A DNA stretch of 64,000 nucleotides. Origin: Mizuhopecten yessoensis (taxonomy: Eukaryota). The translations under genes and the position numbers were made by a program. Shown here in pieces: positions 1 through 64,000 of the stretch. How positions within the stretch are numbered: the stretch's first letter is position 1; each line of letters begins with the position of its first letter. The DNA is taken from contig NW_018406560.1 in assembly GCF_002113885.1 (NCBI RefSeq), forward strand, positions 361,713-425,712, given 5' to 3'. The notes beneath the pieces are model-generated. The model ran no database searches. It was given only the letters and a program-made list of their open reading frames with translations, and had not been told where the DNA came from.

Positions 1-262
1 AGAGTGTTTTCAGTCCCAGTCAGCTGTTGTGTTTAGAGTTTCTTCAGTCCCAGTCAGCCATTGTCATGTGTTTAGAGTGTTTTCAGTCCCAGTCAGCCAT
101 TGTCATGTGTTTAGAGTGTTTTCAGTCCCAGTCAGCTATTTTGTTTAGAGTGTTTTCAGTCCCAGTCAGCTATTGTGTTTAGGGTGTTTTCAGTCCCAGT
201 CAACCATCGTGATTAGAGTGTTTTCAGTCCCAGTCAGCCATTGTGTTGAGAGTGTATTCAGT
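1..262. repeat. Minisatellite, ~34-bp unit (AGAGTGTTTTCAGTCCCAGTCAGCCATTGTGTTT), truncated by window start
   Basis: About 7 tandem copies visible directly. Confidence 0.9.
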
Positions 263-752
263 TCCATTTACAGCTGTCAATATGTTGAGTTTTAGCATTT
301 AATATTGGCAGGAATTACTACATACACACTTAGTCAGTTAAAGTTTTTAATACTTTTCTACCACCAGATAATATATATAACTTATAGACATTTAAATCAC
401 GGATTACAAATACTGAATTTGCTGTCAATATCCTACCTACCACAAGCATACAACAAGCAAACATTATCAATATTTTCCATCAAAGAAACAAACACACCTC
501 CTGTTATCATTGCTCATTTTGATGTGTTTATTGCATGCAGTTATGAAAAGACAAGCACATGCATGAGACACTCTAGGAACTGGTGGGAGCCCTGGTTCAA
601 GCTTGTTAGTGTTGTCCTTCCCTTTCTCTCATCATTCCATGTGTTCTTCATCAATTTTTGTGTTGTCTCCTTGTCATTTGGGAGTTAGCTCCCCTTGTGG
701 TGGTCATTTACACAGCCAATCACATAGAAGATTATGTTATATATAGAAGTCT

Positions 753-843
753 TTAATCCTTTCACCACTGAAGACCATAATGAACTCATCCAGATCAAAG
801 CATGAACGTGTTTACTAAAGGTACATAGGGGTGAAAGGGTTAG
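753..843. mobile_element. TTAA-flanked piggyBac-type MITE, family A (degenerate copy)
   Basis: TTAA-TCCTTTCACC...GGTGAAAGGG-TTAG; matches five other copies in the window. Confidence 0.8.
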
Positions 844-1309
844 AATGTGTTGGTACTGTAATATGTGCCTGATTCCTGATGAGAGTCTTTGACTAGCACC
901 CTAGAATAGAGGAAGTTAGTGTCAGGCCATAAGTTATCATATCATATTTTCAGGGGCACAACCAGTCATGTGGACACATACAGATGTTCAAACATCTATC
1001 AATTATCCTAGTAATTCCGTGTCTTTTATAGAAAACTGAAATGTAAAATTTTGAAGAAAATTCAATTAGCCATGTTCACTGTTCTATATATATATATGAA
1101 GGTTTTGTGACTAACATGAAGGTCATAGGCCATTGTGAAGGTCAAATATGAATAAAATTTGTAATATAGATCATTGATCAATCTTCGTTGATTGAGTGTG
1201 GTGACTATGTGACCTTAATCATTATCGGTATCCTAAGAAGCTCAGACAATATATCAAGCTGTTTGTTATTTAATACTATTTTACAAACACTTTGTTCTGT
1301 TTGTTTCAG

Positions 1310-1619
1310 AATTCTCACGAAAAGACATCAAAATCTAACAACTCTGAAAACAAAAAAGTCTCTATAAAATGCTCACCTTGGAAACATGGTTTTGTCCATT
1401 TCTTAAGAAAAAAAAGGCAAGGTCAAGGTTACAGAGCTGGTAGTCATAACAACAATGACTCAATTAACTCTAACTATCACTCGTCCAACTCGGGGACGAC
1501 TAACACACGGAACGGCCACACCCGCACCTCATACAGCAAACCTCTTCTCACCGCCCAGGAGGAAAACAGTGCAGATATGGAAACGCAGTTCAACTCCTCT
1601 CCTCTTCCCACATTTTCTG
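1310..1619 (+). CDS. Internal exon of an unidentified gene (Ser/Asn/Thr-rich, probably disordered region); gene begins upstream of the window
   Basis: tgtttgtttcag acceptor, open frame NSHEKTSKSNN...SSPLPTFS, G|gtgagt donor (phase 1), compatible with the exons at 5218 and 5314. Confidence 0.65.
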
Positions 1620-1627
1620 GTGAGTAT

Positions 1628-2215
1628 CCTTGGTAATGGTCATGTGACATGTCTCCTTGGTAATGGTCATGTGACATGTCTCCATGGTAATGGTCATATG
1701 ACATGTCTCCGTGGAAACAGTCATGTTGCATGTCTCCGTGGTAATGGTCATGTGACATGTGTCCTTGGTAATGGTTCTATGAAATGTCTCCTTGGTAATG
1801 GTCATGTGACATGTCTCTTTGGTAATGGTCATATGACATGTCTCCGTGGAAACAGTCATGTTGCATGTTTCCGTGGTAACGGTCATGTGACATGTGTCCT
1901 TGGTAATGGTTTTATGAAATGTCTCCTTGGTAATGGTCATGTGACATGTCTTCTTGGTAATGGTCATGTGACATGTCTCCAAGGAAACAGTCATGTTGCA
2001 TGTCTCTGTGGTAATGGTCATGTGACATGTCTCCAAGGAAACAGTCATGTTGCATGTCTCCATGGTAATGGTCGTGTGACATATCTCTGTGGTAAAGGTC
2101 ATGTGACATGTCTCTATGGTAATGGTCATGTGACATGTCTCCTTGCTACGTCATGTTGCATGTCTTTGTGGTAACGGTAATGTAAAATGTCTCCATGGAA
2201 TAATCATGTGACATG
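1628..2215. repeat. Minisatellite, 27-bp unit (CCTTGGTAATGGTCATGTGACATGTCT)
   Basis: About 21 copies starting 8 nt after the exon donor; source of the GNGHVTCLL repeat ORFs. Confidence 0.95.
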
Positions 2216-2519
2216 TCTACTAGGTACGATGTACAAGTATGAATCAAGATTTTTTATTTTCTTCTTTTGCCAAAAACATTGTAAAAAAATACCTAGTGAA
2301 AAAAACACCAGTTTTATTATAGGTTGTTAGATGGGAGAGAGTGGAATTGCAAACACATACTTGATATGCAGAACAAAACCTTTGGTTATAAAAGAGATCT
2401 TTATATATATATGAGTATAGAGGAGAGGGAATACTCAGGCTCAATTTTCATTTGTCAACAGTTTTAGAATTCAAGTTTTTTTTTATAGTTTCAGATCTCA
2501 GATCAGACTTCATTTTCAA

Positions 2520-3156
2520 ACCTCATGTCTGATTTCAGTTACAGATCCTAGGTCTGATTTCAGTTACAGACCTCAGGTCTGATTTCAGCTACAGATCTCA
2601 GGTCTGATTTCAGCTACAGACCTCAGGTCTGATTTCAGTTACAGATCTCAGGTCCGATTTCAGCTACAGATCTCAGGTCTGATTTCAGCTACAGACCTCA
2701 GGTCTGATTCCAGTTACAGACCTCAGGTCTGATTTCAGTTACAGACCTCAGGTCTGATTTCAGTTACAGACCTCAGGTCTGATTTCAGTTACAGACCTCA
2801 GGTCTGATTTCAGTTACAGACCTCAGGTCTGATTTCAGTTATAGATCTCAGGTCTGATTTCAGTTACAGACCGCAGGTCTGATTTCAGTTACAGATCTCA
2901 GGTCTGATTTCAGCTACAGATCTCAGGTCTGATTTCAGCTACAGACCTCAGGTCTGATTCCAGTTACAGATCTCAGGTCTGATTTCAGTTACAGACCTCA
3001 GGTCTGATTTCAGTTACAGATCTCAGGTCTGATTTCAGCTACAGACCTCAGGTCTGATTCCAGTTACAGATCTCAGGTCTGATTTCAGTTACAGATCTCA
3101 GGTCTGATTTCAGTTTCAGATCTTAGGTATGATTTCAGTTTCAGATCTTAGGTCTG
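2520..3156. repeat. Minisatellite, 25-bp unit (GGTCTGATTTCAGTTACAGACCTCA) with internal inverted repeat
   Basis: About 25 copies; GGTCTG/CAGACC arms. Confidence 0.95.
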
Positions 3157-4499
3157 GCTTTGTTGTAACCTACAATGATTTATATACATTTGTACTCTAA
3201 ATAATAATGTTTATACTGTACTATAAATTATCCCTTACATCTTTCGTGATGCATTTTATATTTATTCTGTTAGTTACAGAACTGTCTTGACTATAATTAA
3301 TTTTCATATAGGTAAAACCTGCAGGTATTGATTGTTATGACAAGAGGAAACAGCGTAATTTTCTCACACAAACTAATGACGTGACAATCAGTACCTGCTC
3401 ACAAGAGAAGATAACTCTGCAATACGAAAAGACAGAATAGTTGAGGCTTCATCAGAACAGTTTTACAATAGTTTAGACACTTAACATACTTTTTTAGGGG
3501 TTCACATTTATCTTGTGATGTAATGGACTGTGAATGAGCTCAAGCCAAGGGCAGATAAACAACAGTTAACAATAGATCATTATGACGTCACAGATATTAT
3601 AACGTCATCAAGATTAGTGGTGTTGGTATATGTGTGATACATCGCTGATATGATTTATATTAAATATAACTGTGTATGTACTACATCGTTGATATAACTT
3701 TTAATTAAAGGCTTTACATTTCAAGGCTGATGTAAGTACATGTGGTAGAATGTAAGTGGTAAATCATTTATAAAGAACACAAGTCAATAACCAGACCTTA
3801 GTCAATCTCAGATATTCATTCTGAACCCAACAAAAACATTAAGGAAGACGACTAAATATAATGATAAATGCAAATCATTGATTCGAAAGATTGTCTCGTC
3901 ACATTGATCCGGGTCTGTTTATTTTCTATGTCAAGGTCATACACAAACTATTTATTTTTTTAATCATATTTGTTGCTTACACACTAAGTTGCATATTTAT
4001 TTTGTTTCTTGTGGCTTTGCCATTGCAAGGTTAGAGGTCATGCTGGTGCTGTTAAACCTTATGATTTATTTTCCCCCTGTTTACATGCTGAGCTTTNAAC
4101 ACCACCACCCCTCCCTCCCTCCCCCACCCTACACAAAAATCTGTCCAAGACAATAATGAAAAAAAATAATGCTTTATATCACAATAGCATTCACCTCCTC
4201 TTCCAAGACAAAAATGACTTAAATATATTGGAGACCTTTGACACATCAACTGATTGTTGGATGAAGTTACCGATAACAAATTGTAGCAGAAATGAACAGA
4301 ATCAAACCCAGGGGACAATTAGCTTAAATGTTAGATCATTTATCTAAAATGTTGGGAGTTAGATCATTTATCTAAAATTTTGGGAGTACCATACAAATGT
4401 GCTTAGTTTGTACACTCTAATGTAAAACTCTCAAGTAAAAATTTCAAGCTGACATTGCTTTAAAAGATAATCTGCTGTATTTTACACATATAATTCACC

Positions 4500-4985
4500 T
4501 TTAGTACCTCATATATTCCTTGTCTGTCCTTCGTACCTCATACATTCCTTGTCTGTCCATAGTACCTCATACATTCCTTGTCTGTCCATAGTACCTCATA
4601 CATCGCCTGTCTGTCCTTAGTACCTCATATATTCTTTGTCTGTCCAAAGTTTTTCATACATTCCTTGTCTGTCCATAGTACTTCATACATTCCTTGTCTG
4701 ACTTTAGTACCTCATACATTTCTTGTCTGTCCTTAGTACCTCATATATTCCTTGTCTGTCCATAGTACCTCATACATTTCTTTTCTGTCCTTAGTACCTC
4801 ATATATTCCTTGTTTGTCCATAGTACCTCATACATTCCTTGTCTGTCCTTAGTACTTCATACATTTCTTGTCTGTCCATAGTACCTCATACATTCCTTGT
4901 CTGTCCATAGTACCTCATACATCACCTGTCTGTCCTTAGTACCTCACACATCACCTGTCTGTCCTTAGTACCTCATACATTTCTC
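4500..4985. repeat. Minisatellite, 29-bp unit (TAGTACCTCATACATTCCTTGTCTGTCCA)
   Basis: About 16 copies. Confidence 0.95.
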
Positions 4986-5217
4986 ATAGTCTGCTTATAG
5001 TTGAACTCAAGGCAAACTTTCAGGGATTAAGTAGGCTGTTTTTCCTTTTAAAGAATGAAACGATCATTTAATGTATCAAAGGTCCCAGACAGTCCAGACA
5101 GTATTCAGAAAACTATGATACTGATCATTAGTTTATGAAAACTTTCCCTAAGTAAAACTAATTACCAAAGTTTAGATCTGGATTCAGTTGTCATCTGATT
5201 GACTCTTCATGTGACAG

Positions 5218-5241
5218 ACTTCAAATTGACCCCACACAAAG
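5218..5241 (+). CDS. Candidate 24-nt phase-1/phase-1 microexon (DFKLTPHK) of the unidentified gene
   Basis: gtgacag|ACTTC...CAAAG|gtaacc; frame-preserving; 72-nt intron to the next exon. Confidence 0.4.
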
Positions 5242-5313
5242 GTAACCCCCAAAGCACCAGTTGACCTGTGACCTGTGAGTGAGTAGAGCTTAGCACCGCC
5301 CCCTCTGTTACAG

Positions 5314-5486
5314 ATGCATTAGAAGTGCGCTCGTCCCCTGTACCAGGGCACACCCCCACCCCCAGCACCACTAAAGTGTTTGACTTCACGGTGATCACAT
5401 CGGAGTCGCCCCAGGCCAAGTCCTGCCTGCTGAGCTGGCGAGGCTGTCGTGAGTGTTTCTCTGACGACCAGCTGTCCGAGGACGGG
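5314..5486 (+). CDS. Internal exon of the unidentified gene (DALEVRSSPVPG...KSCLLSWRGCRECFSDDQLSEDG)
   Basis: ctctgttacag acceptor in phase 1, GC-rich open frame, GGG|gtaggt donor in phase 0 matching the terminal exon. Confidence 0.7.
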
Positions 5487-5699
5487 GTAGGTTGTGATGG
5501 TTGCTAAAGTCACCAGGATGACACAATGTCCTAGCAAACTCCAAGCATGTTAACAATTCCCTGAAGATGTGGAGTGTCAGGTCCTAGCCACATGGATCGG
5601 GACAGGAATGTTGGAAGCCTGGGTTCACACAGTCTCAATACCAGAGACAAAACATCGAATTGAAGAATTATTGTTCATCTCAATTTTTTGGCATTTAAT

Positions 5700-8600
5700 C
5701 AGGATCCCAGTGATAGTCCTGGTGTTTGTGTACCCAGACTTCCAGTGACAGTCTGGGTGGTTGTGTACCCAGACTTCCAGTAATATTCCTGGTGGTTGTG
5801 TACCCAGACTCCCAATGATTGTCCTGGTGGTTGTGTACCAAGACTTCCAGTAATATTCCTGGTGGTTGTGTACCCAGACTCCGGGTGATAGTCCTGGTGG
5901 TTGTGTATCAAGACTTCCAGTAATATTCCAGGTGGTTGTGTACCCAGACTCCCAGTGATAGTCCTGGAGGTTGTGTACCCAGACTCCCAGTGATAGTCCT
6001 GGTTGCTGGGAACCCAGACTCCCCATGATAGTCCTGGTGGTTGTGTACCCAGACCTGCAGTGATAATCCAGGTGGTTGTGTAGCCAGACTTCCAGTGATA
6101 GTCCTGGTGGCTGTGTACCCAGACTCCCAGTGATAGTTCTGGTGGTTGTGTACATGGACTCCCAGTGATAGTCCTGGTTGTTGTGTACCAAGACATCCAG
6201 TAATAGTCCTGGTGGTTGTGTACCCAGACTCCCAGTGATAGTCCTGGTGGTTGTGTACCCAGAACTCCAGTGATAGTCCTGGTGGTTGTGTACTCAGACT
6301 ACCATTGATAGGCCTGGTGGTTTATGTACCCATACTTTCAGTGATAGTCCTGGAAGTTGTGTACCAAGACATCCAGTAATAGTCCTGGTGGCTGTGTACC
6401 AAGACCTCCAGTGATAGTCCTGGTGGTTGTGTACCCAATCTCCCAGTGATAGTCCTGGTGACTGTGTACCCATACTCCCAGTGATAGTCCTGGTGGTTGT
6501 ATACCCAGACTCCCAGTGATAGTACTGGTAGTTGTGTACCCAGACCTCCAGTGATAATCTGGTAGGTTGTGTACCCAGACTCCCAGTGATAGTCCTGGTT
6601 GTTATGTACCCAGACCTCCAGTGATAATCCGGGTGGTTGTGTACCCAGACTCCCAGTGATAGTCCTGGTGGTTGTGTACCCAGACTCCCAGTAATAGTCC
6701 TGGTGGCTGTGTACCCAGACTCCCAGTGATAGTCCTGGTGGCTGTGTACCCAGACTCCCAGTGATAGTCCTGGTGGCTGTGTACCAAGACTCCCAGTGAT
6801 AGTCCTGGTGGCTGTGTACCCAGACTCCCAGTGATAGTACTGGTAGTTGTGCACCCAGACTTCTAGTGATAGTCCTGGTGGTTGTGTACCCAGACTCCCA
6901 GTGATAGCACTGGTGGCTGTGTACCCAGACTTCCAGTGATAGTCCTGGTGGTTGTGTACCCAGACCTCCAGTGATAGTCCTGGTGGTTGTGTACCCAGAC
7001 TCCCCGTAATAGTCCTTGTGGCTGTGTACCCAGGCTTCCAGTGATAGTACTGGTAGTTGTGTACAAAACTGTCAGTGATAGTCCTGGTGGTTGTGTACCC
7101 AGACTCCCAGTGATAGTCCTGGTGGTTGTGTACCCAGACCTGCATTGATAATCCGGGTGGTTGTGTACCAAGACTTTCAGTGATAGTCCTGGTGGTTGTG
7201 TACACGGATAGTCCTGGTGGTTGTGTACCCAATCTCCCAGTGAGAGTCCTGGTGGCTGTGTACCCAGACTTCCAGTGATAATCCTTTTGGCTTTGTACCC
7301 AGACTTCCAGTGATAGGCCTGGTGGTTGTGTTCCCAGAATTCCATTGATAGTCCTGGTGGCTGTGTACACAGACTTCCAGTGATAGTACTGGTGGCTTTG
7401 TACCCAGTCTCCCCGTGATAGTACTGGTAGTTGTGTACCTAGTCCTGGTGGTTGTGTACCCAATCTCCCAGTGAGAGTCCTGGTGGCTGTGTACCCAGCC
7501 TACCAGTGATAGTCCGGGTGGTTGTGTACCCAGTCTCCCAGGGATAGTCCTGGTGGCTGTGTAACCAGATTCCCAGAGATAGTTCTGGTGGCTGTGTACC
7601 CAGCTTCCCAGTAGACTCCCAGTGATAGTCCTGGTGGTTGAGTGCCCAGACTTCCAGTGATAGTCCTGGTGACTGTGTACCCAGACTCCCAAAATTGTCC
7701 TGGTGGTTGTGTACCCAGACATCCAGTGATAGTCCTGGTGACTGTGTACCCAGACTCCTAAAATTGTCCTGGTGGTTGTGTACCCAGATCCCTAGTGATA
7801 GTCCTGGTGGTTGTGTACCAAGACTCCCAGTGATAGTACTGGTAGTTGTGCACCCAGACTTCTAGTGATAGTCCTGGTGACTGTGTACCCAGACTCCTAA
7901 AATTGTCCTGGTGGTTGTGTACCCAGACCTCCAGTGATAGTTCTGGTGGTTGTGTACCCAGACTCCCATTGATAGTCCTGGTGGCAGTGTACCCAGACTT
8001 CCAGTGATAGGCCTGGTGGTTGTGTTCCCAGAATTCCATTGATAGTCCTGGTGGCTGTGTACACAGACTTCCAGTGATAGTACTGGTAGTCCTGGTTGCT
8101 GGGTGCCCAGACTCCCCATGATAGTCCTGGTGGTTGTGTACACGGATTCCCAGTGATAATCCTGGTTGTTGTGTACCATAGACATCCAGTGATAGTCCTG
8201 GTGGTTGTGTACCCAGACCTCCAGTGATAATCCGGGTGGTTGTGTACCCAGACTCCCATTGATAGTCCTGGTGGCTGTGTACTTAGACTTCCAGTGATAG
8301 TCCTGGTCACTGTGTCCCCAGACTCACAATGGTACCCAGACCTCCAGTGATAATCCAGGTGGTTGTGTAGCCAGACTTCCAGTGATAGTACTGGTAGTCC
8401 TGGTTGCTGGGTGCCCAGACTCCCCATGATAGTCCTGGTGGTTGTGTACCAAGACTCCCAGTGATAGTCCTGGTGGCTGTGTCCCCAGACTTCCAGTGAT
8501 AGTACTAGTGGCTTTGTACCCAGTCTCCCAGAGACCTGCATTGATAATCCGGGTGGTTGAGTACCAAGACTTTCAGTGATAGTCCTGGTGGCTGTGTACT

Positions 8601-11600
8601 TAGACTTCCAGTGATAGTCCTGGTGGTTGGGTACCCAGACCTGCATTGATAATCCGGGTGGTTGAGTACCAAGACTTTCAGTGATAGTCCTGCTGGTTGT
8701 GTACACGGATTCCCAGTGATAATCCTGGTTGTTGTGTACCATAGACATCCAGTGATAGTCCTGGTGACTGTGTACCCAGACTCCCAATGCTTGTCCTTGT
8801 GGTTGTGTACCCAGACTCCCAGTGATAGTCATGGTGGTTGTGTACCCAGTCTCCCAGTGATAGTCCTGGTGGCTGTGTAACCAGATTCCCAGTGATAGTT
8901 CTGGTGGCTGTGTACCCAGATTCCCAGTGATAATCCGGGTGGTTGTGTACCCAGACTCCCAGTGATAGTCCTGGTTGATGTGTACCCAGACCTCCAGTGA
9001 CAGTCCAGATGGTTGTGTACCCAGACTTCTTGTGATAGTCCTGGTGGCTGTGTCTACATACCTCCAGAGACAGTCCGGGTGGTTGTGTACCCAGACTTCC
9101 AGTGATAGTCCTGATGGTTGTGTACCCAGTCTCCCTGTGATAGTCCTGATGGTTGTGTACCCAGACTCCCAGTGATAGTCCTGGTGGTTGTGTACCCAGT
9201 CTCCCAGTGATAGTCCTGGTGGTTGTGTACCCAGATTCCCAGTGATAGTTCTGGTGGCTGTGTACCCAGACTTCCAGTGCTAGTCCTGGTGTTTGTGTAC
9301 CCAGACTTCCAGTGATAATCCTTTTGGCTTTGTACCCAGACTTCCAGTGATAGTCCTGGTGACTGTGTACCCAGACTCCCAATGATTGTCCTTGTGGTTG
9401 TGTACCCAGACTCCCAGTGATAGTCCTGGTGACTGTGTACCCAGACTTCCAGTGATAGTACTGGTGGTTGTGTACCCAGGCCTGCAGTGATAATCTGGGT
9501 GGTTGTGTACACGGTTGTGTACTCAGACTTCCAGACATAGTCCTTGTGGTTGTGTAATCCGACACCCAGTGAGTGTCCTGATGGTTGTGTACCCTGACTT
9601 CAGGTGATAGTCCAACTGGTTGTGTACCCAGACTTCCAGTGATAGTCCTGGTGACTGTGTACCCAGACTCCCAAAATTGTCCTGGTGGTTGTGTACCCAG
9701 ATTTCCAGTGATAGTCATGGTGGTTGTGTACCCAGACTTCTAGTGATAGTCCTGGTGACTGTGTACCCAGACTCCCAGTGATAGGCCTGGTGGTTGTGTT
9801 CCCAGAATTCCATTGATAGTCCTGGTGGCTGTGTACCCAGACTTCCAGTGATAGTCCTGGTGGTTGTGTACCCAGACTTCCAGTGAAAGTCCTGGTTGTT
9901 GTGTACCCAGACTTCCAGTGATAGTCCTGGTGGCTTTGTACCCAGTCTCCCAGTGATAGTACTGGTAGTTGTGTATCCAGTCTCCCAGTGATAGGCCTGG
10001 TGGTTGTGTACCCATAGTCCCATTGAGAGTCCTGGTGGCTGTGTACCCAGACTTCCAGTGATAGTACTGGTGGCTTTGTACCCAGTCTCCCAGTGATAGT
10101 ACTGGTAGTTGTGTACCCAGTCTCCCAGTGATAGTCCTGGTGGTTGTGTACCCAGACTTCTAGTGATAGTCCTGGTGACTGTGTACCCAGACTCCCAGTG
10201 ATAGGCCTGGTGGTTGTGTACCCAGACTCCCATTGATAGTCCTGGTGGCTGTGTACCCAGACTTCCAGTGATAGTCCTGGTGGTTGTGTACCCAGACTTC
10301 CAGTGATAGTCCTGGTGGTTGTGTACCCAGACTTCCAGTGATAGTCCTGGTGGTTGTGTACCCAGACTTCCAGTGATAGTCCTGGTGGTTGTGTACCCAG
10401 ACTTCCAGTGATAGTCCTGGTGGTTGTGTACCCAGACTTCCAGTGATAGTCCTGGTGGTTGTGTACCCAGACTTCCAGTGATAGTCCTGGTGGTTGTGTA
10501 CCCAGACTTCCAGTGATAGTCCTGGTGGTTGTGTACCCAGACTTCCAGTGATAGTCCTGGTGGTTGTGTACCCAGACTTCCAGTGATAGTCCTGGTGGTT
10601 GTGTACCCAGACTTCCAGTGATAGTCCTGGTGGTTGTGTACCCAGACTTCCAGTGATAGTCCTGGTGGTTGTGTACCCAGACTTCCAGTGATAGTCCTGG
10701 TGGTTGTGTACCCAGACTTCCAGTGATAGTCCTGGTGGTTGTGTACCCAGACTTCCAGTGATAGTCCTGGTGGTTGTGTACCCAGACTTCCAGTGATAGT
10801 CCTGGTGGTTGTGTACCCAGACTTCCAGTGATAGTCCTGGTGGTTGTGTACCCAGACCCCCAGTGATAGTCCTGGTGGTTGTGTACCCAGACTTCCAGTG
10901 ATAGTCCTGGTGGTTGTGTACCCAGACCTCCAGTGATAGTCCTGGTGGTTGTGTACCCAGACTTCCAGTGATAGTCCTGGTGGTTGTGTACCCAGACCTC
11001 CAGTGATAGTCCTGGTGGTTGTGTACCCAGACTTCCAGTGATAGTCCTGGTGGTTGTGTACCCAGACCTCCAGTGATAGTCCTGGTGGTTGTGTACCCAG
11101 ACTTCCAGTGATAGTCCTGGTGGTTGTGTACCCAGACCTCCAGTGATAGTCCTGGTGGTTGTGTACCCAGACTTCCAGTGATAGTCCTGGTGGTTGTGTA
11201 CCCAGACCTCCAGTGATAGTCCTGGTGGTTGTGTACCCAGACTTCCAGTGATAGTCCTGGTGGTTGTGTACCCAGACCTCCAGTGATAGTCCTGGTGGTT
11301 GTGTACCCAGACTTCCAGTGATAGTCCTGGTGGTTGTGTACCCAGACCTCCAGTGATAGTCCTGGTGGTTGTGTACCCAGACTTCCAGTGATAGTCCTGG
11401 TGGTTGTGTACCCAGACCTCCAGTGATAGTCCTGGTGGTTGTGTACCCAGACTTCCAGTGATAGTCCTGGTGGTTGTGTACCCAGACCTCCAGTGATAGT
11501 CCTGGTGGTTGTGTACCCAGACTTCCAGTGATAGTCCTGGTGGTTGTGTACCCAGACCTCCAGTGATAGTCCTGGTGGTTGTGTACCCAGACTTCCAGTG

Positions 11601-12420
11601 ATAGTCCTGGTGGTTGTGTACCCAGACCTCCAGTGATAGTCCTGGTGGTTGTGTACCCAGACTTCCAGTGATAGTCCTGGTGGTTGTGTACCCAGACCTC
11701 CAGTGATAGTCCTGGTGGTTGTGTACCCAGACTTCCAGTGATAGTCCTGGTGGTTGTGTACCCAGACCTCCAGTGATAGTCCTGGTGGTTGTGTACCCAG
11801 ACTTCCAGTGATAGTCCTGGTGGTTGTGTACCCAGACCTCCAGTGATAGTCCTGGTGGTTGTGTACCCAGACTTCCAGTGATAGTCCTGGTGGTTGTGTA
11901 CCCAGACCTCCAGTGATAGTCCTGGTGGTTGTGTACCCAGACTTCCAGTGATAGTCCTGGTGGTTGTGTACCCAGACCTCCAGTGATAGTCCTGGTGGTT
12001 GTGTACCCAGACTTCCAGTGATAGTCCTGGTGGTTGTGTACCCAGACCTCCAGTGATAGTCCTGGTGGTTGTGTACCCAGACTTCCAGTGATAGTCCTGG
12101 TGGTTGTGTACCCAGACCTCCAGTGATAGTCCTGGTGGTTGTGTACCCAGACTTTCAGTGATAGTCCTGGTGGTTGTGTACCCAGACTCCCAGTGATAGT
12201 CCTCGTGGTTGTGTATCCAGACTTCCAGTGATAATCCTGGTGGTTGTGTACCCAGACTCCCAGTGATAATCCTGGTGGCTTTTTACCCAGACTTCCAGTG
12301 ATAGTCCTTGTGGCTTTGTACCCAGACTTCCAGTGATGATCCTTGTGGCTTTGTACCCAGACTTCCAGTGATAGTCCTGGTGGCTTTGTACTATGACATT
12401 CATTTTTAAATCCTGGTGGC
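5700..12420. repeat. Large intronic minisatellite, 35-bp unit (ACTTCCAGTGATAGTCCTGGTGGTTGTGTACCCAG), ~6.7 kb
   Basis: Degenerate flanks, near-perfect core ~10250-12150, alternating ACTTCC/ACCTCC 70-bp dimer from ~10890. Confidence 0.97.
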
Positions 12421-12689
12421 TGTCCCATATATACTGCTGGTCATTAATGAGGTCAATATGCTGCTGGCGTGAGTTTTGGCTTCCAACTGCTTTGGTTTTC
12501 CCGAATGGGTTTGTAGTCTTATAGAACACAGACCTTTACATATTGTGTTTGTTAACTTTGTTTGTTCTTTTTTAAGTAATTCAATATTATTCTCCACTCT
12601 TTATCATCTCCCCCGAGGAGGAATTAGGATAAGACTAACTTTTTGAAATATATTGTTTATATTCTAGTGTGTAAATATCCCCTTCTGGT

Positions 12690-13612
12690 GAAATCTGATT
12701 TAGCTGACATCTGTGTACTAAATAACCTAACTTAACTGATACCTGTCTCTACAACAGTAAAACCTGACTTTGCTGACATCTGTCTATTACAGAAATCTGA
12801 CCTAGCTGACATCTGTCTATTACAGAAACCTGACCTAGCTGACTTTTGTCTATTATAGAACCCTGACCTAGCTGACATTTGTTTATTACTGAAATCTGAT
12901 CTAGCTGACATCTGTGTATTAAAAACCCTAACTTAACTGATACCTGTCTCTACAACAGTAAAAACGGACTTACTTGACACCTGCTCATTACAGGAACCTG
13001 ACCTACCTAACATCTGTCTATTACAGAAACCTGACCTAGCTGACATCTGTCTATTACAGAAACCTGACCAAGCTGACATATGTCTGTTACAGAAACCTAA
13101 CTAAGCTTACATCTGTTTATTACAGAAATCTGACCTAGCTGACATCTGTGTATTAAAAAACCTAACTTAACTGATACCTGTCTCTACAATAGTAAAACCT
13201 GACTTTGCTGACATCTGTCTATTACAGAAACCTGACCTTGCTGACATCTGTCTATTAGAGAAACCTGACTGAGCTGACATCTTTCTTTTACAATACCTGA
13301 CTTAACTGACACCTGTCTGTTACATCAAAACCGGACTTACTTGACACCTGCTCATTACAGAAACCTGACATAGCTGACATCTTTCTTTTACAAAAACCTG
13401 ACTATGGTAAGCTAACATGTCTATTATAACAAATTTGATGTAGCTGTCATCTGTTTATTACAGAAACCCTACTAAGCTGATATCTGTTTATTACAAAATC
13501 TGACCTAGCTGACACCTGCTTCCTACAGAAACCTGACTTAGCTGACACCTCTATGTTACAGCAAAATCTGACTTAACCGACATCTGTATTACAGAAACCT
13601 GACTTATCTGAC
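12690..13612. repeat. Degenerate minisatellite, ~33-bp unit (TTACAGAAACCTGACCTAGCTGACATCTGTCTA)
   Basis: Recurrent CTGAC...GCTGACATCTGT motif with ~33-bp period. Confidence 0.85.
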
Positions 13613-13619
13613 ACCATCA

Positions 13620-13850
13620 ATTGTCTGTCGTCCATAAACCTTTTACATTTTTAGCTCACCTGGACCTGTGGTGCGACATCCATCGGCGTCAACTTTTTCT
13701 GTAAAAGACTTCTTCTCAATAACCAATTAGCCTAGGGTAATTCAATTTGGCAAAAAGCATACATGCTGGGATGAAGGGCTACCAAGTTCATTCAAATGAT
13801 TGACCTCGCCCACTTTCAAGGTCACTGGGGTCAAATATGTTGAAATTTTT
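13620..13850 (+). mobile_element. Fragment of a pearl/HINE-type (Helentron-related) non-autonomous element
   Basis: TTTTTAGCTCACCTG start, GACTTCTTCTC...AACC and TGACCT/CAAGGTCA core motifs shared with 54318 and 60612 regions. Confidence 0.5.
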
Positions 13851-14246
13851 TCACACACGTGTACAATATTTCTCTTTATAGGGTAGTTTTAGTTTCTGAT
13901 CAAAGAACATCAATCTAGTAAAGAAAGGTTGTTTGTATAAAAGTCGAAATCCCCTGTTCTGTCAGTTGGACCAATGCAAGCACTGGGACCTTGAAGCAAT
14001 CTAGAATCAAAGTTGAAGTTTTCAGTGAAGGTTCCAGGTATCATTTGCTGGTATGTTTATTGCACTGTCTCAATGTGGACAGTTTTCCAATTAAAAGCAC
14101 TGATTATTATGTCAACAAATATATTTGGACTGTAAGACTCTTTCATGATCTCAGAGCCTTGGGCCTTATAAATAATAATGACTTAGTTGTCAATGACCTA
14201 ATGGTGTGTGTGTTTCTATAGTATATGTACTTATTGTGTGTTTCAG

Positions 14247-14366
14247 GGCAGTGAATGCACTTTTCGGTTTGAGCAGAGTGTTGACGTTGCTATAAAAACC
14301 ACTATGGCAATAAAGAGTGTCCAAGATGCCAAAAATTACTCCGCTTACAAGTATGCTCACACGTGA
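14247..14366 (+). CDS. Terminal coding exon of the unidentified gene (GSECTFRFEQSVDVAIKTTMAIKSVQDAKNYSAYKYAHT*)
   Basis: tgtgtgtttcag acceptor, phase 0, 39 codons then TGA; followed by UTR-like sequence. Confidence 0.65.
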   Translation, partial: GSECTFRFEQSVDVAIKTTMAIKSVQDAKNYSAYKYAHT

Positions 14367-16014
14367 CGGAGATACCTCACAGTCGCTGACTGGTCGGTAC
14401 TACCAAGGACGCACCACTGACTGACCAGTAGACGAATGACCCAATATTTGTTAACTGGTCAGTCAGCTCAGGACAAAAAGGAAAGAAGAGGACAACGTAC
14501 TACTGACCAGTCAGTGGGACCCCTGAAATTCTCCTATAAGAGTCTGCCAGCACAGACTTTGTGGTGGTTAAACCAAAACATATATGTGACACTGTTGTTG
14601 ATTGGTCAGTAACCCTAACCATATATATAACACTATTGTTGAATGGTCAGTTACATTTCATATTTGCAGTGCAATTTTGGTAGAAAAACATGGTGTTGAC
14701 ACAACATGAAATATACAAGGCCACCATGTTGTCAGCAACATGGCGGAACAGACGTTACTGTGAGAACAAGTGGTGTTAGAGTTAATACAGAAACTGACAT
14801 ATGCAGCGATATTGATTGACCTTGAGATCTATGACCTTGACCTTGTTATTTTGATTCATCGTTCTTTCATTCTGTATAGATACCCATTTTAATAGTTCAA
14901 TTGAGGTTGTATAATTGAATGAAGGAGATTTTATGAAAATTTGAAAATGGTCCATGCTCATTGAAAATCCCATATGTACTCATTATTGCTCATTGTACAT
15001 GAAATATTTTTCAATTTTTCCACATATTACTTGTCTGTGATTATTTGAAAGCAAACAAATTGAGATTTGATTTATTCCAGTAATTTTTTCGCTCTATAGA
15101 TGACCCCGGCCAGTTTATGCATTGTTTCTCCCTTGTTGATGCCTATTACTTGCCAGTGTATGCAGAGGTGATGAGATTTCACTTTCACAGATAAGATCAG
15201 GAGCGTTAGTCTTCACTCCCAGAGGTCACCTTGTGGGTCAGTGCTCCGAATGTTGGTTGGTGATTGGCTGTTGCACTCCATAGTTACAAACAGGACTGAT
15301 CAATATATCCCAACGGGTAATACAAATAAGTCTTATGATATATCCTACCTTTAGCTTGTCCTTGTAAAGTCACCAACTTTGAAACAAAAACTTTCATATC
15401 ATTGTAGGGTGATAAAATACCCCATTTCTGTTTCTCAAAACATGTGACAGAGGGTTCAATTTTTATTTCTCTCAGGGGTTAAACTTATACTTGCTTTCAC
15501 GATGGTGACTGGATGTAATTCATGTTTCGCAAAAGGGTTACAGGTTACTGTACCCGTAAAGGGTAAATTGAATTCCTCAAGTACAGTCTGCCCAAAGGAG
15601 ACTCGAGTGATTAGTTTGTTCCTAACAAACTGATGGTTGAAAGCTAGATAGGTAGTATCTATTCGAAAGGTCAATGATCTTGAATGACCATCCACAGCAC
15701 ACCTCTTTTAAAAAGCAATTGTATCCAGGAACCAATCAAATGTTTAGGAAAATGTGTAATTCCTGCCTTCAGCTAATCACATATCTTGAAAAGGGTGTTA
15801 TACCTCTGATCTGCGACAGCCAATCAGATGTCTGGGAATGCGGTTAATAGTTGGAGTATAACTTCTAATTGGTTGATAAGGTTTTTGTTTAATAGGAATA
15901 TTTACTGGCACAGATCTGATGGTCAAGGGCTCACACACAGTATGGTCAAAGTTGAGGTGGTCAACTAATCACAGGGTAGGGTCAATGTTTTAAGGTCGTC
16001 AGCAGAGGTCCTGT

Positions 16015-16105
16015 TTAAATTATTCACCCCTGAAACTTCATAATGAACTATTCCACCCTTTGAATTGGAAGGGTTCAAATGTGTTTTCAGGGGTGAATGA
16101 GTTAT
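16015..16105. mobile_element. TTAA-flanked MITE, family B
   Basis: ATTCACCCCTGAA...TTCAGGGGTGAAT inverted termini; copies at 31927 and 57229. Confidence 0.8.
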
Positions 16106-16499
16106 TAAATGAAACGATCTTGCAACATGGTACAGTTGTTGCAGTATTATGAAAAATATATAGTTGGGTTTTATGATTGAAAACAAACCTTTCTGGTGAA
16201 ATAGCTCAGAGTGAAGGAAATTGTATGAAATTTGACCATTGACTGACAACCAGTATTTTGTTTTAATATCTATCTTTTTTTATATGAGATAAAATAATTA
16301 CCAGTATGTTACTAAAAGATAACATACCTCTTCCTCAAACTATATTGAGATCAATGTTTAATAAAACAACAATGAAAAATATATGGTCTGGAAACTTCGT
16401 AATACAGCCAGCGAGACAGTATAATAAGAGGTTTCGTATAGGAAAATGGAAACATTGACTAACGGGATAAATAAGGCTTGTCTGTTCCTTCAAACATTG

Positions 16500-17155
16500 C
16501 CCGCTGATACAAGGTTTGACCACTGTCACAAGGGTTGACCGCTGACACAAGGTTTGACCTTTGTTACAAGGGTTGACCACTGATGCAAGGTTTGACCTTT
16601 GTTACAAGGTTTGACCTTTGTTACAAGGTTTGACCACTGATACAAGGTTTGACCTTTGTTACAAGGATTGACCACTGATACAAGTGTTGACAATTGTTAC
16701 AAGGGTTGATCATTGATACAAGGTTTGACCTTTGTTACAAGGGTTGACCACTGTTACAAGTGTTGACCTTTGTTACAAGGATTGACCACTGATACAAGGG
16801 TTGACCACTGATACAAGGTTTGACCTTTGTTACAAGGATTGACCACTGATACAAGGTTTGACCTTTGTTACAAGTGTTGACCACTGATACAAGGTTTGAC
16901 TTTTGTTACAAGGATTGACCACTGTTACATGGTTTGACCACTGATACAAGGGTTGACCACTGATACAAGGGTTGACCACTGATACAAGTGTTGACCACTG
17001 ATACAAGTGTTGACCACTGATACAAGGGTTGACCACTGTTACAAGGATTGACCACTGATACAAGGTTTGACCACTGATGCCAGGGTTGACCACTGATACA
17101 AGTGTTGACCACTCATGCCAGTGTTGACCACTGATACAAGTGTTGACAACTGATC
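16500..17155. repeat. Minisatellite, 19-bp unit (TGATACAAGGGTTGACCAC)
   Basis: About 34 copies. Confidence 0.95.
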
Positions 17156-18682
17156 TTTGTCGCAAAGTTCTGACCTAACTTTTTATATTACCTCTCACAC
17201 AGTTATTCTATTTTATCTTTCTAAAACACAATCCAGTTACCTCCCTTTACAAAGTGAAATACTTCCCCAAACGAACATTTTTGCTATTTGTATAACTTTT
17301 CATTTGGATGTGATCCTACTTTTTTGTTGTTGCTAGGTAACGATATAAAATATTAAGTATCTAAGTGACACGTATTTTGAGATTGATTGATATATATAAA
17401 TGTGTATAATATTGCGTATTGAGTATATTACAAATCAAAAACCAGGCGGAGCCATTACACATGTATGTTAGTAGTAAGAAATCTTTTATGTACAAAATTG
17501 TAAACTTTATTTCTATACTGCATACCATTCCATAGTTACCATATAGTACCATGTTACTCCTGTCGTTACACCTAGTAACCTTTCACTAATTATCACCATC
17601 TCCATGGCAACCAATCTTGACCTTTCAACTTAAGACTGGAACCGGTATGATTTTGTATCTTTGTTGAAGCGTTTGTGCTGTTAACATGACGGTATGGAAT
17701 GCAATGTTGTTATTTGCTAATTAGTATTACAAATTCTTCCAGGAATGAAAGTTGAGTATAAAATAACCTTTTATGATGATAATAGAAAGGTGACACCTGT
17801 TAAACTGATTATTGTATAGACAAATAATGACATTGAAAGACTTGGTTTGTGCCCTAATATCTTGGTTGTTGAGTAGCTGTTGAGACTGTTGTAAGTTCTA
17901 TTATACAAGCTAAGCTACACTGGTGTTTATATTTGTTATACATTGTATGTATTTTGATACGCATTGATTAAGACTGCGATGTAGAGTTGTGGATTGTTTT
18001 CACAAAAAAAATTATACACAATTGTTTTTAGATGCATAATTATGAAAATGATTGCTAGAAAATCAGGGTTTGTTTAAGTTTTTGTTTTGTTTCTAATTTT
18101 AAAACATATTCAAATTTTTATTTGATAAAAAATATTGAGATAACTGCTACAATATCAGTATTTTTATTAGGTAGGGGGGAAAATCAGAAGAATTTTAAAA
18201 TTGTTGATGAATGAATAAAAATCTGGACTATTGGAAAACAGATCAATGTCAGATTAGTGTTTTCAAAAGTATTTTCCACAAAGGTTCATTTGGTAAATAA
18301 TTATTTGGTCAAAAGTTGGAAAATCAATTAAGGTCAGTTTGTGTGTTTTTTATTGGTGAATACCATCTATATATGCAATCAGAAATTGTCACAACAATTG
18401 ATGTTACAGATATTAACTGCTCAACTATGTATATGTTTGGTAATGTCAATATAAGCAGTGGACAATTACAAGCTATCAGTTTGATACTGATTGTTAATTC
18501 TAAATGACCATTTAAGTGTAAAAATGAATTAAAACAACTTAGTTAGTAACTGCTTATATACGGAATTAATTCTGAGATCAAGTTTGATTTGAGACGATGA
18601 GCTATATTAACATAAGTGTTACGTGGTAGGAAAGTCCAGTTGTATCAAGCCCAACAACTTCATATTAAATTAAACGTGAATG

Positions 18683-19947
18683 AATGTGTATTTTACTGGA
18701 GCCTGATCAGTTGGAATCCAAGAACACGTGTATAAATGTGTATTTTACCTGAGCGTGATCAGTTGGGGTCCCAGAACACGTGTATAAATGTGTATTTTAC
18801 CTGAGCATGATCAGTTGGAGTCCCAGAACACGTGTATAAATGTGTATTTTACCTGAGTGTGATCAGTTGGGAGTCCAAGAACACATGTATAAATATGTAT
18901 TTTACCTGAGCATGATCAGTTGGAGTCCCAGAACACATGTATAAATATGTATTTTACCTGAGTGTGATCAGTTGGGGTCTCGGAACATGTGTATAAATGT
19001 GTATTTTACCTGAGTGTGATCAGTTGGGGTCTCGGAACACATGTATAAATGTGTATTTTACCTGAGCGTGATCAGTTGGGGAGTCCAAGAACACATGTAT
19101 AAATGTGTATTTTACTGGAGCGTGATCAGTTGGAGTCCCAGAACACATGTATAAATGTGTATTTTACCTGAGTGTGATCAGTTGGGAGTCCAAGAACACG
19201 TGTATAAATATGTATTTTACCTGAGTGTGATCAGTTGGGGTCTCGGAACATGTGTATAAATGTGTATTTTACCTGAGTGTGATCAGTTGGGGTCTCGGAA
19301 CACATGTATAAATGTGTATTTTACCTGAGCGTGATCAGTTGGGGAGTCCAAGAACACATGTATAAATGTGTATTTTACTGGAGCGTGATCAGTTGGAGTC
19401 CCAGAACACATGTATAAATGTGTATTTTACCTGAGTGTGATCAGTTTGAGTCCCAGAACACATGTATAAATGTGTATTTAACCTGAGTGTGATCAGTTGG
19501 GAGTCCAAGAACACGTGTATAAATGTGTATTTTACCCGAGTGTGATCAGTTGGAGTCCCAGAACACGTGTATAAATGTGTATTTTACCTGAGTGTGATCA
19601 GTTGGGAGTACCAGAACATGTGTATAAATGTGTATTTTACCTGAGCGTGATCAGTTGGAGTCCCAGAACACATGTATAAATATGTATTTTACTGGAGTTT
19701 GATCTGTTGGGAGTCCAAGAACACGTGTATAAATGTGTATTTTACCTGAGCGTGGTCAGTTGGAGTCCCAGAACACATGTATAAATATGTATTTTACCTG
19801 AGTGTGATCAGTTGGAGTCCCAGAACACATGTATACATGTATATTTTACCTGAGCGTAATGAGTTGGGGTCTCGGAACACGTTTATAAATGTGTATTTTA
19901 CTGAAGTGAGAATCAGTTGGAGTTCCAGAACAAGTGTATAAATGTAT
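18683..19947. repeat. Minisatellite, ~52-bp unit (AAATGTGTATTTTACCTGAGTGTGATCAGTTGGAGTCCCAGAACACATGTAT)
   Basis: About 24 copies. Confidence 0.95.
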
Positions 19948-20194
19948 TATATAATGTTTGCATTTATAATTATCGTGAAAAACATTGGTTATTAATATTT
20001 TACCTGAACATGTCAAGTTATTGGACTTTTTACAACTGGATGAGGTTTCCTAATGGACGTTTGGTCAAGCTCTTAGGTCCAACTCGGATTGTTATGAGCT
20101 AATATTGTTAACAATAACTTCCATATTAAGATTCAAAATAAAGTGATAAAAACAAAGAAAATTGAGTGTAAAGGGTTCAGTGTCTACTATAGAA

Positions 20195-20550
20195 CAAGGG
20201 AGATAACTCTCACAGAAATCAAACTGTAGCATGTAAGGTAAGGTGTGTAGTATTTATTCATAAGGGAGATAACTCTCATAAATATCACAGGTGTAAAGTG
20301 ATTAAATAATTACAGGTATAATGTGTAATGTAGCATGTATCCTTAAGGGCAACCCTAACAAATAATGACAGGTAAAATCTGTAATGTAACATGTAGCCCT
20401 AACAAATAATGACAGGTAAAATGGGTAAGGTAGCATGTATCCTTAAGGGAGACAACCCTAATAAATAATTACAGGTATAATGTGTAAGGTAGCATGTATA
20501 ATCCTTAATGGAGAAAACTCTAACACAGATCACAGGTGTAATGTGTGAGA
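20195..20550. repeat. Degenerate ~60-bp tandem repeat (AAGGGAGATAACTCT...ACAGGTATAATGTGTAAGGTAGCATGTA)
   Basis: 5-6 diverged copies. Confidence 0.6.
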
Positions 20551-20981
20551 TAGTATATAACTTATAATATACATAATAATAATCCAGAAAAGAACTTATT
20601 CAGGAATTTTTGATAAACAAGTTTCCACTCTACACAAAAAGGGGGTGCAGAGTCCAAATGAGCCTGGATACTGAATAGCTATGATGTCGGGGGCACAGCC
20701 ATTTTTGTTTTGTTTGATGTGGTTTGAATTTTGTGATGACTGTTGAGGAGATGTGACACTACCTTCAAAATATGCAATTTGATGATGAACCCAGTCACTC
20801 CTGTACAGCACCAGTGTTAGAAACCATGGAGTGTTGTGCACCTAGGGTTTGATTAGAGAGTGTGTGTTGATTTAGGCTGCCGTACACTTGTAGGTACATG
20901 TGGCAGACTGGACATTTTTTATTTATATACTTTTTAAGAATTCACATATTTATTGCATTCATGGAACAGTGAAACCTGCCT

Positions 20982-21073
20982 TTAACCCTTGCACCACTGT
21001 AGACCATAATGAACGCATCCCAATAAATGCATGGATGAGTCCACTAAAGTTACCTAGGGGTGAAAAGGGTTAA
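20982..21073. mobile_element. TTAA-flanked piggyBac-type MITE, family A
   Basis: TTAA-CCCTTGCACC...GGTGAAAAGGG-TTAA. Confidence 0.85.
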
Positions 21074-21084
21074 ACAGTACCCTT

Positions 21085-21281
21085 CTAATGGACATCTCTT
21101 TAATGGACAATTCTTTACAGTGAACATCTGTCTATAATGAACTTCTGTCTATAGTGGACATTTGTATATAATGAACTTCTGTCTATAGTGGACATTTGTA
21201 TATAATGGACTTGTGTCTATAGTGGACATTTGTATATAATGGACTTGTGTCTATAGTGGACATTTGTATATAATGGACAAT
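21085..21281. repeat. Short tandem repeat, 17-bp subunits forming ~34-bp dimers (TCTATAGTGGACATTTGTATATAATGGACTTGTG)
   Basis: Direct repeats visible. Confidence 0.8.
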
Positions 21282-22922
21282 TGTTTACATAATTAACCTA
21301 GGAAGGAAGAGAAACTCTTTAGTTAAGAGGTTTCTAGCCGAATTTTCACACATGTACAGAAAATGTGACCCTATACTGAAGGTATTACTAGCGGGATTTA
21401 CATACAGAAAGTGTGACCCTATACCTAAGGTGCTCCTGGCAGGTTTCACATGTATAATATGTTCTATAGTATCTTCCTTTTGCTGTATCACTTTGTATTT
21501 TTCTGTTATCTAACTAATGAATCTGGAATCTAATCGATAAAGAATATTTTTGAAAATATCCATGTGAAAAGAAAATATTCCTGATTTTCATCAAGTATTT
21601 ATTCTGGTTAAAAAATAAATAATTAAAAAGAGATTTATGTCCAGCCAGATGATCTCTGAGATTTAGAATACAAGCCGTCACATAAGAAGGAGGAGGAGGA
21701 GGAGGTCGGGAGGGGCCCCTCAAGATTTACAGTTTTATAGATATGTAGTTTTCTACCTGTTGCAGCCTGGTCAGGGTGTGTCCTGATGTATTTAACCCGT
21801 CCCAATGTAGATATATCACCGACTCATAGTCTTGGTAGTCTTTTAGTGTCGAACCCAACCTGCTGCATGTTCAAGCTTCTCATACAACCACCGATGATTC
21901 ATTTTATTTGTACTGCAAACTTTAAAACAATTGTTTGTACCTGTCTTATTCTTTAAAATGCTTCTTTTCCCCTTCTCCCTGAGCAATACATAATGATAGA
22001 ATCATTTTGTAACTAGTTATTCATAGATTTTTTTCCCTTCTGAAATTTTATCTTCCGTGAATTGACAACAAACAAATAACTACTCTAAAAGTAGAATATG
22101 GAAGTTAAACCAAGGTACTGCGACTATTTAAAATACTCAAATTTTTGAATTTCGAATGACAGAGATTTATGAGAAGGTCCTGATGAAATTTTATAAATAC
22201 ACATGTATATACTCCTACTAAAAATCACAAGTAATATTTAATAAAACTAAGCAGAATGATGGACAGAGTATCTGGACTGAATGTGAAATCTCTTTATGTT
22301 TCCCCAAAGTACCTGTCGGGATTATGTCCCCTGTTTGAAATCTTCAAATAAAATAAAATAAACCTGGATCAATGTTCGTTCTGCCCTTCCATTGATCAAC
22401 CTATACGAGGCACTAAGATTGTTTAACGTTGTTGATATTTCTTGCATTTTGTTATAGCTCAAGTCCTGTTTACTTTAAGAGTAAACAGACTGATGTGCAC
22501 TTAATGTACATGGTTTCTTTCTTTTTTTACATCAAAGCACATTTATGCATGCCGTTTTGTCGGTGTTTCATCATCGTGATTTATATTAACATGTGATTTG
22601 GTGTTGAGGGCGTGGGCTTGTTTTTTTTGTTATTTACTTGCCTTTTTACAGTGAGTTTTTTGTGTGTTAAGCTATATTGTGATAATAGTATTTATAGCAC
22701 CCATCATGTAACAGTTTGTGTCAAGGTTGTCTCCCTTTATCATCAAACTGCTACCTCAGCAGTCAGAAGTTGTGTAGAGAGATACACATACTTGTTACAT
22801 TTGATCATTCAGTTGATCAGAATTAGTTTGAATTTTTACTCTTTCATCTGATAAGAGTAAAACTAGTCACTTTATAAAATTAAGATTTTACATAAGGATA
22901 AACTGAGTGTCTCTAATTATCA

Positions 22923-23015
22923 TTAACCCTTTCACCACTGTAGACCATAATGGACTCATCCAGATCAATGCAATTGGTAGAGTCTACTTAAGTTAAATAG
23001 GGATGAAAGGGTTAA
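22923..23015. mobile_element. TTAA-flanked piggyBac-type MITE, family A
   Basis: TTAA-CCCTTTCACC...GATGAAAGGG-TTAA. Confidence 0.85.
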
Positions 23016-23696
23016 ACTTCATCAAAATTTATCTCAAAACATGTCAAACATATTTTGGAAAATTAAATAGTCAGTTGAATGTTTTCCCTGACATTTTGAA
23101 TTTGGAGTATCAGATTTATGATTGGTCTATTCTAGTTTCTGCAGGTGACCAATCATAGTGCAAGTCATTAAAGCTCAAGGGAAGTAACTTCTAACACAAA
23201 ATGTCACTTTTTAAAACAAAAGTTTTATTTGCCCTTATTTAAGATTTTTTACTTTTAGAAAAATGAATTTGTGTTTGTCTTTACATTTCCAATTTATTAA
23301 AGCAAGATTTTGACATTTTAATGTCACCCTTTTATTGGGATTTTTTAAATTCCAACATTAAAAGAGCTGTTGATGTTTTTAAACTCTTTATCTGCATACT
23401 AAGTTGCATGTGGTGCATGCTGGTACACAACCATGATAGCCTCCATCATCCTCCCAACACATTTATACTGTGTTCATTGCTCTCTGTACAGTGTCGCGAA
23501 ACACCCAGTGGTCACTGGTTGTGTGCCGACAGCTACAACCGTATTAATTATAATAAACATATATATATATATTTATGTATATTACAGTGTAACCATTACT
23601 GTAAAAGATTTTTCTTTCTCCTTTTTTGCGATGTGGATAGGTTATATAGAGACTTATGACAAAATCATGGATACATCACTGACTTTTCACAAAGGA

Positions 23697-24815
23697 ATGA
23701 CTGATGACCAAAGTGACTCTCCATAGACGTATGACTGATGACCTTAGTGATTCTCCATAGACGTATGACTGCACATGTACAGATGACATTAGTGATTCTC
23801 CAGACGTATGACTGATGACCTTGGTGATTCTCTATAGACGTATGACTGATGACCTTAGTGATTCTCCATAGATGTATGACTGATGACCTTAGTGATTCTC
23901 TATAGACGTATGACTGATGACCTTAGTGACTCTCCAGACGTATGACTGATGACCTTAGTGATTCTCTATAGACGTATGACTGATGACCTTAGTGATTCTC
24001 CAGACGTATGACTGATGACCTTAGTGATTCTCTATAGACGTATGACTGATGACCTTAGTGATTCTCCATAGACGTATGACTGATGACCTTAGTGATTCTC
24101 CATAGACGTATGACTGATGACCTTAGTGATTCTCCATAGACGTATGACTGATGACCTTAGTGATTCTCCATAGACGTATGACTGATGACCTTAGTGATTC
24201 TCCATAGACGTATGACTGATGACCTTAGTGATTCTCCATAGACGTATGACTGATGACCTTAGTGATTCTCCATAGACGTATGACTGATGACCTTAGTGAT
24301 TCTCCATAGACGTATGACTGATGACCTTAGTGATTCTCCATAGACGTATGACTGATGACCTTAGTGATTCTCCATAGACGTATGACTGATGACCTTAGTG
24401 ATTCTCCATAGACGTATGACTGATGACCTTAGTGATTCTCCATAGACGTATGACTGATGACCTTAGTGATTCTCCATAGACGTATGACTGATGACCTTAG
24501 TGATTCTCTATAGACGTATGACTGATGACCTTAGTGATTCTCCATAGACGTATGACTGATGACCTTAGTGACTCTCCAGACGTATGACTGATGACCTTAG
24601 TGATTCTCTATAGACGTATGACTGATGACCTTAGTGATTCTCTATAGACGTATGACTGATGACCTTAGTGACTCTCCAGACGTATGACTGATGACATTAG
24701 TGATTCTCCATAGACGTATGACTGATGACCAAAGTGACTCTCCATAGACGTATGACTGATGACCTTAGTGACTCTCCATAGACGTATGACTGATGACATA
24801 AGTGACTCTCCATAA
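23697..24815. repeat. Minisatellite, 34-bp unit (TATGACTGATGACCTTAGTGATTCTCCATAGACG)
   Basis: About 33 copies with a homogeneous core. Confidence 0.97.
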
Positions 24816-24877
24816 ATGTAGACTGTTAACAACAGTGACCCCCTGAAGAGGCACAACTGATGATTTTATTAACACCT

Positions 24878-25312
24878 CATAGATGTATGGTTGATGAATA
24901 CAATGACACATTAGATGTATGATTGATGAACACAATGACACATTAGACGTAAGATTGATGAACACAATGACTCATTAGACGTAAGATTGATGAACACAAT
25001 GACACATTAGACGTATGATTGATGAACACAATGACTCATTAGATGTATGATTGATGAACACAATGACACATTAGACGTATGATTGATGAATACAATGACA
25101 CATTAGATGTATGATTGATGAACACAATGACTCATTAGACGTATGATCGATGAACACAATGACACATTAGACGTATGATTGATGAATACAATGACACATT
25201 AGACGTATGATTGATGAATACAATGACTCATTAGACGTATGATTGATGAACACAATGACACATTAGACGTATGATTGATGAATACAATGACACATTAGAC
25301 ATATGATTGTTG
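24878..25312. repeat. Minisatellite, 32-bp unit (TAGACGTATGATTGATGAACACAATGACACAT)
   Basis: About 13 copies; shares TAGACGTATGA-TGATGA with the preceding array. Confidence 0.95.
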
Positions 25313-25710
25313 AGCTTAGTGACATATGACAGATGCCCATATAGTCTCTATAGACTCTATAGAAGTATGACAGTTCTCTAAAACATGTGTTTATCTTAAT
25401 ATCACATATCAGAAAGTAACCATTGTTATCTTACGTGGCATTTTTGGAGCTCATTGGTACCTTTGACGTCACAAATACATGCTGTAAAATCAGTGACGTC
25501 TCATATAAGTCATACCATCCCATTGGGGATTAATAGGTTAACTCTCAGTGTAGACATTTACACGATTTATTGAAAAGATATGAGAGAACCTTTTTCAATC
25601 ATGTCTGTTAAGAGGACTATTCCCTTTGAGGTATGGATAAGGACACCCTTGTCAAAGTCACATGTAACTTACCCCTATACACACTCTCTATTAACTCCAC
25701 ATTGGTGTAC

Positions 25711-26130
25711 GACTTACCAGTGACTTGTCTTAGATTTACAAGTGACTTGTCTTAAGACTTAACAGTGACTTGTCTTAGACTTACCAGTGACTTGTCTTAG
25801 ACTTACAAGTGACTTGTCTTAAACTTACAAGTGAATTGTCCTAAACTTACAAGTGACTTGTCTTAGATTTACAAGTGACTTGTATTAGACTTACAAGTGA
25901 CTTGTCTTAGACTTACAAGTGACTTGTCTTAGATTTACAAGTGACTTGTCTTAGACTTAACAGTGACTTGTCTTAGACTTACCAGTGACTTGTCTTAGAC
26001 TTACAAGTGACTTGTCTTAAACTTACCAGTGACTTGTCTTAGACTTACAAGTGACTTGACTTGTCTTAGATTTACAAGTGACTTGTATTAGACTTACAAG
26101 TGACTTGTCTAAGACTTACCAGTGACTGAC
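25711..26130. repeat. Minisatellite, 22-bp unit (GACTTACAAGTGACTTGTCTTA)
   Basis: About 19 copies; internal ACAAGT-G-ACTTGT palindrome. Confidence 0.95.
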
Positions 26131-26217
26131 TCACTATGACATGTGACTGACTTGTGACTCACCTGGGATTCATGTTTAACCATTGACTAATGACCATCCA
26201 CAGATTCTCTTGTGAAT

Positions 26218-26775
26218 ACATGACTGACCACTGACTTTAGGAATGTATGACTGACCAGTGGCTTTATGAATGTATGACTGACCAGTGACTTTAGGAATGT
26301 ATGACTGACCAGTGACCTAAGGAATGTACTGCTGACCAGCGACCTTAGGAATGTAGGACTGACCAGTGACTTCAGGAATGAACAACTGACCAGTGGCTTT
26401 AGGAATGTATGACTGACCAGTGACTTTAGGAATGTATGACTGACCAGTGACCTCAGGAATGTACTGCTGACCAGCGACCTTAGGAATGTAGGACTGACCA
26501 GTGACTTCAGGAATGAACTGACCAGTGGCTTTAGGAATGTATGACTGACCAGTGACGTTAGGAATGTATGACTGACCAGCGACTTAAGAAATGTATGACT
26601 GACCAGTGACCTTAGGAATGCATGACTGACCAGTGACTTTAGGAATGTATGTCTGACCAGTGACTTTAGGAATGTAGGACTGACCACTGACTTTAGGAAT
26701 GTATGACTGACCACTGACTTTAGGAATGTATGACTGACCAGCGACTTTAGGAATGTATGACTGACCAGCGACTCT
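26218..26775. repeat. Minisatellite, 27-bp unit (TGACTGACCAGTGACTTTAGGAATGTA)
   Basis: About 20 copies. Confidence 0.95.
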
Positions 26776-28200
26776 TTGTGAATGTGTAACAGACAAGTGA
26801 CTTACTGTTAATGTTTGATCGGTAACTCTATGAATGTGTGACCGACAAGTGACCTTTCCATGGCTATATAAGAGACTCGGTGGATGTATGACCTTATTTG
26901 CCCACTGGCGGCGTTCTTTCTCCAGTTTCCTCAATGTTTTGTTATATTCCTTCCACCTAGATGGATGTTACTTTACCTTCCAATGGCGCAGGCAGATCCT
27001 GAAGTTTAAACAGTTGTTGTTATTAACAAGTTTCAATTGACTGTTTTCATACTTGTGATTATTATGTAGATGATTTTGATCAGAATTAATAAAATACTAT
27101 TTCACAGCTTCGGGTGTTCTGTTTTATATACTAAAGTAATGTCCTACAGTGTATATATCACAAAGACAAGTTTATTGTGTACAGTTTTCCTTTACACTCT
27201 TTGATTCATCTTCCCAGCATCCTAATGTTTGGCAAATTTTCCAATCCAACCGGAGATTACGAAGAACACATTGACAAAACTGACGGTTGAAATGTGGGTG
27301 TTATTTTTCAAGATGGCCACCATGTCAGCCATGTTGGATTTTGGACAGACTTGAAAAATAACAACACTTCGGATCATTTCTGTTAATTTTTAAATCACTT
27401 CTATCGTTGGATTTGTAGCTAGCCAGATGATTTAATTTCAAGAGGTATGTGAAATTGACAGAACTGATATCAAAGTCTTTTACTGCTGTACATGTAACAC
27501 CACTGCAAGACAACCGTTCTCAATAGATATGTAGGTGTTATCGAAGCCAAAGGAATTATTTGGAACGAGTCTTTCAAAATCAACTGCAACATGATAACAC
27601 AGTAAGTTGGGGAAGCAGAGTCGTACAGCTTAGTAATTATAGGTCGATAATTATAATATATTTATACCCTCCTCTGACAGTAATCTTCAAATTGTTGAGG
27701 TTGGTCGGTAGAAGTAGAAGAACTATCGAGAGTACGATTGAAAATACTCTCATGCAGACACAGTCTCCATGATCTGCCGAACTGTACATGTGTAGATGCA
27801 GATACATCCTAGCTTCTGTCAATTTGGCCGACCTTTAGAAACTCACATAAAACTCTACCCAACTTAGAGTCCCAAAGAATCTCAAAACAGAGATTGGATA
27901 AACGAGCAAGAGATGAACAATGAATGCACACAGGTGACACCACCTTTAAGATCTGGCAATAGGTACAGAGAGCCAAAACTGAATAACACTGCACCATACA
28001 GCTGTTTTGTCCTTCTAGGACTCACTGGTGATACTAGGGGGCCAAACTGATGGAAATCCATGTTGGTCCAAACTAACTGTTAAAACAGAACGGGAGGTAT
28101 TGTACAGAAAAAACATGATTCGTGAATTTCAAAATTAAGAGCTGTACTGGTTAATTTCAAGTTAAATAATTAGCGAGACATTTTGAACACTCACTACAAA

Positions 28201-28788
28201 AAACAAGAATTCCACGTTAGTGGATGTGTCGCCTGTGCAGGAAGCTGGGAGATTACAAAGAAATTAATAGATACACTTTTCATTTCAAGAAATAATGTTA
28301 AAAGTAAGCAATAATTATAGATTATGTTTAAAGCAATCCCAAGCAAGCACTTTTGGTAAGGAAGCTCTGCATGAAGTTTGAGTTTGATCGGCCCAAGGAA
28401 ACTCAAGTTATCGCACAAAATCAGATTTTCTTTTTATAGTAACAGTGACCTTGACCTTTGACCTTCGGACCTGAAAAGCAATCCCAAGCAAGCACTTTTG
28501 GTAAGGAAGCATTGCATGAAGTTTGAGTTTGATCGGCCCAACAAAACTCAAGTTATCCCACGAAAACAGATTTTCTATTTATAGTAACAGTGACCTTGAC
28601 ATTTGACCTTTGGACCTGAAATACAATCCCAAGCAAGCGCTTTTGGTAAGGAAGCACTGCATGAAGTTTGAGTTTGATCGGCCCAAGGAAACTCAAAGTT
28701 ATCGCATGAAAACCTCTGTCCGGACGCTGCCGCCGCCGCCGACATAGCAATACCTATGTGTCACCAGCTTTTCGCAGGCGACACAAAA
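28201..28788 (-). mobile_element. Complete pearl/HINE-type (Helentron-associated) non-autonomous element with internal 145-bp tandem repeats
   Basis: Subterminal inverted repeats TGTGTCGCCTG/CAGGCGACACA, (GCC)n microsatellite, 145-bp units at 28331/28476/28621, terminal TCCAC-GTTA-GTGGA hairpin, T-rich ends on the - strand. Confidence 0.8.
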
Positions 28789-30269
28789 AGGAGATAACTG
28801 TGGCCATCAAGGTTACAGCAAACTCAAGGACTAAAAGTTCCACCAGCCGAGTCTACCACCTCAGAAAGTCCAGTAAGTCTTTGACAGGTGTTTCAATATG
28901 TCAGAGAGAAAGTGGGCGCAATTCAGATATTTTAAGGCAGTAGTGGATTTGTATATGCTCAAGGCATTAGAGATGTGTTCTATCAGACAGCATTAATAAC
29001 GTTAAAAGCTTATTCATTGAACATGTAACACCTCTTGAAACCTTCTGTTCCCTATACATCCTGAATAACTGCCCGAATGATTTCCAGTGAAGCCATCTGC
29101 CTTGAAGAAATGTGAACACAGTTTGAGATGAAAATATAACAATAAGAATTCCTGAAACTAGACATGCTTAGGACGGGACTAGTCCTTCCCTGGTTTTTAG
29201 TTTAGGCTAGTATGCCTACAATGCGATCCCTTCTCCCATTAGTTTGTGTTCCTTTTTTCTTTCTTTTACAAGTGACTTCTAGCTAAATCTAGATGGATCC
29301 TGTACAGTTTCATACAAACTACATCGCTATGAAGTTGTAATATTTGTTTTTCTTCAATCCTAGAAGCTTCAAAAATTGCAGCCATCGTTATTGACACGTT
29401 GACAAGTTGATATAAATACAACCCAAGAAACATCCGGAGTAACATCATAATAATTTATTAATATTTTGGCCGTTTCACATTTTATTTTGTACATAAACAT
29501 TCATAAAAAAAAGACTGTTTATAATAAAATAAAATAAAACGTAATACGAAATGATTACAAGACACTATAAAACCTGTAGATAAGATTGCATCATTTTATA
29601 TTAAAAAATTATATAAAAATACAAATTGACTAGCCTACTAGTGATGCAAGGGTTTAAAAAAGACTTGATATAAAAAAGCTGCATTACATCAATATAAAAC
29701 TCATACTGTTATTATTTTTATTTATATACATTTTGTATTATAAACCAGTTGTGCTGTAGCTATATAGTTAAACCAGATTCTCTAAGGTTCATTATAAACG
29801 TGTTTTACTGTAGAGAACCAATTTCTCATTAGATTAAAAGCAAGTTTTACAAACACCGGGCACATTAATATCTGGCATAAACATGTTTTTTGCACTTATT
29901 TCTTCTACCCTAGCCTATCCCCCAGTATTTCTGATATACCCGTCCATACTTCTTATCGAGAGGAATATTTCAATGTCTCCTAGAGTTTGTCTTAAAACTC
30001 TAGCGACTAATGTACAAAATCTTTTCACTGGATTTGTTTTACTGTAGAAAGCTCAGGTATAAAGATCCAAATTTACTCTATAGACTCTTCATTAGAGAAC
30101 TAATTCTAATGCCCCCAGATTACATTATACAGGCTTTACTGTAAAGATATCTAATTTATCCTAACCATTTTTTACTTATGTCAGCTTATGTTTCTTTCTT
30201 ACCTTTTTATCAATTTATTACGCCCCTTACTGTATACAGCTAATATGTAAGGTACCCTAGGTTTGGTTG

Positions 30270-30540
30270 AAAACCTAATTTACTGAACCGAGAACCAAAA
30301 TACTAATATATTAATTCCCCTGGGATTCAAAATTTACTGTACAGAGAACTAATATCTTAATTCCTCTGGGATTTGTTAACAGATAAATTTTACTGTACTG
30401 AGAACTAAAATCTTAATTCCCCTGGGATTGTTAACAGATAAAATGTACTGTACAGAAAACTAATATCTTAATTACCCTGGGATTCATTAACAGACTCTTT
30501 TACTGAAGAGATCTAAAATCTTGGATCCCCTGGGGTTTGT
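30270..30540. repeat. Degenerate ~60-bp tandem repeat (TTTACTGTACAGAGAACTAATATCTTAATTCCCCTGGGATT)
   Basis: About 5 diverged copies. Confidence 0.7.
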
Positions 30541-30734
30541 TGTAAACTTGTCAACAAATATTGTAGATCCTCTCAGGTTTGTTATGGATCTATGTTACTG
30601 TATAGAGAACAATATGTCCCGGTATAACCTAGTATATCTCCTTGGTTTCAATATAGACATATTTAATGTATATTGATATCATACCCTGGTACAACTTAAT
30701 GCCATATGCATATCTATATTTCAGAAGATACATA

Positions 30735-31110
30735 TAGGATCTTACACGAGTTTCCATTCCATCTGAGATTTATGAAAGGAGTCAAAGAGTTTTTCAATTT
30801 AGTGAGCTTCTGGCATGCTAAAATGAAAAATTTGTGACGAGTTCCATAAATTTCATATGAAATGAAATTGAGAGTAAGATCCTTTTCATCACATTATTAA
30901 GATTTGTAAAACGACAATGTTCATGCAATCTTGAAATGTAAAAAGCCGCCATTTTGACTCTAGTGCGTAAGTCTGTGACGTCGTGTACTTGTCACATTTG
31001 AAACTTACAACCAATCACAGGGCTGATAGGTCATACTACATGGGTGTTTATACGCCAAAAAATATAACATGGGTATATTTACTGGATAACACAGTACAGT
31101 ATGTGATAAA
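30735..31110. mobile_element. Non-autonomous element with a long internal stem-loop (family not assigned)
   Basis: GGATCTTACACGAG...GATTTATGAA and TTCCATAAATTTC...GAGAGTAAGATCC form an inverted pair; ATCACAT/ATGTGAT pair further out. Confidence 0.45.
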
Positions 31111-31926
31111 TATGATTATTTATATCTATATACTATTGGTATTCAAGGCTAACCAAGCATAATTATAGTATAATGACTGATACAGGTACGGACAAAAAGA
31201 TTACACTTAAAACATGCAGTATAACCAGATAGTCTGGCTAGAACTTTTGTTCATTTCAATCAACACGTAGTCAAGGATTTGGCTTGTGTTTCAATTCTAG
31301 ATCTGTAGATACCGTCTGTACACTTTAATGTTTTTGCCCTCATGTATTTTCTCACTTTTCAATGCAAAAGGGCTCATTATGAGTTTCCCCTTACTTACAT
31401 ATCAGTATCGTTAAACAGATATAATATTAAATATATACTTTATACCAGTTTAAGTTGCTATACACATGTATCTGTAACTATTAGATAATTATATAGCTAA
31501 ACTACATGTATATACAATATTTGTTTGTCTTGTGTTAAGTTTAAATAGTAATTATGCGATATATAGCTAAACTATATATACAATATTTGTTTTGTCTTGT
31601 GTGAAATTTAAATATGCCCTTGTGTTAGTTTAAATATGCCCTATCATTCAATTTGAAAAGAATTGCAATTTGCCAGTAACATCTATATAACTATGCATCA
31701 ATAAATCTAAATAAAACTTGACCAAATACCATATTTGGAGTCCTAATAATCTCTTCCCACAAATGATTTCAAAATAATTTGCCGGTAAAAGCGCCTTGCA
31801 ATGTTGTGTACACTAACGAAAGATTTTTGTAGTTAATATCAACAAGCAATATACACTGTAATGTATAAAATAAGTAACATCAGAACAGTTAAAAAAGCAA
31901 ATTATTTCAACAAGCTCTGTGCATTC

Positions 31927-32019
31927 TTAACTCATTCACCCCTGAAATTTTATAATGAGCTATTCCAACCTTTGAATTGGAAGAGTTCAAATGTGTCTTC
32001 AGGGGTGAATATGAGTTAA
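31927..32019. mobile_element. TTAA-flanked MITE, family B
   Basis: TTAA-CTCATTCACCCCTGAA...TTCAGGGGTGAAT(AT)GAG-TTAA. Confidence 0.85.
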
Positions 32020-33469
32020 ACAATTTGCAAAAACCAAATGTTCAAGCCCTCCTTTTTTATGATGTGACATAAAAACGAAAAGCATGAGCTGCACACTACA
32101 AAAGTCAGGAAAACATCAAACAAAATGTTAGTACACCATTAACCAGCATTAGGATTTCATCAAGGATTTCTGTTTATGCTGGCTCTATATTCTCCAACTC
32201 CAAGTGAATTAATTATTTAGTAATCTCCAAAAAGCTGATAAGCAAACGTCGGTAATTATAACAGATACAAAAAAGAAGGGATTATATAATAAAACATTGT
32301 CTAATTCTGAAGCAAATGATTTAATGCTTATGCCAACTAACAGAGCATATATATATATGACCTTTTAAGTTCATATTGTAACATATGACCTTTTAATTAA
32401 AAGTTCATACTAAAAGATATGACCTGTTAAGTACATATATAATACCCCGAGTTATGGAATTATTGCATTTGAAAGCATGCACATGCAATTGTAATCAAAA
32501 TTTAGAAATATCGAAATACCAAAAATTACAAGACATGTTAAAACAAGAGGCCCAATGGGCCTGCATCACTCAATAAAGCTGCAGGCAAACTATCAGTGTC
32601 TTAAGTCACAACCTGTCACAAGATTTAAACCAATTCGGTCTTTGTGACCTTGAAAGTCAAACAAGGATATTAAGTTGAATAAATTTTATACCCCTTCATC
32701 CTAGAATGCAACTTGCCAAATGTCACCACCTTAGATGTTTTGTTGAGAAGATATGACTTTCAAAGATTTTTTCTAAAAAAATAAAACAGGTCATCATAAC
32801 AATTGGGTTTTTTTCATTACCATTATATATTTAACTTAAAATTGGTCAACATTTCTAAAACATAACAAAGAATCTTATTAACAGCTAACATTGAGGAAAC
32901 AAAGATCAGTGATCATAATTCTTAATTCATTATCATCCCTTTCGATCTCACAGAAAATGACACCAATAATAAAACATACAATTAGTACAACCTTTTCTTA
33001 ACCTACGACTTACTTACACACAGAGTTTAGTGCTCAACATTTGTACCTGAGGTTAATATTGGACTAGGTGTATCAGTAGCTACTAGAGTAAAGGTGTAGA
33101 CACTAATTACAAACGTACAGGTAAACATACTGGTAAACATATAGGTAAACATACAGTTAATGTTATGTAAGTAGACACAGTGTAAACATCATTAGTCAGA
33201 ACATTTCAGTTCAAGACCTTTCTGGAACAACAATTCAGATGATAAATCAAATTTTCTTAATTTTCAGGATTTTTGTTGTTGAAAAATCTGTTTATTGGAT
33301 GCCTCGTGGATGAGGCTTCCTTTCTCTATACTCAGTTAAAAAGACAGGTAAACAATACTTTACACGGATACTTTAGATAATTCACCGTATTATCCATATA
33401 TTGTAATACAGACCCTGATGCCACAATATCAATGTTAAGTTATATACAAAAGCATGTTTCAATATGAGC

Positions 33470-33560
33470 TTAACCCTTTCACCACTGTGGACCACAATGG
33501 ACTCGTCCTAATAAATAACTGGTAGAGTCTACTAAAGTTACCTACGGGTGAAAGGGTTAA
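33470..33560. mobile_element. TTAA-flanked piggyBac-type MITE, family A
   Basis: TTAA-CCCTTTCACC...GGTGAAAGGG-TTAA, 91 bp including TSDs. Confidence 0.88.
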
Positions 33561-33826
33561 CAGGTAATATGTTTCAGTATGACTAGGGGCATTATGGGTC
33601 ATTTCCGACCTCATCAGGGATTTATAATTAATTGTTATACTTGTGATCGGGAATAAATGAAGTTCTGTGCGCAAGTATGAAATTTCAAATTAGTTCGCCA
33701 AAAGGTACAGGAGATATGACATAACAAAGAGAGGCATAAACCGGCATTGTTCATAGGAAACCACAACCGGTCCCCACAACAATGCAGCTGTTTTCAAAGC
33801 ATTTACTCTGACTGTACGTCTCCCAT

Positions 33827-34040
33827 TACTGTATAACATGAAATGTTCCTTGTGTATAAACATTCGTGGTTTTCGTGGTTGCTATATTGAACCACGAAAC
33901 ATAAATAGAGCGAATTTGAATGATATACGTGTCGACTGTTTGTTATTATAGGATATCAACGAAAGTTTGTACCATGAAACGATCTAAATGGCTTCAAACC
34001 ACGAAAGAAATTAGCCACAAACATTTCGTGTTATACAGTA
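33827..34040. mobile_element. TA-flanked MITE (Tc1/mariner-like target site)
   Basis: TA-CTGTATAACATGAAATGTT ... AACATTTCGTGTTATACAG-TA terminal inverted repeats; internal TTCGTGG/CCACGAA subrepeats. Confidence 0.75.
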
Positions 34041-34712
34041 AGTGATTCTTACAACACATTAATATTGTTCCGTTAGGGAAACACCTGATGTTGACATGTA
34101 CACTGACCCATTTTAAGCAGTTGTTACGATGATGTGTCAAGGCGAGTCCTCTGCCAACAGCCCTTTCCCTCTAAACTTGCGACAGTCATGGCGTAATGGT
34201 ATAAACCTATTGGTGACAACTTTTTATGAGATTTTAGTCGTAATGAGGCGATAGATAGATGAACTACGTTCCCACTTTATACCAATCACTGTTGTAGTTA
34301 TCTGCAAAAAGGCATGAGGAGTTTATGGGCCATCACAGACTACGTACGCTTGAATGATTTAATTAATTGGGTGTCACTTGGTTGGTATTCTACGCCTGAA
34401 AGTTTATAAAGTTATGTACTATAAAAAGGTTTTCCTGTTCTCACAGATGTAGAGGCAGTCCACAGGTGATTGTGTTTGACCTTTCTTTTTGTGCTGAGTA
34501 TAATCTTAGCCTATCTCAATCCTGTCTACATGTAAACAGGAATAACACTTGTATTTCTATCCAAACAATTATGTATACGTACCCGTATCATTCTCTACGT
34601 TCTGTCTTCATCTCAACTTTATTTTAGAAAAATAAAATTAACAGGAAACAGTTTTTTGCCTAGCCTAAACCATAAATGTGCATCAATGTAAGTAAAAATT
34701 CTTCAATGTATA

Positions 34713-35395
34713 TTAAAGATAAGCGGGAGGTTCTCTGTCAGCCTCATCAAGGCTGTGACACACAGACCGATAAAACATAAAATCCTTACACGGGTTCAGG
34801 CAAATCTCGATTTTCTCGGGGTGGCAGCACATGTAGAAGAAGAGCTGGAACACTATCTGGCACACAAAGCCAGATGCTACAACGGAAATGGCCATGAAGT
34901 AGAACCACTCACTTTTATCGGGTGTAAAGTAGGTCCAGGATAAGAGCATGGCAAAGTTCTCGAGGTAAAACACGAAATAATAAATGATGACTCGAAATCT
35001 TGTATGACCATCACGGGTATTAATAAAACAAAAAACTAACACATAACCTATCACGATGTTAAATATAATCTCGTCACGACGATTCGGATAAAACTCAGTT
35101 TTCTGGAAGAACAACCACGTGGTCATACTTAGCCAATGAAATCCGGCTGCGACAAGGACTATATAACCGAGCTGTGATGCAAAAAGTGCTATAATGATGA
35201 CACGAGGTCCGACCTCGCAGGCCCGCCACAGGAAGTAACCAATAGCTCCACCGATGTTTTTTCCGAGGCCAGTCATGCTAGCGGTGGTCAACCCACTAGA
35301 ATGAGCATGCATAGCGCGGAGAGCTCTGTGGTAGGACACGAGGGACCAGGACAGACCAATCCATGACCCTAACATGGCCACTGGGCGGACATACA
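34713..35395 (-). CDS. XKR: XKR exon 3 (terminal coding exon, multi-TM region)
   Basis: ttcag|TG TAT acceptor; ORF ends ...SLDEADREPPAYL-TAA. Confidence 0.93.
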
Positions 35396-38300
35396 CTGAA
35401 AGAGATGAACAAACTGGTATTTGACCTGGCCATGTTTACGTTACGTTTTGTACTATTTTGGGGATTTTTTCTCTCTCACGAAGACTGGAAATGACAACAG
35501 AAATCTGGTTATATTCAAGAATTTATCATCAAACAAAAACACACTTAACCCTTTCACCCCTATGTAACTTGAGTGAACTCTACCATGCAATAATTTGGAA
35601 GAGTCCATTATGGTCTACAGTGGTGAAAGGGTTAACCCAAAATGGTAAATTATCAGAAATGTTTAATTCCAGTTTATATTTTCACAAATCAAATCATACT
35701 ATATCCAATTGAATTGAATTACTCTGTTACCTGTCATTTGTAGTTTGATTTAAAAGGACTTTCAGCTGACCCTTGTCATTCAGGTATTTCTGAAGTAACA
35801 TATTTCCTCAAATTTAGAGGGCCAAAATACATGTTAAATAGACAAATCCTTTCAAACCCTGGAGTCAAATTAATTTTCAAGTTCTAGCCAATGATTACAG
35901 TTACAATTAATCTTCCCTTTTTGTTAGCACAGAAGCCTATTTCAAGTTCTTCAAATAATCTTGAAACTGCATTAATCTAAAAATCTAATGCATATGGTCT
36001 TAACAACTTTGGCATAAAATTGTCTTCAACCCTTTCACCACTGTAGACCATAATTGACTCATCCATATATTCATGGTAGAGTCTACTAAAGTTACATAGG
36101 GGTGAAAGGGTTAAACGATTTTGTTTTCTCAAATGTTTTGCCTTACTTGTAAAAAATGGAGGACTGTCATGTTTCTCCTCGGTGAGTATGATGTAAAGTT
36201 GGATGATAAGCTGAGGTGCGGACTCCAGGAAGCTTTCCAGCATCCGTATCAGACTGGCATCATTGTCCTCATACAGCATCTGTTTGTAATGGTGGTCCTT
36301 TGCCTTCTTCCTGTCCCCCTCATCACTGTCTTTAGTCCAGGACTTACAACCATGGTAGATATATTCCACATGTCTGTAAATAAAACCACATCATTGTGTA
36401 TGTCATATCTGGAAATCTAAAAATATCCCTGGATATCCCAAATACTATCCCGTCCACTTCAGTATTTTTGCCTCCAGCTAATCATAAGACATTGATGCTG
36501 ATTTTGGCAGGGATGGTTCAAATGACATTTCAGCTGATAACGGATGCACTTATAAAAAGATATTGTATTTTCAACTTACAACCCTGGTAATAAATATTCT
36601 CAATTATCACATACAACACCTACCTTATTTTACCTCCTAATTATATATGAGGCAAAATTCAGTATTGGTTCAAATGATGGTACCTCTGTTTTTTCGGACT
36701 TTGCCACTTATTTTGAATAAACTTGTGAAATTTCACATTGTCCTTGTTTTAAGTATGTTTCAAAGAGATAAAAACAGATAATGTTTGAATAAGTTCCAAA
36801 AGCAAAAAAAAAAAATCCTGTACAAATTATTGCCAAAATCGGCCTGTTTTTTCACTCCGAATTTAGGACATTGAAGTGAGGCGTTGAAAAAAGACCGAGT
36901 GTCCATTATTATGAAGAGAATAATACACGGTAAAGAAATGAGATCAATGTCCGTACTGGAGTAATAAAATCGTACATACTCGCATACAGAATGAAGAAAA
37001 ATATTACATTGAAGGAAGTCGTTGACCACCACATGTCCGTTAATGTCGTTAAATGGTTTTCTGTCATAATAAAAGGTTAAACTTGATTTCTTTCTAAGTT
37101 GTCATTCCAGTCGTCTATATATATATATATAATATTTGTCAACATTGCAATCTGCAAGCGAAAGCGACAGTCGATCCGTTGTGAGAGTGTAACGTGGGAT
37201 GCCGGTCAGTGGTGCCTCATAGTTATTCATTACAGTACAGTATTTGCTTAAGTTCGAACATAGCCTTACTCTTTATATAACATACATTCTTACCAATTTC
37301 ATTAAAATTGAACGATACTTAAGCAAGTTATCTTGCAGAAATTAAAGTTTGGATGGATGAAGGGATGAAGGGTGTCCTCATACCATGATATGTCCTAGGC
37401 CTATGTCCTGTCAAAAAACTTTTTTGACAGGAATATAAGAACTCCTACAAAAATCACTGTGTTGACTTCAAATGGTTCATCAAATTGACCATCCATACAG
37501 ACATACCCTGGCTCTTATTGAGTCACTATTTTTTTTAAAATCATCTTACTGTGGCAGGGTTTAATTGGACATAGGATTAAGGTCGCCTTCTAGCTTCGAG
37601 CTAGTGGGAATTTCCCTTTAGCTCAGTGGTGGAGCACCCGACTAGGAACCTGGAGATCGTGGGTTCGATCCCCGGTGGAAGCACACTATTCTCTTTCCTG
37701 TAACAAATGGTGTCAGTGGCCCTCCCTGTGGTGACAGGGAGTTAGAACCTGGGTTGTGGTGTTCGAGGGTGAACACATTTAAAAAGGGTGGAGTAGTGTG
37801 GCAGATTTTAATTGTACTTAGGATAACGGTTGTCTTCTAGCTTCGAGCTAGAAGGACTTTGCCTTTAGCTCAGTGGTAGAGCGTCTGACTGAGGAACCTG
37901 GGTTCGATCCCGGGTGGAAGCATACTATTCCCTTTTCTGTTACATTACTGATTAAATAGAATTTCCCCACAGAAACTCTATTTGTAGGCAATTTTAGTTG
38001 TGGATACAAACTAGATAGAATTTAATAAAAGGCTGTTTCTATAATGAAGACCGATATATCAAACATTTTCTGCCATATGTCAGGAACAGGCAATGTAAAC
38101 AGATCAAGATCTCTTGTCCAGTAATCACACTGAGCCTTAGAGCATTGTCTCTAGTGTATTTCTCAAGCTCTAGCTAGATCTCCTGTTACAAGTATTCACC
38201 CTCTCCATCCGACCATATTACAGGTTTGTTTTGTAGACTTGGACAAGGTGCTTCGTCATACCATAAACCTGTTACAAGTATTCACCCTCTCCATCCGACC

Positions 38301-41300
38301 ATATTACAGGTATGACTTGTAGACATGGACAAGGTGCTTCGTCATACCAGAAACCTGTTACAAGTATTCATCCTCTCCATGGGACCGTACTACAGGTACG
38401 GCTTGTAGACATGGACAAGGGGCTTCGTCATACCAGAAACCTGTTACAAGTATTCTCCCTCTCCATCCGACCATGCTACAGGTACGACTTGTAGACATGG
38501 ACAAGTTACTTCATCATACCAGAAACCTGTTACAAGTATTCATCCTCTCCATCCGAACATGCTACAGGTACGGCTTGTAGACATGGACAAGGGGCTTCGT
38601 CATACCAGAAACCTGTTACAAGTATACACCCTCTCCATCGGACCGTACTACAGGTATGACTTGTAGACATGGACAAGGTGCTTCGTCATACCAGAAACCT
38701 GTTACAAGTATTCCCCCTCTCCATCGGACCGTACTACAGGCACGGCTTGTAGACATGGACAAGGTGCTTGGTCATATCAGAAACCTGTTACAAGTATTCC
38801 CCCTCTCCATCGGACCGTACTACAGGTACGGCTTGTAGACATGGACAAGGGGCTTCGTCATACCAGAAACCTGTTACAAGTATTCCCCCTCTCCATCCGA
38901 CCATGCTACAGGTACGGCTTGTAGACATGGACAAGGGGCTTCGTCATACCAGAAACCTGTTACAAGTATTCTCCCTCTCCATCCGACCATGCTACAGGTA
39001 CGGCTTGTAGACATGGACAAGGGGCTTCGTCATACCAGAAACCTGTTACAAGTATTCCCCCTCTCCATCGGACCGTACTACAGGCACGGCTTGTAGACAT
39101 GGACAAGGTGCTTCGTAATACCAGAAACCTGTTACAAGTATTCACCCCCTCCATCCGACCATGCTACAGGTACGACTTGTAGACATGGACAAGGTGCTTG
39201 GTCATATCAGAAACCTGTTACAAGTATTCGCCCTCTCCGTCCGACCATGCTACAGGTACGGCTTTTAGACATGGACAAGGTGCTTCGTCATACCAAGAAC
39301 CTGTTACAAGTATTCACCCTCTCCATCAGACCGTACTACAGGTACCTACCCACCCACATATCTATATACCTACCCACATATCTATATACCTACCCACAGA
39401 TCTATATACCTACCCACATATTTATATACCCACATATTTATATACCTACCCACATATCTATATACCTACATATCTATATACCTACCCACATATCTAGATA
39501 CCTACCCACAGATCTATATATATACCTACCCACATATCTATATACCTACCCACAGATCTATATACCTACCCACATATTTATATACCCACATATTTATATA
39601 CCTACCCACATATCTATATACCTACCCACAGATCTATATACCTACCCACATATTTATATACCTACCCACATATTTATATACCTACCCACAGATCTATATA
39701 CCTACCTACATATTTATATACCTACCCACAGATCTATATACCTACATATATATATACCTACCCACATATCTATATACCTACCCACATATCTATATACCTA
39801 CCCACATATCTATATACCTACCCACATATATATATACCTACCCACATATCTATATACCTACCCACATATCTATATACCTACCCACATATCTATATACCTA
39901 CCCACATATCTATATACCTACCCACATATCTATATACCTACCCACATATCTATATACCTACCCACATATCTATATACCTACCCACATATCTATATACCTA
40001 CCCACATATCTATATACCTACCCACATATCTATATACCTACCCACATATCTATATACATACCCACATATCTATATACCTACCCACATATCTATATACCTA
40101 CCCATATATCTATATACCTACCCATATATCTATATACCTACCCACATATTTATCTATATACCTACCCACATATCTATATACCTACCCACATATCTATATA
40201 CCTACCCACATATTTATATATATACCTACATATCTATATACCTACCCACAGATCTATATACCTACCCACATATCTATATATATACCCACATATCTATATA
40301 CCTACCCACATATCTATATACCTACCCACATATCTATATACCTACATATCTATATACCTACCCACATATCTATATACCTATCCACATATTTATATACCTA
40401 CACACATATCTATATACCTACCCACATATCTATATACCTACATATCTATATACCTACCCACATATCTATATACCTACCCACATATTTATAGATATACCTA
40501 CCCACATATTTATATACCTACCCACATATTTATAGATATACCTATCCACATATTTATATACCTACCCACATATCTATATACCTACCCACATATCTATATA
40601 CCTACATATCTATATACCTACCCACATATTTATATACCTACCCACATATTTATAGATATACCTACCCACATATCTATATACCTACATATCTATATACCCA
40701 CCCACAAAAGTGATTCATGGTTATCTTGTCTAGGACAGTTCACATCGTTTAGTTTTTAGACGACCTGTGACGCTTAAAACAGCTCTGAATGAATTATGGA
40801 GAGAAATAACGTAGACACGATTGTATTATTAACTCACCAGTGACTCCGAGCTCCCACAGACAAGTATACAAATGTCATTGTATAGCCAATAGTCTTATAT
40901 AGAGGATCTAAACAATCTATTCATAGGTATTTATAGAAAGATTTCAATAAACTGTGTTTTATCCCGATGATCTACCTAAGTAGCGAAGTGAAAGAACATG
41001 TCGGTCGCAACAATGATCAGAAAACAAAGCCCTGGGAGGCCTGTAGATTTAAGTTGATGAATTTGTGTATTTTTTAAAATTTAAAATTTTCCAACTCATT
41101 TATTAGTCTAGAAATGACTAAGTAAGTGCAAGCATGTTCTGTACCTACATGTTATTTTAAATCTTCAGTAAAAATCTTGATTTTTGCAAAAACATAAAAA
41201 AAAAGGCCAACAGTTTCATGTACCATATGTACAGATGATTAAGTAATAAATAACCTCATCAACATTTTAATTTCATTTTTCTGCGTTGGAATGAATTTCA

Positions 41301-44300
41301 GAATATTGTGCGTGTCACATTTAAACTGTTCTGTTTGATTAAATTTGTGTTCTTCAATTAGAACTGTACAACTCAATAGATATTTACACCTACAGTATAA
41401 AGATCTGGGTTTACTGGGTGCTTTCCTCTAGTACGCCAACAAACCCTACTAAACTTTAAACATTATTTGATCCATTAAACTATTTAAAAACACCCCAATA
41501 TATTCAATTTAGAAAGAACTCTTTTTATTAAATACCCAGCGCTATGTTCACTAAACATGCATATGATATAAATTACAATGTAGGGATAGGCTTCAATTGC
41601 CAGGTACTGATGTGATGTTAACGACGCCCAATAATTACAGTTTGCAGTTTGTACCAATAAACATACTTAGAATTCCAGATTTTCTCCGACACTTTTGATA
41701 ATACTTGCAAGAATCTGTTTTATATCAATAAACTGTAAGGCACATACAAACAAAATTAATAATCTCAGGCGGATTTGTTTTTAAAAGGTGTAATGTGTCT
41801 TTGAAGTAATATACGGTGAAGGTGTTACAAAAAATTGAAGGATATTGAAAGGACTGCCTTTTAAGAAAATAATGACCTAAAACTTGCATCTAGATGTATA
41901 ATACATTTGTATTGTATACCTGCACTGACAAATTCATGTCACTAGTCTAAAAAGGAGAAGTCATTAAATGAAAGTTCAAAAACTGATGATATAGCTCAAT
42001 TTTAATAGGCGTTTTATGTAATGGCATAGATTTTACCCTAATAGGCATTTAATGTATGGTATGGATTTAACACTAATAGGCATTTTGTGTATGGTATAGA
42101 TTTTACACTAATAGGTGTTTTATATATAGTATAGATATTACCCTATAACCATTTTATGTATGGTATAAATTTTACCCTAAAATGCATTTTAGGTATGGTA
42201 TAGATTTTATCCATTTAGGTATTTAATGTATGGTATAGATTTTATCCATTTAGGTATTTAATGTATGGTATAGATTTTACCCTAAAAGGTGTTTTATGTA
42301 GGGTATAGATTTTACCCCTATGGTAGTTTTATGAATGGTATAGATTTTACCCTAATAGACATTTTATGAATGGTATAGTTTTTACCACAATAGGAGTTTT
42401 ATGAATGGTATATAGATTTGACCCTAATTGACATTTTATGTAGAGTATAGATTTTACCCTAATAGACATTTTATGAATGGTATAGATTTAACCATAATAG
42501 GAGTTTTATGAATGGTATATAGATTTTACCCCAATAGGTGTTTTATGAATGGTATAAATTTTACCCCAATAGGTGTTTTATGTATGGCATAGATTTTACC
42601 CCAATAGTAGTTTTATGAATGGTATAGATTTTACCCTAATAGACATTTTATAAATGGTATAGATTTTACCCTAATAGACATTTTATAAATGGTATAGATT
42701 TTACCCTAATAGACATTTTATGTATCGTCAAGATTTGACCCTAATCATCATTTTATAAATGGTATAGATTTTACCCTAATAGACATTTTATGTATGATAT
42801 AGATTTGACCTTAATAGGAGTTTTATGTATGGTATAGATTTGACCCAAATAGATACAATTTGACCCTAATAGGTACCAGTGTTTTATGTATAGTATAGAT
42901 TTGACCCTAATAGGTACCAGTGTTCTATGCATGGTATAGATTTGACCCTAATAGGTACCAGTGTTTTATGTATGGCAAAGATTTGAACCTAATAGGCATT
43001 TTATGAATGGTATAGATTTTACCCTAGACATTTTATGTATGGTATAAATTTTACCCTTATTGGCATTTTATGTATGGTATAGATTTGACCCTAATAGACA
43101 TTTTATTTATCTTCAAGATTTGACCCTAATAGTAGTTTTATGTAAGGTATAGACTTTACCCTAATAGGCATTTTATGTATGATATAGATTTGATCTTAAT
43201 AAGAGTTTTATGTATGGTATAGATTTGACCCCAATAGGTACAATTTGACCCCAATAGGTACCAGTGTTTTATGTATAGTATAGATTTGAACTTAATAGGT
43301 ACCAGTGTTTTATGTATGGTATAGATTTGACCCTGATAGGTACCAGTGTTTTATGTATGGCATAGATTTGAGCCTAATAGGTACCAGTGTTTTATGTATG
43401 GTATAGATTTGACCCTAATAGGTACCAGTGTTTTATGTATGGCATAGATTTGACCTTAATAGGCACCAGTGTTTTATGTATGGCATAGCTTTGACCCTAA
43501 TAGGTACCGGTGTTTTATGTAGGGTATAGATTTGACCCTAATAGGTACCAGTGTTTTATGTATGGTATAGATTTGACCCTAATAGGTACCAGTGTTTTAT
43601 ATAGGGTATAGATTTGACCCTAATAGGTACCGGTGTTTTATGTATGGTATAGATTTGACCCTAATAGGTACCAGTGTTTTATATAGGGTATAGATTTGAC
43701 CCTAATAGGTACCGGTGTTTTATGTATGGTATAGATTTGACCCTAATAGGTACCAGTGTTTTATATAGGGTATAGATTTGACCCTAATAGGTACCGGTGT
43801 TTTATGTATGGTATAGATTTGACCCTAATAGGTACCAGTGTTTTATGTAGGGTATAGATTTGACCCTAATAGGTACCGGTGTTTTATGTATGGTATAGAT
43901 TTGACCCGAATAGGTACCAGTGTTTTATGTATGGTATAGATTTGACCCAAATAGGTACCAGTGTTTTATGTATGGTATAGATTTGACCCTAATAGGTACC
44001 AGTGTTTTATGTAGGGTATAGATTTGACCCTAATAGGTACCGGTATTTTATGTAGGGTATATATTTAACCCTTATAGGTACCGGTGTTTTATGTATGGTA
44101 TAGATTTGACTCTAATAGGTACCAGTGTTTTATGTATGGTATAGATTTGACTCTAATAGGTACCGGTGTTTTATGTATGGTATAGATTTGACCCTAATAT
44201 GTACCAGTGTTTTATGTATGGTATAGATTTGACCCCAATAGGTACCGGTGTTTTATGTATGGTATAGATTTGACCCTAATAGGTACCAGTGTTTTATGTA

Positions 44301-47300
44301 TGGTATATATTTGACCCCAATAGGTACCGGTGTTTTATGTAGGGTATAGATTTGACCCTAATAGGTACTGGTGTTTTATGTAGGGTATAGATTTTACCCT
44401 AATAGANGAAGGTCACAGTCAAAAATTTGAAGAATATTGAAAGGACTTCCTTTTAAGAAAATAATGACCTAAAACCTGCATCTCGATGTATAATACATTT
44501 GTATTGTATACCTGCCCTGACGAATTCATTTCACTAGTCTAAAAAGGAGAAGTCATTAAATGAAAGTTCAAAAACTGATGATATAGCTCAATTTTAATAG
44601 GCGTTTTATGTATGGCATAGATTTTATCCTAATAGGCATTTTATGAATGGTATAGATTTTATCCTAATAGACATTTTTTGTATGGTATAGATTTAACCCT
44701 AATATGCATTTATGTACAGTATAGATTTTACCCTAATAGGTACCAGTGTTTTATGTAGGGTATAGATTTGACCCAAATAGGTACCGGTGTTTTATGTATG
44801 GTATATATTTTACCCTAATAGGTACCAGTGTTTTATGTTTGTTGTACTTTACCCTATTATTTTAGTTGCTATGAAAATCTGTATGAGATGTCTAGCAACT
44901 TTCTGTGTAACACAACTTTAGTTCAGAAAGCGACTGTCTGTGTTCTAGCAATCTCTGAGAATGTAGCAACTTGTTATGCAAAATCTGTCTGCAACCTGCC
45001 AACCTGAAGGAAAGACAATCCGTCCCTAAGCCCCTATAATCCTTAGTGGTGTGGGCTGCCAATCAATATCAACTAGCAACTGACACGCACCACAAGAATA
45101 TCGCAAGCTAGGCGACCAGCTAGTCCACAGAGCCACAGTGGGTCGTTATAGAAAGCAAAATGACTTACAATACAAGTTATAAAGGTGGTTCAGGTTTAAA
45201 TTTACAAGTATTTTATTGATAATACCAAAACACTGGGGACAGCATGCAGGGGATGGATTAAATTCTTTATTAAATTTTCAATCTTTTAATATTTTCTTAA
45301 TTCTTTAAAATAGTACATTTATATTTTTACTGCACATGTCAAGATCATAAGTGATCATCTAGATGAAGAAAAAAAAAAAGCATTCTGTGGGTGTTAATGA
45401 ATCAATACAATTATAACATGTCCCCTACTGATGCCCCCAACAGATATAGCAAACAAGATATTGCAAGCAACGATGTTTTCAAAAGATTTTCCATTGGTAC
45501 ACAGTAAATACATTGCGGACCAATGTAACGCCCTTACTTACCCCATGTCGTTTATTGATGAATCTGTTATATTCAAAAGGTGAAGCAGGTATACAGATGC
45601 TGTACAGCTGAGGTAAGTATTGTGGAAGTTCGATAAAATCAGCATCCTAACACCATTATTAAGTGAATGGTGAGCCATTACGAAACTGTAACCCAAACTT
45701 TAACCTGCAGATTTTGGCCAAGATACTTAATTCGAAAACATGTCAAAAATTCAAAAAAATAAAATCATTTTTCCACTTTCACTAAACAACATTAATGGTA
45801 GACCCTAAAGAACCCCTGTACATAAAATCAGCATCCTAACACGTGAACATTGAGCCATTACGAAACTTTAACCTGCAGATTTTGGCCAAGATACTGAATG
45901 AAGTCCAAAACATGTCAAAAATTGAAAAAAACACACCAACATTTTCGTTCCCAGGCATTGATGCTAGATCCCTAAAGAACCAGCATCCTAACATCATTAT
46001 TAAGTGAATGGTAAGCCATTACAAAGCTTTAACCAAAACCTTAACCAAAGGTAACGGACGGCCGACTGACGGACAGACGGCCGCAGACAAAACCTATCTA
46101 GTCCCCCCGGTTTCACCTGTAGGGGACTAATAATAGATACGTAAAAAAGTAATACATTTTGACCATTTACCAGTCCAGTGTTGCAGTCAAGTGGGCCCAC
46201 ACAGGTATTTCAACATTAATATTTGAATATTTCATGTTGTTTGAGGGTTGACATGTATAAATGCAGTGCTGACAAATCTCTGTGTGATCAGGTCTCGAAG
46301 TTCACATTTCTAAATAAACAAGATACCTAGGTGCATGGATATACATTTTGTAAATCTTTCTAAAATAATACCCCCAGAACAGGGCATATGTATACATGTA
46401 TCACCACAGACTTAGATCTAATTCCAAGGTATAACACATACAGGTTTCCGGGGGAGTCATTGATTTCCTATCACATTGAAAGAACAGATTCTTTTTAAAA
46501 TGAGATATTCATTTATTCGTAGCTCTACAGAACTTTGTGATTACATCAGGGGGTAAATATATATATATTTTAGCATAAATGCACCAGCATTGTTCGACTG
46601 AAACGTTAACGTAGCCTAGCTGTTCCATGTAATTTTCTATTCCTTGAAGTGAAATTTTCTAACCAACAAATTAAATAAGCCAATTATTGTACATAAAGTG
46701 TGTTCAATTTAGGTGTTTCATTGGCCAAAAAATTGGTTGCTCAATTAAAGTGTCAAGTGCGTGAAAGAGTTTGATAAAAATAGCTTTAGAGATATTATCA
46801 ATGATTAATAGAGATAACTGTTTACGTAGACTGTCTATATTTATTTGGAGCCTTGTACTGAATTAACTTTTTCATTTATTTAAGAGTATCTCATTCTCAA
46901 GGATCAAAATACACACTAAATACATTGAATGATGTACTCGTATCACATGATCATACCCACACTTATAATACAGCGTTAAAATAATGCAGTGCACAAATTT
47001 CATAATTTCCTTAATAACTCATATACTGGGGTATGTTTTCACTTTCCCTCCTCACACTTTTTACATTGGGTAGGTACGTAGGGTTTCCCTCCTAAAATGT
47101 CCTATTTCTATAGAAAAACACTAATGATGTTTTTCTATAGAAATAAAATAAAGAAAAAAGGTTCAGTAGGTGCCATTTAAGTGAGTCTTTCTGAAAACTA
47201 CAAACAATTTGTTGAAGGATGGCCCTAACTGATATGCACCTGTGCACGTGACTGGTCATTAGTGGGTCTGGATTTACCTTACACACTACTACTTATTATG

Positions 47301-50284
47301 GTCATCAGTACAAGTTGGTTCCTAGTTATGACACACCAATGGTCATCAATTGAGAGGTGAGCACACAGATATATACCTGGTCACATCTTTGACCGGTAGA
47401 TGACCTTGTATTAGGGTTGCGCAGTCATCGGTTAACCAGTTACTCAGTCTGAAGGTCATGAACCGTTTACCTAATCAATAACCGAACAGTCAGATAGCCC
47501 ATGTTTCCCTGGCTTAGACCTATACATTCATACTTTCCAACCCTCCCTATTTAAAAGGGAGACTCCAGATTTATTGGACTCTTGAACTTGGTGTTTTCAA
47601 AGAGTGAATTTGTTGTCTGTTCCTATATTTAACAACTAAAAATATGTCATTTAAAGGGTTATTTTGTCTCTAGGGGGTGTATACACACATTTTATTTGTG
47701 TTTTAATTTTGAGCATGCAAAATCTCCCCCATGGAAATTTCAAAATCAGATAGTTTTGTAATAAAACAGTGTTCAGGCTAACATCTTAGTGTCATGTTGC
47801 TTTTGTACTCTTTTGTAAAGATTGACAAAGAGATGCCGACAACACTGTAAAACCCCTGAGTGGGACGACTGGTTTGCCCGTTGTCAGTATAATGTGACCG
47901 GGTGGGGCGTCCTGCTGGGTGTCTTCGGCATTATGTTTCAGTGAGGTAGCACTATAAAGTCGGCATCAGTTCCGCGCTATCACAAGGAGACAAACACGAA
48001 CATATCGCAGCCTCCCAAAATACACACACATACACTACACGCATGCATCTTGCACACAGGGGAGGCCGGCCTTAAATGACCTTAGCTGTTAATAGGACGT
48101 TAAACAAAATCAAACAAACAAACAAACAAAAAAAACCTGAACAGATTTTAGAGGTACATTTAGAGCTCAATTTACATGCGAGATATGTAAAGATATTGTG
48201 AAGAGTACACATACATGTACACTTGAATGAGCAAGCAAAATTAAAACGTTTGTCAATCAAATTTTGTTCTAAAAACCAGTATTACCGCATATGATTTCGA
48301 GTACAGATAACTGTAATTGAATCACGCCTTAAATGCAATGCTTCATTAGGGATCAAACTGGGACCTTTAACTATATATAGTGAAGTCTAAACCACACCAA
48401 AGCGCTTAAGCTATAGAGAAATTCTCCCTAGCCGAGTCAGTAGGAAGCAGCTAACGGTTTACTGTGATGACACACTTCAACTTCAGGAAGAAGTACTAGT
48501 CTTATTAATGTTTCCAGCCAAACCTGCGAGAGACAATTCAAGCCTTTCTGTCAATGCTTCCCTGGTCCATATCATATGTGTAGGCGCCAATGTAACAGAG
48601 GGCAAACACATTTAGTATCAGTGAAGTGACCCAGGATGCATTGGCCTTGGTTCCACATTGGATGTCACAGCTAGGCTAAGATCTTCAGTGTTTTGATTTT
48701 TTTAATTTTTGATTAATCGAGCCTACAAAATCATAGTCAAGCACTCGTTATATAGCTGTAGTCGATCAATTTTATACTTTTCGATAATCGGAACACCACT
48801 AAATAGAACTATTTTGTACAGTATAGTTATATTGTGTGAATACAGGTTAATTCATATATAATTTTGTACTGATATATATGTGGACGAGGATGAAAATTTA
48901 TGATGTCATCAAACAGGATGCAGACAATTAACGTAATTATATAAAGTGTGTCTTTGGTATCTACATTCTGGAACAAATGGATACTTACCGACCATTTAAA
49001 TTTCGGACATGTCAGGGGAAACCAAGTATATTTTTTTTGCACCTAGAGTCAAGCGTGAAGGAGGTGAGAAAATTGCACACAAAGCATGCATGACGGACAC
49101 AATAAATACATGTACAGGTAAAATCCAGTTGTGTTTTTCCTAACTGTTAAATCATAGATAAGTCTCATTGGCGATCAACTACATGTACACTGTATACGTA
49201 CCTGACAGTACAACCCCATTTTTGACAGTTTTACAGTCAGTGTAATAACGTGTAACATGCATTCATTGAAAAATAAAAAAAAATGCAATATATATATATG
49301 TACAGTGTAGTAGCTAGGACAAGGAATAGTCATAAAGATAGTGCCGTCACTTGGGCTTGAACCTGTGACCCTTGGCTCTCCAGTCTGATGCTCTACCATA
49401 GTTCCCATAGTCAGACACTGACTGAGCTTAAGGGAAATTCCCTAAAGCTGACGCAATCTAATCAATGCACATCTTTTACATATATATACCAAATCTAACT
49501 TTTTCGTCCGAGCCTTCCAGATTTTTTTACATTCTGTAACATCGATCAACAAATCTTATCATATGTAACATATTTGTGTACTTAGAACACAACAGGGCAA
49601 TTGATTGTTAAATAGCACAGTTGTGCACAATATGTGCGGGCAATGTGCACACTACTGTATGTATGAATGATGTGCGCATGGTAGTTTTGGTGTGTTGTAC
49701 GATGACAACTGTATTATCTTACGGGCGATATCTTACCGCACTGCAGGACCCATCATGAGTGGGAAAGTGAAGAACACACGGCAGAACCAGGTACACATTG
49801 AGGTGCCGATGATCTCCGGGTGTTGCTTTTCACGTGTGTAGTCGAGATAGTACCACTGGACACTGAGACCGTTAGATATGACAGCAGGCAACACGGTAAA
49901 GGCAGCAGTGAGCCAGAAGGCCAGGTAGCGACCATGTCGGAAATACTCTTCAGTCAGCACAATGTCGGACACAAAATCATACAGAAAAAATAAGGTGGAG
50001 AACAGTGTGATAAAAAGGTCTATTTTGGTAAAGGGATAACGATAAGAACCGTCCGTTTGATCAATTACATCGTCCAGAAACACGGTGGCTGAGGGCTGGG
50101 TCGGACGATCCGCATGTGTCCTGTCCCTGTCATCTTCGGTCTGTAACTGAAGAGAGTTAACTTGGTATCCATTTGCTTTTTGTTCCTGTTGCGGGGTTAG
50201 TTTGAAACTTGTCCGTCGAGTTTGAATTCTCTTCCCCAGGCCGTTACATCGTGAATTTGACACCCCACCTGAGGTCGAAGCCAT
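34713..50284 (-). CDS. XKR: XK-related protein (XKR/CED-8 family phospholipid scramblase), complement(join(34713..35395,36147..36373,49737..50284)), 485 aa
   Basis: 1458 nt in frame with GT-AG junctions (phases 2 and 1); family motifs YDFVSDI, ESFLESAPQLIIQLY, LSWSLVSY, EVGPRVIIIALFAS, FYLENF, YMCCHP. Orthology to a particular XKR paralogue cannot be assigned. Confidence 0.92.
35545..35635. mobile_element. TTAA-flanked piggyBac-type MITE, family A (opposite orientation)
   Basis: TTAA-CCCTTTCACC...GGTGAAAGGG-TTAA with reverse-complemented interior. Confidence 0.88.
36026..36114. mobile_element. TTAA-flanked piggyBac-type MITE, family A
   Basis: TCAA-CCCTTTCACC...GGTGAAAGGG-TTAA. Confidence 0.85.
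36147..36373 (-). CDS. XKR: XKR exon 2
   Basis: tttacag|A CAT GTG; encodes DASLIRMLESFLESAPQLIIQLY; A|gtaagg donor. Confidence 0.93.
37550..37944 (+). mobile_element. TRIM (miniature non-autonomous LTR retrotransposon) with tRNA-derived Pol III promoter in each LTR
   Basis: LTR1 37550-37705 and LTR2 37797-37944, both TG...CA; PBS TGGTGTCAG at 37708; PPT AAAAAGGGTGGAGTAG 37781-37796; TTAC TSD both sides; A box TAGCTCAGTGG and B box GGTTCGATCCC in each LTR. Confidence 0.88.
38181..39343. repeat. Minisatellite, 86-bp unit (CCTGTTACAAGTATTC...GTAGACATGGACAAGG...CATACCAGAAA)
   Basis: About 13.5 copies in XKR intron 1. Confidence 0.96.
39343..40705. repeat. Minisatellite, 20-bp unit (TATATACCTACCCACATATC)
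   Basis: About 68 copies directly abutting the 86-bp array. Confidence 0.96.
42002..44405. repeat. Minisatellite grading from ~35-bp to 41-bp unit (TGTTTTATGTATGGTATAGATTTGACCCTAATAGGTACCAG)
   Basis: Degenerate short units first, homogeneous 41-bp units from ~43240; ends at the N at 44407. Confidence 0.95.
44408..44840 (+). repeat. Second copy of 41818-~42060 unique flank followed by a short version of the same array (probable alternative haplotype or local duplication)
   Basis: ~190 bp near-identical to 41818-42010 starting immediately after an N. Confidence 0.8.
45415..46132 (-). mobile_element. pearl/HINE-type non-autonomous element with ~170-bp internal repeats
   Basis: GTCCCCTAC / GTAGGGGAC subterminal inverted repeats, TAGTCCCC...GGGGACTA hairpin, GACG/GACA microsatellite, repeated CAGCATCCTAACA...AGCCATTAC units. 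Confidence 0.7.
47855..48133 (+). mobile_element. 5'-truncated SINE (central domain resembling mollusc Meta/MESC type) with (AAAC)n tail
   Basis: GACTGGTTTGCCCGTTGTCAGTATAATGTGACCGGGTGGGG domain; tail GCTGTTAATAGGACGTTAAAC...(CAAA)n; family assignment from memory. Confidence 0.65.
48312..48640 (-). mobile_element. Degenerate TRIM relic related to the 37550 element
   Basis: - strand CTCTGTTACA-T-TGGCGCC (LTR end plus PBS) at 48600-48583; AGCTATAGAGAAATTCTCCCTAGC matches the reverse complement of the LTR motif GCTAGTGGGAATTTCCCTTTAGCT. Confidence 0.5.
49299..49480 (-). mobile_element. Solo LTR with tRNA-like A/B boxes, related to the 37550 TRIM
   Basis: TGTA...TACA ends, TATA on both flanks, - strand GGGAATTTCCCTTAAGCTCAGT...TGGTAGAGCA...GGTTCAAGCCC. 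Confidence 0.55.
49737..50284 (-). CDS. XKR: XKR exon 1 (N-terminal tail and first TM helices)
   Basis: ATG at 50284 with upstream in-frame TGA; LFFLYDFVSDIVL...YF motif; CG|gtaaga donor. Confidence 0.88.
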
Positions 50285-50728
50285 TTCGATGTTTACTTCT
50301 CAACTTCTCGCGGACCCCCTTCTCGGAGTCATCTGTGCGCTTGATAGTCAAGTCGCAGTCGACGCTTGAATTATATCTTACCTGGGGCCCAACAGGGGTA
50401 TTGGAACGTGAGTCACTCCCATGTTTCTGACTGTTCCGACAGGTAATCATAATGCGTCTGTTTTACATGTTGATCTAGATAAACGGTACATTAATGTTTG
50501 AACACAAATACAATATTTAGTTTCAACGTCCATGTGAACATTTAGAATGCAATGTGATCATGTGTAAATAAATAACTTAAAAAATATTGATCAAAATGAC
50601 AAAGGGAATGAGCTTTCTTACTTTCGTTTTACATCAGTTTACCACCCAAAATATGTAGCTTACCACCCAAATTATGTAGCTTACCAAATTGATTAAATAG
50701 CGCCACATTCATGCCTCATCCTAATTCC

Positions 50729-50761
<33 letters not shown>

Positions 50762-50902
50762 GGAATTATCAATCACATGACTGGTCCGGATCTTTAATTA
50801 TCCTATAATATCAAATTTACATTTTGTACATAAAGTATATTGTTTATTCTGTCTAAAAAAATCACTTCAGTACCAAACAGAACACAATACTCAGTTTAGA
50901 CA

Positions 50903-51712
50903 AACTGTACCTCACACTTAATACACCGTACCTCACATTTAATACACTGTACCTCACACTTAATACACTGTACCTCACATTTAATACACCGTACCTCACA
51001 CTTAATACACTGTACCTCACACTTAATACACCGTACCCCACACTTAATACACCGTACCTCACATTTAATACACTGTACCTCACACTTAATACACTGTACC
51101 TCACATTTAATACACCGTACCTCACACTTAATACACTGTACCTCACACTTAATACACCGTACCCCACACTTAATACACCGTACCTCACATTTAATACACT
51201 GTACCTCACACTTAATACACTGTACCTCACATTTTAATACATGTTCACTTAAGTACCTCACATTTTAATACAATGTACTTCTTTTTTAATTACACAGTAC
51301 CTTATATCTAAATACAACATATCTCATATTTTAATACACTGTATCTCATATTTTAATACACTGTATCTAACATTTAAATACACTGTACTTAACAATTAAA
51401 TACACTGTACCTCATATGCTGTATTAAATTTTAATAAACTGTACCTCATATTTAAATACACTAGCTACCTGAATTTGAATATATTGTACCTCAAATTTAA
51501 ATACACTGTACCTCATATTTAAATACACTGTACCTCATATTTAAATACACTACCTCATATTTGAATATATTGTACCTCAAATTCAAATACACTATATCTC
51601 ATATTCTGATATGATGACATACTTCATTTAAATACACTGTGCCACATATTTAAATACGTATACACTGATTTTCATAGTTGAAATATACACTGTACCTCAC
51701 ATTTAAATACAT
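50903..51712. repeat. Minisatellite, 21-bp unit (TACCTCACACTTAATACACTG), degenerating rightwards
   Basis: Homogeneous 50905-51235, diverged to ~51710; lies between the XKR and RGN start codons. Confidence 0.93.
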
Positions 51713-52290
51713 TAACCACACACATAAACATAAAATATTATACATAAATGAGCTGCTAGTGCTGTTCTTAATTGTTGAAAATATAGTATAACTTTGATGC
51801 ACATGTCTGTAAAATATAGAATCAAAGATAGAGAGATTCTTTCAGGCAAAACACACCCACAATATCAGTTTTTAACAGAAAGAAAATATCACATGAAACA
51901 TTAAACTGGTATTGAAAGGAGTTTAAGGTAAAAAGTAAGATATTCTGTTTAATAACTTGTACTACTGAACATCCTTTCATATTCCCAGGTCTCACAATTT
52001 TTTTCAATCATATTAATCATGGAATACACAAAAATAAGTACCCCTGGTATGAACATGTTGCTGTACAGTGGAATTGTTTTACCTCATTACATGATAGTTG
52101 TGGAAACATGAAATAAGGGAGAAAAGCAGAAACAAAGAATTTAACCACTGTGTTTACTTTTATTGGATACAAAACTTTCAGGATAAAAAGCTTGTAAATG
52201 TGATGGAGATCTGATCAATATGTTTTCATTTTGTATCTATATTGGTAGACAGGTACTAATACTTAACATGTGCTGTTGAAGTCACTTAGG

Positions 52291-52447
52291 ATGTCTGTAG
52301 AAGTGGCTATCAAGAATGGCGCCCAGACGATTGGGGAGGGACCACACTGGGACGTTGGGACAGGGACCCTCTTGTACGTCGACATCATGGAAGGGGACGT
52401 TCACCGGTGGAGTCCCTCAACTGGTGTTCATGAGAAAGTTCACCTAG
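52291..52447 (+). CDS. RGN: RGN coding exon 1
   Basis: [21 protein letters not shown]...HL, G|gtaaga. Confidence 0.93.
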
Positions 52448-55400
52448 GTAAGAAATATAAATATGGATCAGTAAACTTTGAGTGACACATATGTTGCATA
52501 TTTTGGGTGATCTGGTAGTACAGTGGATAGCGCACTCATCCATCACAAAGACTGCCATGATCTGATTTCCCTGATAGGTCACTTTCCAGATCACAAGGGT
52601 TTTTCTCCAGGTACTCCAGTTTCCTTCCACATTAAGACCTCCTACATGATTTCATCTGAGCCAAGAAAAGTGATCAATATTATTAAGGAAAACTTACTTC
52701 ATAATTGATCATATGTGTTGCAATAATATAGCTGTAATGATGTACTTCAAATGATAAATATTAAAAAAAACAATCAAATGATTAAATACAGTTTTCCCAA
52801 TTATATGTAACATGCATGTTTCTAGGGGGACAGGCTGTGGACGGTCTCTGTAGATCACACATTTTCTGTCGAGATATCCTCTAAAGAATACACTCCCTGT
52901 TTCTTTACTAGAAAATCTCATAATTACCATGCATGTTCTTCCCCTTATATCGATTTTGCTTTTAAGCTTACAGATCTGGTCCAAAGGGCTAGGGGCGAGC
53001 TTATGACATACCATGGCTTCCATTGTCGATCTGTCACCAATTCCTTCAAACGACTTCTTCTTCACTGCTGAATGGAATTCGACTAAAAACATCTGTAGGT
53101 GGTGGGGATTTAAAATTGCAAAAATAAAAGGGACTTGTTCCCTGCGTAACTGGGCTAGGGGACTGGCCTTATCCCTAAGATCTTATTTGCAATAGAACTA
53201 TCATTGAAAATTCTTTTCCATGATTGCTTAAATATCCAGTCGAGTGATACAGGCCCTCTTGGCCTCTTATTTTGATTTGCCAGAAAGCCCAGTGACCCTG
53301 ATAGTGCCAAATAAGAATGGAGGCTATATCATTGCTCAGAACAGAAGTATATGTCACCTAGACTGGGATACAGCAAAACTTACAACCATACATACTGTGG
53401 AGGAGGGAACAAGTAACAGGTTCAACGATGGGAAATGTGACAGGAATGGAAGACTTTGGGCAGGTAAATATTGCATACTGTTGCGGAGGGAACAAGTAAC
53501 AGGTTCAACGATGGGAAATATGACAGGAATGGAAGACTTTGGGCAGGTAATATTACATACTGTGGTGGAGGGAACAAGTAACAGGTTCAACGATGGGAAA
53601 TATGACAGGAATGGAAGACTTTGGGCAGGTAATATTACATGCTGTTGTGGAGGGAACAAGTAACAGGTTCAACGATGGAAAATGTGACAGGAATGGAAGA
53701 CTTTGGGCAGGTAATATTACATACTGTGGTGGAGGGAACAAGTAACAGGTTCAACGATGGGAAATGTGACAGGAATGGAAGACTTTGTGCAGGTAAATAT
53801 TACATACTGTTGCGGAGGGAACAAGGAACAGGTTCAACGATGGGAAATGCGACAGGAATGGAAGACTTTATTTTAAATTTGGGCAGGTAAAGATTATATA
53901 CTGTTGAGGAGGGAACAAGTAACATGGTTCTCTTGAATGACATTGAGTCAGATATACTAATATGTTGCCTGTAGCTTAATTTAAGGTTACAAGTTAAGTG
54001 ATGGAGACCCATTGGGCCTCTTGTTGTTGATTGTAGGAACAATGGGCGTTGAGTTGAAAGACAGTGTGGAGATAGAGTGTGGGACCTTGTACAGTGTAGA
54101 CAGTTCAGGGGTCAAGGGTCACCAAGACAAGGTCACCATTTCCAACGGCATAGCCTGGTCGGGGGACAACCAGACAATGTATTTCATTGACTCCCCGCTG
54201 AAGCAGATCTTCGCCTTTGATTATGATGCAGAAACTGGAAATATCAGTAAGATGGTTTGTTTGAAATAATAATTCATATTGAAGTTTGGCTTGAAACAAC
54301 ATCAGAGACATAAGTATTATTAGCTCACCTGGCCCGAAGCATGGCATCCATCATATGAATATCGTCATTATGTCTGACCGTCTGTCCGTCCAGTGTCAAT
54401 TTTGTAGCTCACTTAGCCCGAACTACTACTAGTCCTTAACGGCTCAGTTGATTTTGGTGTGGAACATCATTGGCCAAATGGTTCTCATTTGTGTATAAAC
54501 AGGTGGTATGGTATGGCCCAATAGGGGAAATAGAGAAAAATATTTCTCCTTCTGTACAAATGAAGAGATTTAAGCAAAATGTAATTTGGAGCATCCTTAG
54601 CATAAAAAGATTCAATTTTGTATAAACTGAGGCTGTGACCCCACCCCCCGTTTGGGAAGAGGGGTGGGCCCGAATTCAATTCAATGACAAAATGAAAGGT
54701 AAGTACACAAAACATTCTTTCTCTTGTTAAATTGGGAACCATGTACATTAGCTAGTGTTTGTTGGCATCCCTGATATCCAGAGGCTATGCTCTCTACACC
54801 CCTGGAACATGTCATAGCGAAATTGAAGGCACGAAGATGGCTGTTTGATTGGTCTCAGGTAAAAAAAAACAATCGCTAGGCTGATACCTGTCCTTTGAAG
54901 ATTACAAAGGAGAGACGTCTGACTTCAAAGCCTGTCAATTTTTACCGTTATGTGACTGCAAGATTCTTTTGATGTACTTCAAAGGATCAAACTAGTCATC
55001 TCGTCACAAGGTGGCACCCACTGAGCCTTCAATTTTGCTATGACATATTCCAGGGGTGCAGAGAGCAAAAGTGAGCGTTACCCCTGGACATCGAGGATGG
55101 TCTGTTGGAGGGTTAGTTATAAATGCCCTTTGGCCGTGGCATTCACATGTTAGTGTTATTGGTAATAAGCTTACCTGCTTAGTCACTGGCAAGATATATA
55201 CGTATCTATAGACAACCGTTGGTGATTCTATTGTAATCACCAAATAAATATATCTTCATTGCTCAAGTGTCTAGTTAGGGATTTGAGTCTTATTCTTTAA
55301 TAATAATAATTTGAGGTTCTTATAAACCGCTTTATCACAACCTAGTTTGTAGGTCGTCACAAAGCGGTTCACAAATTATTATCAGTGGTTATAGGGCCTT

Positions 55401-58156
55401 TGCAACCAGCCAATATCTTTCTCAACTCCCTGGGGAGCATACAGCCAGTGCTGCCATTTCGGCGCTCACAGCTAGCTAGCATTCAACAATTCTAGCACTG
55501 CCCAACTACGTACTCATTTACAGCTGAGTAGACTGGAACAAGCGGAATAAAGTATCTTGCTCAAGGATACAACACAGTGCCGTGACGTGACTCGAACCCG
55601 CAACCGTTCAGTCACGAGCCAGGCGTCCTACCACTAGACTACCGTGCCTCCATTCTTTGCATTAGACGGGGAATTAGATCAGACCACGGTTTAGTAGATT
55701 GACTGAGTTAGCTATAAGTGCGACTCGGCCAAATAGTACAGCAATATGGCTAAGCGGACATTCTAGACGCGTTTGTCCCGAACAGCAATACTAGCCTCTC
55801 TGGTCGTCCTGCGTTAGTTCAGCATCTCTAGCAGGGGGTTATCGTTTGGTCACGTTCTGGACACTGTTCGTTCTCCATTTGGTTACAAAAATTTGGATAT
55901 TGTACATAGTTATAACTGTACATTGTAGCTGTTTCTCTAAGGGCCAAAGATTCGGTCAGTATAAATAGCTTAATCATGTCAAAATCAGTTAGCACAAAAT
56001 GTACAAAGAATGATAACAGATTAGCAGTATTTGAGATACTAGACAATCGCAGTCCCATTCCCATCATATCTTATAAAATAGTTATAAAAAGTTATAAAAT
56101 AGTTATAAAAAAGTTATAAAATAGTTATAAAAATGTCGGGTGGAAAGGGATTATTATACGGCATATCAAATTAACTTTTACTTTGAGTGAATTAAACTTC
56201 AACAAAAAAATCAGAAGAAAACACTTTTAATTTTTATCCCCACACACAATGAAATCGGCCAGAGATATTGAAGCAGAGGGTGGTCGGGTGGGGCAGTGGG
56301 TAGCGTACTTGCCTTTCACCAAGGCGGCCGAGGTAAAATAGATTCCCCGATTGGACGTGAAAATGTATAGGGTCACCTGGCCGACTACGTGGGTTTTCTC
56401 CAGGTACTCCGCTTCCTCCCACAATAACAACCCCGCGCACTAATTATAACATCCTTGCCAATTAACAAGAGTGATTAGTATAAGTTGAAATAACTTGTTT
56501 CATAGTTGTTGTAAAGTAAGTTTATATTTTAAACATAGTTTTGTCTATCCTTTAATGCAGATTAAGAAGAATTTTCAGTTCATGTCTGGGTACCTCTATA
56601 ATCAGTTCTAGATGATAATTACTTGCATGAATGATGCAGTTATGGCCCCTTACCCGTATACATGCCGAGGACGTTGAAGTTTACCAAAAATTAATGCTTC
56701 AGTGAAAAATGCAGATTTCTTGATATTCCCTTCTTTATCTCTTCAAGAAGAGCTCTTCAAGACGTCTATATCTGGGTGACTGTAGGTGCCACAAGAGTAA
56801 TCCTGCAATAAACCTCGGTGATTAAGGTCATGTTGCTCTGTACATGTTGCAGCTGCTGAACTTGACCTAAATTTGTGCTTGATTGACTTGGTTCGGAAGA
56901 AATTACCCACATTTTTGTGATCATGTATTGTGTCAACAAGAATTTTAAGTCCATATCTGGGTAACTAGAAGTGCTACATATATTATGCTTTAAAGCAATA
57001 TGGTTTTAAACTAAATATTTTATTTAAATAGTTTCTAAATGTAGTTAAGAAATGCAGCAATTAAATGTGCCATGTTAAGTACTTTGTACATGTTTATAAT
57101 ATATACCTTGCCATGGACAATTGTCTAGAATGTAATATCACAACTTGGACATGTAATCCAGGTTTGTCAAAAATACAGAGGTTACCATGGTCTTAAATTT
57201 AGCAGAAACATTTCAACATCTTTTCTCATTAACTCATTTACCCCTGAAATTTCACAATGAACTATTCCATCCTTTGAATTGGAATAGTTCAAATGTGTCT
57301 TCAGGGGTGAATGAGTTAACATACCATAAGAACTAGGTGAGTAATACAGAACCGACTGGCATCTTGTATTTTGATATTCTAAGTTTGTAACACAAAGGCT
57401 GTCTGTATCTACAATAATTCTCTTCTGCTACCAATACAAACAAGTCTTCCTTATATGGACTTTGTTGCTGTTGCCTAGGTAACAGAAGAGTTGCTGTACA
57501 TGTAGCCTACGGCTGTCCAGACGGTATGACGATTGACACGGAGGATAAGTTATGGGTTGCCTGTTTTTCAGCTGGACGAGTTGTAAGATATGACCCTGAG
57601 ACAGGTAAGTAGAAAGATGTTACCTTGAGTTAATGTCTTCAAATTGTAAAATGTGTGGAAATATCTTTTTTTAAATTATTTGAAGAAATTCCCTAATACA
57701 AACACCTTTTTCTGATTACTGTAGGTGGAAAAAAAATTTCTACTACAAATTTGGGGGAACCACGATACCTTTCTATATGTAGCAGGAATGTCTTTGTGAA
57801 AAATGTTTTATTCCAGATTTAAATTTAGTCACAGTTGGTATTTGACACAAAAAGACAGTCTTATTTACCTATTGCTACAAAATTTAGCTCTTGATTATAA
57901 TTAGATCATCTGTTTTTGTACAGGTAAAGAGCTAAGAGTGGTTGAGATCCCAAGCAAGCGGATGACATCTTGTTGTTTTGGGGGAGATAACTTAGAGGAT
58001 CTCTATGTGACCTCATGTGCCAAACATGTATCTGTGGAGAGCCTCACTTTGGAGGAGGTGCTCAAACAGGAACCACTGGCTGGATCTGTATTCAGAGTAA
58101 CAGGACTTGGGGTCAGAGGTCACGCAGCTAATAAATTTGGTGCTGTGGTCACCTGA
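52291..58156 (+). CDS. RGN: Regucalcin / SMP30 (gluconolactonase family), join(52291..52447,53284..53463,54037..54246,57479..57604,57924..58156), 301 aa
   Basis: 906 nt in frame, four phase-1 GT-AG introns; motifs [69 protein letters not shown]; metal-ligand Glu/Asn/Asp equivalents present. Confidence 0.96.
52505..52705 (+). mobile_element. Degenerate V-domain SINE
   Basis: tRNA-like head and GGGTTTTTCTCCAGGTACTCCAGTTTCCTTCCAC V-domain motif; similar to 56278. Confidence 0.6.
53284..53463 (+). CDS. RGN: RGN coding exon 2
   Basis: ttgccag|AA AGC; ends [17 protein letters not shown]|gtaaat. Confidence 0.94.
53391..53925 (+). repeat. 82-83-bp tandem repeat made of the RGN exon 2 3' end plus its splice donor (6 full copies and 1 partial)
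   Basis: Copies start at 53391, 53474, 53556, 53638, 53720, 53803, 53897; CAG|GTAA at 53464, 53547, 53629, 53711, 53793, 53887. Confidence 0.95.
54037..54246 (+). CDS. RGN: RGN coding exon 3
   Basis: ttgtag|GA ACA ATG; ISNGIAWS...[12 protein letters not shown]; A|gtaaga. Confidence 0.95.
54318..54728 (+). mobile_element. pearl/HINE-type element fragment
   Basis: TTATTAGCTCACCTGGCCCGAAG start, GTCTGTCCGTCC microsatellite, typical core repeat remnants. Confidence 0.6.
54766..55099. mobile_element. MITE with ~65-bp terminal inverted repeats
   Basis: TGCTCTCTACACCCCTGGAACATGTCATAGCGAAATTGAAGGC versus GCCTTCAATTTTGCTATGACATATTCCAGGGGTGCAGAGAGCA. Confidence 0.75.
55299..55651 (-). mobile_element. 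Full-length tRNA-derived CORE-type SINE with (ATT)n tail and 7-bp TSD
   Basis: - strand A box TAGTCTAGTGG, B box GGTTCGAGTC, CORE-like TCCTTGAGCAAGATACTTTA...CAGCTGTAAATGAGTAC; ATTCTTT at 55292-55298 and 55652-55658. Confidence 0.85.
56278..56525 (+). mobile_element. V-domain SINE
   Basis: GGGTGGTCGGGTGGGGCAGTGGGTAGCG head; GTGGGTTTTCTCCAGGTACTCCGCTTCCTCCCAC V-domain motif. Confidence 0.7.
57229..57319. mobile_element. TTAA-flanked MITE, family B
   Basis: TTAA-CTCATTTACCCCTGAA...TTCAGGGGTGAATGAG-TTAA, 91 bp. Confidence 0.88.
57479..57604 (+). CDS. RGN: RGN coding exon 4 (not in the ORF track)
   Basis: ttgcctag|GT AAC; [43 protein letters not shown]|gtaagt. Confidence 0.95.
57924..58156 (+). 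CDS. RGN: RGN coding exon 5 (terminal)
   Basis: tttgtacag|GT AAA; [17 protein letters not shown]...[18 protein letters not shown]. Confidence 0.95.
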
Positions 58157-58332
58157 TTCAGATCTGACGGGATAGTTCACCAGGGTCAAAGTTCACTTGG
58201 GCTTTTACCTCTGAGTTTACTGTTAAGATGTAAATCTCAGGAAATATAAATATTAAAGTACATGTAACAATCAGTAGTGATTTGTTTATACGAGGTAATC
58301 TCTGTGTTTATTATGTTGGCTGTTCTTATCAA

Positions 58333-58790
58333 CAGGTCGGGGAAAACCACTAACTTGCGTATCACACCCAAACTTGCTTATTATAACCCAATAGGGGTAT
58401 GGATTTGTTACTAAAAATAGCCAAAATCACTTTAATCTTAACTTTTTCAAATTGTTTGTCCAAGTCGCATTTATTCAGTCATGAAACATAATACAAATGC
58501 AAAAATAAACTTTATTTGCATGTGTGAAAGTACCAAAAATAGATGCAGTTAGCCAATACTTCCGGTAACATACATCAAGTTTCTAATTATAAGAGGCCAA
58601 AGCTTTCAGTAAACATCTTTTAGGAAAATATTATTAACCTTGTCGTAAATTAATGTGATTTTTAATAATATCTTGCTAAAGTTACTGTTAAAGCGATTTG
58701 GGTTATTTTTAGTAACAAATCCATACTACAACTTGTGTATAATAGGCAAGTTTGCATATTACATGCAAGTTGGTGGTTTTCCCCAACCTG
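58333..58790. mobile_element. MITE with long (~110-bp) imperfect terminal inverted repeats
   Basis: CAGGTCGGGGAAAACCACTAACTTGC...GTATGGATTTGTTACTAAAAATA versus TATTTTTAGTAACAAATCCATAC...GCAAGTTGGTGGTTTTCCCCAACCTG. Confidence 0.8.
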
Positions 58791-59998
58791 ATTAAACCCA
58801 AGCACTAAAGTTAGTGTGCCGTGGTCAGATGAAATCAGCTTGACCATCTTTAGACAATAGTTTAAAAAAAAACAATGTTTTACTAGATGTATTCATTCAA
58901 TCCATACATACATAATCATATTTAACATTTACAAATGCAAGGGAAATAACTCTTACACGATTACATAACTTTTACCCTTACAAATCTAGTATCAAGGATA
59001 AGGCGATACAAATTACAACTACAACTTTTACGAAATACAATCAAACTGAAGATTTGACTCAACACAAAGTTACTGGACAATATACTAAAATCACAGATAG
59101 CAGTCTAGCGACATAGACCTTCTCAAATCAATACGATATACTTTTACATAAAAAAACACTATAATGTACCTGAGTATGGCACAAGGCCTTGGCTACAACC
59201 TTTATGTACGACGCCTTCTTCAATCACATGCGATACGGATATACTGTAATTAAATAAAAGGCATCTAAATGAATTTATCAAACCTTAGCCAAATGAGCAC
59301 AATGTAATAACGCCTCTTACAAAAAATCAAATTACATGACCTCCATTATTAAATTTTAATATAAAAAAATACATTAATCATATCCGATTTCTTATTAAAT
59401 GAATAACAAATCATCTACACTTAGATTAGATCCAAATAGAATAATCACTCAAATAAAACACATAATACATATACGTTGGGTATTACACAAAGACAAAGAA
59501 ACACTTACATTACATCTCTTCTTCGGTCACCTATGAGTCCTCAAAAGGTACTAGCATGATTTATTAGCCCACAAAGAAAACAGGCGCCAAAACTGACCAC
59601 CCAGAACGAACCAATGCCACTTCTGACCAATGAACAACTGTATGGTATACCAACGTAACGAGCAGAACACCACAATGCACCTGTAGATATAACATCACAG
59701 CATAGAATACAACACGCGGACCCGGTAGTTACATTAGTATCAACGATACATTACTCGGACTGTGAAATATATACATGGACAGTCGACGCGCTACGGACGG
59801 ACTTATTATCTCTGTTACAATTTTATGCATGATATGGGCCATTCTCATTAAAGCATTGAGTAAAGGCAGTATACTGGAATCACCTCGTCCGTATATTTAG
59901 ACATAACATTGCCCAGACAATGATTACCTCAGTTTCCATCTGATTTCCTTGAAACATTGTAGGCGTACATGTATCCGCTACCATTTGTATTTTGCTCA

Positions 59999-60610
59999 CG
60001 TGTAACAGCCACTTCTTTCCCCCACTGAACGTTTCCCGGAGTGTTTCCCCCACTGAACGTTTCCCGGGGGTGTTTCCCCCACTAGATAGTTTTTTCCCGA
60101 AATTAGCTAGCTATTTTTTTTTTTTTTTACCAGGGGAAGAAATTAACTAGCTGGGGGAAAAAATCAGCTAATAATTATAATAATAATATACAACATTTAT
60201 ATAGCGCACTATATAATTTTAAAATTACTCTTAAGCGCTTTACAACATATGAATAATAGTAATGATTATAATTGTGAAAACAAAAAACAAAGGCTTGCAA
60301 TCACTTTTATACATTAAAGCAAGCAATGTGCACATAATTGAACAAATAAAAGGGTGGTATTTACATGACGTCTTTGCAGGGATTCTAAAATGCAGACGTG
60401 AAGAGGTGAGTTTTGATGTCCCTCTTGAACTTGGCAAGGGTATTTGACTTTCTAATAGCAGATGGTAAGCTATTCCATAACGCAGCCGAAACCCTCACAG
60501 AGCATCTGTTTCCGTAGGTCACAGTACGAGATTTTGGGACACACAAAAACTAGCAGATTTTTTTCCCCAGGGAAACTTTCAGACGGGGAAAGTATTGGCT
60601 TTTGCACCGG
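59999..60610. mobile_element. MITE with inverted termini, interrupted by a LINE fragment
   Basis: GTGTAACAGCCACTTCTTTCCCCCACTGAACGTTTCCC versus GGGAAACTTTCAGACGGGGAAAGTATTGGCTTTTGCAC. Confidence 0.6.
60171..60546 (-). mobile_element. 3' fragment of an L2/CR1-group LINE (ORF2 C-terminus, 3'UTR and (TTA)n tail)
   Basis: - strand translation LCVPKSRTVTYGNRC...ALWNSLPSAIRS, frameshift, FKRDIKTHLF; tail GTAAAGCGCTT...GTGCGCTATATAAATG...TTATTATTA. Confidence 0.82.
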
Positions 60611-61825
60611 GAACAGATTGCTATAAAGTTTCCTCAAATAAATGACCCTGACTTACTTTCAAGATAACAAAGGTCAAACATGTAAAAAAAAACCTTTAAA
60701 CACCTTCTTTTGAATAACAAAGAGGCATAGAGCAATGCTGTTTGGCCAGTAGGTACATGTACCTGGGACAGAGTGCTACGAAGTGTCCTAAATTACGTGA
60801 CCTTCACCTTCGTTCAAGGACACAGGGATCAAATAAGTAAATATCTTTCAACAACTTCTCCTACAATGGCAGGAGGCACTGGGCGATGATATTTTACCAG
60901 TAGCATGCTGGGATAGAGTAATATGAAGTTTCATTTAGTCTGGGACTTTCATAGGCCAAGGTGACTCATTATAGGAAAATATTTGCCAAAGAACTTTTAT
61001 TGAGAATATAATTTGGTATTTCCCGGCCTAGGGACATAGCCCATTGCCTTCCTCACCTGGGCGAACGCTCACATTAAAACCAAAAGTGAGGCGTTACCAA
61101 GAGCAGCGCTAGAAAATAAAAGATAGTTAGAAGTTAGAAATCTAAAGATCCTAAATTTTGCAATGATTGCAGCAGATTTACTCTGGTCGCTTAAATGAGA
61201 CTTTGTCAATATTTATACTAAGACTGATGTTCGAATTCCATCAAAATCAAATTACTGGTTGTGTTTGAAACTTTGGCAATACAAAGACTATAAATAGTCT
61301 AAGACAATTTAAAGTTTGAGCGAAATCTGTCTTCAATAAGAAGAAATCATATAACTGTGACTTCTACTCCTAAAACACAAGAGGCCGCTGGTCGGCTTTT
61401 TGTTACGCGGCGCCTGTCAAAAGTATCTCGCCCTGTTAACCTCTGACACTGTTGGAGTACTGTCACGTCATGTCATAAAATGCATCTGAATGAACAATAT
61501 TAGTCCTTTCACTTTATCCACTGATACCTGTGTGTTTATTGACAACAAGGAACAACAAGTAATGAAAACAATTCAAACTCGTCATCAATAAATGACTACG
61601 TGTAGCTCACACGTAGACAACGCATACCGTCGTTTATATTTTTTATCTTTCTATTATTTTCCTGTTATAGTTGGGTTTGGGCATGGTTCCTGTTTTGAAC
61701 AGGAGTAAAAGTCAGAAATCTGCCATTGAAACCCCCATCCTTACCCTTCTTGTCCACAGGGGCCTCATCCTATGACCTGACCTGTTAGTGATAGTCGCCA
61801 AAGCACTTCCTACGGAAGAGCATTA

Positions 61826-62881
61826 GGGCTACGTAGGGAAAAAAACATTTTCGTGTTATATACTCGAAATTTTAAGATAATAACTCGCAATTTCGAGATA
61901 ATGACTCGCAATTTCGAGAGATTAATTATTTAAATCACACTCTGATCAGTCTTGGTCTTCTTCTAACCTAGAAAAGGTATTTGGTCTTTAATTCTATGAC
62001 TTTAATGCTGAGACCCCGCATTCTGTTTATTAGGTAAACCGGCTTTGTTTCCCGGTCTTAACATTAAAACACACTCTGTGAACCAGCGTTACAACACGTT
62101 CTGTTCTAGTAAATCCTTATAACTAGATAAGAAAATTAACAGTTCCCGGATATCAGCATACATTCTTTTTATAAACACTGTTCTCAATTATTTATTTTTC
62201 ATTTTTTATTTTTTTGTAAGTGAAAGTTGAAAATGAACAGATCTAGAACAGAGCGTGATGTAGATTCACAAGGAGTATGTTTGATATTGTAGAGAAAGTA
62301 TTAGACGCGAAAACAAAGCCGGTTTACAGAGTACGGTGTTAAGTTAGCGAAGATAAAGAGTTAAAGACCAGATTATTTGTCCAGTTTACAGAAAGAACCG
62401 GATTGGACAGAATCAAGTTAAAATAAAATCCACAGTACATCGAATTAATTATCAAATAATTAAGTGCAAATACATTATAAAATGCCCAATATGGAACTAA
62501 TGCGCATCTAGATTTCAATCTGTGGCATGTCCTTGGAACCTTCTAGAGGGGCTTTGTGCTTTAAGCGAAAGCAGTATTCCTGTATTAACCATGCATGTTC
62601 AATATAAAGGGGAAAATAATTTAAATATTCATTCACTTGTATTTCTATAGCTTCGGGGGTTTCGCTCTCCCGCCCTCCCCTTAACCCTCGCCGAGGCTTC
62701 GCCATTGGGCTCCTCCTAGTATGGCTAAACGACAGGTTGTACGACTGTATGAAAATCCTCGATCCGCCCCTGAATTATTTGCATTGCCCATTTCAAAATC
62801 TCGAGTTATTAAGTCGAAATTTCGGGTTACATTAACGAGTAAGTAACACGATAAAATGACACTAATTTTTTTACGTGGCCT
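61826..62881. mobile_element. Nested non-autonomous DNA elements: outer TIR element with ~21-bp subterminal repeats containing a second inverted-repeat element (~61925-62428)
   Basis: GGCTACGTA...TTTTCGTGTTA versus TAACACGA...TTTTTACGTGGCC; inner GTAAACCGGCTTTGTTT / AAACAAAGCCGGTTTAC and TGGTCTTTAA / TTAAAGACCA. Confidence 0.55.
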
Positions 62882-64000
62882 GAGTGCTCCTCCGTGGTAC
62901 GGATATTCGAGATCTTTTGTTGTATAGATGTGTTTTGAGGGAAGAGCGGAATGCCCTGCCGTCGTAATGTTATACGTTTGGTAAACGTGTCGTTCTGTAT
63001 ACTATCTCTGAATACCTCGCACATTTCCCCGCGCAATAACATTCCTATTGCTGACAAATTACTCTCAGTGCGAAATCCGTTCAGAGTTGGAGAGGTCGTT
63101 GAACCATATGTAACCTTCTCCCAAAAAAACCCACTGCTTTTGTCTGTGCGTATATACTGTTGGGCTTTCCAACCACTACATCGGTGTGTAAACCAGGGAC
63201 CTGTTTCGAAATTGTAAAGTCTTCCATCACGCCTTGTTCTGTAAAAGTGAGAAATTAATGAACACTCAAAGAATATCAGCGACATGAATGGCGGTATCAA
63301 AAGTAAATAACAGTCTATCAATATGACATATATTGGTCTTGCTTTCCCGTTACAAATATCACCTACAGGTTTGTATTTGGAGACTAAAACCATACAGATG
63401 GTTCACACACTGCTTGTTCGGCATTAAAGCTCACATTTACGTTACCCAAGGTTGTTCGTGAGTGACACATTCAGAGTGTCGGCCAGCTGTCGAAGCACCA
63501 ACAGTTTTTCCTAAACTATAAAAATGTCCAATTTGGAGAGCAATGCCTCAGTTTGGAAAGCCATTACTTCAAGTTAACGTTAGCTAAGGAACTTTCATGA
63601 ACGCGTTGTCTGGGCTACATTACGTTAACCAAGGTTATATTGGAGTCGAGAGAGTTAAACGAAGGTCAAAGTACGAACTTTACTTGTTGCTCAGCCGCAC
63701 CATACGACACGTTCAAATTTATTATCACTTCACAACCCTCTGTCATTATTGCCTTATTTAACGTAAACCCCTGATAGACGCAGTGAGTGTGTTTTAAAAG
63801 CATGATCTGTAAGACTCGAGTTATCTAATATAAGTTTTTCTTTCTTACGTAATTCGTATTATTACACTTGACATAACCGAACGCGTCCTAAATGTGTGTT
63901 CTGTCTGGCATTCTAGTCAGATCACCAGTGATAACAAAATAATTTTTTTACGTAAAAAAATCAACGTCGTCATTATCGTATTTATTTAAAAGAGGCCAAG

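What the first reader, a model, noticed from the sequence alone, without database searches (positions are those of the whole stretch)
53391..53925. Regucalcin exon end and its 5' splice site amplified into a tandem array of six competing donors
Seen: the last 73 nt of coding exon 2 ([25 protein letters not shown], containing the conserved active-site-region Asn) plus ~10 nt of intron is repeated 6 times and a partial seventh, each full copy keeping GCAG|GTAA. Donor offsets from the first are +83, +165, +247, +329 and +423 nt. The third donor (+165, GT at 53629) is in frame with no intervening stop (ORF 53244-53663), so it would add 55 aa including a second NRFNDGK..GRLWAG segment. The others frameshift or include the stop at 53661-53663. 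Inference: a VNTR born at an exon/intron junction that could create isoforms or NMD-mediated dosage tuning, with copy-number alleles affecting splicing.
Basis: partly seen in the sequence, partly recalled or inferred. Interest (0 to 1): 0.7.

Follow-up and report, generated by a model that had tools for sequence, protein, structure and literature searches.

The report
Repeated splice donor in scallop regucalcin
In a scallop regucalcin gene the end of exon 2 and its splice signal are repeated so that six look-alike signals stand in a row, but the assembled transcripts that join this exon to the next use the first signal, so this is likely a harmless example of a repeat type ("mirage") already known from lancelet and human genes.

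Summary
The array is real: an 82-83-nt unit (last 73 nt of exon 2 plus 9-10 nt of intron), six units and a partial seventh, six CAG|GTAA donors at the stated offsets. DNA contigs of two studies hold it. The gene is Yesso scallop regucalcin; its database protein (301 aa) equals the first-donor product. Four of five putative RNA runs show the exon 2-3 joint, all from the first donor; none shows another donor (contigs drop rare forms). The first donor ties for best U1 match; the in-frame third is weaker and its unit has only replacement changes. This is a 'mirage' minisatellite, as in human F7 and ABCA7 and lancelet genes. It is ordinary here: 4 of 48 boundaries in six paralogues and 4 of 148 sampled kinase/ALDH exon ends carry one, the latter at background rate. 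The scan noted the same kind earlier in this genome (SOUL, ANKLE2) and others. One run shows excess repeat depth that a silent SNP or a splicing leak would both fit. Verdict: new member of a known kind, low interest.

The parts
52291..52447 (+). Regucalcin coding exon 1 (ATG to donor)
   Evidence: Pfam SGL PF08450; RNA joint 52447|53284 in 4 of 4 runs
53284..53463 (+). Exon 2 (180 nt); its last 73 nt are the exonic part of unit 1
   Evidence: RNA joints at both ends; SGL; match to human and mouse regucalcin
53391..53925 (+). Exon-end/5' splice site minisatellite: six units of 83, 82, 82, 82, 83 and 94 nt and a partial seventh
   Evidence: present in DNA contigs X2 and X4
53464..53465 (+). Donor 1, the one seen in use (10 of 11 U1 matches)
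   Evidence: joint 53463|54037 in X11, X12, X13, X15
53547..53548 (+). Pseudo-donor 2 (+83, frameshift, 146 aa; 8 of 11 U1 matches)
   Evidence: no joint seen
53629..53630 (+). Pseudo-donor 3 (+165, in frame, would give 356 aa; 8 of 11 U1 matches)
   Evidence: no joint and no database protein seen
53661..53663 (+). TAA that ends read-through for donors 4-6 (178 aa)
53711..53712 (+). Pseudo-donor 4 (+247; 8 of 11)
53793..53794 (+). Pseudo-donor 5 (+329; 10 of 11)
53887..53888 (+). Pseudo-donor 6 (+423; 9 of 11)
54037..54246 (+). Exon 3
   Evidence: RNA joints; SGL
57479..57604 (+). Exon 4
   Evidence: RNA joints; SGL
57924..58156 (+). Exon 5, coding part to the stop
   Evidence: RNA joint; five exons translate to the 301-aa P0001

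Best explanation
This is a 'mirage' minisatellite: an 82-83-nt piece spanning the end of regucalcin exon 2 and its splice donor is repeated into intron 2, the assembled transcripts splice at the first donor, and the five extra donors are likely near-silent, so the array is likely neutral. Shown: the array, its six donors, its presence in other animals' DNA, first-donor splicing, and a normal 301-aa protein. Inferred: it arose by one tandem duplication (slippage or unequal exchange) and grew by ordinary minisatellite turnover, as many arrays in this genome do. Inferred from the human F7 experiments: the most upstream functional donor wins, helped here by donor 1 being as strong as or stronger than the others. 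Inferred: any small leak (about 2% for the second donor in human ABCA7) mostly carries premature stops 318-562 nt upstream of the last junction and would be removed by NMD.
For: Joint 53463|54037 in 4 of 4 runs of four studies; in 3 of these (X12, X13, X15) one contig runs from the start of exon 2 into exon 3 with consecutive record positions, so no extra unit. The narrow re-lay lists one joint in all, again donor 1. P0001 (XP_021356244.1 and XP_021356245.1) is letter for letter the donor-1 product. 0 of 8 hits cover the extended exon; 0 of 11 fetched proteins have two R[FL]NDG motifs. U1 matches 10, 8, 8, 8, 10, 9 of 11. The in-frame unit u3 differs from the exon by 2 replacement and 0 silent changes; u2-u5 together show 8 replacement and 3 silent changes. 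Tandem arrays cover about 13% of sampled flanks; junction-spanning arrays at 4 of 148 kinase/ALDH exon ends against a background array-edge rate of 3.5% (p = 0.82). Precedent: F7 (PMC1557585), lancelet mirages (PMC3087553; PMC3902484).
Against: All runs are Logan contigs, which drop rare forms, so minor donors would be missed; 154 lesser joints were not shown. Only X15 is on record as RNA (X11-X13 are guessed, though spliced at all four introns). X14 gave no exon 2-3 joint. In X11 the repeat loop has depth 31.3 against 2.5 for the intron (ratio 12.5; 3.0-4.7 in X2, X4, X14), which could be read-through. Donor 5 is as good a U1 match as donor 1. Six of seven regucalcin genes carry some junction-derived array, more than the kinase sample would suggest (4 of 48 against 4 of 148, Fisher p = 0.10).
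Confidence: 0.8

Rival explanations
1. Leaky, allele-dependent donor ladder: in some haplotypes a sizeable share of transcripts reads through to downstream donors and is degraded by NMD, so array make-up or length tunes regucalcin dose.
For: X11 loop contig at depth 31.3 against intron 2.5 and spliced mRNA 85.2; its unit is the 83-nt type with the stronger donor. Unit variants differ between runs (T>C at the 53438 position in X11 and X14, not in X2 or X4). ABCA7 shows use of the second donor of such a VNTR (PMC5954066).
Against: A heterozygous silent T/C site in the exon copy fits the X11 depths equally (about 54 + 47 mRNA, loop 12.5), as would a longer allele. X13 shows loop 4.6 against intron 4.2, and X12 and X15 show no contig over the first unit junction at 53473. 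In ABCA7 the one-unit retention was 2 +/- 1% and did not change with VNTR size. In F7 only the first donor is used.
Confidence: 0.13
2. Protein isoform: donor 3 yields a 356-aa regucalcin with a second RFNDG strand segment, kept for a function.
For: The frame is open to donor 3 in this haplotype; the insertion point lies just before the lid-loop region described for SMP30 (PMC3551927).
Against: No joint, no database protein. Donor 3 is among the weakest. 30 of the 55 added residues are read out of frame from u2. u3 has only replacement changes. The open frame depends on an 83-nt unit followed by an 82-nt unit; the X11 loop is 83 nt, and three 83-nt units would pass through the frame holding the unit's TAA (inference).
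Confidence: 0.04
3. Assembly artefact or wrong copy number.
For: The assembly is fragmented (82,659 contigs) and no laid contig spans the array, so the exact count is unproven.
Against: Units differ from each other; independent DNA runs hold the unit-to-unit junction at 3.0 and 4.7 times flank depth, X4's shared node at 5.9 times and X14's summed variants at 5.4 times.
Confidence: 0.03

Closest known systems
Lancelet 'mirage' minisatellites (Adh3, globins BflGb6 and BflGb9, troponin C, PGBD5); PMC3087553 passages, PMC3902484 one passage; the original Adh3 paper PMC117041 was not held
   Same: Tandem duplications spanning an exon/intron boundary, few to many units, splice signals kept in many units, regular mRNA splicing reported; BflGb9 duplicates the 3' boundary of exon 2.
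   Different: Mollusc, not cephalochordate; 82-83-nt unit with 73 nt of exon; one downstream donor is in frame in this haplotype; length polymorphism and somatic instability not measured here.
Human F7 intron 7 37-bp VNTR (PMC1557585; abstract and outline, Discussion)
   Same: First unit holds the exon/intron junction; five to nine near-identical donors face one acceptor; only the most upstream is used although some pseudo-sites are in frame.
   Different: F7 pseudo-sites are identical to the authentic one and were tested by mutation; here three of five extra donors are weaker matches and nothing was tested at the bench.
Human ABCA7 intron 18 25-bp VNTR (PMC5954066; passages, section 21)
   Same: VNTR includes the donor; use of a later unit would frameshift and trigger NMD.
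   Different: ABCA7 arrays reach kilobases and change skipping of the next exon; its unit starts at the GT with no exon part. Here the array is about 0.5 kb and no splicing change is seen.
Regucalcin / SMP30 / gluconolactonase (Pfam PF08450; PDB 3g4e, 4gnb, 4gn7)
   Same: P0001 scores 276 bits against a cut-off of 26.3; exon 2 aligns with human and mouse regucalcin.
   Different: One of at least seven five-exon paralogues in this scallop; activity not tested.

Membership tests
Mirage minisatellite | Head-to-tail repeat whose unit spans an exon/intron boundary | tested here: met
   boundary fixed by RNA joint
Mirage minisatellite | Splice signal kept in many units | tested here: met
   6 of 6 full units have CAG|GTAA
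Mirage minisatellite | Regular mRNA is still made from the authentic site | tested here: met
   4 of 5 putative RNA runs show the donor-1 joint, 0 of 5 another; main form only, since contigs
Mirage minisatellite / VNTR | Copy number varies between haplotypes | tested here: inconclusive
   Loop/flank depth 3.0, 3.7, 4.7 and different unit variants between runs; contig depth is not copy number
Mirage minisatellite | Somatic length instability (reported for lancelet Adh3) | not testable with these tools
   needs single-molecule reads from one animal
F7-type first-donor selection | Downstream sites work when the first is removed, yet do not compete | not testable with these tools
   needs minigene mutation
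Splicing-QTL VNTR (ABCA7 type) | Array allele changes isoform ratios | tested here: inconclusive
   only the X11 depth excess, which a silent SNP also fits
Exonised in-frame repeat | Extended isoform on record and copies under coding constraint | tested here: not met
   0 of 8 hits cover the extended exon; u3 has 2 replacement, 0 silent changes (very few changes)
Regucalcin/SMP30 | PF08450 over the whole protein | tested here: met
   E 3.7e-82, profile positions 1-245 of 246

The most novel reading that the evidence does not exclude
The array is a natural splicing dial: haplotypes rich in 83-nt units with the stronger donor send a tenth or more of regucalcin transcripts to downstream donors and NMD, while 83+82 haplotypes can make a 356-aa enzyme with a duplicated active-site strand, so array alleles set enzyme dose or form in scallops.
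Probability: 0.08. Interest if true: 0.5.

Novelty: new member of a known kind. Interest (0 to 1): 0.14.

Why it matters
As found it matters little: one more splice-junction minisatellite tolerated by first-donor choice. Its modest value is as a sample of how common these are in a bivalve (about 3% of sampled exon ends, 95% interval 0.7-6.8%, likely a lower bound) and as a natural test bed for 5' splice-site choice, with six donors of graded strength in front of one acceptor. If later donors were used in an allele-dependent way it would be a splicing QTL in a farmed species and a visible step of exon extension. Searches returned no paper on such arrays in scallops or bivalves; that library lacks most subscription journals.

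Tried and rejected
Exon 2 starting at 53239, 53244 or 53252: rejected by the RNA joint at 53284. One search had an off-by-one start and gave nonsense; redone. Idea that the window's other arrays are junction-born: none of the TRF arrays lies at the ends of the three XK-related exons; arrays in 1-30000 could not be tied to exons, since two candidate frames gave no Pfam hit. First null for array frequency (mean 10.6) let array ends fall anywhere in a pseudo-exon and was unfair; replaced by equal 90-nt zones (7 of 148 observed, 5.2 expected; 4 of the 7 were true junction-spanning arrays on inspection, two of them copies of one duplicated gene). Dropped before counting: 13 AMP-binding loci and the 30 kinase loci returned automatically (mostly long single exons), 45 of the remaining 105 kinase hits (60 picked by eye for short open frames), and the C76747 stretches, which gave no tblastn hit. 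The orthologous intron in other scallops could not be fetched; only their proteins were compared (no insertion at this junction in 4 of 4). The 356-aa form was not folded. The Adh3 mirage paper was not held. PMC10078293 passages added nothing specific. No supplements were read.

Full report
Observation. TRF finds an 82-nt array at 53389-53869 (5.8 copies, 94% matches, score 846). Cutting it by hand gives six full units (83, 82, 82, 82, 83, 94 nt) from 53391 and a partial seventh. Each full unit holds CAG|GTAA, with GT at 53464, 53547, 53629, 53711, 53793 and 53887. Exon 2 starts at 53284, not 53244.

The gene. Five exons (52291-52447, 53284-53463, 54037-54246, 57479-57604, 57924-58156) each match Pfam SGL and translate to 301 aa. 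That is letter for letter P0001, labelled regucalcin-like of Mizuhopecten yessoensis, with two RefSeq accessions for the one protein. The repeated stretch encodes the NRFNDGK segment that aligns with human regucalcin; Arg101 and Asn103 there bind substrate analogues (PMC3551927, passages).

Is the array real? The DNA-like runs X2 and X4 hold the unit-to-unit junction as a loop contig at 3.0 and 4.7 times the flank depth; the mixed run X14 gives 3.7, and 5.4 for its summed variants. That fits about five or six units, though contig depth is no copy number and no contig spans the array. Unit variants differ between runs (a T>C change in X11 and X14, not in X2 or X4; a G>T change in X4), which points to allele turnover but does not measure length variation.

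Which donor is used? In 4 of 4 runs (four studies; X15 on record as RNA, the others guessed but spliced at all four introns) the joint is 53463|54037. In X12, X13 and X15 a single contig passes from the start of exon 2 into exon 3 without an extra unit. The narrow lay lists one joint, again donor 1 (X11); X14 has a spliced exon 1-2 contig but no exon 2-3 joint. So 4 of 5 putative RNA runs show donor 1 and 0 of 5 show another. The limit is real: contigs drop rare forms and 154 lesser joints were not shown. A search with the extended exon found 8 proteins, none covering it (the scallop protein 59%), and none of 11 fetched proteins has the motif twice. Four proteins of two other scallops have no insertion here.

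Why the first? A simple count of matches to the U1 5' end (consensus recalled) gives 10, 8, 8, 8, 10 and 9 of 11: donor 1 is first and tied for best, and the in-frame donor 3 is among the weakest. For human F7, where five to nine identical donors lie in a VNTR, only the most upstream is used, and mutation showed the others functional but uncompetitive (PMC1557585, abstract and Discussion). Lancelet 'mirages' have the same layout and were reported not to disturb splicing (PMC3087553 and PMC3902484, passages). In ABCA7 the second donor is used at 2 +/- 1%, independent of VNTR size, though skipping of the next exon grows with size (PMC5954066, section 21). Here four of the five extra donors give stops 318-562 nt before the last junction, so a leak would likely be cleared by NMD (inference). 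The copies show no coding constraint: u3 has two replacement changes and no silent one, and u2-u5 have 8 replacement and 3 silent changes (few changes, weak test).

The result against this reading. In X11 the loop contig has depth 31.3 while the intron has 2.5 and the spliced form 85.2: ratio 12.5, well above the other runs. Read-through to later donors or a longer allele would explain it. So would a heterozygous silent site in the exon copy, because 27 of the contig's 77 words lie wholly in the exon and carry that base; with a loop depth of 12.5 the two alleles come out at about 54 and 47, and X11's exon 1-2 contig has depth 52.2. X13 shows no excess (4.6 against 4.2). Contigs cannot separate these.

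How special is it? The window has 77 TRF rows, and arrays cover about 13% of sampled flanks. Six paralogues with the same five exons were fetched. None has this array at the exon-2 donor itself, but 4 of their 48 boundaries carry unrelated junction-spanning arrays: exon 3 acceptor (85 bp x 5.5), exon 1 donor (32 x 37.6), exon 3 donor (55 x 8.1) and exon 4 donor (44 bp). A fifth paralogue has a donor-like array about 540 nt inside intron 2 that matches its own exon-2 junction at 19 of 20 bases (0 of 1000 random windows score as high). In 74 kinase and ALDH exon hits, 7 of 148 ends had an array edge within a 90-nt zone against 5.2 expected from the flanks; 4 of these were true mirages, 2.7%, no different from background (p = 0.82). 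HMM hits can stop short of real exon ends, so this is a lower bound. The simplest reading is that minisatellites arise often in this genome and those that span a junction persist because the first donor (or last acceptor) still works. The higher rate in regucalcins (p = 0.10) is not established.

Earlier notes. The scan had flagged the same kind in this genome (SOUL, ANKLE2) and 13 times in at least 5 genomes. These are unchecked notes and are not counted as support; I had reached the F7 and mirage reading before opening them.

Verdict. A real, young exon-end/donor minisatellite in a scallop regucalcin gene; a new member of the known mirage kind; likely neutral (0.8). Searches found no paper on such arrays in bivalves, within a library that lacks most subscription journals. 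No supplements were read. Interest 0.14.

Noticed in passing
L029 8549-9015; L031 1026-2210; L032 6698-7144; L040 1604-1792 with L039 7442-8037: Four regucalcin paralogues carry their own, unrelated junction-spanning arrays at other boundaries (exon 3 acceptor, exon 1 donor, exon 3 donor, exon 4 donor). With the displaced array below and the focal one, six of seven regucalcin genes have one.
   Followed up: partly
L037 7389-7914 (minus strand): 50-54-bp array with a donor-like site in most units, about 540 nt inside intron 2 of a paralogue; its oldest unit matches that gene's exon-2 junction at 19 of 20 bases: likely a mirage pushed away from its exon by an insertion.
   Followed up: partly
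L117 1164-1538 (minus strand; G000:C3644): 44-bp mirage at a kinase exon end in which the first, exon-attached unit lacks the GT that the later units have. Either an assembly error or allele, or a case where a later donor must be used; 44 nt is not a multiple of three.
   Followed up: no
L144 1640-2055, L145 1640-2285, L148 1052-1471: Further donor mirages at kinase exons (44 bp in two copies of a duplicated gene; 145 bp, degenerate).
   Followed up: partly
G000:C3233:414000-473700: Cluster of four same-strand regucalcin paralogues on this contig, three more on C5267, C76738 and C890.
   Followed up: partly
window 50299-34713, minus strand: Three-exon XK-related gene (PF09815), head to head with regucalcin; its first intron holds several long minisatellites not tied to exon ends.
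   Followed up: partly
window 5707-12391: 6.7-kb array of a 35-bp unit (about 191 copies) with long stop-free frames on the minus strand; probably non-coding.
   Followed up: no
window 1627-2226 and 2487-3156: 27-bp and 25-bp arrays; the first starts a few bases after a possible donor at about 1621 that ends an exon-like frame with no Pfam hit.
   Followed up: no
window 54788-54830 and 55025-55067; 57229-57320: 43-nt inverted repeats around 194 nt (MITE-like) and a very high-copy short element in intron 3 of regucalcin (depths).
   Followed up: no
window 53408-53514 in run X11: Repeat-loop contig 12.5 times deeper than the intron in one RNA-like run; unexplained between a silent SNP, a longer allele and read-through.
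   Followed up: partly
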